A DNA stretch of 64,000 nucleotides from Chamaesiphon sp. (GTDB taxonomy: Bacteria > Cyanobacteriota > Cyanobacteriia > Cyanobacteriales > Chamaesiphonaceae), in assembly GCA_965246715.1 (NCBI GenBank), contig CBDFFH010000002.1, positions 96,001-160,000 on the forward strand, in the 5' to 3' direction. Under the pieces are notes generated by a model that saw only the letters and a program-made list of their open reading frames with translations, was not told where the DNA came from and did no database searches. Within the stretch, counting starts at the first letter, position 1; each line of letters begins with the position of its first letter. Positions 1 to 64,000 of the stretch are shown here, in pieces. The translations under genes and the position numbers were made by a program.

Positions 1-425
1 CACATCGCCATCTGGATCAAGATCGTATGACCGCACTTAATATGCCCTAATTCATGAGCTAATACTGTTTTGATTTCATCTTCAGTGAGGAGATCTAATA
101 ACCCCGTATTGACGACGATATATGGATGTTCTTGTCCCAATGCATAACTATTTACTTGCGGATTTTGACTGATAAATAATGCTGGTTCGGGATAGATATC
201 TAGATCCCGAACGCATTCCCGAAACATGCCGTAAATAGTCGCATATTGTCTGGGGCCTGCTTTGATGCTATTCCCCATTAGGTATACTAGTTGCGGGCGC
301 TCGTAGATAAATTCCACAAACTTACTCGCTACTAGATTGAAACCGGGAACGCTACGTAACGTCTGCTCCGCTTGTCGATCGAGTGGATGTTTGAAAGCTT
401 CGCTCGAAATACCTGGATAAGCCAT
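1..425 (-). CDS. M48-family Zn metallopeptidase (3' end outside window)
   Basis: Manual translation from ATG at 425: MAYPGISSEAFKHPLDRQAEQ...VLAHELGHIKCGH, with an HExxH motif. Not in the ORF track because it runs off the edge. Confidence 0.85.
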   Translation of the reverse strand, partial: MAYPGISSEAFKHPLDRQAEQTLRSVPGFNLVASKFVEFIYERPQLVYLMGNSIKAGPRQYATIYGMFRECVRDLDIYPEPALFISQNPQVNSYALGQEHPYIVVNTGLLDLLTEDEIKTVLAHELGHIKCGHTILIQMAM

Positions 426-686
426 AAAATTATGAATTATGAGTTATGAATTATGAATTAGCCAATGGGATAATCTAGATCGCTCGACATTTGCACCGAA
501 AATATTCTCATCGAGCGTTGGTTTCGCTGGTCATCTCTATTATACTAAGGTGCATCGCTTGGTGTCTGGCGATCGCGATCCTGGCTCGAATCTGACAATT
601 CTGCAAGCTGAGTGCGTTTTTCTCCGCGTTGGCGTAGCCGCTCCTGTGGAAAATCGATAATTTTAACTGCGGTGACATGGTTGCTG

Positions 687-1166
687 ATGGATGATATGAA
701 TCAGAATTTAATTGATAAGTTGCTCATCGATTTGAAAAGTAGCGATGAGAACATTCGCGAACGGGCAACCAGTCAACTATGGCGGATCTGGTTTTGGGAA
801 AAAGGCAAGCTCCCACTCGAACAGATTGAAGAGAGCGAGCGATTATTAGCTGAGGGCGATCCTGATGCTGCTGGGGCAATTTTAGATGAGTTAGTGGCTG
901 CTTTGCCAGATTTTGCGGAAGCTTGGAATCGGCGGGCGGTATTAGGATTTGTGATGCACAAATACGATCGCGCGATCGATGATTGTGAGATGGTGCTGAA
1001 ACTCAATCCCGTACATTTTGGCGCGCTTCATGGCTTAGGTTTATGTCATGCTGCATTGGGTAATTATTCCGCTGCAATTAGTGCCTTTAGGTCGGCATTA
1101 GCGATCCAGCCTCATGCGATCGAAAATCAACGGTTACTTTTAGAATGTACGGCTAGACTAAGCTAG
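687..1166 (+). CDS. TPR-repeat protein with N-terminal HEAT-like helix
   Basis: TPR patterns AEAWNRRA...AIDDCEMVLKLNPVHFGALHGLG. Start probably ATG 687 or 696. Confidence 0.85.
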   Translation: MDDMNQNLIDKLLIDLKSSDENIRERATSQLWRIWFWEKGKLPLEQIEESERLLAEGDPDAAGAILDELVAALPDFAEAWNRRAVLGFVMHKYDRAIDDCEMVLKLNPVHFGALHGLGLCHAALGNYSAAISAFRSALAIQPHAIENQRLLLECTARLS

Positions 1167-1180
1167 CAAATTGTCGGGAT

Positions 1181-3730
1181 TTGGTCTATTTACACACATT
1201 CACCAATCGATCGCTTATGCAGTTTGGAGTTCGGCACCTACTTAGATTATGTGTGCTGGGGATTGTTTTGGGATGGTTTTATCATTATGTAATTACCGAT
1301 AGTTTTACAGCTACTAGATTATCGATAATAGAAGATTTTTCAAGTAGTTATCGCGATCCGATCGCCTTAGTTAGCAATGATTTAGCGCCCAAAATCGATC
1401 TCAGTCCTGCAGACTTCAATTATAAATTTAACGGTGAGTGGATCGGGCGATTAATCCTACCCAGTCAAGCGCAGATCGAACAGTCATCACTTACCGATTG
1501 GGTGTGGGTTGAAATCGAACATGCCCCGACAAAAAATCGGCAGTTAATTGGTAAAACCGTCCGTCTTACCTGGCAACCGAATTCACAGATCGACAGCGAT
1601 GTACAGCAAGTTACTACCGATATTAAGTTTACTGCGAGGACGATCGCGAGTCAAAAGCAAGGCAATATTCACCCCCTCAGACTTAATGGGAGATCGCAGG
1701 TTGGGGCACTACAATCGCTAGCTGGTGCGAGACCGACAGATGATGTTTTGGTAAAATTAGCTGTGGTGGGGGTGACGGGACGAGAAGGGGATGCTGGGGA
1801 TAGTTTGACGATCTCGATCGATCGCGAGCCACTACAAATAACGGGCAAATTGAAGGGATTAGTTGAGATTCTCGGCACGGATACCAGTCGCCCAGAATCG
1901 CTGCCAACAGCTTGTCCTGGGGCCACACCCTGCCCGAGTGAATACTTTCGAGTCCGACATTACCATCCCAACTCCGATACCTTTGACGGGCAAATCGAGA
2001 CGATTCGGATTCCACAGCAACCAGCAAAACGATCGGGTTTATTTCCTAGTACGATTCGGGATTTAGCATTGTCGCCCGCCAGCAGTCGAGGCTGGTATAT
2101 TTATGGTCAGCGCGACTCACAAGGTTTATTTACCGTCGCTGCCATCCAACCGCGATCCTTATTCCAACTTTCACTCACACCCAATATTACCGAGCGCGAG
2201 GCAAAATTAGACTACCTCAATCGCCAACACTGGGAAAGTACGCCAGCTAAAAAGGGACGAATAGAGAGAGTTACATTCGATCGACAGCCAGCGAAATTGG
2301 GAGAGCGAGCGCTCCTGATTCACTCATTTGGCGGCATCGGTGGCAAAACGGGAGATAACCTCGGATTGACAGCGACTGTCACCGGACATTTTGCTTATGG
2401 CATCGCCACAGTCGTGCGGGATGAATTTACTGGCGAATTGCAATGGTCGATCGAGTATCACCAAGTGTACGCTCACAATCCCGATGGGATCGTCGCCGGG
2501 AGACAAGATTGGGCGACGTACATGGGGCATCTCCAGCGGGGCTGGTTGGCAACTCGCCCGGTTGCAGATCTACTGATTAGCGATCCACCCGTGACAGAGG
2601 ATTATGATTTTGGCGGGATTAAACTCTCTCCCCTGACGGAATTGCAGCGACAATTACAGATATCAGCGGCGCGGTATCGCACTGGCGATGGGACGGGCAA
2701 TGCCAGCGTCACTCCAGCAACATCTTGCGTGCAAGATGCGAATCAAGCCCTCTATGTCACCATCAGGCAGCTAAATCAGCAAGTTAAATCCCAGGCGCAG
2801 ATTAGATCGTGGCTCGATACCCATCCCCAGCATCCCCAAACGGTTAAATTTAGGGAGTTACAAGCTTTGGGAGCCGAGCTAGAAACAAACCTCGCACCAT
2901 TGGGCATCGTGCGTCAAGATTGGCAACAAAACGCAGCGAAATTAGCGGGAACTAATCTAGCAACAGGATTTACCAGTAGTGGCAATCCGATTTTGGGATT
3001 GATGAGTTGGCGGACGATGTTACCGCGCGGTGCCCAGGACGGGATGGCGAAGATCTTCAGCCAACGTGGAGCGGCAATTTGGTTTTTAAATACTTATCAG
3101 GTTGGCGGTTGGAATCCTGATATTTTTCCGATCGCACCGACAGTTCTCTTCGGTCAACTGCCGCTATTATCAACGCTCGTCATTAGGCTCTGGGCGGGAA
3201 TAGTAACATTCCCAAATATTAGTGGTTGGCTGGCCGTGTTTGGGTTGTTGATTAGTTATAGCTTAGTCGCATTAACGATCGGATTTAAATCTGGGTTCTT
3301 AACTTTCGATCGGCAATTTAGTAGGGGTTTTAGCCGATTCTCGATGGCAGCAACTAAACCAACGCTCGGTAAGAACATTCGATCGCTCGTACATCTCTTT
3401 TTTCTACCCGCGTTATTAGAAGAGATCTTGTTTAGACTGTTATTAATTCCTCACCCGATCGAGACTGCTATTTCTAGCGATATCTATCTCTGGTTGATGA
3501 TTTCATTAGGACTATTTATCATTTATCATCCCGTTAACGCTCTGACATTTTATCAGCCAGGTAATCCGACTTTTATGGATTGGCGATTTCTAACTTTAAC
3601 GGGCTTACTAGGAATAGTTTGTGCGATCGCTTATCTACTGACTGGCTCGATTTGGGCAGCGGTGCTAATCCACTGGATCGTGGTAGTGGTATGGCTAAAA
3701 GTGTTGGGTGGCGATCGATGGTTACACTAA
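1181..3730 (+). CDS. CPBP/Abi (CAAX-type) intramembrane protease with large soluble N-terminal region
   Basis: C-terminal TM bundle with EEILFR, FIIYH and IHW motifs. Start may be ATG 1217. Confidence 0.8.
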   Translation: MVYLHTFTNRSLMQFGVRHLLRLCVLGIVLGWFYHYVITDSFTATRLSIIEDFSSSYRDPIALVSNDLAPKIDLSPADFNYKFNGEWIGRLILPSQAQIEQSSLTDWVWVEIEHAPTKNRQLIGKTVRLTWQPNSQIDSDVQQVTTDIKFTARTIASQKQGNIHPLRLNGRSQVGALQSLAGARPTDDVLVKLAVVGVTGREGDAGDSLTISIDREPLQITGKLKGLVEILGTDTSRPESLPTACPGATPCPSEYFRVRHYHPNSDTFDGQIETIRIPQQPAKRSGLFPSTIRDLALSPASSRGWYIYGQRDSQGLFTVAAIQPRSLFQLSLTPNITEREAKLDYLNRQHWESTPAKKGRIERVTFDRQPAKLGERALLIHSFGGIGGKTGDNLGLTATVTGHFAYGIATVVRDEFTGELQWSIEYHQVYAHNPDGIVAGRQDWATYMGHLQRGWLATRPVADLLISDPPVTEDYDFGGIKLSPLTELQRQLQISAARYRTGDGTGNASVTPATSCVQDANQALYVTIRQLNQQVKSQAQIRSWLDTHPQHPQTVKFRELQALGAELETNLAPLGIVRQDWQQNAAKLAGTNLATGFTSSGNPILGLMSWRTMLPRGAQDGMAKIFSQRGAAIWFLNTYQVGGWNPDIFPIAPTVLFGQLPLLSTLVIRLWAGIVTFPNISGWLAVFGLLISYSLVALTIGFKSGFLTFDRQFSRGFSRFSMAATKPTLGKNIRSLVHLFFLPALLEEILFRLLLIPHPIETAISSDIYLWLMISLGLFIIYHPVNALTFYQPGNPTFMDWRFLTLTGLLGIVCAIAYLLTGSIWAAVLIHWIVVVVWLKVLGGDRWLH

Positions 3731-4038
3731 CCTCAGTTCAGGATAAGGAAAATTGATTTGCTCCGCTCTAGCACCGCCCTGAACTGGAAGTGTCTCGTTC
3801 CGAGAGGCTACGCCAACGGGCTAATAACTCAAGTTCTCTTCAGAGAACTGCCAGATCGATTAGTTCGTTTTAACGAACTTTTGCTATTAGCCCCTGCTTG
3901 GTGCAACACATGCGGAGGGAACCTCCGCGTGATTGCATCCGCAAATTCATTTGAGGGCGGTGCAGAAACGAAGCTAGGAGTCATCGATTCTCCAAGGAGA
4001 GGCTATCGCCAACGGAACTCCTTGTCCCGAACTTAGGT
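3730..4038. mobile_element. MITE-like element enclosing a multi-hairpin repeat
   Basis: Ends ACCTCAGTTCAGGATAAG ... CTTGTCCCGAACTTAGGT resemble the TIRs at 26897, 31321 and 50672. Interior matches repeats at 37323 and 57130. Confidence 0.6.
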
Positions 4039-4360
4039 ATAAGTACTAAAACTAGCCACTAGCCACTAATAATGCCCTTCACGAGGATGAGAACCGCTAG
4101 ATCTAACGCAAAATCTGCCGATCGAATGTCGGGATGGAATTTTAGTAAATTGTCACTATTGGCATATATACCTATCAACAGAGATTTTGCGAAATTAAAT
4201 TTGGTGTAGTTCAGCACAGACCGAACCGAAAGTACCCAAGTTATCAGATGATAAAGATTGTCTAGATCGATCGAGCCAAGGCGGTCATGGTGGAGATGCC
4301 AGTTAACCCCTAGTGGTAACGATAGGATCTATTTAAGATTGTTATTTTTTAGAGGTTATT

Positions 4361-5650
4361 GTGAAAAAAGTTTTAGCGATTATTTTAGGTGGTGGTGCGG
4401 GTACCAGGTTGTATCCCCTGACGAAACTGCGGGCAAAACCAGCTGTGCCGTTGGCAGGTAAATATCGGTTGATCGATATCCCCGTGAGCAACTGTATCAA
4501 CTCCGAAATTTTCAAAATCTATGTGCTGACACAATTTAACTCAGCCTCGCTCAATCGGCATTTATCCCGTGCCTACAATTTTTCTGGCTTCAGCGATGGC
4601 TTTGTCGAAGTGCTAGCCGCGCAACAAACCAAAGATAACCCCGACTGGTTTCAGGGTACAGCTGATGCGGTGCGGCAGTATCTGTCGGTAATCGAAGAGT
4701 GGGATGTTGAAGAAGTCGTGATTCTGTCTGGCGATCATCTCTATCGGATGGATTATCGGTTGTTTGTCGAACGCCACCGCGAAACTAATGCCGATATTAC
4801 ACTGTCCGTAGTCCCGATCGGCGAGAAAAATGCTTCCGAATTTGGGCTGATGAAAGTCGATGCGACCGGACGAGTCGTAGAATTCAGTGAGAAGCCCAAA
4901 GGTGAGGCGCTGACGAACATGCGTGTCGATACCACCAAACTAGGTCTCAATGCCGAACAAGCAGCTCAGAAGCCCTATATTGCCTCGATGGGGATTTATG
5001 TCTTCAAGAAGCAAGTACTGATCGATTTACTCAAAAAGTCGTTAGAGCAGACCGATTTTGGTAAAGAAATTATTCCTGGTGCCTCTGCTACTCACAATAT
5101 TCAAGCCTTCCTCTTCGATGACTACTGGGAAGATATCGGAACGATCGAGTCGTTCTATGATGCTAACTTAGCACTCACCCAGCAACCGACTCCACCATTT
5201 AGTTTCTACGACGAGCAAGCACCGATTTACACGCGTTCGCGCTATCTCCCACCCACCAAATTATTAGATTCCCACGTTACCGAATCGATGATCGGGGAAG
5301 GCTGTATCATCAAAAAATGTCGGATTCACCACTCAGTCTTGGGCGTGCGATCGCGAATTATGGATGGTTGTACGATCGAAGATTCCCTAATCATGGGTTC
5401 TGACTTTTACGAACCCGCTCCCGAACGCAAAACTCAAGCAGAGAACGGTGGTATCCCGATCGGGATTGGGGAAAATTGCACGATTCGCCGCGCTATTATC
5501 GACAAGAATGCCCGGATCGGTTCTAATGTGATGATTATCAATAAAGATGGGGTCGATGAAGCCCAACAAGAAGATCGCGGTTTCTACATCCGCAGTGGGA
5601 TTGTAGTAGTACTTAAAAATGCAACTATTCCCAACGGAACGGTTATTTAG
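4361..5650 (+). CDS. glgC: Glucose-1-phosphate adenylyltransferase (ADP-glucose pyrophosphorylase)
   Basis: [34 protein letters not shown]-terminal beta-helix. Confidence 0.98.
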
Positions 5651-5704
5651 ATTATCGATCTAATCAGTCGAGCGTGGGAGATAAGCAAGCTTATCTCCCA
5701 CTTA

Positions 5705-6160
5705 TTAAATACCTTGTGGGGATTGTTTGAAGTGTGATTCTAGTTCTTGAATCGCACTCAGAATCCGATCGAATAATCGATCGGTGCCACTTACGAGTTT
5801 GGCAGCACTGTAGTACAGCATTGCATTAAAACCACCAGTATCGCCAGACATCCGAAAGTCCGTTCTCACTGCGACGATCGGGATCTCGCGACTGGCCGCA
5901 TAGCCGCATTCCCAACAAGTACCACTATCCGCATCCGCTCCGTCCAAAATTGCCACGACGATTGCTGCCGCGCGGAGTCCTGCTAAACAAGTTTTATAGA
6001 TATCTTCACCTTCCCGCCCCACGCATTCCTGTTGGGGTAAAAAGACCCGATAGCCACTCGCACTCAGTCGCTCGGCTAAACTTAGATTAAAGTCTTTTTC
6101 ACCTTGGGTAAATAACGGGCCAGCTAAGTAAATGTGAGTTGGGTGCGATCGGGATTGCAT
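5705..6160 (-). CDS. Nucleoside 2-deoxyribosyltransferase family protein
   Basis: IYLAGPLF, DSGTCWECGYA and FNAML motifs. Confidence 0.85.
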   Translation of the reverse strand: MQSRSHPTHIYLAGPLFTQGEKDFNLSLAERLSASGYRVFLPQQECVGREGEDIYKTCLAGLRAAAIVVAILDGADADSGTCWECGYAASREIPIVAVRTDFRMSGDTGGFNAMLYYSAAKLVSGTDRLFDRILSAIQELESHFKQSPQGI

Positions 6161-6321
6161 ATTTATTTGTACCTATCGATCGAGATTTTGCAGAGTTTTT
6201 GCTTTGCCATAGTCTATCCCGATCGATCTCTCTCGCCGTTGTCATGCGCTCGCGATTCGATCGGGTGAGTGCATGTTTAATTCGATAATTAGCTTAGCTC
6301 TCTCTTGCCTGAGCAAGCATA

Positions 6322-7515
6322 TTACACTTGTGAGAGTAACTTAACTAATGGCTGTGTCAACCAATTAAATCCGACCTTAAGCTGATGCTCTAAAGTTGGC
6401 AGGCGATAGAGGTAAGTCAATCGCCGAGCGAGATAAGCCAACGGGCCATCTAACTGGATGCCCAAACCAGACAGCACGGCATTATCGCTACCCAATGTCA
6501 TCATTTCGCCGAGATTGGTATAGTTGAATGGCAACAACGGTCGATCGGTTAGCGACGACCAAATATTCCAAGCGACAAAATCAGACTGTTGGAACGCAAC
6601 CTGAGCGTTAGTGGGAATAGATTTACCTTCAGGATCGATAATGGCAGCAGCATCTCCGAGCGCAAAGATATCAGGATTGTCTTTGACTTGGAGCATTGCG
6701 GAGATTGAAATCTTGCCTTGCTCGTTCAGCGGTAGCTCGAAGCCGTTAATCGCTGGACTTACCTGATTGCCCACCGTCCACATCACGATTTCCGCAGGAA
6801 TGACATCGGTTTGACCTTTGTAAATTAGCCCGATCGAGCTAGCCGTAACTTCCGAAACGGTCGTTTCGAGGTCTACCCAAACTCCGCGCTGTTCTAGCGC
6901 CTTGAGGGCAGCATTACGGTTAAATTCTGGGGCATTTGGCAAGATCGTATCGCGCGATTGGATCAGGCGAATGCGACCGCGATCTTTGAGCCTGTCGGCA
7001 AGTTTACAAGCTAGTTCGACACCGCTATAACCAGCACCGACGATCGCGACACGAATCCGTTCTGGGGACGACTCTTCTAATAACCGGAGCTTGGCATCTA
7101 ATTTATGAGCATCTTGAAGATTGCGGAATGCAATCGCATGTTCGGTAACTCCAGGAACACTTTCAGAGGGCGTTTCACACCCTAATGCGAGTACCAATCG
7201 ATCGTAGGCGATCGCTGTCTCATCTTGTAAAATGACGTGTTTATTCGATCGATCCACCTTATCGACCGATCCTTGGACGAAGCGAATCCCGGTACCCTTC
7301 AATAATTCACCATACGGTGGGGCGATTTCCCAAGTTTGCAATTCACCCGTGACGAGTTCGTAGAGCAGGGGGGTGAACAAAAAATTGGGCTGACGATCGA
7401 TCAAGGTAATTTCGGGTTCGTTGCCATGTTCCCAAGCAAGTTGATGCAACCGGAGGGCCGTATACAAACCCCCAAATCCCCCACCGAGGATACAGATACG
7501 CGGTACTGAAGTCAT
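6322..7515 (-). CDS. ndbB: Type II NAD(P)H dehydrogenase, NdbB/NDC1 type (demethylphylloquinone reductase)
   Basis: ILGGGFGGLYTALRL, GAGYSGVELA, AQVAFQQSDFVAWNIW; resembles cyanobacterial NdbB throughout. Confidence 0.85.
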   Translation of the reverse strand: MTSVPRICILGGGFGGLYTALRLHQLAWEHGNEPEITLIDRQPNFLFTPLLYELVTGELQTWEIAPPYGELLKGTGIRFVQGSVDKVDRSNKHVILQDETAIAYDRLVLALGCETPSESVPGVTEHAIAFRNLQDAHKLDAKLRLLEESSPERIRVAIVGAGYSGVELACKLADRLKDRGRIRLIQSRDTILPNAPEFNRNAALKALEQRGVWVDLETTVSEVTASSIGLIYKGQTDVIPAEIVMWTVGNQVSPAINGFELPLNEQGKISISAMLQVKDNPDIFALGDAAAIIDPEGKSIPTNAQVAFQQSDFVAWNIWSSLTDRPLLPFNYTNLGEMMTLGSDNAVLSGLGIQLDGPLAYLARRLTYLYRLPTLEHQLKVGFNWLTQPLVKLLSQV

Positions 7516-7621
7516 AAGTAAATGGTGTTTGGCGATCGGCGATGAGCTACTTTATTTACTGTAACAATTCTGCGTCGGCTCTGCTGTCGCGACAACCGAT
7601 ATCCCGATCGTCTGGGCACCG

Positions 7622-8605
7622 CTACTTGAGGCTTTTTAGATAAGCAGTATGTACCTCTTGGACGCTATATTGATTGAGAAAAATTCTGGCAAATTGTTCG
7701 GCTAATTGCGGCTTTTTACGATCGATCGTCCATTGCAACAGGGGTTTCATCGTCCGCTCGTTGAGCAAACCGCCGAGCGATAAAATATTCCACAAAATTC
7801 GGTGAAATACAGTCATTTGAATCATGATTTTGACATCGAGCGTTGGATGCTTCTGATAGAAAATTACGCCCATTTGCCCGCGTTCGATTTCTTGCTGGAT
7901 CAACCGGGGAATGCGATCGAGTGTAAAAGCTGGATGCCAATGATAACCCACGGCCTCTGGACATTTAACCATCTTAATTCCCCGATTTTTCAGCCTTACA
8001 CCCAATTCTAAATCTTCCCAACCATACAAATTAAAGTCCATGTCAAACAAACCGACTTCCATCAGCCAATGTCTCGAAATTGCGACATTAGTAGTGGCAA
8101 AATAAGCATTAGAAAAGTCGATAATTTTATACTTCTCACTAGTAGGATCTTCAAAATTTGCGGTATTAATTACTGCGCCATAAGTGAAAATTTTGTCATC
8201 ACCTGCTGCTTGTTGCGCCTGAAGGAGCGCATCTGTATGACATTGCAGGAAGGTTGGGAGGACGACAATATCGCTATCGATGAAAATAATGATGTCGCCT
8301 TTTGCCTGTTCTACGCCCAGATTCCGCGCTGCAGAGGCTCCTTTGTGAGCTTGCTCGTAGATTTTTACATGGGGCAATTCGGCAGTATTATTTTTTAACC
8401 AGTCGATCGTCCCATCAGTCGAACCGTCATCGACGACGATCGTTTCATACCCAGTCACAGTTTGAGGGTCGAAAGTTTGAATTTCTAATGCGCTCAGACA
8501 TTTCTGGAGAATCGGAAGTCGGTTGTACGTAGGAATGACGATGCTAAAAAACACTGATCTTACCCTCAAGGATCGAGATTGCTTAGGATGGAGCGATGGC
8601 GACAC
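7622..8605 (-). CDS. GT2 glycosyltransferase
   Basis: SIVIPTYNR, VVDDGSTDGT, FIDSD, GWEDLELG. Confidence 0.92.
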   Translation of the reverse strand: MSPSLHPKQSRSLRVRSVFFSIVIPTYNRLPILQKCLSALEIQTFDPQTVTGYETIVVDDGSTDGTIDWLKNNTAELPHVKIYEQAHKGASAARNLGVEQAKGDIIIFIDSDIVVLPTFLQCHTDALLQAQQAAGDDKIFTYGAVINTANFEDPTSEKYKIIDFSNAYFATTNVAISRHWLMEVGLFDMDFNLYGWEDLELGVRLKNRGIKMVKCPEAVGYHWHPAFTLDRIPRLIQQEIERGQMGVIFYQKHPTLDVKIMIQMTVFHRILWNILSLGGLLNERTMKPLLQWTIDRKKPQLAEQFARIFLNQYSVQEVHTAYLKSLK

Positions 8606-8714
8606 GCGCGATCGTCTTACACTAGTTTATGACACGATCGCGACTTCCAGAGTTTCCGGAATCGAACGCGCGATCGGTGTATCTAGCTAGAAGATCTTAC
8701 AGCGAGGATGGCAG

Positions 8715-9035
8715 ATGGTATCGAGACGCATGGAACGGTTGGGGGGAGTATTTATTGCCACTCTCAGCGCGATCTTAACGATCTGGAATTGGCATCTGGC
8801 ACTCTCGGAAGGTCATTTTTATCTCAAAGCTGCACTAATCGGGCCAGCATTTACGATGATCGGCTTGGGTTTAATCTTATTTCCTGGCTATCGCACCGAA
8901 CGGATCGAGCGCGGCGAAGATATCACTCAATTGACGGGGATTGGCCTACTCACACCCCGCTGGTGGGGGATTTTGGCAATCTCGCTCGGTAGTGGGTTAG
9001 TTAATTTAGGTACATTAAAAGGCTGGCAGTTGTAA
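8715..9035 (+). CDS. Small hypothetical membrane protein
   Basis: 106 aa, three hydrophobic segments. Confidence 0.65.
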   Translation: MVSRRMERLGGVFIATLSAILTIWNWHLALSEGHFYLKAALIGPAFTMIGLGLILFPGYRTERIERGEDITQLTGIGLLTPRWWGILAISLGSGLVNLGTLKGWQL

Positions 9036-9119
9036 TTATATTCTCATTAAGATTTTCGGACTTGTTGACTTCAGTAGTTAGCTGAGGTAATTTAGGCTTA
9101 TTGGGTTCAAAACAAAAAT

Positions 9120-9395
9120 ATGACCACAATTGCTCCTCAATCAGTCACTACCGAGCAAGATCCTCGCCCAGAGAAAATGCGAGTAATTGCATACAACATG
9201 GATTTGTTATTCCCTGGATTATATATCTGGCTCGGATCTTTAGTACTAAAGTTTGGCGGACACGAGCCTGATGATGCTCCTTATCGATACCCTGGCACGA
9301 TCGATAGTAATTATGGATTTGCGATCGTTTTTCCTGGCTATAAAATCTTAACGACCTACAAGGGTTCGTATGACCCTAGACAAACATCAGATTGA
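9120..9395 (+). CDS. Hypothetical protein
   Basis: 91-aa ORF overlapping the start of the next ORF. Confidence 0.55.
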   Translation: MTTIAPQSVTTEQDPRPEKMRVIAYNMDLLFPGLYIWLGSLVLKFGGHEPDDAPYRYPGTIDSNYGFAIVFPGYKILTTYKGSYDPRQTSD

Positions 9396-9600
9396 TGGCG
9401 TATCTGAATTTTCAAGCAAGACGCTACCTGCGGAAGAATTTGAAGCTAGATTAATTGATGCAGGATATTCCAAAGCTGGATCTGCACCAGCACAAGGAGG
9501 TAGGGTAAAAATCTGGTGGACGCATGCCGAATATCAACGCGTAGAATCTATTTACAGTGGTGACAAACAAACTGTAATTACTGCGTATCATGTTTCCTGA
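9370..9600 (+). CDS. Hypothetical protein
   Basis: 76 aa, ends VITAYHV, coupled to the previous ORF. Confidence 0.55.
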   Translation: MTLDKHQIDGVSEFSSKTLPAEEFEARLIDAGYSKAGSAPAQGGRVKIWWTHAEYQRVESIYSGDKQTVITAYHVS

Positions 9601-9641
9601 ATTTTATTAATTTCGCTCTTTGTCGATCGAGACTTCCCCAG

Positions 9642-10004
9642 CTATACTCGATCGTCTAGCAGATCGTCGAAGCAACTCAGGGGTACTTGCCAGAGATATT
9701 GTTTCAGGTCGATTTTACCGCGATCGTTAAATGAGATCCCCTCCTGTTCTAGCAGATTTCGCTGCACGTAGTCTCCGCCTTCTCTGGCTGTTGAATAAGA
9801 TATTTCACCTTTAGCATTAACAACTCTTTGCCAGGGAATATTAGAAGTAGGCTCGACTTGAAACATAGCATAACCCACCAACCTCGCTTTACCATACAAT
9901 CCAGCTAGCTCGGCAATTTGGCCGTAGGTTGCAACCTTCCCAACGGGAACCTGCCGCACGACTAGATAAATTTTGTGATATGCAGATTGGGATTTTTCAG
10001 CCAT
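9642..10004 (-). CDS. Alkyltransferase-like protein (MGMT/Atl1-YbaZ family)
   Basis: VATYGQIAELAG...ARLVG; PWQRV in place of the catalytic PCHRV. Confidence 0.88.
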   Translation of the reverse strand: MAEKSQSAYHKIYLVVRQVPVGKVATYGQIAELAGLYGKARLVGYAMFQVEPTSNIPWQRVVNAKGEISYSTAREGGDYVQRNLLEQEGISFNDRGKIDLKQYLWQVPLSCFDDLLDDRV

Positions 10005-10018
10005 ACAATTAGATTAGA

Positions 10019-10498
10019 TTAGATTGACGTTAACATCGCAATTGATTCCTCAACATCCAAATCGAGATCGCTAAAATGAGCTTTTAAATCGCCATAGATA
10101 ATATTATTGTAATCTATGCCAACGAACCAGCAAGGATCTATCCCAATTTTCATAGACAAGGTTTCATGTCTGTCTTGTTCTGATGGGAAAAAATTAGAAT
10201 CGATTAAATATTCAATACCAAACCTATAATAATTATCATAATGTGAGATTGTAACTGGTGAAATTGGGTTGCTCAATATATTGAAAATCTGTCGCCAGTT
10301 AGTTTGACACTCAAACATTTCAACTATTTTTTTAGCTCGATCGACGTTATCAACAACAATATTAGAGTAATGATTCCCCATTGGTTGAGACAGGTAACTA
10401 GACAGATGTTGTAAAAAGTAGTTATAGAGCTTCGATCGCGAGAGCTGGATTAGATTTTGATGTCCCAAAACAATAAGATTCATCTGATTCGATCGCAA
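10019..10498 (-). CDS. Hypothetical protein
   Basis: AT-rich 159-aa ORF, closely spaced with co-oriented neighbours. Confidence 0.55.
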   Translation of the reverse strand: MRSNQMNLIVLGHQNLIQLSRSKLYNYFLQHLSSYLSQPMGNHYSNIVVDNVDRAKKIVEMFECQTNWRQIFNILSNPISPVTISHYDNYYRFGIEYLIDSNFFPSEQDRHETLSMKIGIDPCWFVGIDYNNIIYGDLKAHFSDLDLDVEESIAMLTSI

Positions 10499-10513
10499 CT
10501 TTCCCGGTCGAGT

Positions 10514-11029
10514 TCACTCTAGAGATTTGCGAGCTAATGTGTTACAATCCAATCCATTAATAATCTCCAGCCGATCGGTTTCAAATTTTAAGGCAATACC
10601 TGACAATATTCCAGTTCCCATTGCTAGCAAAGATTGAGTGTCTCGATCGATTCCAGATTCGATAATCGCTATTTCCGTAATTATTTTGCCAACCAGATTG
10701 TCGAATTCAGGATTTCTTTGGCTGACCCATCGCAATGGCACGACATCAGGGTCTTCCACTCCACACCAATAAACTGGCCGATTTAGATCGATCGAGTTTA
10801 GAGAAAATGAGAATTTATCTAGCTTGGTAGCGCAAAATTCCAGTTGCTGTTCCTGAGTGCAGATAACGATTGGTGCATCATTAAACCATTCATCATCTTC
10901 CTCATCCCACAAACTCCAAATCGATCGAATTTGCATATTTGTTGTCGAGATTTGCCGCATTGAGGAAGACAACTCTGCTACAGAATTACTCCACTGCGGT
11001 TGATAATTATGAATTCCCCATTTACCCAT
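10514..11029 (-). CDS. Hypothetical protein
   Basis: 171-aa ORF with acidic/Trp patch WDEEDDEWFNDAP. Confidence 0.6.
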   Translation of the reverse strand: MGKWGIHNYQPQWSNSVAELSSSMRQISTTNMQIRSIWSLWDEEDDEWFNDAPIVICTQEQQLEFCATKLDKFSFSLNSIDLNRPVYWCGVEDPDVVPLRWVSQRNPEFDNLVGKIITEIAIIESGIDRDTQSLLAMGTGILSGIALKFETDRLEIINGLDCNTLARKSLE

Positions 11030-11095
11030 ACGTGTCTCTCACTCTGAAATATGCCTAATTCTTCAAATTTTAGCTCCAAAGCTCGCATTAGCAAA

Positions 11096-11130
11096 CAGAA
11101 CCCCGACTTTTCTAAAAAGTCGGGGTTCTG
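11096..11130. terminator. Hairpin after infB (repeat family CCCGACTT...AAGTCGGG)
   Basis: CAGAACCCCGACTTTT-CT-AAAAAGTCGGGGTTCTG; related hairpins near 18114 and 19544. Confidence 0.65.
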
Positions 11131-11151
11131 CCACATCGTAATTACGATTAC

Positions 11152-14100
11152 CTAAACAGGTGATAATGTCCGACGTTTGCTAACCATTTGGAAGGTTTCG
11201 ATGATGTCGCCTTCTTTCCAGTCGTTAAACTTGTCTAGACGGATACCGCACTCGAAGCCAGCATTGACTTCTTTAACGTCATCCTTGACCCGTTTGAGCG
11301 AGTCGAGCGTGCCTTCATAGACCAACTGCGTCTTGTTGCGGAGGACGCGGATGCTACAGTTCCGTAATGCCTTACCTGAGAGCACGTAACAACCAGCAAT
11401 GTTGCCACGTCCGGCTTGGAATACCGCCCGAACTTCCACTTGACCCAAGGGTTCTTCAACCTGTTCGGGATCGAGCAGACCTTCCATCGCGCCTTGGATA
11501 TCGCTGAGAAGGGCGTAGATGATGTTGTATTCGCGAACGTCTACACCAGCATCATCGGAGGCAGCGCGAGCGCCACTGGCCAAGGTGGTATTAAAGCCGA
11601 TAATGACGGCACCACTGGCTGCTGCGAGATCCACATCCGTTTCCGTGATTTCACCTGCGGCGGAGAGGAGGACGCGCACCTGGACTTCATTTTGCGGTAA
11701 CTGCCCAAGCGAACCGAGAATTGCTTCGACGGAACCTTGAACGTCGGCTTTGAGAATCAGGTTGAGTTCTTTGAGTTCTCCTTCCTGTGCTTTCGCGGAC
11801 AAGCTGTTGAGCGTGACGCGACGGGAAGCCATCATCTGTTGCAGACGCGATTGACGGCGTTCGGCGGAACGAATATCGGCAATAGCACGAGCTTCTTTTT
11901 CTGGATAGACTTCAAACTCATCACCAGCCTGGGGAACGTCGCTCAAACCGAGGACTTCTACGGCAAAGGATGGGCCAGCGGCTTCGACGCGCGCGAGGCG
12001 GTCGTCTACCATCGCCCGGACTTTACCGAACACATGTCCGGCAACGAGGGTCTCACCGACGCGGAGCGTACCATTTTGAATCAGGAGCGTTGCGACAGGG
12101 CCTTTGGCCTTGTCGAGGTGAGCTTCGATCACCGTACCCCGTGCGGTACGATCGGGATTGGCTTGCAGATCTTCGACATCGGCTACCAACAAGATCATCT
12201 CTAGAAGTGTATCGAGATTTTCTCCTTTGAGGGCGCTCACAGGTACCATAATCGTGTCCCCACCGAGTTCTTCAGCTTGGAGGTTGAAGGCGATTAGTTC
12301 CTGTTGTACGCGAGCGATGTTGGCACCAGGCTTATCGACCTTGTTAATAGCGACGATAATCGGTACTTCGGCTGCTTGAGCGTGACGGATTGCTTCGATC
12401 GTTTGTGGGCGGACACCATCATCAGCCGCGACAACGAGAATCGCAATATCCGTGACCCGCGCCCCACGCGCGCGCATAGCGGTAAAGGCTTCGTGACCGG
12501 GAGTATCCAGGAATACTACCTGTTGCATTTTGCCTTCATGCTCCATGTCTACATGGTATGCCCCGATATGCTGGGTAATCCCCCCAGCTTCACCTTGAGC
12601 GACTTTGGTCGATCGAATGGCATCCAATAGGGTGGTTTTACCGTGATCGACGTGTCCCATAATCGTGACGACGGGCGGACGACGCTGCAACTGGTCGAAG
12701 TCGGCGAGATCGAGCATCTCGGTAACTTTAGTGGCTTCAGCCTGTTCGACCCCAGTAATTACAGCGACACCCATTTCTTCGGCGACCATAGTGGCGGTAC
12801 CGACATCGAGAATCTGGGTGACGCTAATCGCGATCCCTTTAAAGAATAACTGTTTGACGATTTCGGTTTCCGGTACGGTGAGCATTTCTGCTAAATCGCG
12901 AACAGTGATACTCCCCATCAACGTAATCGATTCGGGTTTTTCAACGACATTTTTCTGTTCGCGTTTGTTGCTGCTGCGCTCTTGCTTTTGCTGGTCGCCC
13001 TTCATTACGGGTTTCTTGCGCTGAGCCGGAGCTGCTGCAACTCTTACACCGCCGCCAGTGCCGATCTTCTGTTTTGCTGGACGCGCGATCGATAAACTAA
13101 CGATCGTTTCGGTCTCTGTACCGTTACCATCTTCATCGTCATCATCATCATCTTCATCGATGACGACAGTTTTGACACGCTTGCCTTTAGCTGGGACTTT
13201 CGCCTTCGCGGTTTCGATTTCTTCCTCTTCCTTGCTCCAGCCTTTGCCTTTATTGACTGGCTTGCGGAGTGGCGGACGTTTGAGTTCGAGATCTAGTGGA
13301 GCTGGAGCATTATCATCTTTTTCATCGGTCGCCGCATCTTTGCCCCCAGCACCCGGTCGGGGCGCACCTTGGGGTTTGATTTGGACGATGCGTGTGGGCG
13401 GACGATTTAGTGGCGGTAAGGGTTCGGCCTCGGATTTTGCTACCGGGCGACGCGGCGCACCAGCGCTGGGAGGACGGCTGGGCGCACCAACTGCAGGTTT
13501 GCTCGCAGGTTCGCTCTTGACGATCTGGGATTTGGGGATGGGTTTACTTGGAGCCGCAGCGCGGGGCGTTGGCTCAGCATCATCGCCACTAGCATTCGCT
13601 GGCGCGCGACCGCTATCACTCAAATTTTCGGCATTAATCGGTCGCGCTGGCGGCCCTGACAATGAGGCGCGGGGTGCGGGCGGTTGAACTGGAGCGGATG
13701 CTCTTTGAACGCGAGCTGGTGCTACTGCATCAAAGCTACTACTCGTCTCGGTACGGCGGACGGGCGTGCTATCGCTGACTGGTGTCGGTCGGACGACTTG
13801 GCGGTTGGCACTAGGCGGCTGTGGTGTGGTCGGCTGGCGCAGTGGGGGTTGTTGGGCTGGTAGTGGGGGCTGGGGCATCAATGAGGGCTTAGTCTGGATA
13901 TCTGTTTTGTGTTCGATCCGCAAAATTTGGGTCTTGGGTTCGACTGGACGCTGCGGTGTTTTGGGCGGCTCGGTTTTGACTGCCGCTGGACGCTGCTCCC
14001 CTTTTTTCGGGTGGGGTCTGGCGTGGAGCCTTATTCTGACGATTCGGAAACTTTTCGTTTGCGACGTTGGTAATCTGTTCTGCTTCGGCTTCTGAGATAC

Positions 14101-14215
14101 TACTACTATGGCTTTTGACCACAATACTTAAGTCTTCACAAATTCCCAACAAATCCTTATTTTCCAAATTCAATTCCTTTGACAGTTCGTAAATTCTGAC
14201 TTTGCCGTTGTTCAT
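11152..14215 (-). CDS. infB: Translation initiation factor IF-2 (one extra base near 14001-14007)
   Basis: IF2-N ([15 protein letters not shown]) is in ORF 13889-14215 and the G-domain ([24 protein letters not shown]) in ORF 11152-14124. The span of 3064 nt is 3n+1. Confidence 0.95.
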
Positions 14216-14765
14216 CCACTATGTCCCTATTTATGCAACCATTCGCGCGTCTAGATTATGACTCGATCGGATCGTGACCATATATTTATCTACACAATTA
14301 ATATTTTGATGATGAAAATTTATTATCTTGAAGAAAGCGATTACCGGGTAGTGGTTTAGGCGATCGGCGACTATTGTCGATCGATCGGGTGATTTTCCCT
14401 AATTCATTGTCGACCTACTCATCGGCGCAGCCGCCGATCGAGGAGGATTGCTGTCTCACATTGGTTGGTGGCGGCTTCGGTGTTGCCAACCGACCTAAGT
14501 CATCGCGCAAGCTATGCCATAGGGGAATCATATTATATTCTTACACCAATATGTCATCATTGGCGAGTCCGATCGACAATTTGTGATAATGTTAGAGGTT
14601 TGTCCGATCGGGGATCGCCCTCAGTAGTGGCTAGGCACAGCTAGACGTTCTCTTTTTTTAACATCAGCCGTTTGCGAGTAACTTCCCATCTACCATTAAT
14701 AACTAAGCGGGGTCGCAATTTCCACCCCCACCAACCCACTAGCCACTAATTTATAATTTATTCAG

Positions 14766-16354
14766 ATGGGCAAGACATATATTGTGGGTGCGGGGCCAGG
14801 GGATCTTGTCTATCTGACGATTCGGGCACAACAGATTCTCACCCAAGCAGAGGTATTGATTTATGATGCGTTGGTCGATCGACAGTTATTAGCTTTAGTG
14901 CCCGATAATTGTATCCTCGTCGATGTCGGCAAGCGTGGTGGCAAACCGAGTATGCCCCAAGCCGAGATCGATCGAGTGTTGGTCGAACACGCCAAAACCG
15001 GACGCTCGGTAGTCCGGCTCAAAAGTGGCGACCCGTTTATTTTTGGCCGGGTGACCTCCGAAATCGATGCGTTAATCGCTGCCAACTGCGATTATGAGGT
15101 CGTACCCGGACTGTCTAGCGCCCTAGTCGCGCCCCTGCTTGTGGGAATTCCCCTGACAGATCCCGTCCTCAGTCGGGGATTTGCCGTGATTACCGCGCAT
15201 TTCCCTGACGATCTCGATTGGGATGCCTTGGCGCGGATGCCAACGATCGTGATTTTGATGGGTACGCGCACTTTAGGCACAATTGTCGCTCGATTATTAA
15301 AACACGATCGCGCTGCCGATACCCCGATCGCGGCGATCCGCTGGGCGGGTACGCCACAGCAACAAGTTTGGGTGTCCGATCTGGGGCAGATCTTATCGGA
15401 CACCGCCAACGTTGAATTATCACCAGCAGTAATTGTCATCGGGCAAGTGGTGCGATTGCGTCCGTATCTCAATTGTGCGCCCCAGACTTCACCGATTACC
15501 CTGACGATCGGGGCAGAGGGGGCGAAGGGGAGATAATCGGGGTAGTAGATCGATCGAATCCGCATCCCTTTGCTGGTAAAAACATCCTTGTCACCCGCGC
15601 GACCGGACAAGCAGGTGAATTTAGTCAAATGTTGCGATCGCGTGGCGCACGAGTCATTGAGATGCCAACTTTAGAAATCGTACCCCCTACAAGTTGGCAG
15701 GAGCTAGATAATGCGATCGCCCAAATCGGCGATTTTGATTGGCTGATCCTCACTTCCACCAATGCGGTCGATTATTTCTTCGCCCGACTGCATGCTGCTG
15801 GCAAAGATAGCCGCGCCCTTGCTGATGTCAAAATTGCCGTTGTCGGTCAAAAAACGGCTAAATCGCTGCAACAGTTTGGGATTACCGCAGATTTTATTCC
15901 ACCCGATTTTGTTGCCGATGCGTTGGTGAGTAATTTTCCCGTAGATCCAGCAGGTCAACGATTGTTATTTCCCCGCGTCGAAACTGGCGGTCGGGAGATG
16001 TTAGTGCGAGAATTTACCGCTTTAGGCGCAACTGTCGTTGAAGTGCCTGCGTACCAATCGCAATGCCCGATCGAGGTAGATCCGCTCGCCTTAGCCGCAC
16101 TCCAGGCTGGGCAGATAGATATTATTACTTTCGCCAGTTCCAAAACTGTCAAAAATTTCTGTCAATTAATCGGCACCAGTTTACCATCGGGCTGGCAAGA
16201 GCAAGTACATATTGCCTCGATCGGCCCGCAGACATCGGATAGCTGTCGATCGTTATTAGGGAAGGTCGATATCGAGGCGACTGAGTATACTTTACCAGGA
16301 TTGGTGGCAGCATTAGAGTTGCGGCTAGAGACTAGCTCGCCCGATGCTCGTTGA
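14766..16354 (+). CDS. cobA/hemD: Fused uroporphyrinogen-III methyltransferase / uroporphyrinogen-III synthase (one base short in the linker)
   Basis: VGAGPGD...RLKSGDPFIFGR in ORF 14766-15536; ILVTRA...FASSKTV...IGPQT in ORF 15473-16354. Span 1589 nt is 3n+2; G runs at 15509-15530. Confidence 0.88.
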
Positions 16355-16537
16355 CATGAAGGCTCGCGATTTTGCTTGGCTCCGAGATCCAATCGCCTGT
16401 GCGATCTCGTTCGCACTACTTTCACCTAACTATTTATAGCTTAGTAAATCAGATATCTCTACCTCTAACTACCATGTCACAACTAAATCCGATCGTTACT
16501 GAGCTGCTTATGAATAGCGACTATAATTTTGCAAAAA

Positions 16538-17059
16538 ATGGCAGTTTTATTCGATCTCGATTTCACATTGATTGACTCACTCTCGATCTCCCAATTACGC
16601 CAAACCAGACAACAACACGCCGCTTATGAGCTGATTCCGCAGATTGTGGCATATCCAGGGATTAGCGAATTGCTGTACGAACTCAACCAGCGTCAAATTC
16701 CGATCGCGATTGTCACATCCAGCCGAAAACTATTTTGCGATCGCATTATCGCGCATCAGCAATGGTCGATCGATATTGTTATTTCGCGTGAAGATGTCCG
16801 ATTGCCTAAACCCGATCCAGCCGGAATTTCGATCGCCTTGGAGCGATTGGGTGTCAAGGCTGAGGATGCGGTGATGGTAGGCGATAGTCCCGACGATATT
16901 GCCGCAGCTCGACCTATTGGAGTATACTCGATCGGTGCGCTTTGGGGTTGTCAGGCACCAGAGCTATTAATTGCCTCCAATCCAGATAAATTATGCACGA
17001 CAGTTAGCAACTTGCATGATTTCCTGACTAGCTTAGCAGTGGTATCAAATGTTCGATAG
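16538..17059 (+). CDS. HAD-family hydrolase (phosphoglycolate phosphatase-like)
   Basis: FDLDFTL, KPDP, MVGDSPDD. Confidence 0.9.
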   Translation: MAVLFDLDFTLIDSLSISQLRQTRQQHAAYELIPQIVAYPGISELLYELNQRQIPIAIVTSSRKLFCDRIIAHQQWSIDIVISREDVRLPKPDPAGISIALERLGVKAEDAVMVGDSPDDIAAARPIGVYSIGALWGCQAPELLIASNPDKLCTTVSNLHDFLTSLAVVSNVR

Positions 17060-17233
17060 CTCGATCGATCTTTTACTTGACAACGGTGGATTTCGCTCCG
17101 GTTATCGACAATTTCAGTTGGCATGAATTTAACCAGCAACATAATTTACCAAAATGCCGTCAAAGCGGTTAGTTGCTAGAATTATAAGTAACCGTCGCGC
17201 TCCAAATTACACTCAATATTTAGTCGAAAATTT

Positions 17234-18082
17234 ATGTTAACTAGAGTGGCTTCCCTCCGTCAGTGGTTGCAACGGTGGTGCTTGTATCCTGCGATTTCGG
17301 TCTTGACGGTTGGTACGATCGTTATTGCGCAGCCACAGATCGGGCAAGCTGCTCCCTGGTGGCAAATCCTGATCCAAGGTGTTCAGTACGTCCAAATTGC
17401 CAACTTATCTGATGCTCAAGAAGCAGGTTTGGGCGAAAGAATTAACCAAGAATTGGCGAACGGACAAGTCAGATTGTACGATAACCCTAGTGCCCTGGCA
17501 TATGTCGATCGCATCGGCCAAAAGTTAGCGCGCAACAGTGCCAGACCGAATATTAAATATACTTTCCAAATCGTCAAGGACGACAGTATCAACGCTTTTG
17601 CGACGATGGGGGGGTATGTATATGTGAATACTGGCTTGCTCAAAGCCGCAGATAACGAAGCACAGTTAGCTGGTGTGATCGGTCATGAAATCGGCCACAT
17701 TGCTGGTCGCCATGCGCTGCAACATATGAAGCAAGCGGCGCTTGCCCAAGGAATCAGTTCGGCGGTGGGAGTCGATAGCAACCAAATCGTACAGATCGGC
17801 GTACAAGTGGCGCTGACACTACCCAATAGTCGTCAAGATGAGTACGATGCCGATCGACGTGGCATGACAACGATGATTCAAGCAGGCTATGCACCTACAG
17901 CGATGCCAGAGTTCATGAAAAAGTTAATTAATAGTAATTCGTCACCTGAATTCCTCAGCAGTCACCCAGGTGCAAAAGAACGCGTTGCCAATCTGGAAAA
18001 AATGATTCCCACTGCCTATCGAAGTCGGACTGAAGGCTTGAATGCCAGCACGTATAAACAACAAATCCAACGTTTCTTCTAG
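17234..18082 (+). CDS. Exported M48-family metallopeptidase
   Basis: Signal-like N-terminus, INAFA, HEIGH, QDEYDAD, LSSHP. Confidence 0.9.
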   Translation: MLTRVASLRQWLQRWCLYPAISVLTVGTIVIAQPQIGQAAPWWQILIQGVQYVQIANLSDAQEAGLGERINQELANGQVRLYDNPSALAYVDRIGQKLARNSARPNIKYTFQIVKDDSINAFATMGGYVYVNTGLLKAADNEAQLAGVIGHEIGHIAGRHALQHMKQAALAQGISSAVGVDSNQIVQIGVQVALTLPNSRQDEYDADRRGMTTMIQAGYAPTAMPEFMKKLINSNSSPEFLSSHPGAKERVANLEKMIPTAYRSRTEGLNASTYKQQIQRFF

Positions 18083-18268
18083 AAGCAGACTGGGAAAAAA
18101 TCCTCCCGAACGCACCCGACTTTTCTAGCAGAAGTCGGGTTTTTTTGATTGGTGACGATCGCCACATCAGTTAAGCTATCGTAGGGGCGATACTTGTCGG
18201 AATGTTTACCAGAGTGTCTCTACAAGCGCCTCAATGTTGAGAATACCCCCACGCCAGCCATTAAAGTG

Positions 18269-18368
18269 ATACCAATTTAAAAAACAATAGTGACAGATGG
18301 GTTGGCAGACTCCAAACATAGCAAGAGTTTCCCAATCCAAAATCCAAAATCCACAATCCACAATGTTA
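18269..18368. repeat. ~100-bp dispersed repeat ending in AATCCAA heptamers (second copy 39777-39876)
   Basis: ATACCAATTTAAAA..GTGACAGATGGGTT..GCAGACTCCA..(AATCCAA)n..ATGTTA at both sites. Confidence 0.75.
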
Positions 18369-18433
18369 TGACTTAGATCGCCAATACATTAACAGTAATC
18401 AATTCATAATCGGTTAGTTCGATCTCCCAGCTC

Positions 18434-19426
18434 ATGAGTGAATTTAAAGTAGAAGTAGTCCAAATTAGCAGCGTCGTTCCTCATCCCAATGCCGATCGAT
18501 TGGATCTGGTAATGTTTGAGGGCATGGCTTATCAAGTCGTCATTGCCAAAGGTAAATTCAAGGTTGGGGATTTAGCTTATTATTTCCCGATCGATAGCGT
18601 GATTCCCGATCGCTATTTAGATGAGTTTGAAATTAGGACTTATTACAAGAAAAAGATTAGAGCGACTAAGCTCCGGGGCATCTTTTCGGAAGGATTATTA
18701 GTCGAAGTCAGTCCTGATTTCGCCGGACGAGTCGGCGATGACTATGCCGATATTTTTGGCGTAACTAAATTTGAGTATCCGATTCCAGTAACGATGAACG
18801 GCGATATGGAAGGTCAAATCGGCCAGCACAAATTCCCCAGTCCCGAACATCTCAAACGGTATAAGGATCTATTCAACGATGGCGAGGAAGTCGTTATCAC
18901 CGAAAAAATTCACGGCACCAATTTTAGTGTCTTAGTCGAGCCAGATGGCGAGGTCAAAATTGCCAGTCATCGCTACTTCTGGAAGGACAATGAAGTCAAT
19001 AGTCGGATGGTTTATATTCGGACTTACCATGAAAATGAGGTATTACAACATCTACCTCATGATGTCCAAGTTTTTGGTGAAATTTATGGCGTTCAAGATC
19101 TCAAGTACGGTTTAAAAGATGGCAAAATTGACTTTGCAATTTTTGCAGTCTGCAAAGGTCGAGAATTCCTAAATTATGATGACTTTATTTCTTTTTGTGA
19201 GGCGTATCAATTACCCAGAGTCCCCGTCTTGTATCGTGGCGCATATAGTTGGGAAATAGCGACGCAATTTAATAATGCCGATAGCGTTCTCGCGCCTAAA
19301 TGGATGATGGAAGGTGTCATCGTTCAACCCGCGATCGAGCGTACCGATTTTAAAGTCGGTCGAGTCGTTCTGAAGTTGATTAGCGATCGTTATCTCCTGC
19401 GGAAGGATGGTACCGAACTGCACTAA
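18434..19426 (+). CDS. ATP-dependent RNA ligase (Rnl2-like/DRB0094 type) with N-terminal OB-fold
   Basis: HPNADRL N-terminus, motif I TEKIHGTN, FGEIYG, EGVIV, LKLISDRYL. Confidence 0.85.
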   Translation: MSEFKVEVVQISSVVPHPNADRLDLVMFEGMAYQVVIAKGKFKVGDLAYYFPIDSVIPDRYLDEFEIRTYYKKKIRATKLRGIFSEGLLVEVSPDFAGRVGDDYADIFGVTKFEYPIPVTMNGDMEGQIGQHKFPSPEHLKRYKDLFNDGEEVVITEKIHGTNFSVLVEPDGEVKIASHRYFWKDNEVNSRMVYIRTYHENEVLQHLPHDVQVFGEIYGVQDLKYGLKDGKIDFAIFAVCKGREFLNYDDFISFCEAYQLPRVPVLYRGAYSWEIATQFNNADSVLAPKWMMEGVIVQPAIERTDFKVGRVVLKLISDRYLLRKDGTELH

Positions 19427-19431
19427 ATCAA

Positions 19432-19527
19432 TAGACTTCCTGCGAAAGTCAGGGAATAGGGAATAGGGGTACTATCGAGCTAAACAGTACTGAAAAAGAT
19501 TGGGCTTTTACTTTCGCAGGAGGTCTA
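19432..19527. mobile_element. ~96-bp MITE
   Basis: TIRs TAGACTTCCTGCGAAAGT / ACTTTCGCAGGAGGTCTA. Confidence 0.6.
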
Positions 19528-19585
19528 CTAAATGAATGTGAAAGCTCCCCGACTCCGCAAAGAAGTCGGGGAGCTGGCTGTTACA

Positions 19586-19742
19586 TAACCCAAGTTGCTA
19601 CCTATAACCCCAGCGGTTAGAAACCGCCGCTTGGATTGCAAAGTCCGCCTTCGCGGACTAATAATTCAGTCCGCGAAGGCGGACTTCGCATCATTAGCCG
19701 CGACTTCAGTCGCAGGCAAGAAATAGGTAGCAACTTGGGTTA
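19586..19742. mobile_element. MITE/cruciform repeat with 20-bp TIRs
   Basis: TAACCCAAGTTGCTACCTAT ... ATAGGTAGCAACTTGGGTTA enclosing AGTCCGCCTTCGCGGACT/AGTCCGCGAAGGCGGACT. Confidence 0.7.
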
Positions 19743-19749
19743 CCTAGAA

Positions 19750-21156
19750 TTACTCCAAGTCCTCGGCATCGCCGCCAACGACGACATCGCGGATTCGTAA
19801 ACTCGGCCCCCCTACGCCAACAGCCAAACCACCTTGCCCAGCTTTACCGCAACCGCCCGATTCATCCCAGAAGAAGTCATCGCCAATCCCTTCAATATCC
19901 CCCAACGTTTTAAATACATTTCCCGATAACGTCACATCCCGCACGGGTTCGGCAATCTCACCATTGCGAATCATCCACGCTTCACCAGCACTAAACGTAA
20001 ACATCTCGCCATTCGTCATCCCACCCAACCAATTACGCGCGTAGACCCCTTCTTTAATATCCGTAAATAAATCGGCAACTGGCGTATGCCCCCGCTCGAT
20101 CCAAGTATTTGTCATGCGGACGATCGGTGGAAAATGATAATTCAAGCACCGGGCATTACCCGTCGCTGCCTCCTCGAGTTTCCCCGCAGTTTCACGCGAA
20201 TGTAGCCGTCCCACTAGTACGCCATCCTCGATCAATTGCGTCGTCGTTGCTGGCGTACCCTCATCGTCATAGAGATAGCTCCCGCGATGTCCCGCTGGTG
20301 CCGCACCATCGAAAATCTGTAACTCTTTACAGCCAAACCGCCGTCCCATCGTCATTACTTCCAACAGATCGGGATTTTCATACATCGAATCAGCCTCAGA
20401 GAGGTGTCCAAAGGCCTCATGGACGAACAAACCGCTGAGAATGGGGTCGATCACGACAGTATAAGCATTGCCTTTGACAGGTGGCAGCGAGAGGGCAGCT
20501 ACAGCACGTTGCGCGGCACTTTCGACCTGGCGATCGAGTCCGATCAGGTCTTCATATGCTTTGCGCGAACCGAGCGTTTCGCGTCCGGTTTGCACGGTGT
20601 CCCCATTTCTGGCGGTAGCCGCAAACCGAATCTCCATATCCGCCCAAGATTGCTCGATCAGCGTTCCTTCGGAAGTCGCCAAAATTATATGTTGGGTACT
20701 ATCGCCATAGCGCACTGATGTGGTCGCGATCCGCCGATCGGTACTCTGTAAAATCAGATTGTAATGTTCGCACAACTTCTTCTTGCTCGCGATCGAAATT
20801 TCGCGCGGATCGGTACCGATTAACGGCAAGCTACAGCTAGTTCGAACGATTTCGATCGGGGCGAGGATCGTCTCATCCTCACCAATAATCCGTGCTGCGG
20901 CGATCGCTTCTTCGATCCGTTCGGCTAAGGTTTCGATCCGATTGAAACTGGCAAATCCCCAACCACCTTTATAGCACGCCCGAACTTGACCGCCGATCGC
21001 CAAATCCTCGCTGAGCGTCTCGACTTTATCACCGCGAATCAAAATATCCGTCCCTTCCGACTCTTCGAGTCTGATCGCTAGATAATCTACCCGATCGCGA
21101 TAACGACCGATTAATTCTGTCAGCAGATTTTTATTGTCAACAATTACAGATGCCAT
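19750..21156 (-). CDS. tldD: TldD-family metalloprotease
   Basis: HEAFGHLSEAD, YDDEGT, RMTNT, CGKAGQ. Confidence 0.9.
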   Translation of the reverse strand: MASVIVDNKNLLTELIGRYRDRVDYLAIRLEESEGTDILIRGDKVETLSEDLAIGGQVRACYKGGWGFASFNRIETLAERIEEAIAAARIIGEDETILAPIEIVRTSCSLPLIGTDPREISIASKKKLCEHYNLILQSTDRRIATTSVRYGDSTQHIILATSEGTLIEQSWADMEIRFAATARNGDTVQTGRETLGSRKAYEDLIGLDRQVESAAQRAVAALSLPPVKGNAYTVVIDPILSGLFVHEAFGHLSEADSMYENPDLLEVMTMGRRFGCKELQIFDGAAPAGHRGSYLYDDEGTPATTTQLIEDGVLVGRLHSRETAGKLEEAATGNARCLNYHFPPIVRMTNTWIERGHTPVADLFTDIKEGVYARNWLGGMTNGEMFTFSAGEAWMIRNGEIAEPVRDVTLSGNVFKTLGDIEGIGDDFFWDESGGCGKAGQGGLAVGVGGPSLRIRDVVVGGDAEDLE

Positions 21157-21549
21157 AAAATTTATGAATTATGAATTACGCTTTCTAACCGATCGAGGCT
21201 TAGGTATTGCCAGGCTAGAGAGTCGAGCGCGAGCTGCGAAACTACAGCTAATTCGATCGTTTGGGGCAGATTATCTTAATTATGACTGAGGATCGATCGC
21301 TTTATGGCTGAATTATTTCGGTGGGATCTGAGTGTGCAGATTTCACTCGATCTACCAGCATTGTCAACGATCGATCTGAATTACCCGTACCCAACAAAAT
21401 GTTACTCGACTTAGCTGCTTATCATACAAATATCGCAAGTATCCAAATTTTTAATATTTGTTTAATATTTCCTGGTTTTGAGTCGAATCTAGAGCTATGC
21501 TAGAAGAGTTAGTCGATCGAGTCCGAGGTGTTGATACCTCGAATAATGC

Positions 21550-23127
21550 ATGGAAATTAGAAGTCCATCAGCAATTGTCAACGATGCACCAGTGGTGCCT
21601 CAACAAATTGAAGAATTGCATTATCTGTGCTGTCAGCAATCGCTCTTATTAGATTTGGTGACTGATGCCATTATCTTGTGGTCGATCGAAGGGGAAATCA
21701 AATTCTGGAATCGAAGTGCCGAGCGGATGTACGGCTGGCTGGCGGGAGTGGCAATCGGCAAACAAGTTGTCGATTTTCTCTACGATCGCGACGATCTCCA
21801 CTATCAAACCGCACTAGCGGCAACACTCGATCTTGGCGAATGGAGTGGCGAACTCCAGTTATCTACCAGAACTGGAAAAAATGTGACCGTGGCGAGTCAT
21901 TGGTATCCGATCGTCACAGCAGCAGGAATCCCTCACTCGATTTTGACGATCGATTCGGATATCACCGAGCATAAGCTGCTCGAACGCCAATTTTTGCGGG
22001 CACAGCGGCTCGAAAACCTGGGCACGTTGGCGAGTGGGATCGCGCACGATCTGAATAATATTCTCACCCCGATCGTGGCGATTACCGAACTGCTCCCACT
22101 GAGATTAAAAAATTTAGACGTTCGCACTCAGAGCTTACTCAAAACCCTCTCCGAAAATTCCAAGCGCGGACGGGAATTAATCGCTCAAATCCTGACATTT
22201 GCTAGAGGTGGCAACGACGAACATACGATCTTGCAGCCGCGACATCTCTTGGCTGAAGTAGTGCAAATTGCCAGACATACTTTTCCCAAATCGATCGACA
22301 CCAGCCTGCAAATCGAAAGTAGCAACCTATGGACGCTATCTGCTGATGCCACCCAAATCCATCAGGTATTGATGAACTTGTGCATCAACGCACGCGATGC
22401 AATGCCAGACGGGGGCGAGCTAACGATTATGGCCGAGAATATTGCTTTGAGCGATACATATCCAAAACTCCATCCCGATGCTCGCGGTGGGGCGTATGTG
22501 GCGATTACCGTAGCTGATACTGGCGTGGGGATCTCCCCAGAACTATTGGAGCGGATCTTTGAACCATTTTTTACGACGAAGCCGCTGGGGAAAGGGACTG
22601 GGTTGGGACTCTCGACGGTAGTAACGATCGTCAACAACCATCATGGATTTATTGATATTTCCAGTCAGGTGGATAAGGGAACGCAGTTTAGGATATATTT
22701 ACCAGCGATCGAGCGTCTGGAAATCGATCCAGCACCAGCAAGTTTGCCCAAACTTACCGGTCGAGGCGAGTTGATTTTAATCGTCGATGACGAACCCTCA
22801 ATTCGGGAAATTCTGGTGACAACGATCGAGTCTTATAATTATCAAAGTATCACCGCTAGTAATAGTCAACAAGCGATCGAGTTATATACTCAACATCACC
22901 AGAAAATTCACACGATTTTGCTCGATTATATGATGCCAGGTGGCGATCCACTCGATACGATTTCCAGATTTCACTCGATCGATCCCGATGTCCGCACGAT
23001 CGTGATGAGTGGTTTATCGGAACTAGAAATTGCCGCTAAAATTAACGGTGAAACGATCGATTATTTTCTGGCAAAACCGTTTACTACTCAAGCTTTATTG
23101 CAGGCACTTAACGCTACGCTAAATTAA
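21550..23127 (+). CDS. PAS-domain hybrid histidine kinase
   Basis: PAS, IAHDLNN H-box, NARDAM, DTGVG, GTGLGL, C-terminal receiver. Confidence 0.93.
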   Translation: MEIRSPSAIVNDAPVVPQQIEELHYLCCQQSLLLDLVTDAIILWSIEGEIKFWNRSAERMYGWLAGVAIGKQVVDFLYDRDDLHYQTALAATLDLGEWSGELQLSTRTGKNVTVASHWYPIVTAAGIPHSILTIDSDITEHKLLERQFLRAQRLENLGTLASGIAHDLNNILTPIVAITELLPLRLKNLDVRTQSLLKTLSENSKRGRELIAQILTFARGGNDEHTILQPRHLLAEVVQIARHTFPKSIDTSLQIESSNLWTLSADATQIHQVLMNLCINARDAMPDGGELTIMAENIALSDTYPKLHPDARGGAYVAITVADTGVGISPELLERIFEPFFTTKPLGKGTGLGLSTVVTIVNNHHGFIDISSQVDKGTQFRIYLPAIERLEIDPAPASLPKLTGRGELILIVDDEPSIREILVTTIESYNYQSITASNSQQAIELYTQHHQKIHTILLDYMMPGGDPLDTISRFHSIDPDVRTIVMSGLSELEIAAKINGETIDYFLAKPFTTQALLQALNATLN

Positions 23128-23185
23128 TTATTGGAAGGAATTTACGCTCAACATTCAGTAATGTCAAAACAGATATCCGCCCCAA

Positions 23186-23632
23186 CTAGAGCTTCAGAAT
23201 TTGTGCCGCGACTCGATCGCTAATCGGCATTATCGAGAGGCGATTGCCCTGTCTGACGACAATTAATTCATCAGCGGTAAATCGCTCGCGCAATACCGCG
23301 AGATCGATTTGGTGCTGGAAAGTTTTGATAAATTCTACTTTGACGGTATGCCAACGTGGTGCGGTAGTGGTAGAGCGCGGATCGTAGTAATCGCCTTCAG
23401 GATCGAATTGGGAAGGATCGACGAGTTGCGATTCGATCACCCGCATCAGTCCGACGATCCCTGGTGGTGTGACATTGGAATGATAGAAAAATGCCAGATC
23501 GCCAACTGTCATCGACTTGAGAAAGTTGCGCGCCTGATAATTTCTGACTCCATCCCAGATTGTGACTCGATCGCGTTCTAGATCCGCAATACTATAAGCA
23601 CTCGGCTCGCACTTCATCAACCAATAATTCAA
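23186..23632 (-). CDS. EVE domain protein
   Basis: YWLMKCEP, WDGVRNYQARN, FFYHS, RLSIMP. Confidence 0.92.
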   Translation of the reverse strand: MNYWLMKCEPSAYSIADLERDRVTIWDGVRNYQARNFLKSMTVGDLAFFYHSNVTPPGIVGLMRVIESQLVDPSQFDPEGDYYDPRSTTTAPRWHTVKVEFIKTFQHQIDLAVLRERFTADELIVVRQGNRLSIMPISDRVAAQILKL

Positions 23633-23701
23633 GCAGTTGTACCAATTAGAGCGGGACGATCTTCCAAATTATTATAGGGAACATTAGGTAATATCTGACG
23701 C

Positions 23702-25396
23702 TTAAATTCCGTGACTTTTGCCGAGTACCCAATGACGGCGGAACGAGCGGGCGAGACTGCTTTCTTTAAATGATAGATAAATCGGTCTACCATGCGGGCA
23801 AGTGCGCGGATTGCGGGTGCGTTGCCAGCGATCGAGTAAGCTTTGCATTTCTGGTAAACTCATCGGCGTACCATTGCGGATCGCACAGCGACAAGCAACT
23901 GCAACCTGTGCTGCTTGTAAATCTCCACCCAGACTGAGTTCGGTAATCGCCGCCGCTAAATCTTCGCGCATCAGTAAGGGTGCGGGTGCCGTCCGAATCG
24001 CCCACAAGCCTTCCCCGAAAGAATCTACAGTGAGATCGATCGCTGCTAACTGCTCGATTTGCCGTTCTGACAAGTGCGAGAGAATAATCGGCGGTTCTAG
24101 TGGTAAGAGTTGCCAAGCAGCGGTTATTTGCTCGAATAGCACCCGTTCGTGCGCGATATGTTGCTCTACCAACCACAAGCCATCGGGATGTTCGGCCACG
24201 ATGTAGGTATCGCGCACTTGTCCGACTGCGCGGAGTTCGAGTAAACCCAATCCATCGCCGTCATTTAAAGTGGGTGCGTTATCGTTAGCCCCCAGGTGTC
24301 GCGAGATTTGATATGTGCCCTGCTGTTCGGCAACGATCAGTAATTTCCCGATCCGACTGGTACGCTCGTCTGCATCGATCTGTTCGGGATGCAGATTTAA
24401 GGCGCGATCGATCGCATCTACCACTCGTGATTGCCAGTATTCGAGCTGTTGGAGATAGATCTCGACTTTAGCAGGGTGACGATTCCAATCGATGTAGTGC
24501 GGCGGGATCTGAAGATGGAGAAAACAGACGGGATAGCGATCGCGTGGTAAGGTGCGCGCTAACGCACTAACGATTGTTTGTTCTAGTTCTGGTACTCTCA
24601 CGATCCGCCCATTAACCGCTACCTTTACCCAGTCTAAGCGATGGCGATGACAGCGATCGGGTAAACCTAATGTGAGTCGAACTTGTGAATTGAGAATTTC
24701 CCCATCTGGCTCAGAAACGTTAAGTTCCACGTATTGCAGATCGCTAACTCTGACTTTCGGTAATAGTTGGGGAATCAGTTGCTGGGCCGTTTTACTCGCT
24801 ACTAGCTGAAACCACTGGCGACTATCTTGGTGGAGCGTCCAACTGACCTGTGGATGACACAGTGCGAGATGGTAAATTACCAACTGGACTTGGCGCAATT
24901 GACAATTGAGGTTGGGTAAACCTTCCCGTCTGGCTTCCCAATCGCCAAACAGATTTTCGACGCTAATGACGGTACCGGAGGCAATCGCGACTTCCTGATA
25001 GCGGACGACTTCCCCCTGATGGTTATAAACTAGATGCCAACCGTCGGGACTGTGGCGGGGACGGCTGTAGATTTCCAGATCGGCAAGTTGGGCGAGACTG
25101 TGCAGTGCTTCGCCCCGAAACCCCAGACTGGTAATGTGAAATAAGTCATCGCGATCGCCAATTTTACTGGTACTGTGAGCGGTCGCAGCTTGGTGCAGAT
25201 CTGTTAATTCGATCCCACTGCCATTATCGGCGACGCGGATTTGCCAGCGATCGAGCAGTAGTGAAACCGTAATTCTCGTCGCTCCAGCATCGAGAGCATT
25301 TTCACAAAGTTCGCGGACGACAGCAGCGAGCGAGTCAATTACTTCTCCCGCCGCGATCGTATGAATTACATCAATGGGTAGAGTCAGAATCGACAT
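23702..25396 (-). CDS. mutL: DNA mismatch repair endonuclease MutL
   Basis: IAAGEVI, ENALDAGA, GFRGEAL, EQHIAHER, CPHGRP. Confidence 0.97.
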   Translation of the reverse strand: MSILTLPIDVIHTIAAGEVIDSLAAVVRELCENALDAGATRITVSLLLDRWQIRVADNGSGIELTDLHQAATAHSTSKIGDRDDLFHITSLGFRGEALHSLAQLADLEIYSRPRHSPDGWHLVYNHQGEVVRYQEVAIASGTVISVENLFGDWEARREGLPNLNCQLRQVQLVIYHLALCHPQVSWTLHQDSRQWFQLVASKTAQQLIPQLLPKVRVSDLQYVELNVSEPDGEILNSQVRLTLGLPDRCHRHRLDWVKVAVNGRIVRVPELEQTIVSALARTLPRDRYPVCFLHLQIPPHYIDWNRHPAKVEIYLQQLEYWQSRVVDAIDRALNLHPEQIDADERTSRIGKLLIVAEQQGTYQISRHLGANDNAPTLNDGDGLGLLELRAVGQVRDTYIVAEHPDGLWLVEQHIAHERVLFEQITAAWQLLPLEPPIILSHLSERQIEQLAAIDLTVDSFGEGLWAIRTAPAPLLMREDLAAAITELSLGGDLQAAQVAVACRCAIRNGTPMSLPEMQSLLDRWQRTRNPRTCPHGRPIYLSFKESSLARSFRRHWVLGKSHGI

Positions 25397-25490
25397 TTAA
25401 CAGCAGGTAGTCAGCACAAATTTTTACCCGGTGGGGGTATCAAACAAGCGAGGCTTAAAATTTCAATCGGTAGCGAGCGAGCGAGCGCAG

Positions 25491-25628
25491 TTAGACCACG
25501 TAAGCGTGGCGGATCGCCCAAATAATTAGAATCGAGATCCCGCCGAGTACCAGCGTTGAGGAGACGACGATCGCTAGTGGACTATCGGCCCCTTTAAATT
25601 TCATGATGCCGCGATCGAGATCTGACAT
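25491..25628 (-). CDS. ndhQ: NDH-1L small subunit NdhQ (45 aa, below ORF-track cutoff)
   Basis: Manual translation MSDLDRGIMKFKGADSPLAIVVSSTLVLGGISILIIWAIRHAYVV; the RGIMKFxGADSP + single TM + AY pattern matches NdhQ as recalled. Confidence 0.82.
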   Translation of the reverse strand: MSDLDRGIMKFKGADSPLAIVVSSTLVLGGISILIIWAIRHAYVV

Positions 25629-25764
25629 GATTATGCGTGGTAAGGATAGTTTCTCTATACTATTTTAGCAGGAATCGCTCGTCATGGCTCGACGACCGAT
25701 GGTAAGATCCGGTTGTTCGATCTACTAACGCTAAGATTAATATCGATCTAGCGAGTGAGGAATC

Positions 25765-26781
25765 TTGGGGATTGCTGTAGAAAATGTATCCAAATGCTTT
25801 GGGAACTTCCAGGCTGTCGATCGGGTGAGTCTCGAAATTGGCTCTGGCTCTTTGGTCGCACTGCTCGGCCCTTCGGGTTCTGGGAAGTCTACCCTGCTCA
25901 GATTGATTGCTGGCTTAGAAACACCCGATCGGGGGCGAATTTGGCTCACCGGGGCTGATGCAACTCATCAGAGCGTCAGCGAACGGAATATTGGCTTTGT
26001 CTTCCAGCACTATGCATTATTCAAACATTTAACCGTCAGGCAAAATATCGCCTTCGGTTTAGAAATTCGCCAAGCAACCCCCACGACAGTTAGAAATAAA
26101 GTCGAAGAACTGCTCGAATTAGTGCAATTAAGCGGTTTGGGAAATCGTTATCCAGCACAACTTTCTGGTGGACAACGCCAGCGAGTGGCACTAGCTAGAG
26201 CCTTAGCTATCGAACCCAAAGTATTACTCCTCGACGAACCGTTTAGCGCGTTGGATGCCCGCGTCCGCAAAGATTTACGGGCTTGGCTGCGAAATCTGCA
26301 CGATAAAATTCGCGTTACTACCGTCATTGTCACGCACGATCGCCAAGAAGCGATGGAAGTCGCCGACAAACTGGTGATTATGAATCAGGGACATATCGAA
26401 CAAGTGGGTACTCCCGCCGAGATTTACGATCGGCCAGCGAATGCGTTTGTGATGAGTTTTATCGGACAAGTAAATATCCTCCCTGGCAGCGCGAATATCT
26501 TCCAGGGCAGTGGTTTTGAGACGATCGAGCCTGAAGTATTTCTACGACCGCAGGATATCGCGATCGAGACTAAACCAACAACAACTACAGTTAGGGCAAA
26601 AGTCTCGCGAACGATCCATCTCGGCTCCGAAATTCAAGCAGAATTAACGCTCGATGATGGGCAAATAATCATGGCACATCTGACGAGAGAACGCTTTGAC
26701 GAGCTACAACTCGAACCCCAACAGCAGGTATTTGTCAAACCTAAAGAAACTAAATCTTTTCCGATCGATTTTGCGATTTAA
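25765..26781 (+). CDS. cysA: Sulfate/thiosulfate ABC transporter ATP-binding subunit
   Basis: [25 protein letters not shown]-terminal TOBE. Confidence 0.9.
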
Positions 26782-26821
26782 TGATTAATTATCAGCGACG
26801 ATCGATCTTAGAGCAAACCAG

Positions 26822-26871
26822 CCAAATTTAGGGTAGGGGCAATTCATGAATTGCCCCTACCCTAAATTTGG
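26822..26871. repeat. Perfect 50-bp palindrome with GTAG-type REP core
   Basis: CCAAATTTAGGGTAGGGGCAATTCATGAATTGCCCCTACCCTAAATTTGG. Confidence 0.8.
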
Positions 26872-26896
26872 TGGGCATTTTATCCCGCAATAATTA

Positions 26897-27181
26897 ACGT
26901 CAGTTCGGGATAAGAATTTAAGCTACGCCCCCAATTCAAGCACCCGACGATCGATAAACTCCACCCACAAATCGACCCATAGTGCGGAGCTAATGCGAAG
27001 CGCGTCTTGCTGCTCAAAAACCAACCCTTGTGCAGGGGAGTTTGAGGGGCGGCACCCCGCTCCTCAACGGGGGGTCTGGGGGAAGCCTCCCCCAGATCCG
27101 GGTTCCTCAGCACCAATAACTTAGAACCAAGCACCAGTCCAAGAATGGTCTAAAAGGGAAATCCTCATCCCGAACTGATGT
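26897..27181. mobile_element. ~285-bp MITE, TA-flanked
   Basis: TA|ACGTCAGTTCGGGATAAG ... CTCATCCCGAACTGATGT|TA; near-identical to 50672-50958. Confidence 0.85.
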
Positions 27182-27187
27182 TAATTA

Positions 27188-28504
27188 TCAAGATCGCAAT
27201 TTAAACAGCAACCATAATACTTCAATTAATAGCGCTATGATTGTTGCCATTGCCGCCGCTATCGCCCCACCGCTACCAGCATTCACCGCGCACCAAGCAA
27301 TTGTCAATAACACAGTAGTCCCGATCCAAGTAGCTTGATTGACGCTGCCAGTTTTTGCCGCACTGACCAAGAAACCTTGCATCGCATTTTGCATTGCTAC
27401 CAATAATGGCATCAATGTAAAAATCATCAGTACGGGTTTGATATTATCGGCTAAAACTCGATCGCTGCCGATGAAACCACGCACGATCCAGTCCCCGATC
27501 GTGGTAGTGCTAATAAGTAATAGTAAAACCGAGCAACCGCCACCGACAGATAATGCAAACTTTAGTAGCAATCGATCGGGAACTCGTCCTTGATATTTGA
27601 TAATCATCTGCTGCACCATCCGCGTAGAGTTAGAAATTATTAATACCAAGCCTGAAGCCGCAGGCCATGCGGCGAGGGAGATCGAGGCATCGACACATCG
27701 GGCGACAAGTCCGACTAATACCGCACGTCCGCCCCAAGTAATTAGCATCGAAGTCGCTAATGGTCGATAAAATCGCCACATGCTCGGTAAATTTTGTGGA
27801 AGTGTGGGTGTAGCTAATGGTGGCGGTGAGTCTGTCGCACCACAGCGGTAAGCCACGATCGTAATCCAACAGGCTTCTACTAGTACCCCACCGATGAGTG
27901 CAGCGCCAGCTAAAATCGCCCCAGAGCTATCGATCGCGACCCCGCTAGCTAGAATTATCCCCATCGTTACTAGGCGCGCGATACTCGCTCTAGCGATCGC
28001 TTGCGAGTTGCCACGATGGATCAGCAATCCTTGGAAATAACGCCGCCATGCGATCGCAAACGGCCAGAGGATCAGTAGTAATAGCGATTGCTGGACTTTG
28101 CCAGCTAAAGCTACGGGGATACCCAAGAAGCTCTCCCCCACTCGATCGAAGATGACGGGTAATGCCAGTAGTCCCAGGCACAGACTCAAACTGCCCCCAG
28201 CTAACAGCATAAATTGCCAGAGTACTTGCCGCGATCGACGATCGGCGGCTACCGCATTTGATGCGTGCAGCAGCATGATAATCGGGCTTTCAAAGAAGAT
28301 CGCTAGCGTGCGTGCGATCCCGACTGCGGCCAAATTACTGCGGGCATCTGGTAAGTGTGCGAGTGTCGTTGTCAGCAATGGATCGCCAGCCGCCATTGTT
28401 ACGTCGCTCAGAGACAGTGGGATAAATTCTCGCCACAGTCGTCCGATGCCGATCTGGGATGCGGCTGGCTGTCGATCCTTCGTAAACTTCACAATTGGCA
28501 CCAA
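27188..28504 (-). CDS. Multi-TM MATE/MOP-superfamily-like transporter
   Basis: About 12 hydrophobic segments in two halves, each starting W..F.PL; start uncertain. Confidence 0.65.
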   Translation of the reverse strand: MVPIVKFTKDRQPAASQIGIGRLWREFIPLSLSDVTMAAGDPLLTTTLAHLPDARSNLAAVGIARTLAIFFESPIIMLLHASNAVAADRRSRQVLWQFMLLAGGSLSLCLGLLALPVIFDRVGESFLGIPVALAGKVQQSLLLLILWPFAIAWRRYFQGLLIHRGNSQAIARASIARLVTMGIILASGVAIDSSGAILAGAALIGGVLVEACWITIVAYRCGATDSPPPLATPTLPQNLPSMWRFYRPLATSMLITWGGRAVLVGLVARCVDASISLAAWPAASGLVLIISNSTRMVQQMIIKYQGRVPDRLLLKFALSVGGGCSVLLLLISTTTIGDWIVRGFIGSDRVLADNIKPVLMIFTLMPLLVAMQNAMQGFLVSAAKTGSVNQATWIGTTVLLTIAWCAVNAGSGGAIAAAMATIIALLIEVLWLLFKLRS

Positions 28505-28861
28505 TATCAGTGGGAGGGCGCGACTGTTAGAGAGCTAGTCTCTGCCGCAGCTTGGATCGTAGCACATTCGGTTTTGTCGATCGGTTGCGTTGCGCTCACC
28601 GTCTGGAATCGACGAGATCCGCTCGGTCGCGATTTGCTGTAATTTTAAAATTACAGATCGAACATTTGCGGAATTAACTAAAGATGATTGGAAGTATTAA
28701 TTACAGCAACGAAACCAGAATTTGGAGCGTTTGCTGTAACCAAAGCCTCGATTTGCTCGATAAATCATTATAAATAAATCACTATTTTTTCTAATCAGTC
28801 CGCACGAGAAGATCGAGATCTGAAATTTCAATTTTACTCACGCAGTCATCACCATAAAATC

Positions 28862-29719
28862 ATGATTAATCCACTCAAGCTCTGTTCGACTCTCACCTGC
28901 TGTCTCAGCCTTACTGGAGTAGTCTCGATCGTCGGGTCCGCTACACCTACCTTTGCCGCAGCCACGAATCAAGTGCAACCAACGATCTCACAGTCTCAAC
29001 CTTTCGATCGCGCGATTGCCTACGATCGCCAAGATACTCAAGCACTGGTCAAACAAGGTGCCAGCAAGGTGAAATCGGGACAGTTTGAGTCCGCAGTTAG
29101 TGACTACGATCGGGCGATCGAACTCGATCCTCAATATGCAGTAGCTTATGTCGGTCGAGCGAAAGCAAAAGAGAATTTGGGAGATCGAGATGGTGCAATT
29201 CTCGATTACGATCGGGCGATCTCGATCGATCGGAAGAATGCCGATGCCTATCATAATCGCGGTAAAGCAAAAGAACATTTGGGAGAGTTAGCTGGCGCAA
29301 TTGCGGACTTCGATTTAGCGCTAGCGATCGATCCACAGAATGCGGATACTTACTATCATCGGGGGATGGCAAACGATCGAGCAGATCGGCACAAGGAAGC
29401 AGTGATCGACTTCAATCGCGCGATCGCCCTACAGCCTAAATCGTTTGAAGCTTATCATGGTCGTGGCGATGCCAAAGCCAATTTGAAAGATTTACAGGGA
29501 GCGAGTAATGACTATAGCAAAGCAATCTCGCTAAATCCTCAATATGCGGAAGCTTACTGCAATCGGGGTCTGGCTAAATATAAGCTGGGTGATAAACAAA
29601 GTGCATTTGCCGATTTAAACAAGGCATCAGATATCTATCGTCAACAAAATCGGCTGGATTCAGCTTATCAGATGATCGATCTCGTCAAAAAGTTGAGTCA
29701 AGGAGCAGCTAAATCATAA
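28862..29719 (+). CDS. Secreted TPR protein
   Basis: Signal peptide, then about six TPRs (DYDRAIELDPQYAVAY). Confidence 0.9.
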   Translation: MINPLKLCSTLTCCLSLTGVVSIVGSATPTFAAATNQVQPTISQSQPFDRAIAYDRQDTQALVKQGASKVKSGQFESAVSDYDRAIELDPQYAVAYVGRAKAKENLGDRDGAILDYDRAISIDRKNADAYHNRGKAKEHLGELAGAIADFDLALAIDPQNADTYYHRGMANDRADRHKEAVIDFNRAIALQPKSFEAYHGRGDAKANLKDLQGASNDYSKAISLNPQYAEAYCNRGLAKYKLGDKQSAFADLNKASDIYRQQNRLDSAYQMIDLVKKLSQGAAKS

Positions 29720-29806
29720 GTTTCGATCGTAGAGTCATTCAGATCGAGCGGCACGAGCGATCGACTAAGCTAAAATTATTGATATGCCACCAACTGAGAA
29801 ACCGCG

Positions 29807-30220
29807 ATGATGCGCTGGCGACTAGCCTCGAACATAGCTCTCGTAGCAACAATAATTACGCTCCAAGCTTGTAATGTCCAACTAAAGCATGGCGCAGCTA
29901 CACCCGATTTAGTGGTCGAGCAATATATTTTAGCTTTAGAAACAAGAGATTATGCTCTGATGACGAAGCTCCAGCCACAAAACTCTGTGAGTAAAGCAAC
30001 TGCACCTACAATCTCCCGTCTGGGTGGGCACCAGTTTCAAGATCTTCAATTTACATACACTAAAACTAAGCCAACTTTGCGGGTGGCCAAAATAACTGCT
30101 GTTTACCTCGATCGCAAGAATAACCGACACAAGTTTGAAGATACGATCTCAATTATTTATCAAGGTACGGAATCGTGGAAATTATACCGAGGCCGTTGGT
30201 ATTTATCATTGAGTAGTTAG
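29807..30220 (+). CDS. Hypothetical lipoprotein
   Basis: Lipobox-like LQAC after a hydrophobic stretch. Confidence 0.6.
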   Translation: MMRWRLASNIALVATIITLQACNVQLKHGAATPDLVVEQYILALETRDYALMTKLQPQNSVSKATAPTISRLGGHQFQDLQFTYTKTKPTLRVAKITAVYLDRKNNRHKFEDTISIIYQGTESWKLYRGRWYLSLSS

Positions 30221-30233
30221 CTGATTTTGGTCT

Positions 30234-31145
30234 CTAGCTACTATTATCGGCCAGCTCTAAGGCTATTTTTAGCAATCGATTCAGTGTTGGCGAATCATCA
30301 TTCGTGCGCCAGACGATCGAGATTTTGGCGAGACAATCTGCCAGTGACGACCCGGTTGCTAAGTTATGAATCGGTTTATAGACGACCCCTTGACGTTGGG
30401 CTTCTTGAATCGATGCTGGCAAGATCGATACACCTAGATTTGCCGATACCAGACTCACGATCGTTTGCATCTGGATGCACTCCTGAACTACCATCGGACT
30501 GAAACCAGCCGCTTGACAGAGGGTAATAATCGGATCGTATAATCCCGGTGCGAGTTGGCGCGGGAAGAGAATAAATTGCGCTGTTGCGAGTAGCGCTAGA
30601 TCGATCGTTGCCATTGTCGCTAAGTGATGCGAGACAGGCAAAGCGACGACCAAAGATTCTTGAAAAATTACTTCGCTGCTGACATCTGGCTCGATTATCG
30701 GCGGACGCATCAACCCCAGATCGATGCTTCCTTCGCGCAGTAAAATTAACTGTCGATCTGTCGTGAGTTCGTGCAGTTCGATGTGGACTGCGGGATAAAG
30801 ATCGCGAAACTGCTGAAGGATCGCTGGCAAGATATTATAAGTTGCTGAGCCGACAAACCCGATCGAGATTTGGCCTAATTCACCCCGACTGGTTTTGCGC
30901 CCAATTTCGATCGCTTGGGCTAATTGCTGAAAAATTCGATCGACTTGAAGCAGAAATACTTGTCCTGCGGGAGTGAGCGTAACGGATCGTTTGGTGCGGT
31001 TGAATAGCTCGAAACCCAACTCAGCTTCGAGTTGACGGATTTGATGGCTCAATGGCGGTTGCGCGATATGCAACTTTTCCGCCGCACGCCCAAAGTGCAG
31101 TTCGGTAGCAACAGTCCGAAAATAACGCAGGTGACGCAATTCCAT
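30234..31145 (-). CDS. LysR-family transcriptional regulator
   Basis: MELRHLRYF...HFGRAAEKLHIAQPPLSHQIRQLE. Confidence 0.95.
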   Translation of the reverse strand: MELRHLRYFRTVATELHFGRAAEKLHIAQPPLSHQIRQLEAELGFELFNRTKRSVTLTPAGQVFLLQVDRIFQQLAQAIEIGRKTSRGELGQISIGFVGSATYNILPAILQQFRDLYPAVHIELHELTTDRQLILLREGSIDLGLMRPPIIEPDVSSEVIFQESLVVALPVSHHLATMATIDLALLATAQFILFPRQLAPGLYDPIITLCQAAGFSPMVVQECIQMQTIVSLVSANLGVSILPASIQEAQRQGVVYKPIHNLATGSSLADCLAKISIVWRTNDDSPTLNRLLKIALELADNSS

Positions 31146-31320
31146 TCTCGAACGATACCACTCTGTTTGACCTACTGGAGTATTTAAAAACCAATTGGCT
31201 TTAAACAGTTGCTACCCATAACGTAAGTTCGGGTTAAGAATATTGGCTCTGCACTAGCATCGCACTCGATTGAAATCGGTGCTAATGTTGCTAAGTCCGC
31301 CTTCGTGGACTGATTATTTA

Positions 31321-31637
31321 ACGTCAGTTCGGGTTAAGGATTTCCCTTGTAGGCCATTCAAGGACTGGTGCTTGGTCTTAAGTTATTGGTGCTAAGGAAC
31401 CCGGATCTGGGGGTTCCGACCCCCAGATCCCCCGGTGAAGGGCGGAGTGCCGCCCCTCAAACTCCCCTGTCTTGACTCGCTAAACCGTCGGGAAACCCGA
31501 CGAGCGCGAGTCGCTGCACAAGGGTTAGTTGGTTGGCAGCGGGGCGCGCTTCGCATTAGCTTCGCACTGGGAATCGATCTGTGGGTTGGGGTTTATTTTT
31601 TGTGGGCGGATCCGAAATCCTTATCCCGAATTCACGT
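31321..31637. mobile_element. MITE of the 285-bp family, inverted, nested in a cruciform repeat
   Basis: TA|ACGTCAGTTCGGGTTAAG ... CTTATCCCGAATTCACGT|TA; interior is the reverse complement of the 26897 copy plus an insert. Confidence 0.8.
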
Positions 31638-31721
31638 TATTTAGTCCGCCTCGCGGACTTGGCAACATTAGCAGCGACTTCAGTCGCTAGCACTAAATAT
31701 CTGTCTGCCGTCACCTAGCCA

Positions 31722-32942
31722 CTAGCCACCAATTAGCTCCGCCACGCGCATTGCCGATGAGATCGCGCCTTCATGCAATCCATCGCAGAGATAAGCACCT
31801 GCATGGTAAGTATGATGTTCGCCGTTGGTTGCCACGACTTCATCGCGATAGTGGAACGACTCGACCGTATATCCTGGTGTATGATGCTGCTGTGTGTGGA
31901 CGATGTGACGGGAATCGATCGTCTCTTCTAAATGAAAGGCTAAACTATACCGCAACGGGGAATTAATTCCACAGAGCTGGTTGAGATAAGCATTGTAACC
32001 CCAGCTAGATTTGGTCTGAAAGAAGTCAAATTCTGTCAGTTGCTCGATCCCATGTCGGGCGTACATCGATGTGTCTGTATGGATCGTGGTCGTGGCATAA
32101 TTGGGTTGCCAAGCACCAAAACGTCTGAGTTCTGCCACAGTAGGATCGGCGAGTAATGCCAACACGCGATCGGGTGGAGTCGCAAAGATGACTTTATCGA
32201 ATAATTGAGTTGTACCATCAGCTAAGTGAATCTGGATGCCACCATCAACCAATCGCCAGATTTGGGTAATATTAGCATTGAGATATACTTTGCCCCGAAA
32301 GCGTTCGAGAATCTTTTCGATATAAGCATAAACTCCACCTTTAACGCGCACCCATTCAGTCAGTACATAATCGCGTAAAGCCGGAATTGCTAGCTCTGCG
32401 GGGACATTATCGATCGACTCAAACGGAATCGAGTAACTATACATCGTCAATAATTTCAGCCAGTCATTGCGCGCCGATTTACCCGGCAAATATTGCGATA
32501 ACGGTCGATCGTAAAAACTTTGTAAATTGGCAGCAGCTAATTTCCAGCGCAATCTCAGGGTTTGTAAAACGATCGTATTCAGACGCAAATATTCGATCGC
32601 GCGCGCGATCCCCTTGAAATTTTTCCGAATCGTGGTGCCAGAGAGAACGTGTCCACCATCGCGAAAAAACAGCGCCGAACCGAGATCGACTGGCTCTAGT
32701 TCTACGCGTAATTCTTGCATCAACGCCAGAAAATTATGAAACTTGCGTGTAAATTCGACAACTCCAGCTTCGAGAAATAATCCAGGCTCTTGCAGTTTGG
32801 TGCTGACATTTTTATTTAAGGTGCGAATATGTCCGCCTAACATTGGTTGGCTCTCAAATACACTGACTTGATGCCCTTTTTTGTCGAGCAGGTAGGCAGA
32901 TACCATTCCACTCGCACCACCGCCGATAACTGCTATTTTCAT
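31722..32942 (-). CDS. FAD-dependent oxidoreductase (amine oxidase-like)
   Basis: IAVIGGGASG, GGHIRT, GAYLCDGLHEGAISSA. Confidence 0.85.
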   Translation of the reverse strand: MKIAVIGGGASGMVSAYLLDKKGHQVSVFESQPMLGGHIRTLNKNVSTKLQEPGLFLEAGVVEFTRKFHNFLALMQELRVELEPVDLGSALFFRDGGHVLSGTTIRKNFKGIARAIEYLRLNTIVLQTLRLRWKLAAANLQSFYDRPLSQYLPGKSARNDWLKLLTMYSYSIPFESIDNVPAELAIPALRDYVLTEWVRVKGGVYAYIEKILERFRGKVYLNANITQIWRLVDGGIQIHLADGTTQLFDKVIFATPPDRVLALLADPTVAELRRFGAWQPNYATTTIHTDTSMYARHGIEQLTEFDFFQTKSSWGYNAYLNQLCGINSPLRYSLAFHLEETIDSRHIVHTQQHHTPGYTVESFHYRDEVVATNGEHHTYHAGAYLCDGLHEGAISSAMRVAELIGG

Positions 32943-32957
32943 TTTTTTACTTAATTT

Positions 32958-34490
32958 CTAACCTAAAATCGCATCCCCAGATAATCTTTGATATAAACTC
33001 GCACCCGTCCAAAATGTCGGTGCAAAACCGGGATAGCCAGCGGAAGCATTACAGAAATAAAAGTTTTTCAGCGATGTTTCATGATTGAGTCGGCCGATAC
33101 CCATATTTTGTGGTGTCAGACTAGAGCCATAAGAATTACCTTCAGGACACCAACAGTAGTCTTCATTAGTAGTAGGACTACCAGTGACATTAAAAACCAA
33201 GTATTTCCGGAAGTTGGGAATATAATGTTGCTCGACGACATCGAGGATCGATTCAAAGATTTCGATTTTTTTCTGGCGATATGCTTTGGGGTCGGTTACT
33301 TTGAGATTTTTAAAGTAGGCGTAATTAGCAACTGTTAAAAATTCGACGATCTGACAATCTTCAGGACAATCTCGCGATGCAGTAGTTAGTAATGTCGGTG
33401 TGGTAATCGCAAAACTGGGATTTGAGAAGTCATTTTGCAAGTACATGCGATCGAATGCCACATTCAAATCCACATCTCCGGTATGAAATGTATTCCATTT
33501 CCCAAATCCATAAGCCTGAAGATCGAGATCTTTGACTACGCAGTAAGCCATATAATTAGATGGAGAATAATCATAATTCAGCTTTTTCCTCACTGCTGGC
33601 GAAAACTTTTCCATCCCGATCGAGCGCGCTGCTGTTTGCGGATCGATATTACAAATTACTATTTTCCCAGTAAATTCTTCGCTCTGTTTAGTCCTAAGAT
33701 TTTTTGCGCTCACGCCAGTAACTGTTTTATTGTCGAGGATAAATTCAGTCACTTCTCGCTCTAGCAATACCTCCCCCTCACAACTTTCGATCGTTTTCAC
33801 CAAACCATCGATTACCTGCTCGAAATGGTGGGTAGGATAAAAAGCACCTTTTTGATAACCAGTAAATAAGATTACCCACGCATAAAACGACAGTCGAGCG
33901 GGAGGTAATAGAAAATCCGGCCATTGTGAGGCTAATAATGTTTGAGCGCCTTGAGGCAGATCGAAGCGATCGAATACATTTTGCAGCGTACTATTAAGCG
34001 AGCGTAATGTCTTAGCTACCGAACTAAAATTACGAAATATTTCAGCAGTTTTAATCGGCGGCGCTAAAATTTTTAAGCTATCGCCAACGATTTGGATTTC
34101 ATCGATAAATTTATTGATTTGAGTGGCAGCTTCCGGAAACAAATCGATTAATCGTCGCTTTAATTCCGCTGATGATGAGGGGATTGCCAGACTATAACCA
34201 GGCATGTACATGCGATCGAATCCATCCGGATCGTAGCGCTCGAAGGTAACTTCCCGATCCAATTCGAGTTTTTTGAGGACGCGATTGACAGTGTAGCCTT
34301 CGCCACAATCCCAGACATAATGCAGTTGAGCATTAAACTTATATTTGTTTGCCAGCATAAAAGTATGACCGAAGCCGCCAGCATGTTCGTGTGCTTCCAA
34401 CACGCGCACTTTTTTACCAGCTTTGGCCATTAAAGATCCAAATACTAATGCCGACAAACCACTGCCTACAATTAGATAATCTGTTTCCAC
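32958..34490 (-). CDS. Phytoene desaturase/CrtISO-like FAD oxidoreductase
   Basis: YLIVGSGLSAL, EAHEHAGG, SPTTNEDY...GNSYG. Confidence 0.8.
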   Translation of the reverse strand: METDYLIVGSGLSALVFGSLMAKAGKKVRVLEAHEHAGGFGHTFMLANKYKFNAQLHYVWDCGEGYTVNRVLKKLELDREVTFERYDPDGFDRMYMPGYSLAIPSSSAELKRRLIDLFPEAATQINKFIDEIQIVGDSLKILAPPIKTAEIFRNFSSVAKTLRSLNSTLQNVFDRFDLPQGAQTLLASQWPDFLLPPARLSFYAWVILFTGYQKGAFYPTHHFEQVIDGLVKTIESCEGEVLLEREVTEFILDNKTVTGVSAKNLRTKQSEEFTGKIVICNIDPQTAARSIGMEKFSPAVRKKLNYDYSPSNYMAYCVVKDLDLQAYGFGKWNTFHTGDVDLNVAFDRMYLQNDFSNPSFAITTPTLLTTASRDCPEDCQIVEFLTVANYAYFKNLKVTDPKAYRQKKIEIFESILDVVEQHYIPNFRKYLVFNVTGSPTTNEDYCWCPEGNSYGSSLTPQNMGIGRLNHETSLKNFYFCNASAGYPGFAPTFWTGASLYQRLSGDAILG

Positions 34491-34640
34491 GATTTATTAC
34501 CTCTAACCGATCGAACTCTAATAAATACTCGATCGTGTATCGATAAGATCGCTATTTATAGATGACGTAATACCTCAATCTTGGCGCTATTTTTTTCGAT
34601 CCGGTGAATTTAGTTACATATCTTCAAAATTGTGCAATTC

Positions 34641-34656
34641 TGTAAATATGGCTACA
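34641..34656. promoter_or_regulatory. Possible NtcA box in divergent intergenic region
   Basis: TGTA-AATATGGC-TACA fits TGTAN8TACA; no well-placed -10 element confirmed. Confidence 0.3.
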
Positions 34657-34753
34657 AGCGATCGCTACTATAAGCGATCTTTTCCTCACAACTTACTCAT
34701 ATTTTATTGATATAATCAGATCGCAATCTGCGATTTATCACAACCATCTTTCG

Positions 34754-35431
34754 ATGAGTAAAAGATTTCGCGATCGAGCCGAAGCTGGACAACAACTCGC
34801 CCAAAGACTGTTAGCTTACGCCGAGACTTCACCAGCGAACGGCTTGCAGTCGATCTTGTCGCGCGCTACGACAGCAATCGTCCTAGCGTTGCCGCGCGGC
34901 GGCGTTCCTGTTGCTGCGCCGATTGCCAAGACGCTTCAACTGCCGCTAGATGTGTGTCTCGTCCGCAAGCTCGGTGTTCCTGGCAATCCAGAACTAGCGA
35001 TGGGTGCGATCGATCTCTACGGTGGCAGGTATTTAAACGAGCGGATCGTGGCTGAATTAAACATCTCGCCAGCAAGCATCGATCGAGTGACAGAGCTAGA
35101 ATCGATCGAATTGCGCCGCCGCGAGCGAGTATATCGCGGCAATCGTCCACCATTAGACTTATCAGATCGAATTGTCATCTTGGTAGATGATGGGTTAGCA
35201 ACTGGAGCCACGATGCGATCGGCAATTCGATCGATTCAGCCGCAGCACCCAGCCCAGATTATCATCGCAGTGCCAGTTGCTTCCAGCGAACTAGTCGCTG
35301 AAATGACTGCTTTAGTCGATTTATTTGTTTGCTCGATCGTGCCGAAATCCTTATATGCGATCGGTGCTTGGTATGAAAAATTTCCCCAGACTACCGATGC
35401 CGAAGTCTGTGCAGCTTTAGACGATGTTTAG
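34754..35431 (+). CDS. Type I phosphoribosyltransferase
   Basis: FRDRAEAG, LPRGGVPVA, VILVDDGLATGAT. Confidence 0.9.
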   Translation: MSKRFRDRAEAGQQLAQRLLAYAETSPANGLQSILSRATTAIVLALPRGGVPVAAPIAKTLQLPLDVCLVRKLGVPGNPELAMGAIDLYGGRYLNERIVAELNISPASIDRVTELESIELRRRERVYRGNRPPLDLSDRIVILVDDGLATGATMRSAIRSIQPQHPAQIIIAVPVASSELVAEMTALVDLFVCSIVPKSLYAIGAWYEKFPQTTDAEVCAALDDV

Positions 35432-35479
35432 AATTGCTTTAAACTATGTTGTCTCGTTCGTTTAATCGATCGCCGCAAA

Positions 35480-35837
35480 ACTACAAAAATTTGAGGATAA
35501 CGATCCAGAGTTAAATGGTTATCTAGTGGGTAGTTTGGCAGCAGATTTTAAAGCTGTAGAAACTGCACCGCTAATTGAAGCCGCCTATGCTGCCGATCGA
35601 GTCGATCCTTCATTTGTCGGGAATTGGGATGACGCTCAAGTTTGGCTGGGTTTGAAAAAAGCACCAAAAGTTCCCACCAAAATTCGCGAACGGCGAAGAT
35701 TATTGATGAAAATTATGAGCAGAGATATCGATATCGATCGAGAGGATCTAGATAATAAAATCAAGCAGGGTGCTAGTAAAAGTAAAACTAAACGCAAGCA
35801 GCAACAAGCCGCTCGTTGCAAAAACCGCAAAAAATAA
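35480..35837 (+). pseudogene. C-terminal fragment of a DUF1186-like protein
   Basis: NDPELNGYLVGSL..KAVE.APLIEAAYAADRVDPSFVGNWDDAQVWLGLK plus basic tail; no N-terminal half or proper start. Confidence 0.55.
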
Positions 35838-35868
35838 TGTTTAAAACTATTCGGCTCTTCACTTGCTG

Positions 35869-35998
35869 GTATGCTAATCATCACTTGAAACCTTCCTAAT
35901 CCTTGTAGAGAGCCAAAATTCACGAAAAAATCTAACAGTAATCAGTTTTGAGGCTCAAGCCCTTGTCAGGTAAGGATTCTAGGCATAAATTAGCATAC
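35869..35998. mobile_element. 130-bp MITE/IS-end remnant
   Basis: TIRs GTATGCTAAT / ATTAGCATAC. Confidence 0.5.
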
Positions 35999-36016
35999 TA
36001 AGTAGTGAAGAGCCAA

Positions 36017-37234
36017 CTATTCAAACGATGAATAATATCTGTCTTCGTTTCCGTCCTCTTGAGATCTTGACTCAACAATATATGAAGCTTCTCTAAGTAG
36101 GTTGATTCCAGCTTGAGAAAGATAGTTTCTAGATACATTCAATAGATTAAGATGCTGTAACTTAGTGCTGCTAGATAATTGAGTTGCATGTTGGTCTCTG
36201 ATTGTGCATGCCTCCAGATCCAAAACAACAAGATTATCTACAATCGACGAATTCAGTATAAGCGACATTAAATCTTCAGGATTTTCATAGCAGCAAATAC
36301 CAAGATATTCTAATCGAGGTACGCTCATATTTTTTATTGGATCTAGAGTGATGTTTTGATTCCAAGCTTGTGTTCCTAACCATACCTGAAAATATTCTAA
36401 ACTAGGTAAACTCATATTGCAGATTTGAGTTAGACTGTCATTATGCATTGAGGCAGTTTCAATAATTAGAGACTTGAGGCTTTCATGTTGTATTTCTCCA
36501 CAAGTTAAGATTGAATCGTAAAAATTACCATAAACTTGTAGAACTTCTAAATCTGGAAATGCTTGCAAGATAGGTTTAATATCGACAATTTGTAATTGAG
36601 ATAGGCGGTATTGATAATAGTCACCTCTAACGTCGCCAATAAATATCGCTTTTACATTCTGCAATAATAATTTTGCTTGGCAAATTGCTTTTATAGCTAC
36701 GCTACATGCCCAATCCCGATCGGGTAATTCACTACCGATCGATATCTGAAATATTAATGCTTGTAATTCACTAATTCGGGGATCTTCAATCAGAGCATAG
36801 AATCGATCGATATCATAATTATCTTCTTCATCTGAAATAGTTAATCTCACTGTGTAAGCAATACTTTCAGGATCGATAATCCCAATACCTGGATAGTACG
36901 TTTCTGCTCTCCAATCATTGAGAGTAGTAAAATATCCGAATGGATCTGCTACTAATAATGTCTCTTTCCCTGATTCACCTGTTTGATTTCGCAGTAATCT
37001 ACGAGCCAATCGGCAAATATCTTCATCATCATCTGTCAATGATTCAATCAATAAATCAACCCCATCAGTTCCATATTGAATTGCATCAGTTAGGGCTTGA
37101 AATCTAGTTTGTAGAGATTCCATTTTTAAGCGTTTTTTGATTCCAGCTAAGCCACCTAAAGTAACAGCATTTATTGGTGTTGGGTTTTGTCCACCTAAAA
37201 CTAGATCTGATGCGTCGGGAATGGATTCTGGCAT
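36017..37234 (-). CDS. Protein with GGQNP/HEAT N-terminal module and LRR (STM4015-like) C-terminus
   Basis: DLVLGGQNPTPINAVTLGGLAGIK; LRR patterns LPSLEYF, LVVLDL, LNLLNVSRNYLS; ends RYYSSFE. Confidence 0.8.
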   Translation of the reverse strand: MPESIPDASDLVLGGQNPTPINAVTLGGLAGIKKRLKMESLQTRFQALTDAIQYGTDGVDLLIESLTDDDEDICRLARRLLRNQTGESGKETLLVADPFGYFTTLNDWRAETYYPGIGIIDPESIAYTVRLTISDEEDNYDIDRFYALIEDPRISELQALIFQISIGSELPDRDWACSVAIKAICQAKLLLQNVKAIFIGDVRGDYYQYRLSQLQIVDIKPILQAFPDLEVLQVYGNFYDSILTCGEIQHESLKSLIIETASMHNDSLTQICNMSLPSLEYFQVWLGTQAWNQNITLDPIKNMSVPRLEYLGICCYENPEDLMSLILNSSIVDNLVVLDLEACTIRDQHATQLSSSTKLQHLNLLNVSRNYLSQAGINLLREASYIVESRSQEDGNEDRYYSSFE

Positions 37235-37322
37235 GGGTATCTATTCGATATGAGGTTGTACTTATTATGCCCGTTGGTGGAGCCTACCGGAGGTAATCGA
37301 TCTTACTATTTCTCCATCGATG

Positions 37323-37438
37323 CAGCCCTCAAATGAATTTGGGGCTAAGAGCAAAAGTCCGTTGAAACGGACTAAGATTAATTCCTAGTTATCTTCAGAT
37401 AACTTTCGCTATGAGCGCGAAATTCTATTTCAGCGCGG
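37323..37438. repeat. Multi-hairpin dispersed repeat (other copies ~3773-3962 and ~57130-57250)
   Basis: GCCCTCAAATGAATTTGGGGCTAA..AAAGTCCGTTGAAACGGACT matches the reverse complement of the other copies. Confidence 0.7.
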
Positions 37439-37460
37439 ATGTCGCTTTCTCTAGTCATAC

Positions 37461-39038
37461 TTAATTCAATTTAGCGATCGATCCCCGTTCAACCAAAACC
37501 CTATTAGTCAATAAATCCGTCACCGTCACCACCAAAATTCGATGTTCCGTCACGGCAAATTCCACCGCAATGCGATCGATTCCTAATTCCCCAGGTGGTT
37601 CTAATCTCGCCAGGCAAACTGAATTGCGATCGCGTTCTAACGAGCGATATTGCGATTGTTTATTCACTGGCATACTACTCATCCTCCCCTGTGCATCATA
37701 AGTAACTTCTGCGGTGCTAATTTGGGCGATTTCCCCGATATCTAGGCGGATTTCGGTTTGTCCTTCGATCGCGACTTGGAGGGTTAATGATTCCACGCGG
37801 GTGCAGGGATATTTAATGCCAGCTTCAAATAGGGGAAAATAATTGTAGGTACGAGTATATGGTTCCCACAGGCGGATGCAATATCCATGTCGGAGATAAT
37901 CTTCTAATCCGGCAATTTGGGTGAGTGCTAATGCTCCATGTGCGACGGCTTCAAAGGGTTTATGGAGCTTTACGCGTTGTCTGCCAAAGTAGGAGATAAA
38001 TAGTTGTTGAATTGCTTGAATCTGACAGCTTCCGCCGACTAATAATATCTGTTCGATATCTACTTTTTGGACACCTTTTCGCAAACCGAGGGTGAGAATT
38101 TCATCGATCGCATCGCGAAATTGTTCGAGTAATTGTCGCTGTTCTAATAGTTCTTCTAATTGCGATCGATCTAAAGTCAGATCGTAGGACATAAACGTAT
38201 CTTCATCCAACCAACTTTCGCGCGCCTCGCGATCGGTAGTCAAGCGAATCTTTAAGCGTTCGGCGATCGCGAGTAGATTTTGCCAACCGACTTCACCGAT
38301 GGTTTCTCGATCGCTATTTAATCGTATTAAATAATCTTCAATAATCCACCTGTCGATATCTTCACCACCCACATATACATCAGTCTTGGCTAATACCTCC
38401 GCCTGGAGTTTGACATCATCCGTACCCAATGGCGACGTTCTCACGAGACTCAAATCGAGCGTTCCGCCCCCAAAATCAGCCACTAACACGATCGAACCCG
38501 GACGTTGCACGGCATAGCCCAAAGCTGCTGCTGTCGATTCATCGACGAACTTAACCGTGGGTAATTTTAACTCAATCGCGACATCTTTAAACCAATCTAA
38601 ATACCGCTCGAACGTACCGACGGGAACTGTAAAAATGACTAACGACGGTTCGATTTTGGCAGCCAACACTTCTTGCCAAATCTGAGTCAGAAATGCTACC
38701 GCCACACTATGGGAATCAAATACCTTATCCTCGATCGTTCGTGGTGGTATTTGAAAATCTGCCGCCAAATCGCGTTTAAACGCCCGAAAAAACCGTTGCG
38801 GTTGTGACAGTCCCAATCGCTGAGATCGCACCTTATCCCCGACGATAATTTCTCGCCCATTACCGACATATACTAAGCTCGGAATGACTGCGATCTCTCC
38901 ACCAGTCGCGATCGTATCGCCCAAACTAAATACCCGCGACAAACTTGGAAACCTCAGCGTTTTTGGTGTCTGGGTATCGGGTTCTAAGATACTGACTACT
39001 GTATTGCTGGTGCCAAAATCGATCGCGATGGCTGTCAT
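37461..39038 (-). CDS. Hsp70-family protein (atypical, no C-terminal lid)
   Basis: IAIDFGTSNT, DESTAAALGY, DFGGGTLD, GGEDID, LVGGS. The ORF-track extension to 39125 is heptamer repeat. Confidence 0.9.
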   Translation of the reverse strand: MTAIAIDFGTSNTVVSILEPDTQTPKTLRFPSLSRVFSLGDTIATGGEIAVIPSLVYVGNGREIIVGDKVRSQRLGLSQPQRFFRAFKRDLAADFQIPPRTIEDKVFDSHSVAVAFLTQIWQEVLAAKIEPSLVIFTVPVGTFERYLDWFKDVAIELKLPTVKFVDESTAAALGYAVQRPGSIVLVADFGGGTLDLSLVRTSPLGTDDVKLQAEVLAKTDVYVGGEDIDRWIIEDYLIRLNSDRETIGEVGWQNLLAIAERLKIRLTTDREARESWLDEDTFMSYDLTLDRSQLEELLEQRQLLEQFRDAIDEILTLGLRKGVQKVDIEQILLVGGSCQIQAIQQLFISYFGRQRVKLHKPFEAVAHGALALTQIAGLEDYLRHGYCIRLWEPYTRTYNYFPLFEAGIKYPCTRVESLTLQVAIEGQTEIRLDIGEIAQISTAEVTYDAQGRMSSMPVNKQSQYRSLERDRNSVCLARLEPPGELGIDRIAVEFAVTEHRILVVTVTDLLTNRVLVERGSIAKLN

Positions 39039-39121
39039 TTGGATTGGGGATTGGGGATTTCGGATTGGGGATTGGGGATTAATATTCGTAGGGTGTGTTA
39101 TCGCGCTAGCGTAACGCACCA

Positions 39122-39772
39122 TCATTTCGCATTCGCAGGTAAAGTACGGCTAACCTTGGCTGGTATAAGAATTCGATCGCCTTTCTGATAGCCGACAAAC
39201 CGCACGTAAACCGATTCACCTGTTTGGATGTCTCCGACATCACTTTGATGGATCTGCGGGTCGTATCGCACCATTTCCCACGGTTTACCGATCGATTGAC
39301 ACTCCCAGAATTTAACGATATTTTCGAGGGATGTTAATAAAGCGACGATATTTCGAGCGGGTAAATCTGGTTGACTTTCTACCATCTTCCGCACGCTGGG
39401 ATATTGAGTCAGGAGTGTTTGAATCTGCTCGAAGCCTCCATCGATCGCATCCGATCGAACTTGCGCTGCTTGTGTTTTCAATTCTTCCCGCAATCGTTGA
39501 CATTGTTGTGTCAATCCGATAATTTCTGACTTCAATCTTGCTTTATCTACTTCACTAGTTTGGAGTTGAAATTTTATCTCTGTTAATTGAGATTGCAATT
39601 TCAGTTCGGTTGCTTGCGATCGCCCTTGTAATTGATTAATTTCTGTGGTTAAGCGTTGTTCTAATGCTACTCGATCGGCTGTCGCAATTTTAAGAGATCT
39701 CAAATAAAAAAATCCTAGTGTCACGATACTCGTGAAAAACCCCACCAATCCACCGATTAATTCTGGCTCCAT
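39122..39772 (-). CDS. Membrane-anchored GrpE-like protein
   Basis: N-terminal TM, coiled coil, C-terminal YDPQIHQ...VRFVGYQKGDRILIPAKVS. Confidence 0.75.
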   Translation of the reverse strand: MEPELIGGLVGFFTSIVTLGFFYLRSLKIATADRVALEQRLTTEINQLQGRSQATELKLQSQLTEIKFQLQTSEVDKARLKSEIIGLTQQCQRLREELKTQAAQVRSDAIDGGFEQIQTLLTQYPSVRKMVESQPDLPARNIVALLTSLENIVKFWECQSIGKPWEMVRYDPQIHQSDVGDIQTGESVYVRFVGYQKGDRILIPAKVSRTLPANAK

Positions 39773-39878
39773 TTTTATACCAATTTAAAATACAAAGGTG
39801 ACAGATGGGTTTGCAGACTCCAGCCTAGCAGAGCTTTCCCAAGCCAAAATCCAAAATCCAAAATCCAAAATGTTATTA

Positions 39879-40097
39879 CTATCCTTGAGTTTCGTTAGCT
39901 TGGGACTGCTCGTTGACGAGGTAATTATCCGCACCATCGTGGTATTCGGGTAATAGTTCCCGCGATTCGACTTTACCCAAGGATGCTTCGATATCTTGGG
40001 TAGCGAGGGTGCAGGTTTCGCCGCTACCATTGATGACAGTTTCGGTGACTTTGCCGTCTTTACCAATGCGGTATTCGATTTTTTGATATTCAGCCAT
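39879..40097 (-). CDS. DUF2997-type small protein
   Basis: IEYRIGKDGKVTETV..G.GETC..AT..IEASLGKV. Confidence 0.75.
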   Translation of the reverse strand: MAEYQKIEYRIGKDGKVTETVINGSGETCTLATQDIEASLGKVESRELLPEYHDGADNYLVNEQSQANETQG

Positions 40098-40127
40098 GAT
40101 TTTTTTTGGATGTTGGAGTTGCCGTCT

Positions 40128-41297
40128 TTACCAAAAAATATTGGTAGAGACATGTGGCATTTTACAGCGAAGTTCTTCAGGTGTGTTGGGATGCTCTGCT
40201 ATTGCTCGTCCTAATTGATGTTTAATTTTTTCGGTATCTCTCCTGAAAAAAACTGGATGGACGATGATTTGCTCCATATAAATAGCCAGTTTTTCTAATA
40301 TATAAGTAGGGGTTTGTGGATTTTTGGCTATTCCTACAGATGCTCCATTAGGTCTTGTGCCACATTCTATTACATCATTCATGATTTCTTCTAATATGTC
40401 TATAGTACTACTTGGATTGGCAGCAATCTGTATACGAACGCCAGGACGACCAAATTCAAGCAAGTATTGTAAAAATTCAATTGGTGTATCAGGATGATTA
40501 GCGATCACTTTCTGAGTATAGTAGTTTCCGTCTATAAATTTAGGATTTTCAAGAATCAATTGTGGCAAAATTGGGTTGCAGATAAAGTCAGTTGGAAACC
40601 AACGACCTAAATTTAATAGTAACTCGATTGGCGAATTGGGGTGTCTAGTAGCATCTCGGTAAATTTCACAAGCAACTTTAACAATTTGGACAATTTCAAT
40701 CGAGATATTTAAGTCAACTAAGTTTTGATAATGCGTTTCTAAATCGACGTGCGCGTAACCAAAAGGATTGAAATCAAAATCGACAACATGACCGTAACGA
40801 AAAGGATTTAAATTAAATTTCTGCTTTAATTTAGACCATTCCTGAATATTTGCGGCTAATATTGCATTCATATTGCTAATATCGCCTAACTCAGACAATA
40901 CATCTGGAGGTGTGTTCGGATTGTTAGCTAAGTTTTTTACAGTTGTCAGATCCTTAGATCGAGAAATTTCTGCGAGCAATTGAGGCTTAGAATCAGTGTC
41001 GTTGGCTAACATTCTAAATAATTCATTTTTCTCGGTTTCTTCCAATAAATTATCCAATAATGTGGATGCTAATTCACGAATTTCCTCAGCAGGATCTGCA
41101 AGGAATTGAATGACTAGATCGAGCGCATCTTTACCATATTGAATGGTATTATCTAAAGCCTGAAGTCTTACTGTTATAGATTCACTCTTTAACCGTTGTT
41201 TTACACCAGCTAAACCACCCAAAACAGCAGCATCGATCGGTGGTGGATTTTGTCCGCCGATAATTAGATCTGATTCGCGAGGAGTGAGTTCTGACAT
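40128..41297 (-). CDS. Protein with GGQNP/HEAT N-terminal module and leucine-rich-variant (A.NP.TP) repeats
   Basis: MSELTPRESDLIIGGQNPPPIDAAVLGGLAGVK; LANNPNTP, IANHPDTP, IAKNPQTP, IAEHPNTP. Start at 41297 avoids overlap with cysC. Confidence 0.8.
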   Translation of the reverse strand: MSELTPRESDLIIGGQNPPPIDAAVLGGLAGVKQRLKSESITVRLQALDNTIQYGKDALDLVIQFLADPAEEIRELASTLLDNLLEETEKNELFRMLANDTDSKPQLLAEISRSKDLTTVKNLANNPNTPPDVLSELGDISNMNAILAANIQEWSKLKQKFNLNPFRYGHVVDFDFNPFGYAHVDLETHYQNLVDLNISIEIVQIVKVACEIYRDATRHPNSPIELLLNLGRWFPTDFICNPILPQLILENPKFIDGNYYTQKVIANHPDTPIEFLQYLLEFGRPGVRIQIAANPSSTIDILEEIMNDVIECGTRPNGASVGIAKNPQTPTYILEKLAIYMEQIIVHPVFFRRDTEKIKHQLGRAIAEHPNTPEELRCKMPHVSTNIFW

Positions 41298-41360
41298 AGG
41301 TATCGACAGTGTGAGATTATTTCTATTATGCCCGTTTGGGCTATGAGGTTCGGTGATGAC

Positions 41361-41891
41361 ATGAACAAGATCCAAAATTCGATCGTCTGGTTCACCGGAT
41401 TGAGCGGCGCGGGAAAAACCACGATTTGTCAACGAGTAGCCGCAGAACTCCAAATGCAGGGGCAAAAAGTCCACTGTCTCGATGGCGATACGCTCCGCCA
41501 AACCCTAACGGCTGACTTGGGATTTAGTCCGATCGATCGAGCCGAAAATATCCGCCGGATCGGGAATATCGCCCAGCAAATGACCCTAGAAGGCGCAATC
41601 GTCCTTGTTGCCGCGATCGCGCCATACCGACAGATGAGAGCGGCATTACGAGCGCAAATTGAGGCATTTGTAGAGGTGTACGTCAATGCCCCCCTCGCAA
41701 TCTGCGAACAACGCGATCCGAAGGGATTGTATCGCCGTGCTAGAGCGGGGGAAATTAAGCAATTTACCGGAATCGACGATCCCTATGAGCCACCATTGAA
41801 TCCTGAAATTACTTGTTATACCGATCGCGAATCGATCGCTCAAAGCACCCAGAAAGTCGTCGATTATTTACAATTTCACCATCGATTGTAG
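41361..41891 (+). CDS. cysC: Adenylyl-sulfate kinase
   Basis: WFTGLSGAGKTT, LDGD, RDPKGLY, FTGIDDPYEPP. Confidence 0.95.
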   Translation: MNKIQNSIVWFTGLSGAGKTTICQRVAAELQMQGQKVHCLDGDTLRQTLTADLGFSPIDRAENIRRIGNIAQQMTLEGAIVLVAAIAPYRQMRAALRAQIEAFVEVYVNAPLAICEQRDPKGLYRRARAGEIKQFTGIDDPYEPPLNPEITCYTDRESIAQSTQKVVDYLQFHHRL

Positions 41892-42016
41892 GATGGCATT
41901 GCCCGAATTACGGAATAAGCTGACATGCATTCAAATCGATCGTTCGTTGGCGGAGCCTCTCGTAAGAGAATCCGTCGATGATTAAGATCGCAAATAATCC
42001 TCAAATACTCACTGCG

Positions 42017-42048
<32 letters not shown>

Positions 42049-42772
42049 AAACCATCAGCCATAACTCGATCTAGATGTCGAACAGCTTAGTGTGGAAGTT
42101 ACGTAGTGTAATTTAATGCACTGGTGTCAGCAGAGTTAATACTCGATCGATATTTATCCTGAGATTTAAATACCCGATCGCATAATTGTCAATAACTAAT
42201 ATCACAATAATATCCTGGGTATGATATGTAACGATCGATCGATACATTACAAATATCGATAGATTTAATACATTTTTAATATTTAATGTCGATCGATAGC
42301 CGCTATAAATGCCTGCATTATTCTTACCAACAACGATTAAAAATTAGCAGCGATCGCGCAAAAAATTCCAGCCCTAATCCTGCCAATCATGATAAGTCGG
42401 CAATTTGGCTTAGTTGATTACATCATATTACTAATTGTGAAGAGCCGAGGTCGATCTGCTTAGAAAGCATGTTTTAATACAGTGACTGAGCGCTATGTTT
42501 TAAAACGCGGTAATAAGCTGAATCGAGCTTAGCTTCAGGTTGTAACGACATCAAACGATATCGATCGAGTTTTGTTTGTTGAAACTTAATTAATGCCTTG
42601 TATGAGTAAAATATAAAATTACATCCAAGTCGATAGCGAATATTTTTCGACAAAGGTAGAGTAATAATCGGCGAGACGAATCAGTCGAGCGATATCGGGC
42701 TGGGGCATTCGACCTCAGTAGTTTTGGTCGTTCACAGCTAAATATTTATTAATCTCCGCAGGCAATACTACC

Positions 42773-44091
42773 GTGTTAATTAAACAAGATATTTCAGACT
42801 CACATTCTTACCACCAAAGATTAAATATCGTCGATCGAGATCGAACGATTACTAAAGCCGATCGCGACCCAAATTACCTCAATCGCGATCGAGGAGCTAG
42901 TCTCGATTGCACTCATCACAGCCGTAAAAACTCTGGCGTGGCAGTCTTAGCGAGATCGCCGTCTGGCGAGTTATCAAGTTTGGGGAATGGAGTCGCTCGC
43001 CCGCACCTGATGGAGCATCTGCCGTTAAAGAGCCATCACACCAATCTTGGCAGCCTGCAAATAGTTACGCTGGAATGGCAATCGACATTTAAATTGGAGT
43101 ACTGCCCGATCGTGGCAGATTACACGATCTGCTTACCGCTATATGGTTGTAGCGATCGCAACGATCGAGTTAGTCCCGTGTCAACAGCTACTGTGATCGA
43201 TCCCGGTCGATCTTTTGCTGGGATTGCTGGTTCAGCGGGTTCCATCGCGTTCGTAGGGATCGATCGTGAGACGATCGAGAACGAGCTGGCAAAATTACTC
43301 GATCGGGCATTAAAACAACCGTTATTATTTGAGCCAACCATCGATCTCCGTACCGATTTTGGGATGAGTTTGAAGGAACTGATCGAATTTGTGGGACGAC
43401 AGCGCGATCCAGCGTTGAATATTTCATCACCCTTGATGCAGGGAGAGTTAGCAGGGGCTTTATTGGCTTGCTTGCTTAAAGGAAGTTAAAAATAACTATT
43501 CTGATGAAATCCTGTATCACAGTCAGGGGGCTTTTGCCTGCTATGTCAATAAAGCTATTGCTTTCATCGAGTCTCATCTTCAGGACGAGATCGATCTCGC
43601 AGATATTGCTGGGGCAGTGAATATTTCGCCGAGGCTGCTCCAAAAAGCCTTTGCCCAACAATATGACTGTTCGCCCATGCGATTTGTCACCCGATCGCGG
43701 CTGCAGCGAATCCGGCAGGAATTGGAGCGAGCCAGTGGAGATACCCGGATTGTGGATGTGATGATGAATTATGGCATTACCCAAGGTGGGAAGTTTGCCA
43801 AAGAATATCAGCAGTTATTTGGCGAAAAACCCTCAGATACCTTGAAACGCGCCAATCAGATCGATCGAAAACACCCATCCGCTCTGGCAAGAAATCGACG
43901 ATTTTCGCTCCGAGCAGATCGTCGGGGGAGTAGCTCCTGCAGCTCGCCGCAATCTCGATCTCCCGATCGATGGTTTCACGCTACCGCCCTTCTGGTGCGA
44001 TCCTGCGATGTGGGGCAGTTATTTACGAATGATGGGGATACATTTAACCAACCAGTTGCTGCCATCTGCGATCGCTTTGCCGATCGACTAG
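42773..44091 (+). CDS. AraC-family regulator split by two apparent +1 indels (~43482, ~43868), with putative double-Gly C-terminal tail
   Basis: Ligand domain 42773-43483, then VKNNYSDEIL..YVNKAIAFIESHL..SPRLLQKAF..GKFAKEYQQLFGEKPSDTL in the next frame, then HPLWQEIDDFRSEQIVGG.. to TAG 44089-44091 in the third. Confidence 0.75.
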
Positions 44092-44159
44092 CTCGAAATA
44101 AATTGAATATGCTCACATCTTGCATCAGTTTAAATCTACTATTGCTTAGCGTAGATCCA

Positions 44160-44220
44160 GGGTACCCACAAGGGGCACCCCTACAGGTTAATTGTGTAGG
44201 GGTGCCCCTTGTGGGTACCC
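44160..44220. repeat. Inverted pair of GTAG-type REP sequences (REPIN-like)
   Basis: GGGTACCCACAAGGGGCACCCCTACA-N9-TGTAGGGGTGCCCCTTGTGGGTACCC. Confidence 0.8.
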
Positions 44221-44485
44221 TCAGCTTCCAGCTGGTGATCCTGTATTGGTGCCAGAGGTGAATATGCCAAATACGATCCGATCGGTCGATCTGACGTTCG
44301 CGATTGGCATTTCCCCACTCGGTTGCAACTTGTATTATGAACTCATGGAAGCACTCAACTGCTGCGCGATCGAGTTTACTACCCTTCACACCGAGTCCAA
44401 TCTATCCGGGGATGAAGTAGTCAGCAAGAGCTTGCCAGTTGAGGGATCTCCACTTTCAATTCACCATATTTTCTGGAGCAGTAAT

Positions 44486-44758
44486 ATGACTACTAATTTT
44501 TGGATCGAAATTTCTGATGATTCCGCTCAAAATGTCAGTGGTGGTTTCAACAGCGCCTACGGGAATGTTTATTTCAGCGAATACTTTAACGTTTATAAAA
44601 ACGTTTACTCTAACGTAGATCCTCGTGGTCACTTGGCAACTGCGGAGTCCGATGCTAAAGCATATGGCTATGGAACGGTCGCGCAGATCTTTACTTACAC
44701 TGAAACCACTCCTTATAGCTCTTATGCACAAGGCACCAGTATCTCAGCAAGTAAATAA
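44486..44758 (+). CDS. Double-glycine-leader secreted precursor 1 (90 aa)
   Basis: GGAG RBS; MTTNFWIEISDDSAQNVSGG|FNSAYGNVY... Confidence 0.85.
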   Translation: MTTNFWIEISDDSAQNVSGGFNSAYGNVYFSEYFNVYKNVYSNVDPRGHLATAESDAKAYGYGTVAQIFTYTETTPYSSYAQGTSISASK

Positions 44759-44947
44759 CGACTATCTTGGTTAAAGTGTAACCGCCACCGACTGGTCTAC
44801 TATCACGTTGTGTGGTTGGCGATCGAGGTAACTAGAGATGCGGTTAAATCTCCATACTCTCTGGTTATCCTCACTAATTTCCGATCGAGCTGGTGAAAAT
44901 CGCCCGATCGAAACGTAGGGATATTTTATTATGAATTATTTTTTGCC

Positions 44948-45307
44948 ATGAAAAGCGTTGATGAGAGCTACCGTAAGGAGCCTTTAGACGGCTTTTTCTT
45001 TGTAGAGATTTCAGATTTTGCTGCTGCCGCGATTGTCGGGGGTGCAGTTGCTGGAGTGAGTGCAACCGCCTATGCGTCTGGTAATTCAAGCTTGGCTTGG
45101 ACGAATACCAGTACTAGTGCAACTCACTTGCCCTGGGGCGGATCGATCGCCCAAGGATACGGAACTGCGGTCGCGATCGGAAATAATCCATCGTCTAATG
45201 TGAATGCTTTCGGCAGCGGAGATATCGTACTGACATACAATTCGACTTACTCTACCAAAAAAAAATCGGTTTCTACCGGATATGTCTTCGCCCTCGACCT
45301 TCCGTGA
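44948..45307 (+). CDS. Double-glycine-leader secreted precursor 2
   Basis: FFFVEISDFAAAAIVGG|AVAGVSATAYASGNSS...; Ser/Thr/Ala/Gly-rich core. Confidence 0.85.
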   Translation: MKSVDESYRKEPLDGFFFVEISDFAAAAIVGGAVAGVSATAYASGNSSLAWTNTSTSATHLPWGGSIAQGYGTAVAIGNNPSSNVNAFGSGDIVLTYNSTYSTKKKSVSTGYVFALDLP

Positions 45308-45335
45308 TTAAACTTCCAAGAAACAGGCACAGATT

Positions 45336-45704
45336 ATGAAAACTACTAAATCGAGCTGTCGAGTAGTGCATCCTGACAGCTTTTGCTCAATTGAAGTCTC
45401 GGACACTGTCGCAGCCACCATCGTTGGGGGCATCGCGATTGCAGTTGGAGCCGAGTCATCTGCTGCTGGGAATTCAGGCTTTGTCTACATCGATCCAACT
45501 ACTACGGCAGAATACCTGTCTTTTGATAGTGCGATCGGCAATGTTAAAGAAGTTGCTGCCACGCTCGAACAGATGGCATCTACTTATCAGACCAGTTACC
45601 AGAGCGGCGACAAGGTGTTTGGGTTTACCAAGAAGTACCATTGCTTTAAACATCAAGCTTGGATGATGGCGAAGGGATTTGGCTTCGCCATCGAGTATCC
45701 TTAA
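45336..45704 (+). CDS. Double-glycine-leader secreted precursor 3 (paralog of 2)
   Basis: FCSIEVSDTVAATIVGG|IAIAVGAESSAAGNSG...SGDKV...GFGFAIEYP. Confidence 0.8.
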   Translation: MKTTKSSCRVVHPDSFCSIEVSDTVAATIVGGIAIAVGAESSAAGNSGFVYIDPTTTAEYLSFDSAIGNVKEVAATLEQMASTYQTSYQSGDKVFGFTKKYHCFKHQAWMMAKGFGFAIEYP

Positions 45705-45797
45705 CCGTCGCCGTACTCGTCCAGCCCTGCCCGTTCCTGAGAGTTAGTAGGGCTATTTCCCCGAATCGATCGGTAGTATTAATTGAGGCACACACTC

Positions 45798-47942
45798 ATG
45801 CCATATTCCTGCACCCTCCAACATAGTGAAGAAGACTGTGGCGCAGCTTGTCTGGCTACCGTTGCGAAGCATTATGGGCGGAACTTCACACTTGCCCGGA
45901 TTCGGGATGCGGTGGGGACGGGATCTCGCGGTACGACCTTACTGGGCTTGCGGCGGGGTGCAGAAGCATTGGGGTTTCATGCGCGCCAAGCCCAGGCGAC
46001 TCTAGACGCGATCGAGCATTTAAATCGAGCACCTTTACCTTTAGTCATTCATTGGCAGGGCAATCACTGGGTCGTACTCTACCGCCAGCGGGGGAAGAAA
46101 TATATTATCGCCGATCCGGCAGTCGGCATTCGGTATTTAACCAAACAAGAACTACTAGATGGGTGGTCGAATGGTTTGATGCTGGTGTTGCAGCCCGACG
46201 AGGAGCGATTTTACGAACAGCCCAATGATAAAGTTGGCGGATTCGGGCGATTTCTCCGCCGAGTTTTTCCGTATCGGTGGATTCTGCTCCAAGCGATCGT
46301 TATTAACATCGCGATCGGCATCTTGGCGCTGGCGCTACCGATTCTGATGCAGATCCTGACCGATGATGTGCTCGTCAGGGGGGATTTACAGCTACTGACG
46401 ACGGTAGCGATCGCGGTAATTACGATGAACTTGTTTCGGAGCGCGATCGGGTTGATTCAGTCCCATTTAGTGGGACATTTCGGTCAGCGATTGCAATTGG
46501 GGCTGACTCTCGACTATGGTTTCAACCTGCTGCGCCTGCCTTTATCCTATTTCGACGCTCACCGCAGTGGCGAAGTCATCAGTCGGTTGGGGGATGTCCG
46601 CACCGTCAATAATTTAGTCGGGCAGATCGTCCTCGGTTTGCCCAGTCAGTTTTTTATTGCGATCGTCTCGCTGGTGTTGATGCTCCTCTACACCTGGCAA
46701 CTCAGCCTCGCGGCGATCGCGGCTTTTGTCCTCCTCACACTAGTCAACCTCTTATTTCTCCCCGCACTGCGCCAAAAAACTCGCAGCCTGCTCGTCGAAG
46801 GGACGGAAAATCAAGGATTTTTAGTTGAAACCTTCCGCAGCGCCTTAGTCCTCAAAACGACGCAAGCCACACCCCAAGTTTGGGATGAGTATCAGTTGAA
46901 TTTTGGGCGACTGGCAAATCTGAGTTGGGGCGCGATGAAACTGGGCATGTATAGCTCTACGCTGACAGGGATTATCTCTAACTTAACCACGATCGGCTTA
47001 CTCTGGTTTGGGAGTTATCTAGTCATCGATCGCACCCTCTCGATCGGTCAGTTAATCTCATTTAATGGGATGAGTAGTAACTTTCTCGGATTTCTGAGTG
47101 CGGTTGTCGGTTTGACCGATGAATTTATTACCGCCCAGATTGTGATTCAACGGCTCTCGGAAGTGCTCGATGCCCAGCCAGAGGAAGCTTATACTACGTC
47201 TAAGCCGTGGGCTGATATTCCCCAAGATGCCAATATTTCTTGCCTGCAAGTTAATTTTCACCATGCGGGACGAGTCACGCTGCTAAAGGATTTCAACCTA
47301 ACTATTCCCGGCGGGAAAGTTATCGCCCTGATCGGCGAATCTGGCTGCGGAAAGAGTACGCTTGCCAAACTCATTGCTGGATTGTACCCACTTCAGTCGG
47401 GGAATATCCGCTACGGGGTATACAACCAGCAAGATTTAGCCCTAGAATGCTTGCGCCAACAAGTAGTATTAGTCGTCCAGGATGCCCAATTTTGGAGCCG
47501 ATCGATTATCGATAATTTCCGGCTTGCCTATCCCAATCTCTCGTTCGAGCGGATCGTGCGCGCTTGTCAAATTGCTGGAGCGGATGAGTTTATTAGCGAA
47601 TTACCGGATAAGTATCAGACCGTATTGGGCGAATTTGGCGCAAACCTGTCCGGCGGCCAAAAACAACGGTTGGCACTCGCCCGTGCCTTAGTCACTGCTC
47701 CATCCGTACTGATCTTAGATGAATCCACTGGCGCACTCGATCCAACGACTGAAACTGAGGTGTTGGAGCGAGTGCTGGCATCCCGCAAACAGCGCACCAC
47801 GATCCTAATTAGCCATCGTCCCCGCGTTGTGCTCCGTGCCGATCTGGTCGTCTATCTCGATCGCGGTGAGCTGAAACTTATGGGTACTCCGAGTGACTTA
47901 TTAAGCATTGCTGGCGCGCATCAAAATTTTTTGAAGCCCTAA
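45798..47942 (+). CDS. C39 peptidase-containing ABC transporter (PCAT)
   Basis: QHSEEDCGAACL, HWQGNHWVV, IADP, TM domain, GESGCGKS, LSGGQKQR. Confidence 0.95.
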   Translation: MPYSCTLQHSEEDCGAACLATVAKHYGRNFTLARIRDAVGTGSRGTTLLGLRRGAEALGFHARQAQATLDAIEHLNRAPLPLVIHWQGNHWVVLYRQRGKKYIIADPAVGIRYLTKQELLDGWSNGLMLVLQPDEERFYEQPNDKVGGFGRFLRRVFPYRWILLQAIVINIAIGILALALPILMQILTDDVLVRGDLQLLTTVAIAVITMNLFRSAIGLIQSHLVGHFGQRLQLGLTLDYGFNLLRLPLSYFDAHRSGEVISRLGDVRTVNNLVGQIVLGLPSQFFIAIVSLVLMLLYTWQLSLAAIAAFVLLTLVNLLFLPALRQKTRSLLVEGTENQGFLVETFRSALVLKTTQATPQVWDEYQLNFGRLANLSWGAMKLGMYSSTLTGIISNLTTIGLLWFGSYLVIDRTLSIGQLISFNGMSSNFLGFLSAVVGLTDEFITAQIVIQRLSEVLDAQPEEAYTTSKPWADIPQDANISCLQVNFHHAGRVTLLKDFNLTIPGGKVIALIGESGCGKSTLAKLIAGLYPLQSGNIRYGVYNQQDLALECLRQQVVLVVQDAQFWSRSIIDNFRLAYPNLSFERIVRACQIAGADEFISELPDKYQTVLGEFGANLSGGQKQRLALARALVTAPSVLILDESTGALDPTTETEVLERVLASRKQRTTILISHRPRVVLRADLVVYLDRGELKLMGTPSDLLSIAGAHQNFLKP

Positions 47943-47992
47943 AATATTATTTTTTTAGAATTAACTGTTGAATATTTATTGGTACAGGTAAT

Positions 47993-49696
47993 ATGAGCAA
48001 CCGTAACCTCCTCAATGGCAAAAGCGATCGTGATTTTAGCGACGGCAAAATGTTTACGACCAACTTCTCCACCACGAGTGGTTATATCCGCTCCCAATTT
48101 AAGGAGAGTGCCTTAAATCCGAGTGATACTTCGATAACTCTACCCGAACCGAGTGGTTCTCTAGTCGCGGCACCAGAACCGAGCGGTGCGTTAGTTCCGT
48201 ATCAGCCTAATGTCGGGGATCTCTGTCGCCAAACTACACCAGATGATTATTTGCCCTCGATCGGTCGATTTCTACCGATTTGCGGCGCAGGCATGGTGGG
48301 GTTATTTTGCATGGCGATCGGTCTGAGTTCGATTTTAAAATATAAGACTACCGTTCAAGCTTCTGCAACGATTCGGCCCAACGGCGAACTGCGGATCGTT
48401 CAATCCGCGATCGACGGTTCGGTAGTGAGTATCCGCGTGCGGGACAATCAAGTCGTCAAACCGGGAGAGATCGTCGCCACTGTCAGAGATTTACGGCTCG
48501 AAAGTAAATTACAAACCAAGCGCGCTCAATTAATCGGCGACATTCACAAAGGTAAGCAACAGATCGGTAAAATTGACGCTCAAATTCTCGCGCTCCAGCA
48601 TCAAAGTATGGGCGAACTGGAGCAAACAGATCGATCGATTGCTGGGATCGAATCCGAACGCAGTCGTGCGGAGCGCGACTATCGCGACAAACAACGCATC
48701 AGTCGCGCCGAAGTTACGGAAGCTACCGCCAATATCGAAACTGCCAAGAAAGATAAACAAGCCGCCGAGATGGAATTACTCGTCGCCAATGCTAATTTAA
48801 AATCGATTCAAGCCGCTCATCAAGCTGCGGTGGCCAAACGCGATCGTTATCAAGACGCAGGTACGGCAGGGGCGATTCCCCAAAATCAAGTGGAAGAAGC
48901 CCAACTCGCTGCCGAACAACAAGCCCAAGCCATTGCTGCCCAACAAGCGACGATTGCCAAGCAAACCCAAACCATCGCCCGCTTGCACCAAATCATCGTC
49001 TCAGCACAAGCTAGAGCGACCCGGATTCAGGTTGCCCTCGATCCCAGTCATGCCGAAGTCGAACAAATCGCCCATAAAATCGAGCGCGAACGGGCAAATA
49101 GCAAAACAACAATCGCCCGGTTCCAGCAAGAGCGCCAAAAACTGCTCCAACAACGGGTCGAGATCGCTAATCAAATTGTTACTACCAAGCGCGAAATCGC
49201 CCAAATTGCTACCGATCTCCAGCCTACCGCGATCGTTGCGCCGATCGCTGGCACGATCCAGGACTTGACACTGCGAAATAATCATCAGGTCGTACATTCC
49301 GGCGATAGTCTGGCGCGAATTTTGCCTACTGGTACGGCAATGCAAATTAAGGCTTATGTTGCCCTTGCGGATATTGGCAAGGTAAATATCGGGCAAACGG
49401 TGCAAATGCGTGTATCCGCCTGTCCGTATACCGAAAATGGCGTGTTGGCAGGGAAAGTAACTGAGGTCTCTGCTGATGCCAAGTCGAGCGATAAAACTGC
49501 TGCTAGCGCGCAGCAATTACCATCAGCAGCCAATAGCTATGCGGTCACGATCGAACCAGCTACCGCTAGTATCGGTACTGGTAAAAGTAAATGCCACATG
49601 CGCTCGGGCATGGAAGGTCGAGTGGATATTATTTCTAAGGAAGAAACCATCCTCCAATTCATGCTGCAAAAGGCGCGGTTATTAGTCAATTCTTAA
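47993..49696 (+). CDS. HlyD-family membrane fusion protein
   Basis: TM, IVQSAIDGSV, long coiled coil, APIAGTI, SGMEGRVDII. Confidence 0.92.
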   Translation: MSNRNLLNGKSDRDFSDGKMFTTNFSTTSGYIRSQFKESALNPSDTSITLPEPSGSLVAAPEPSGALVPYQPNVGDLCRQTTPDDYLPSIGRFLPICGAGMVGLFCMAIGLSSILKYKTTVQASATIRPNGELRIVQSAIDGSVVSIRVRDNQVVKPGEIVATVRDLRLESKLQTKRAQLIGDIHKGKQQIGKIDAQILALQHQSMGELEQTDRSIAGIESERSRAERDYRDKQRISRAEVTEATANIETAKKDKQAAEMELLVANANLKSIQAAHQAAVAKRDRYQDAGTAGAIPQNQVEEAQLAAEQQAQAIAAQQATIAKQTQTIARLHQIIVSAQARATRIQVALDPSHAEVEQIAHKIERERANSKTTIARFQQERQKLLQQRVEIANQIVTTKREIAQIATDLQPTAIVAPIAGTIQDLTLRNNHQVVHSGDSLARILPTGTAMQIKAYVALADIGKVNIGQTVQMRVSACPYTENGVLAGKVTEVSADAKSSDKTAASAQQLPSAANSYAVTIEPATASIGTGKSKCHMRSGMEGRVDIISKEETILQFMLQKARLLVNS

Positions 49697-50664
49697 AAAT
49701 CCACACTACTCCAGATCGCCAGTAACCCCAGCCATAATAGAAAACTATAGCGGGTCAGATTCAGAGCTTGCTCGATAATTTCCGGTGAGATCGATCGAGT
49801 TGCATCGCCCAATAGTGGCTTCTCCTGTATTTGCCCTCGATAGTAATTGATGCCCCCAACTTGCACCCCCAATGCTGCGGCGTAGGCGCATTCACTCCAG
49901 CCAGAATTGGGACTAGGATCTTGACGCGCATCGCGCCAACACAGTCGCCAGACAATCAGCGGTTTACCAGAAATGATGCTCAGGGTGAGGACGGTAAGCC
50001 GACAGGGGAGCCAAGTCAGCACATCCTCAGTTTTGGCACTACACCAGCCGAGATCGGCGTATGGCTCGCGACGATAGCCAACCATTGAATCGAGGGTACT
50101 GGCGGCTTTGTAGGCCATTGCCAGCGGTACGGCTCCGATCGCGGGGATAAATGCGCCGACGATCGCGTAGAATAATGGAGCCATCACACCATCAACAGCA
50201 TTTTCGGTAATGGTTTCGAGGATCGCACGATAGATATCGGGAATGGTGAGTTTATCGGTATCGCGACCGACATACATCCTTAATTGCGATCGGGCCGCAG
50301 CCAGATCATCAGTCTTTATAGCTGCGACAACATCCTCAGCTGCTTTCCGGAGACTTTTGCCAGCAAAACAACTAGCTAAGGCGATCGATCTTACGGCCAT
50401 TCCCCACCACGGATGCAACCACTGACAAACATCGATTAGCAGCCAACTCACGATCGCCGTACCCAAGATTAAACCCCAGCACAATACCACTCCAGCCAGC
50501 CGGCGCGAATCCGGATGCAGGCAATATTTGAGGGCGGTCTGGGTAAATCTGTGGATAAACCAGCCCATGACCTGAACTGGATGCAAGCATTCCCACGGAT
50601 CGCCAATCAGGTAGTCTAGATACGCCGCAATAAACAGGAAATAGTAGAGATGAGCGCTTAGCAA
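49693..50664 (-). CDS. cobD: Adenosylcobinamide-phosphate synthase
   Basis: LDYLIGDP..HPV, VGRDT, ENAVDG, STLDSMVGY, SPNSGW. TTG start at 50664; the ORF-track extension lies in a MITE. Confidence 0.92.
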   Translation of the reverse strand: MLSAHLYYFLFIAAYLDYLIGDPWECLHPVQVMGWFIHRFTQTALKYCLHPDSRRLAGVVLCWGLILGTAIVSWLLIDVCQWLHPWWGMAVRSIALASCFAGKSLRKAAEDVVAAIKTDDLAAARSQLRMYVGRDTDKLTIPDIYRAILETITENAVDGVMAPLFYAIVGAFIPAIGAVPLAMAYKAASTLDSMVGYRREPYADLGWCSAKTEDVLTWLPCRLTVLTLSIISGKPLIVWRLCWRDARQDPSPNSGWSECAYAAALGVQVGGINYYRGQIQEKPLLGDATRSISPEIIEQALNLTRYSFLLWLGLLAIWSSVDF

Positions 50665-50671
50665 GTAAGTA

Positions 50672-50958
50672 ACGTGAGTTCGGGACAAGAATTTAAGCTG
50701 CGCCCCCAATTCAAGTACCAGACGATCGATAAACACCACCCACAGATCGACCCATAGTGCGGAGCTAATGCGAAGCGCTCTGTGCTGCTTACAAACTAAC
50801 CCTTGTGCAGGGGAGTTTGAGGGGCGGCACTCCGCTCCTCAACGGGGGGTCTGGGGGTTCCGACCCCCAGATTCGGGTTTTTGCTGCTCACAATAACTTA
50901 GAACCAAGCACCAGTCCAAGAATGGTCTAAAAGGGAAATCCTTAACCCGAACTGACGT
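50672..50958. mobile_element. ~287-bp MITE, TA-flanked, 7 bp upstream of cobD
   Basis: TA|ACGTGAGTTCGGGACAAG ... CTTAACCCGAACTGACGT|TA. Confidence 0.85.
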
Positions 50959-51081
50959 TAGATTAATTGTCAAGCGGCATTTTAGGCGATTGCTGACGCA
51001 GACTGCAAGCCGTTCGACACACAGGTAAAAGCCAGCAAGAGGTTTGCCAGCCCACAGCAACGATCTTTGCTCGAGCGAAAC

Positions 51082-51291
51082 TCAGTAGCTACTATCGTCA
51101 GGGACAGCATGGACTGTCAGCTCGTGATTTGCCCCGTTCAGCCTGTCAGAAATTGCTTTGCGCCACTCCAGACTGATTGTGGGGTCGGCCAAGATTTCCA
51201 CTGCTGCTTGACGATATGCCGCACTAGTAGTTGCATCGACGCGATCGATCGATTCCAGGTTTTTGTAGACGGTTTCTAGAGAAGGTTGCAC
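51082..51291 (-). CDS. Small hypothetical protein
   Basis: 69 aa, GAGG upstream, follows gltD. Confidence 0.6.
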   Translation of the reverse strand: MQPSLETVYKNLESIDRVDATTSAAYRQAAVEILADPTISLEWRKAISDRLNGANHELTVHAVPDDSSY

Positions 51292-51362
51292 GATCGGTAC
51301 CTCTATTAGTTAGTTTAGAATAGGTAAAAACGTTTTATCAGCACATTTCGACAATTCGATCG

Positions 51363-52847
51363 TTAGGGTAAGTCGGTATTGCCCATCAGGAATCGATCGC
51401 ATTCACGCGCGGCACCGCGACCTTCATTAATCGCCCAGACGACCAAACTTTGACCGCGCCGACAGTCACCTGCGGCAAATACGCCCGGAAGACTGGTAGT
51501 ATAGCGATCGTGGTCGGCTTTGATATTGCTCCGAGCATCTTTCTCGACACCGAGAGCATCGATTAATGGCTGTTCGGGGCCGAGGAAGCCCATCGCTAAT
51601 AAAACGAGTTGTGCGGGAACCACCCGTTCGCTACCAGGAATGTGGTTGAGGACGAATTGACCTTTTTCGTTTTTCTCCCACTGGACATTGACGATGTGAA
51701 CGGCGGTAACATTCCCGTTTTCATCGCCTTCAAATTTGGTGGCGGTGGTGAGATATGCGCGCGGATCTGCGCCAAATTTGGCAGCAGCTTCTTCTTGCCC
51801 ATAGTCCATTTTGTAGACTTTCGGCCATTCTGGCCAGGGATTATCCTGGGCACGGGTGAGGGGTGGCGTGGGCATGATCTCCAGTTGGGTGGCATTGGTA
51901 CAACCGTGGCGAATGGAGGTACCGACACAATCGGTACCAGTGTCACCACCACCGATGATGACAACGTTTTTGCCTGCGGCGGAGATGAAGTTTGGATGTT
52001 CGCTGTTGTCTAAGACTGTTTGAGTATTGGCAGTCAGAAAGTCCATGGCGAAGTGGATGCCTTGGAGTTGGCGACCTTCGATCGGTAGATCTCGAGGTTT
52101 AGTCGCACCAGTGCAAAGTACGACGGCAGCGTACTGAGATAGAAGGTCGGCGGTGGGAATATCTTTGCCAACTTCAACGTTACATTTAAATACGATCCCT
52201 TCGGCTTCGAGCAGTTGGAGGCGACGGAAGACGACTTGCTCTTTCGCCAACTTCATGTTGGGAATACCATACATTAGCAGTCCGCCTGGTCTGTCCGCGC
52301 GTTCTAATACGGTGACCAAATGTCCAGCTTTATTCAATTGAGCTGCTGCGGCAAGTCCCGCAGGGCCAGAGCCAATCACGGCAACTTTTTTGCCTGTTCG
52401 TTTGGCTGGCGGTTCGGCAACGATCCAGCCTTCTTCCCAGCCTTTATCCACGATCGCGTGTTCGATACTCTTAATCGTCACCGCCGGGTTATGGATGCCC
52501 AATACACAAGAGCCTTCACATGGTGCAGGGCAGACTCTGCCAGTAAATTCAGGGAAATTATTGGTTTTGTGCAGTCTGTCTAGCGCTTCGCGCCAGAGTC
52601 CGCGATATACGAGGTCGTTCCATTCGGGGATCAGGTTATTGATCGGACAACCACTCGCCATCCCACTAATCAAGGTACCAGTATGACAGAACGGCGTGCC
52701 ACAATCCATACACCTTGCGCCCTGATTGCGGAGTTTGTCATCGGGCAGCGGAATGTGGAATTCATCCCAGTTGTGGATGCGATCGAGTGGCGCGATGTCG
52801 CCTTCTACTTCACGGCGATATTCGATAAAGCCTGTTGGTTTGCCCAT
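51363..52847 (-). CDS. gltD: NAD(P)H-dependent glutamate synthase small subunit
   Basis: [50 protein letters not shown]. Confidence 0.97.
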
Positions 52848-53297
52848 TTTATTTATAATTATTTGTAGCACGGTCAGTCGTTGACATTTATTTAGTTACG
52901 CTAGTGGCAACTTACAAGGTGACTGACCTGTCTATAGTTTAGCGATACCTACTCTATGCTATTTTCTAAACGTGTCTGTGGCGATCGACTGCAACAAATA
53001 TTTGTTAGCTGATACAAATATTTAACTACAGTAAACCTCCTGCCTAAATTCCTTACAAATTTATTCGCCAGACTACTAAATAAACTACAGAGATTCGATC
53101 GCTGGCGGCAATTATTTAAACCGAGCGAACTCTAGCTAGCACGAGTCGATCCCATTATCTCAGTGCTAATTCCTCCGAACACATCATCAAACCAGGCACA
53201 CACACCGAATCCCCCAATTTCAACCCTTGTGCGGTACCGCAACGGCGCAAATATCCTTAACCTGTTGGCGGAGCCTCGGTGCAAGGGGAAACTCACA

Positions 53298-53984
53298 TTA
53301 TTTAACTACCGACTTAATCTCGATCGATTTACCTCTTTCCCCAATCCCGATCCAGCCACCATCACCACTAGCGATCGCACAGTATCTAGTCGGACAAATC
53401 ACCACGATCGACCCATCTGCTTTAGAAAAAGTATATTCGTTTAAGCTATTACTACTTAATTCTTTGATGATTTTTTTGGTATCTTCTTCAGTCGGCGTAA
53501 AACTTGGTTCGTTTCCAGATTGAGAGAAACTACTTACATTCGTAACGGGAACCTCAGCTCGGGTGATTTGAGAATAGGTTGTTTGACACTGACGACTACT
53601 CAGATCGTCGCGATCGATAACAGGCATCGTATTAATAATCGCTCGCCGATAAGCTCTTCTACGAGGTTGGCAATCGATCGAATTATTTCTTGCATTATAC
53701 CATTCAAGTTGGGCGGCTTCTCTTTTTCTGGATACTTCCTCTTGGTATTTCGCCCGAGTTTGAGCGATTAACTTAGTTTTTTCACTCTCGATATTCGTAA
53801 ATATTTCTTGACAACTAGCTGGGCTTTCTCCACATGCTTTATATCTAATTTCCGTGGTAGGAACGAGCTTGAGTGTAGATGTCGAATTGACTCGAATCAT
53901 CTGGTCTTGGGCGCAGCTATTAGCGCCGATCGAGATTGCCACGATCGAGATCGCGCCATATATATGCTTGCTAGGAAATTCCAC
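53298..53984 (-). CDS. Hypothetical exported protein/lipoprotein
   Basis: Signal-like N-terminus ending ANSC; paired cysteines. Confidence 0.6.
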   Translation of the reverse strand: MEFPSKHIYGAISIVAISIGANSCAQDQMIRVNSTSTLKLVPTTEIRYKACGESPASCQEIFTNIESEKTKLIAQTRAKYQEEVSRKREAAQLEWYNARNNSIDCQPRRRAYRRAIINTMPVIDRDDLSSRQCQTTYSQITRAEVPVTNVSSFSQSGNEPSFTPTEEDTKKIIKELSSNSLNEYTFSKADGSIVVICPTRYCAIASGDGGWIGIGERGKSIEIKSVVK

Positions 53985-54134
53985 AACCTACACCATCATT
54001 GATTGACGATCGTATATCCAGCGATCGTTAGTGCAGATCCGGATGAAAATTAATCTGTAATTATATATCCCGACAGTTTCATTTAATCCGCCGATAATTA
54101 CAACTACCAACGGTTGCTGTCCTGGAGATCGACC

Positions 54135-54410
54135 CTATAACATCGATCCAGCAACACCCGATCGATTAGTTTCGATATTAGCTACTACGGCATCAAAATC
54201 CGAATCATCTTTAAAAATACCTGCAAAATTTAATATCGGATGCTCCTCTTCGATCGATCCCAGCCGCTGTTTTACCTCTTCTGTTGTCAGAGTTGGACTT
54301 TTACTCTGGCGAATCGCTAACAATTGCTCAATAACTGCTGGATTAACTTCTAGCCCAACATCTGGATCTATGTACCGATAGCACTTTTCGTCGATATATT
54401 CTTCTACTCT
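54135..54410 (-). pseudogene. Chimeric remnant of antitoxin-like small proteins
   Basis: DPDVGLEVNPAVIEQLL..TTEEVKQRLG joined to EHPILNFAGIFKDDSDFDAVV; no clean start. Confidence 0.4.
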
Positions 54411-54629
54411 ACTTTAGTCGCTATGTCTACTATATCTGAGATTCGATCGCACATCACCCCAAACCCGATCGATCCTAGCAACACCCGATCGATTAGGCTT
54501 TGCCTACGCTACGCGAACGCAAGCAAATAAATCGACATTAATATCACCATTGGATTGTGCCAGAGACAATCGGGTAATAGTAGAATAGGATATGCACTCG
54601 ACCGAAAGTGACAAGATTAAATTCATTCC

Positions 54630-54961
54630 ATGAAGTTACCAAACCCAAATTTAGCAGTCATTGACGCTCGCAAATTAGCTGGATATAGTCTAAATTTAGA
54701 CCATGATGAAGGCAAACATAAAGCACGGTGTTTAAGGCGGCTTTAAATATGGATGTATCTCATCTTGAAGAACTCAAGCAAGCTTTGCGATCGGCATTGG
54801 AGAGTCACGATGCGGTTCCTGCTGCGAGAAATGCTTATGGGCAAAAGTATGTTATTGATTTTCCATTAACTCGTGAGGAGAAGACTGCCATAATTCACAG
54901 TGTATGGATAGTTAAAGACAATGAAGATTTTCCTCGTTTAATTACTTGTTATATTCTCTAG
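54630..54961 (+). CDS. DUF6883-like small protein (one base missing at ~54727)
   Basis: MKLPNPNLAVIDARKLAGYSLNLDHDEGKHKAR|VFKAAL..YGQKY..SVWIV..FPRLITCY; span 332 nt is 3n+2. Confidence 0.7.
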
Positions 54962-54976
54962 GATGAGGTGGTTTTT

Positions 54977-55192
54977 ATGAAGTTATTAGATGTTGTGGCA
55001 CTATTGGAAGATTTACCAGAATTAAGTTTAGTTCGCGGTCAAGTTGGTACGATCGTGGAAGAATACGAACCGGATGTATTTGAAGTTGAGTTTAGCGACA
55101 CTAATGGTCGTGCTTATGCGATCGAGACATTAAATTCTGCTCAATTATTAGTTCTTCATCACCAAGGAAAAGAATTAATAATGGCTGGATAA
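54977..55192 (+). CDS. DUF4926 domain protein
   Basis: LLDVVALLEDLP..LVRGQVGTIVE..FEVEFSD.NGRAYA. Confidence 0.85.
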   Translation: MKLLDVVALLEDLPELSLVRGQVGTIVEEYEPDVFEVEFSDTNGRAYAIETLNSAQLLVLHHQGKELIMAG

Positions 55193-55471
55193 CGATCGAA
55201 TCTAAACAACGATCGAATCCTACCACCACCCGATCGAATCCAAACAACGATCGATCGCAACAACACCAGATCGATTAAGTTTTACCTACGCTACGATATC
55301 GAACCCAAAGAAATTAACATTAATATCACCCTTATATCAAACATCTGAACTATGATTAGAATGATTTCAGGATGGACTACGATCGTTTCTAGGGCTAAAT
55401 TATAGTCGATCGTTCATCACCTCAAACCTGCTAAATTAACAGATGAGACATACCTATCATCAAATCCAGCA

Positions 55472-55810
55472 GTGGCTAAACTACCAGACTCCATAATCAC
55501 CGATATTTTTACTCTACAACGCAGACTAATTGAGTGCATCGATGCTACCACGGCAATGGAGTTCCGATTATTCCAAGAAATCGGCGAAACGCCAGAAACA
55601 ATACCAGAACTAGATGAACTCCAGAAGATCGAAGAGCGGTTACTATCTTCACACTCCCGCTTGTATAACCTGCTGTTGAGAGTTGCCCAATCTCAGCCAA
55701 TCGCCTCCAAGGGTGTGCTAGATTTATTGTATGAGTCAATCGAGCTAGCTCAAGCCTGCTTAGATACCAGTATTGCTAGCCTACAAGACATTCAACGTAA
55801 TTGGAATTAG
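55472..55810 (+). CDS. Hypothetical helical protein
   Basis: 112 aa, coupled to the next ORF. Confidence 0.7.
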   Translation: MAKLPDSIITDIFTLQRRLIECIDATTAMEFRLFQEIGETPETIPELDELQKIEERLLSSHSRLYNLLLRVAQSQPIASKGVLDLLYESIELAQACLDTSIASLQDIQRNWN

Positions 55811-55812
55811 TC

Positions 55813-56016
55813 ATGAACACCCAATGTAGAATTCCCGACCCAGAAACTAGAGCCAAATCTGTTGCTAATTTGAGAGAGGCTTGTCGTCAGTTAGACTTGT
55901 TAAATCTGAAGCTTGATGAAGCGATCGCACTAGCAGACGCAGATTTACTCAAACAACGTCAGGCAAGATTATTATATAAATCTAATTATCTACCAACAGA
56001 ACAGATCGAAAGCTAA
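55813..56016 (+). CDS. Hypothetical small protein
   Basis: MNTQCRIPDPETRAKS..; its TAA stop is the IS target duplication. Confidence 0.6.
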   Translation: MNTQCRIPDPETRAKSVANLREACRQLDLLNLKLDEAIALADADLLKQRQARLLYKSNYLPTEQIES

Positions 56017-57010
56017 GGGACTAGCTTAAAAATAGAGTACCAGCTATTCTGAGAGAGTCAGAAATAGAAGCAGCAGCAAAATGAGATTGAGTGAAGAAAT
56101 CAAATCGACATTTAAAGATGCAGCCAAAAAGCTAACTGGGAGCAAAAAAAGAGAATTCACAGCCAAAGTAACAGAAGACTATCTGGGTAGTTCAGCACGT
56201 CGAGCAGAAAGCGTGTTTGGGTGGAAACGTCAGAGTGTGGAACTAGGATTGCAAGAACGGCGAACAGGAATTGTCTGTGTCGAGAACTATCAAGCCAGAG
56301 GAAGACAAAAAAGTGAAGAGTTGAAACCGAAGCTAGCGATAGATATACTGTCACTGATAGAAGGGAAATCCCAAGCAGACCCAAAACTTCAATCAACCTT
56401 CGCCTATACCAGGATTAGTGCTAGAGCGGTGCGAGAGGCGTTGCTTTGTGAAAAAGGATACGAAGAAGAAGTAGAACTACCAAATCGACAGACGATTGGT
56501 GAGATTCTAAATCGGCTGGGATATCGCCTAAAAAAACCCAAAAAACTAAGCCATTGAAGAAGATTGCCGAAACAGACGCAATTTTTGAGAATGTGTGGGC
56601 GGAAAATCGAGCAGCAGACGAAAATATCCAATCATTGTAATCGGACTCAATTTATCAAACGAATGGTGGAATTCTCTCAAGTCAATAACTTACAAATTCG
56701 ACTGATTTACTATCCTCCTGATCACAGCAAATACAATCCAATTGAGCGATGTTGGGCTGTACTGGAACACTATTGGAATGGCACTGTCTTGGACTCGGTA
56801 TCCACTGCTCTCAAGTGGGCGGCAAATATGACTTGGAAAGGTATTTCACCCATTGTCCATTTAGTCACAACCACTTATCCCAAGGGGGTTAAGGTTCTAC
56901 CCTTCGAGCTACAAAAATACCTGGACTTCTGGCATCGCTCAGAAACTCTACCTCAATGGGATATCACTATTACTTCTGGCTGATTGGTACTTTATTTTTA
57001 AGCTTGTCCC
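56017..57010 (+). mobile_element. ISAzo13-type insertion sequence, internally deleted
   Basis: 26-bp TIRs GGGACTAGCTTAAAAATAGAGTACCA / TGGTACTTTATTTTTAAGCTTGTCCC, TAA duplication, transposase pieces SQADPKLQS and YYPPDHSKYNPIERCW. Confidence 0.9.
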
Positions 57011-57299
57011 TAATTGTAGAATACTCATCAGAGTCGATCGAACCCAAACATCGATCGAATCCCACCACCCCCAAATCGATATTAATAGATCGATCGCGTA
57101 TCATATCAGATGATTGGCTCCGCACCAACACCGCCCTGAACTGTAAGTTCGGGCTAATAGCAAAAGTCCTCTGAAGAGGACTGCATAGAATTCAATTAGT
57201 TCGTTTCAACGAACTTTTGTTATTAGCCCCAAATTCATTTGAGGGCGGTGTTAGTGCGAAGCTAAGAATCTTTAACTGGAGATCGATCCCACCAACACC

Positions 57300-57593
57300 C
57301 GATCGAATCCATAAAGAGATCGAATCAAAACAGATCGATTCCGCAAAGCAGAGGCTACGCCAACGCACCAACACCCATCGCCTAACATACTCAAAGCCTA
57401 ATCACCCTTATCTAGATCGATCTGTCCCGAACTATGATGAGAATGATTTCTGGATAGACTATGATTATTTCTAGGGATAAATCATAGTCCATCTCTTAAT
57501 CAGATAAATCAAAGTTCCAGACATTAATATCACCCTTGCATCATACCAAAATCGATTAGGCTTCGCCTACTCTATGCGATCGAGTGTCAATAT
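57300..57593. repeat. ~290-bp direct repeat, copy 1 (copy 2 at 58273-58567; partial at 55347-55411)
   Basis: Shared AAAGCCTAATCACCCTTATCTA..GAGAATGATTTCTGGATAGACTATGATTATTTCTAGGGATAAATCATAGTCCATCTCTTAATC..CGAGTGTCAATAT. Confidence 0.85.
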
Positions 57594-58013
57594 TAATTTG
57601 CCAGAGGGATCGTCCAATCTTCAATTGACAAACCTGATATTTGACCAAAATCAGATGAATTTCTTGTCAATAGTATTGACCGATTGACAATGGTTATTGC
57701 TGCAATCTTTAAATCCATCGTGCCTAACCTTGGATAAGCTTTTCTCAGGCGATTAAACTGTCTCACTGCACCTAAGTCAAATTCAATCACTGGGCATCAG
57801 TTGATTTTTAAGCTGTTTATAAGCTTCAACCTGCTTATCCTCGTTTTGCGCTTTGGCGATGTAACTCAACCATCCACGCATTTGTTCTTCATAGCTAATA
57901 ATGGTTGTTGAAATCTGAGCTGGATCGATCGCCATCATTCGCTGTAACAGCGGTTGGGCACTAGCTCCTTTACGCTCTAAAACGCTGAGATGATCTGTAT
58001 CTAGTATATACAT
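57593..58013 (-). pseudogene. vapC: PIN-domain (VapC-type) toxin, frameshifted near 57795
   Basis: MYILDTDHLS..SYEEQMRGW in one frame; PVIEFD..MDLKIAAI..LTRNSSDF..EDW in another. Confidence 0.8.
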
Positions 58014-58226
58014 CTATTCCGCTACTGTATCGACAGCAGTTGTTCGATCGGATTCTCGATACTCACGCCCCAATTTCATTGCTTCATCATAAGCAGAATT
58101 TTCAGCAAAGGTGCCAGCTATTTTTTCCCACCAAGGTAAATCGGCTGGATTTGAATCGATTTTACGTTTTAGTCGATCGACTTCAGCTTCTAATAATGTC
58201 AGCCGTTCTTCTAGTTGCTCTGGCAT
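58014..58226 (-). CDS. Putative antitoxin
   Basis: LEERLTLLEAEV..PWWEKIAGTF..YDEAMKLGREYR, directly abutting the PIN gene. Confidence 0.75.
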   Translation of the reverse strand: MPEQLEERLTLLEAEVDRLKRKIDSNPADLPWWEKIAGTFAENSAYDEAMKLGREYRESDRTTAVDTVAE

Positions 58227-58272
58227 GATTTATTAATCCTTTCTAGCTCTAGTACTATTATATCCAATATTC

Positions 58273-58567
58273 GATCGAATCCACATATAAAACGATCGAA
58301 TCAAAACCGATCGACTGGAGCAAAGCTGAGGCTACGCTAACGAAGCAACACCCATCGATCGACAGATCCAAAGCCTAATCACCCTTATCTAAATCAATCC
58401 GTCCCGAACTATAATGAGAATGATTTCTGGATAGACTATGATTATTTCTAGGGATAAATCATAGTCCATCTCTTAATCCGGTAAATCAAAGTTCCAGACA
58501 TTAATATCATCGCGCATCATACCAAAATTGATCGCGTAGCGTGCCATCGGCAATCGAGTGTCAATAT
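58273..58567. repeat. ~290-bp direct repeat, copy 2
   Basis: Aligns by eye with 57300-57593. Confidence 0.85.
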
Positions 58568-58661
58568 CGATCGAACAATTGGGCATAATAGATCGAACCG
58601 CAACCATCCCTATAAATATCCAATTTTACAGTTAAAATATGTTTATAGGAGGAAAAAATCA

Positions 58662-59546
58662 ATGTCTACATACGATGATTTGAAAGCTATTGCTTATATC
58701 GAACAAGCAATTCGGGAAGGTCGCGATCCCGCAGGTGGCCCATTTGTTTTTCCTGGCACACCCACGAGCGATATTCGTAAATTTATCGACCGAAATGGAC
58801 ACGAAAGTTACCGAGATGAGATTGCCAAGGCTAAAATCCGTATCAATCCCAGCAATGATCGCGATCTTGATGTTCGTAACTATCAAGATCGTCTCCGCAG
58901 ACGTGAGAGAGAATATGAAGATGAGCAGGAAAAAATTAAAAGAAATCAATATCAAAGTTCCCAATCTTTCCCAGCAACTTATAATTCAATCTCCAACCCC
59001 GCTCACACTGATGAACTTTGTAAGCAAATTATTCGAGATTTAGAAAAATCCCTGTCTAGTTATGATTCAAGTCATGGCTTTGAATTTATAGCTTCATCCT
59101 TAGAAGCTATAAATTCTGCCTTGAAAATCAGCAAGACTCCTACTTGGTTTGAAAGTGAGTTATTACTCTTAAAAACAAAATTTAATGATATAGCCAAAGA
59201 TGCAGCAAAAATCGATGAAGTTTGCAAGCAAGTTATTCAAGAACTAGAAAAAACCTTGTCTGGTAATTATTCAAGTGCTGACTGGGAAAAATTGAATACA
59301 GGTCTAAAAACTATAAGTGAGGCTTTGCAAATCAGTGGCAATCCTACTTGGTTTAGAAATAAGTTGCAGGAATTAGAAAGTAAGTTTCATCATAGAAAAT
59401 TTGCAAAGATTAGCATCGATATAAAGCACAAAAGTTCTGAGCCTCTCTCTGATAATGAAATCAAGCTTTTGACAAATGCGCCCGATGAATCCAAAAACCG
59501 CTGTACGATGAATCCCAATTATTTTAAGAAAAAGTTTTGGATGTAG
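58662..59546 (+). CDS. Hypothetical protein with internal tandem duplication
   Basis: AGGAGG RBS; two units DE.CKQ.I..LEK.LS..AL.IS..PTWF..L..L..KF. Confidence 0.75.
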   Translation: MSTYDDLKAIAYIEQAIREGRDPAGGPFVFPGTPTSDIRKFIDRNGHESYRDEIAKAKIRINPSNDRDLDVRNYQDRLRRREREYEDEQEKIKRNQYQSSQSFPATYNSISNPAHTDELCKQIIRDLEKSLSSYDSSHGFEFIASSLEAINSALKISKTPTWFESELLLLKTKFNDIAKDAAKIDEVCKQVIQELEKTLSGNYSSADWEKLNTGLKTISEALQISGNPTWFRNKLQELESKFHHRKFAKISIDIKHKSSEPLSDNEIKLLTNAPDESKNRCTMNPNYFKKKFWM

Positions 59547-59585
59547 CAACCTATGTAGTGAGCACTGTTCACTACATAGGTTGCA
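59547..59585. terminator. Hairpin between convergent genes
   Basis: CAACCTATGTAGTGA-GCACTGT-TCACTACATAGGTTG. Confidence 0.7.
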
Positions 59586-59625
59586 GTCGATTATTAAACT
59601 TGTTCCTGTCTCACTTCAACCAACA

Positions 59626-60996
59626 CTAAGCACTAAAATACTTAGCCGTTGGATGATAGACAATCAACGCAGTAGTAGACTGCTCAGGATATAGCTGCTC
59701 GCTCTCATCCATCGTCATCCCCATCCGCTCGGTACCCATGATTTTCAACTGCTGCAACTGATCCGCCACATTCGGACAAGCTGGATAGCCGAAACTATAC
59801 CGCGAACCCTGATAGCGTTGCGCTAACATATCCCGAATATTATCAGGCTCTAAATCGCCATAACCCAACTCCTTGCGGATGCGGGCATGTCCCCATTCGG
59901 CTAATCCTTCGGCCATTTGGACAGCCATCCCGTGGAAGTAGAGATAGTTCGCATAGTTATCGGCTTTGAATAACACTTGGGCTTGCTTGCTGGCGACTTC
60001 GCCCATCGTCACGGCTTGCATCGGGAATACGTCGAACTTATTCTCTGAGAGGGGGCGGAAGAAATCAGCCAGACAGAGGCGACGCAGGGATTTTTGGCGG
60101 GGGAATGTCCAGGTGACGACAGGGGTGGCGGTTTGGGGGGTTAAGCCTTGCTCGATGACGCTGGGATCGTAGACGTGGACGGAGTTACCTTCGGCGGTAC
60201 AGGGGAAGTAGCCATAGATGAGTTGGGGTTCTAGCCATTCTCCGGTGAGGATTTTGGCTTTCCATTCTTCGAGGATGGGGTGGACTTTATCGGCGAGGAA
60301 TGCGTCGTATTCTTCTCGGGATTGCTCTTTGGGTTTGCGGAATTGCCATTGTCCGGCGATGAGGGCTTGGAGATCCATGTGCCAGAATAGATCTTCGAGG
60401 GCGATCTCATCTTTGAGGATTTTGGTGCCCCAGAATGGTGGTGTAGGCCTGTCGATATCTAATGATACATCTGCCGATCGCACGGTATCAATTACCGCTG
60501 GTTCTTTGCTCTCTTCAGTCTGCTCTTTTGGCTCTTCAATTTCGACGGCGGCTTTAATCGGGTTGCCATCATCATCGAGGAAACCGTGGGTGTCGTCCCA
60601 CTTGTTGCTCTGTTTAGCAGGCATCAGGGCATCCATAAAGTTCAAATCGGCAAAAGCATCTTTACCGTAGATTACCTGTCCGTTATAAGCCTGCTGACAG
60701 TCTTTGTAGACAAATTTGGGGGTGAGCGCAGCACCGCCGAGGATGATTGGGATCGTGATGCCTTTTTCGTTGAAAACTTCGAGGTTTTCTTTCATGAAAG
60801 CGGTGGATTTGACCAGCAGTCCGCTCATGGCGATACAGTCGGGTTTGTGGGTTTCGTAAGCTTGAACGATCGCTTCTACGGATTGTTTAATCCCCATATT
60901 GACGACTTCATAACCATTGTTGGTGAGGATGATATCGACGAGGTTTTTACCAATATCATGCACGTCCCCTTTGACGGTAGCAATTACAAATTTACC
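59626..60996 (-). pseudogene. metH: 3' half of B12-dependent methionine synthase (cobalamin-binding and activation domains)
   Basis: [49 protein letters not shown]; in-frame TAG at 60997-60999 immediately upstream. Confidence 0.9.
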
Positions 60997-61009
60997 CTAT
61001 TATTTAATT

Positions 61010-62392
61010 CTAGCAGTCCATGAACTTATTCAGTATTATTTGAATACTAAAAAGTGTTCCTGTTGCTGATTCTTGTTTTTCGACAAAACCACGTCTACCT
61101 AAAGATTGCAAGGCATTAAATAAGTCTGGTGGAGATATTTGGGTGAACTCTATCAATTGAGAAATAGAAACTGTATGAGGTTGATTTGCGATCGATAGCA
61201 TGACTTGTTTCTCTAATGCTGAAAGTCGATCGAACTGAGAATTCAAGATCGATCGTAGATCGTCTGGTAGAAGCAACGTTTCATATTTAGCTAATTCACC
61301 AACTCTACCACCAAATAAATCTTTAACCATTGTGGCAACTATTTTTAGCCATAATGGATTCCCTTGATATTGGTTAATCAAATCCGTCCACTTTGATTCT
61401 TCGGTTAAACCTTTATCCTTGAGTATTTCTCTGGCGGATTCACCCAAGCTATTCAGTTGTAATGTCTGAACTAATTTACTTTTCCCTTCTAATAGATCGA
61501 TCTCTCTCGGCTTGTCCCAGCTTAAAAGTAAAACACAGCTTTGATGATTTGATTCTTTGATTCGTTTGAGTAACAAGCCATAATCTTCACAGCCTTCTGC
61601 ATAAGTACTTGCTAATTGTCCATTGCTGAAGACTCTATGAAAATCATCTAGGATAATTAGATAACGTTGCTTTTGTAAATGCTCGATCGAGCGTGATATT
61701 CTAGCGGCTACATCTAAATTTGGATCGATCTTTAGATCGGGAGAAAGAGACGGTAGCAGATCTTTATCCATGAATTCAACTATCGATCGCTGACAACCGA
61801 GGTTTAGCCAGACAACTCGATCGAACTCATCCCCAATCTCTTCTAATAATTGTCTAACTAGAGCAGTTTTACCAATCCCACTCATGCCGAAGATAGTGAC
61901 AATCCGACAATGTTCTGTTACTACCCATTGTTTTAGTTGGTTTAGTTCGCTATTACGTCCATAGAATGGAAAAAGATCGGGAATATTACCCACATCTTTT
62001 TTCACTTTGACTAAACCATTGTTTGATTTTATGTTGGTTGGATCTTCTGGTCGATTACCATTTTTGGACTCTGAACAGAAGTTGATATTACCAATCCGTA
62101 CAACATCTTTCACATGATGTGAAGAAACAATAGAAAATTGATACCGCTCGATCGCAGACTTGAGATTAGATTTACTTACCTTTTCACCGATCGTATCTGA
62201 AAGTGTCTTCCACAGGTTTGATGCCATATCTGTGACATGACCTTCACTACAATTAGACTCCTCGGCTATTTTTGAGTACTTCTTACCTTCATACACTCCT
62301 TGGACGATCGATTTCTGCAAGTCATCTAGATATTTGCTAGTCGATTCAAACACCAGATCGTCGGCAATTTTCAGGACTTCGGCAATATCCAT
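61010..62392 (-). CDS. STAND (NB-ARC-like) NTPase with N-terminal HTH and no sensor repeats
   Basis: FYGRNSEL, GMSGIGKT, LIILDD, GNPLWLK. Confidence 0.85.
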   Translation of the reverse strand: MDIAEVLKIADDLVFESTSKYLDDLQKSIVQGVYEGKKYSKIAEESNCSEGHVTDMASNLWKTLSDTIGEKVSKSNLKSAIERYQFSIVSSHHVKDVVRIGNINFCSESKNGNRPEDPTNIKSNNGLVKVKKDVGNIPDLFPFYGRNSELNQLKQWVVTEHCRIVTIFGMSGIGKTALVRQLLEEIGDEFDRVVWLNLGCQRSIVEFMDKDLLPSLSPDLKIDPNLDVAARISRSIEHLQKQRYLIILDDFHRVFSNGQLASTYAEGCEDYGLLLKRIKESNHQSCVLLLSWDKPREIDLLEGKSKLVQTLQLNSLGESAREILKDKGLTEESKWTDLINQYQGNPLWLKIVATMVKDLFGGRVGELAKYETLLLPDDLRSILNSQFDRLSALEKQVMLSIANQPHTVSISQLIEFTQISPPDLFNALQSLGRRGFVEKQESATGTLFSIQIILNKFMDC

Positions 62393-62629
62393 AGTGGAGC
62401 GTGTGGTAGGTTTTCTCTATTGTAGTCCTATTTTTTCCAGTTTTTTCTGGTCTGAGAATATTTTTTCCGAGGTTGGCAGATGATTTTAGTTGAAATTTAG
62501 ATTGTTTTTGTTTGTAACTACCTATTTTTTCCTAGTGAGAGTTAAGACAGGAATGGGAAATATAACAATAGCCGAGGAAAATATATTTCCAAAGCCATTT
62601 TAATGAATCTACTTACAGTGATTATTGTT

Positions 62630-62851
62630 ATGTCTCATCCAGTCAAATTATCAGATATTGAAGATGTAAGCCTCCAACATCTCAGTTCTAACAAATTAGA
62701 AGCTTTAAATAGTGGGAAGAGTCCTGATGGGCCTATTAAATTAAGACGCTCGACAGGAAAACCTTACTATATTCTCGACGGAAGACACAGAATTTATCTG
62801 GCTCGTCAGGCAGGAAAATCACTAATCGAGGCAAATTTTGATGATGATTAG
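62630..62851 (+). CDS. Small ParB/sulfiredoxin-like protein
   Basis: PIKL..YYILDGRHRIYLA; start 62603 or 62630. Confidence 0.6.
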   Translation: MSHPVKLSDIEDVSLQHLSSNKLEALNSGKSPDGPIKLRRSTGKPYYILDGRHRIYLARQAGKSLIEANFDDD

Positions 62852-62963
62852 ATGAGTGAGAAATTGACACCATCTAGATTCGATCTTGTCTCAGTCTAAC
62901 AAATACTTACGATGACCTACTTATCATTTATTTGTCAGATTTTGTAAATTAATTGAGGGAAAT

Positions 62964-63152
62964 ATGTCAACGGCAAAATACCAAGCAGATCCAAATGCAG
63001 ACAGTTATGTTTGTGGCTCTTGTAAAAGAGAGCAAGATCCCAGAGAAGGCGAGAAGTGCATTAAGTATGGCAAGCCTACTGTAACTTGGCTCAAGTCTCA
63101 AAACCAGAGTTGGGATAGGTGCTTAGAAAATTGGAGACACTGGTTTAGCTAA
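62964..63152 (+). CDS. Small Zn-ribbon-like protein
   Basis: GAGG RBS; CGSC..CIKYG. Confidence 0.55.
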   Translation: MSTAKYQADPNADSYVCGSCKREQDPREGEKCIKYGKPTVTWLKSQNQSWDRCLENWRHWFS

Positions 63153-63204
63153 AAGCAAGAACATTTAATTGGTAGTTCACAGCATATATAGTTAGGAGAA
63201 AATT

Positions 63205-63381
63205 GTGAATAAAATAGGTCAAGTAAAATCAACATACGGCACGGCTTATGATGTTTTTTGGAATTCATCAAGTGGTGAAATTCGAGTTGCCAGCGAACTA
63301 GCTGGATATGCCAATACACAGCGCGAAGCAATGACTAAGGCTGATTTTTACGCCACTACAGGACAAATAATGAAAGATTAG
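63205..63381 (+). CDS. Hypothetical 58-aa protein (below ORF-track cutoff)
   Basis: AGGAG RBS, GTG start, MNKIGQVKSTYGTAYDVFWNSSSGEIRV...IMKD. Confidence 0.6.
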   Translation: MNKIGQVKSTYGTAYDVFWNSSSGEIRVASELAGYANTQREAMTKADFYATTGQIMKD

Positions 63382-63480
63382 TCATCTCTAAAGACAATAT
63401 TTGTAGTTGCCTTGATAAATGATAGCTACAATTATTCCTTTAACTACTCATTGTAAAAATAAATATAGGAGATGCATTCA

Positions 63481-64000
63481 ATGACAATAGGAACAGAATA
63501 TTCAATCGTTTGTCAGACAGCGATATCATATTTTGAGGACATTAATCAAGAAATTAAAAAGCTTGAACAACAGGATAATTATCTTATGAAAGAGTCTAGT
63601 GGCAAGGCTCTCATTGATGGAGATTTAAAGCTTTTCCATTCTGAAATTATGAAATCACAACCTCATGAACAGCCGTCTCTCTTAGGAATGTATTATTCAT
63701 GCATTGGCAGAATAAAAGAACTTAATTATTTTGCTCAAATAAAATTTGGAATGGTTAATGAAGGTATAGGTAAAAATGCCAAAAAGAATTTAGCAGAGGC
63801 TGCTGAAGCTTTTTCTAATGCGGTTGCTGCCGATCCAGATCCTCTATATCAGTATAGTTTAGCTTGTACTTATCTAAATTTAGATCGTAAAGCTGAAGCA
63901 GTGCAAATGTTTGAATTAGTTACTAATGGAGACAACTCAGGACTTGCTCTTGAAGCACGTAAAACAATCGGTCGAATTGGTTCTGTCACTCCAGCAAAGC
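63481..64000 (+). CDS. TPR-like protein (runs off the window)
   Basis: AGGAG RBS; EAAEAFSNAVAADPDPLYQYSLACTYLNLDRKAEAVQMF. Confidence 0.65.
   Translation, partial: MTIGTEYSIVCQTAISYFEDINQEIKKLEQQDNYLMKESSGKALIDGDLKLFHSEIMKSQPHEQPSLLGMYYSCIGRIKELNYFAQIKFGMVNEGIGKNAKKNLAEAAEAFSNAVAADPDPLYQYSLACTYLNLDRKAEAVQMFELVTNGDNSGLALEARKTIGRIGSVTPAK

Follow-up and report, generated by a model that had tools for sequence, protein, structure and literature searches.

An AraC-family regulator of Chamaesiphon sp. carries, as a real, selected and apparently undescribed fusion, a double-glycine leader motif shortly behind its DNA-binding domain. We propose, with a probability of roughly 55%, that the neighbouring C39-ABC exporter (PCAT) binds this motif and cuts off the tail behind it, feeding back on the probable regulator of its own operon. 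The locus (Table 1) lies in the window, that is, the whole stretch of 64,000 nucleotides analysed. A literature search, with subscription journals mostly outside its coverage, found no description of a regulator-leader fusion.

Table 1. Features of the regulator-exporter locus, in window coordinates
Feature	Position	Strand	Basis
AraC regulator, N-terminal and ligand-binding part (PF14525)	42773..43482	+	Domain match; single ORF with the following parts in G011
Frameshift 1: surplus base, probable assembly error	43483..43483	+	Not in G011, nor in the X1, X2 and X3 contigs
AraC double helix-turn-helix (HTH, PF12833) and start of linker	43484..43873	+	Domain match; dN/dS 0.06
Frameshift 2: surplus base in a C run, probable assembly error	43874..43876	+	X1 record 7; G011 alignment
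Regulator's double-glycine leader motif (-15 to -1)	43885..43929	+	Homologues, PSSM, dN/dS, complex model
Variable 53-aa tail after GG (43930-44088) and stop codon	43930..44091	+	Homologue tails, dN/dS
155-bp multicopy insertion	44104..44267	.	9-bp direct repeats at ends; 27-bp internal inverted repeat
Conserved bipartite promoter-like element, candidate AraC operator/promoter of the precursor-PCAT-HlyD operon	44263..44338	+	Conservation; AraC binding inferred
Double-glycine precursor 1	44486..44758	+	ORF; weak CTB-family match, below cut-off
Double-glycine precursor 2	44948..45307	+	ORF; leader matrix
Double-glycine precursor 3, paralogue of precursor 2	45336..45704	+	ORF; leader matrix
PCAT: C39 peptidase, ABC membrane and ATPase domains	45801..47942	+	Catalytic Gln/Cys/His/Asp kept
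HlyD-type membrane fusion protein	47993..49696	+	Domain match

Reading frame of the regulator gene

In this assembly the AraC gene is spread over three frames (PF14525 at 42773-43486, PF12833 at 43488-43868). The frame of 43846-44091, preceded by a stop at 43843, has no start before the motif, and three leaders lie downstream, all as an earlier note on this DNA had described. The same note had ascribed the break to an extra base in the A run at 43868-43871; this was mistaken, the surplus base being a C in the run 43874-43876 according to the DNA alignment to G011, a genome of the same genus that is 89% identical over the stretch and in which a single 441-aa ORF encodes the regulator together with the motif and a 58-aa tail. 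Upstream of the HTH the gene is broken again, by a second surplus base at 43483 that G011 does not have. The read check that the note had called for at both break sites was made on contigs and came out in its favour: those of the runs X1, X2 and X3 each lack one base at both sites (at the downstream one, within 43874-43877). Over 43808-44175, the contig of X1 record 7 (depth 3) differs by no substitution and a single gap and is without the surplus C; it also has the strain's 155-bp insertion element. Across 25 genes syntenic with G011 (35 kb) we counted four frame-breaking indels, all of a single base in short homopolymer runs, and two of the four fall in the AraC gene. Consensus indel errors are probably present in this assembly, and for the AraC frameshifts assembly error is likelier than strain-level decay. 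The other two indels, at window positions 14002 and 15502, break genes that are intact in G011.

Conservation and selection of the motif

The regulator matches PF12833 with 57 bits (cut-off 33.6) and PF14525 with 40 bits (cut-off 27), and structure comparison matches its fold to AraC DNA-binding domains. The motif, W-x-x-[IL]-D-[DE]-x-x-[SA]-x-x-[VIL]-x-G-G, lies about 13 residues past the HTH and shares its register with the leaders of the adjacent precursors; it sits internally (residues 369-383) rather than forming the N-terminal end of a small precursor that has a bioactive core. A profile built from 13 intact proteins of the genus, in which the motif made up only 15 of 424 positions, retrieved 149 homologues, 120 of them listed and four of these 120 named Chamaesiphon by their sources. 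The motif was found in 117 of the 120 listed homologues (116 of the 118 parsed, plus one unparsed protein that was inspected), which upholds the earlier proposal that the segment is the C-terminus of AraC. The remaining three end inside the motif (one) or just past the HTH (two). From HTH to motif the distance is 9-30 residues (median 13) in the 116 parsed proteins.

Past the HTH, complete invariance among the 86 aligned proteins (36-91% identity) is limited to W-15, G-2 and G-1. All 116 motifs counted have GG at -2/-1 and I or L at -12, and all but one have V, I, L or F at -4 (115/116); position -7 is Ser in 90, Ala in 25 and Gly in one, hence S/A in 115/116. The precursors beside these cyanobacterial PCATs carry Gln, Ala or Ser at -7, and the local ones have small residues there. 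Motif codons vary synonymously, and the pooled dN/dS of five close pairs was 0.07 for the motif and 0.06 for the HTH, rising to 0.29 in the N-terminal part and 0.47 in the tail. Judged from sequence, the motif is under constraint like that of the HTH. In a six-frame translation of the genome (8.7 million residues) the strict motif occurs once, here. A PSSM trained on only 27 precursor leaders of the genus gives the regulator motif 32.7 bits, and a matrix trained on leaders of other cyanobacteria gives it 15.0 bits; with the genus PSSM, six sites exceed 12 bits in 2.17 million residues of ORFs of at least 100 aa, five of them precursor leaders. On these grounds we take the AraC-leader fusion to be real. 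The invariant Trp and the Asp-Asp pair are conserved more highly in the regulators than in the precursors, a possible sign of a further role unrelated to C39.

The tail after the glycines

Every motif is followed by a tail of at least five residues. The earlier note had read this segment as a 53-aa core that might be released as a signal peptide; comparison does not support a conserved core or signal: the tails measure 5-110 aa (median 32), are retained within subclades with no motif shared across them, and are low in D/E, as in read-through. In four loci (L018, L025, L027 and L100) the tail even codes over the downstream promoter element. Some constraint is visible (Fisher p 0.0007, a value that includes alignment bias). 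By sequence, then, there is little about the tails to suggest a conserved core peptide. An amphipathic membrane anchor was considered and rejected, since 43 non-redundant tails of 113 gave a mean z of 0.12 against shuffles, with four above 1.64. The CTB-family bacteriocin model NF038167 has no match in the regulator tail and scores about 16 bits with precursor 1, below its cut-off of 32.

The exporter in the genus and beyond

Of 26 other genomes of the genus, 16 contain the regulator clade; none of 12 genomes of the sister genus does. PCAT lies on the same stretch as the regulator in 12 of 13 intact loci, and across 63 C39 domains Q7, C13 and H89 are invariant and D105 nearly so. A C39 match was found in 14 of the 16 genomes, and the two without one have damaged regulators. 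In G013 the locus is decayed (L129:6310-8933): the HTH is deleted in frame and the leader motif kept, while precursors and C39 are deleted. In G425, a 77% complete genome whose contig ends near the gene, the regulator has a stop after the HTH and no motif. In G016 the motif is kept though AraC and PCAT are on different contigs, and at L028:2146-3462, on a short contig of a 61% complete genome, the regulator stands directly 5' of PCAT with no precursor between. Identities of AraC and cognate C39 showed no significant co-variation over 12 loci (Mantel rho 0.15, p 0.13). The genus also has other PCAT loci. A second one in G000 (C37:61552-69955) has no AraC; it combines two precursors whose leaders are of another type with a short adaptor gene and a divergent 1242-aa gene that by eye resembles a NACHT/WD40-type regulator. 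Related ORFs of about 300 aa (L133:2973-3848 and L134:1816-2733) stand divergently before single precursors at further loci and are possibly another regulator type.

The search that the earlier note had proposed, for AraC proteins with a GG tail beside a PCAT, was positive within the genus and negative in the other cyanobacteria covered. Among 1.84 billion representatives, the motif was present in 15 of 16 strong matches and in none of 110 weaker AraC matches. The same architecture was sought elsewhere in the phylum and rejected: profile matches at 1e-25 occurred in 4 of 400 genomes, each time in an ORF that stops behind the HTH. At 60 PCAT loci from cyanobacteria outside the genus, chosen among the matches listed, no regulator gene contained an internal leader; searches outside the genus would miss other regulator families with a diverged leader away from a PCAT. 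The two internal leader scores of at least 9 at these 60 loci fall in what we take to be DnaJ-like and transhydrogenase-like proteins. The fusion is, on these sequence searches, apparently restricted to one genus so far. A distinct, tail-less AraC subfamily (ORFs of about 300 aa) precedes arrays of GG precursors at four of the 60 loci, L051, L056, L057 and L059. These arrays belong to two other families, and their precursor leaders resemble the fused motif; this may possibly be the pre-fusion arrangement.

The promoter-like element

A promoter-like element, composed of two boxes about 33 bp apart and then a TAnnnT box, lies 5' of the first precursor; its score exceeds the shuffled maximum in 18 of the 19 regions examined, which span subclades with protein identities of about 40%. 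Its position is that where an AraC-type activator site near -35 would stand. In G016 it remains with the precursors, not with the displaced AraC. The AraC regulator probably drives the precursor-PCAT-HlyD operon, and this element is its candidate binding site. In a scan of the own genome for a regulon with a fixed-width promoter matrix, the window's own site fell outside the top eight, because the box spacing shifts by 1-2 bases. Just 5' of the element sits the palindromic 155-bp insertion, with direct repeats at 44104-44112 and 44259-44267; it has many copies across the genus and is missing in G011 and X2. Elsewhere in the window (36017-41501) there is an Hsp70-like gene with a weakly GrpE-like neighbour, flanked by two repeat proteins that have a common HEAT-like N-terminal segment.

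Structure models

In the AF2 model, residues 70-360 are well folded, while motif and tail are unpacked, with a pLDDT of about 40-67 after residue 360. A complex model of the G011 C39 domain with regulator residues 358-392 scored 0.66, against 0.01 for the best control; 116 of 157 solved pairs attain the mark for this score, as do 2 of 215 mismatched ones. Runs share at least 86% of contacts, with a partner pLDDT of at least 59. The modelled interface joins regulator residues -18 to +2 to C39 residues 10-14 and 87-90, including Cys13 and His89, and holds -12, -7, -4 and the GG next to the catalytic Cys and His. The score may reflect memory of solved C39-leader complexes; because like complexes are solved, the model shows likeness rather than binding. 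For LahT (PMC6363468), the final 13 residues of the leader are enough and variation in the P' residues is accepted; positions -4, -7 and -12 pack in the C39 groove, and Leu is needed at -7.

Discussion

In the mechanism we favour, PCAT would bind the leader motif in its C39 groove with the GG at the catalytic Cys, as the docking predicts. Were the usual PCAT chemistry to apply, the part before the GG would stay in the cytosol and the part after it would be released towards the channel; the 380-residue regulator would in effect be an oversized leader and the tail disposable cargo. The precursors would compete for the same groove, so that the ratio of cut to uncut regulator would report free exporter capacity. 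As to the sign, we lean slightly towards clipping activating or stabilising the regulator, a positive feedback, and this is the least supported step of the scheme. The fusion likely arose when the stop between the AraC gene and the first precursor was lost, the leader being kept while the core drifted. We put even odds on the fuller picture of a one-component export sensor, in which a transcription factor is the substrate of the exporter that it controls and is switched by C39, without kinase, pheromone receptor or anti-activator. Several observations speak against cutting by the exporter: three of the 120 homologues lack the motif, the tail is not wholly neutral, -7 is Ser/Ala instead of LahT's Leu, though local precursors too are small there, AraC and C39 do not co-vary significantly, and the motif is kept in the displaced G016 copy.

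The last two of these would suit a motif that is the relic of a fused precursor and now serves inside the regulator, in auto-inhibition, dimerisation or with another partner, never meeting the exporter, and so would the very high conservation of W and D-D; but the sites under conservation, the GG among them, coincide exactly with those that C39 recognises, and AF2 (86 sequences) leaves the motif unpacked on the AraC fold, and we consider this reading doubtful. Slightly better placed, though still unlikely, is a tether or decoy without functional cleavage, where an idle exporter holds the regulator at the membrane via the leader groove until precursors displace it. The motif conservation and docking fit it equally, and tail sequence and length are free, but both glycines are invariant, at least five tail residues are always present and C39 domains tolerate diverse P' residues (PMC6363468), so that a bound motif should be cut.

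The tail might instead be the product, a strain-specific exported signal or bacteriocin linked one-to-one with the regulator. Its geometry is right for export, tails are kept within subclades and their dN/dS indicates some purifying selection; yet the range of lengths, the lack of a motif common to subclades, the read-through-like paucity of D/E, the four tails that code over the promoter element and the fact that no sensor kinase was seen in these loci make it improbable. We give still less credence to a small precursor nested in the gene and started at an internal in-frame codon, with the AraC fusion incidental: a nearly invariant Met-Met pair does stand about 40 codons before the motif, but it is itself within the HTH and has no common ribosome-binding sequence before it, a linker Met occurs in 3 of 116 proteins, and of 13 loci three have start-like codons in the linker, not at matching positions. 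Chance, or a separate precursor that has decayed and come to lie beside AraC through a frameshift, would fit the motif being out of frame with AraC in this assembly, but with the motif in frame in the 117 homologues, in G011 and in the read contigs this is refuted for the family and its probability is negligible.

Cleavage of the regulator by the exporter, our preferred reading, would combine traits of several known systems. Like PCAT/AMS double-glycine precursors, such as LahT and PCAT1 substrates (PMC6363468, PMC10885120), the regulator has the register -12, -7, -4 and GG, and it has a cognate C39-ABC and HlyD next door, with docking modelled here; unlike them, it holds the leader within a folded DNA-binding protein, with no conserved core after it. 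NHLP and Nif11/N11P precursors also have protein-derived leader extensions that C39 exporters accept (PMC3140520, PMC10885120), but their leaders are small and not known as transcription regulators, whereas here the protein is an intact, strongly selected AraC. ExsA/ExsE (PMC13251382) is likewise an AraC-family activator coupled to the activity of the secretion machine that it controls, a coupling that we infer here, but it works with four separate proteins and partner switching on ExsE export, with no proteolysis, C39 or fused signal; our loci hold only regulator, precursors, PCAT and HlyD, and a separate anti-activator, anti-anti-activator and secreted regulator of the ExsA type are absent from them. 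AraC_binding_2 + HTH_18 regulators (AndR, EutR, FeaR-like) share the domain layout and fold, but the regulator scores far below the curated equivalog cut-offs (at best 96-134 bits, against 350 for AndR), and none of the 110 other AraC matches has a leader-like motif. For HetC of Nostoc PCC 7120, the authors speculate (PMC10986499) that a cleaved N-terminal piece of the substrate stays inside the cell and acts on a transcriptional regulator; there the model is hypothetical, the substrate unknown and the regulator separate, whereas here the N-terminal piece would be the regulator. By analogy, the regulator would work like secretion-coupled AraC control and like long-leader PCAT substrates; by architecture it is a member of neither.

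In the usual view, PCAT substrates are small precursors with an N-terminal leader, and regulation runs via exported pheromones and two-component systems. Although its breadth is limited to one genus so far, a selected internal C39 site in a full-size transcription factor would, if true, widen the substrate concept to cytosolic regulatory proteolysis and give a Gram-negative host a way for the exporter to feed back directly on a promoter. It would also hint at where to seek the substrates of orphan PCATs such as HetC, and the 15 residues of the motif would constitute a portable switch.
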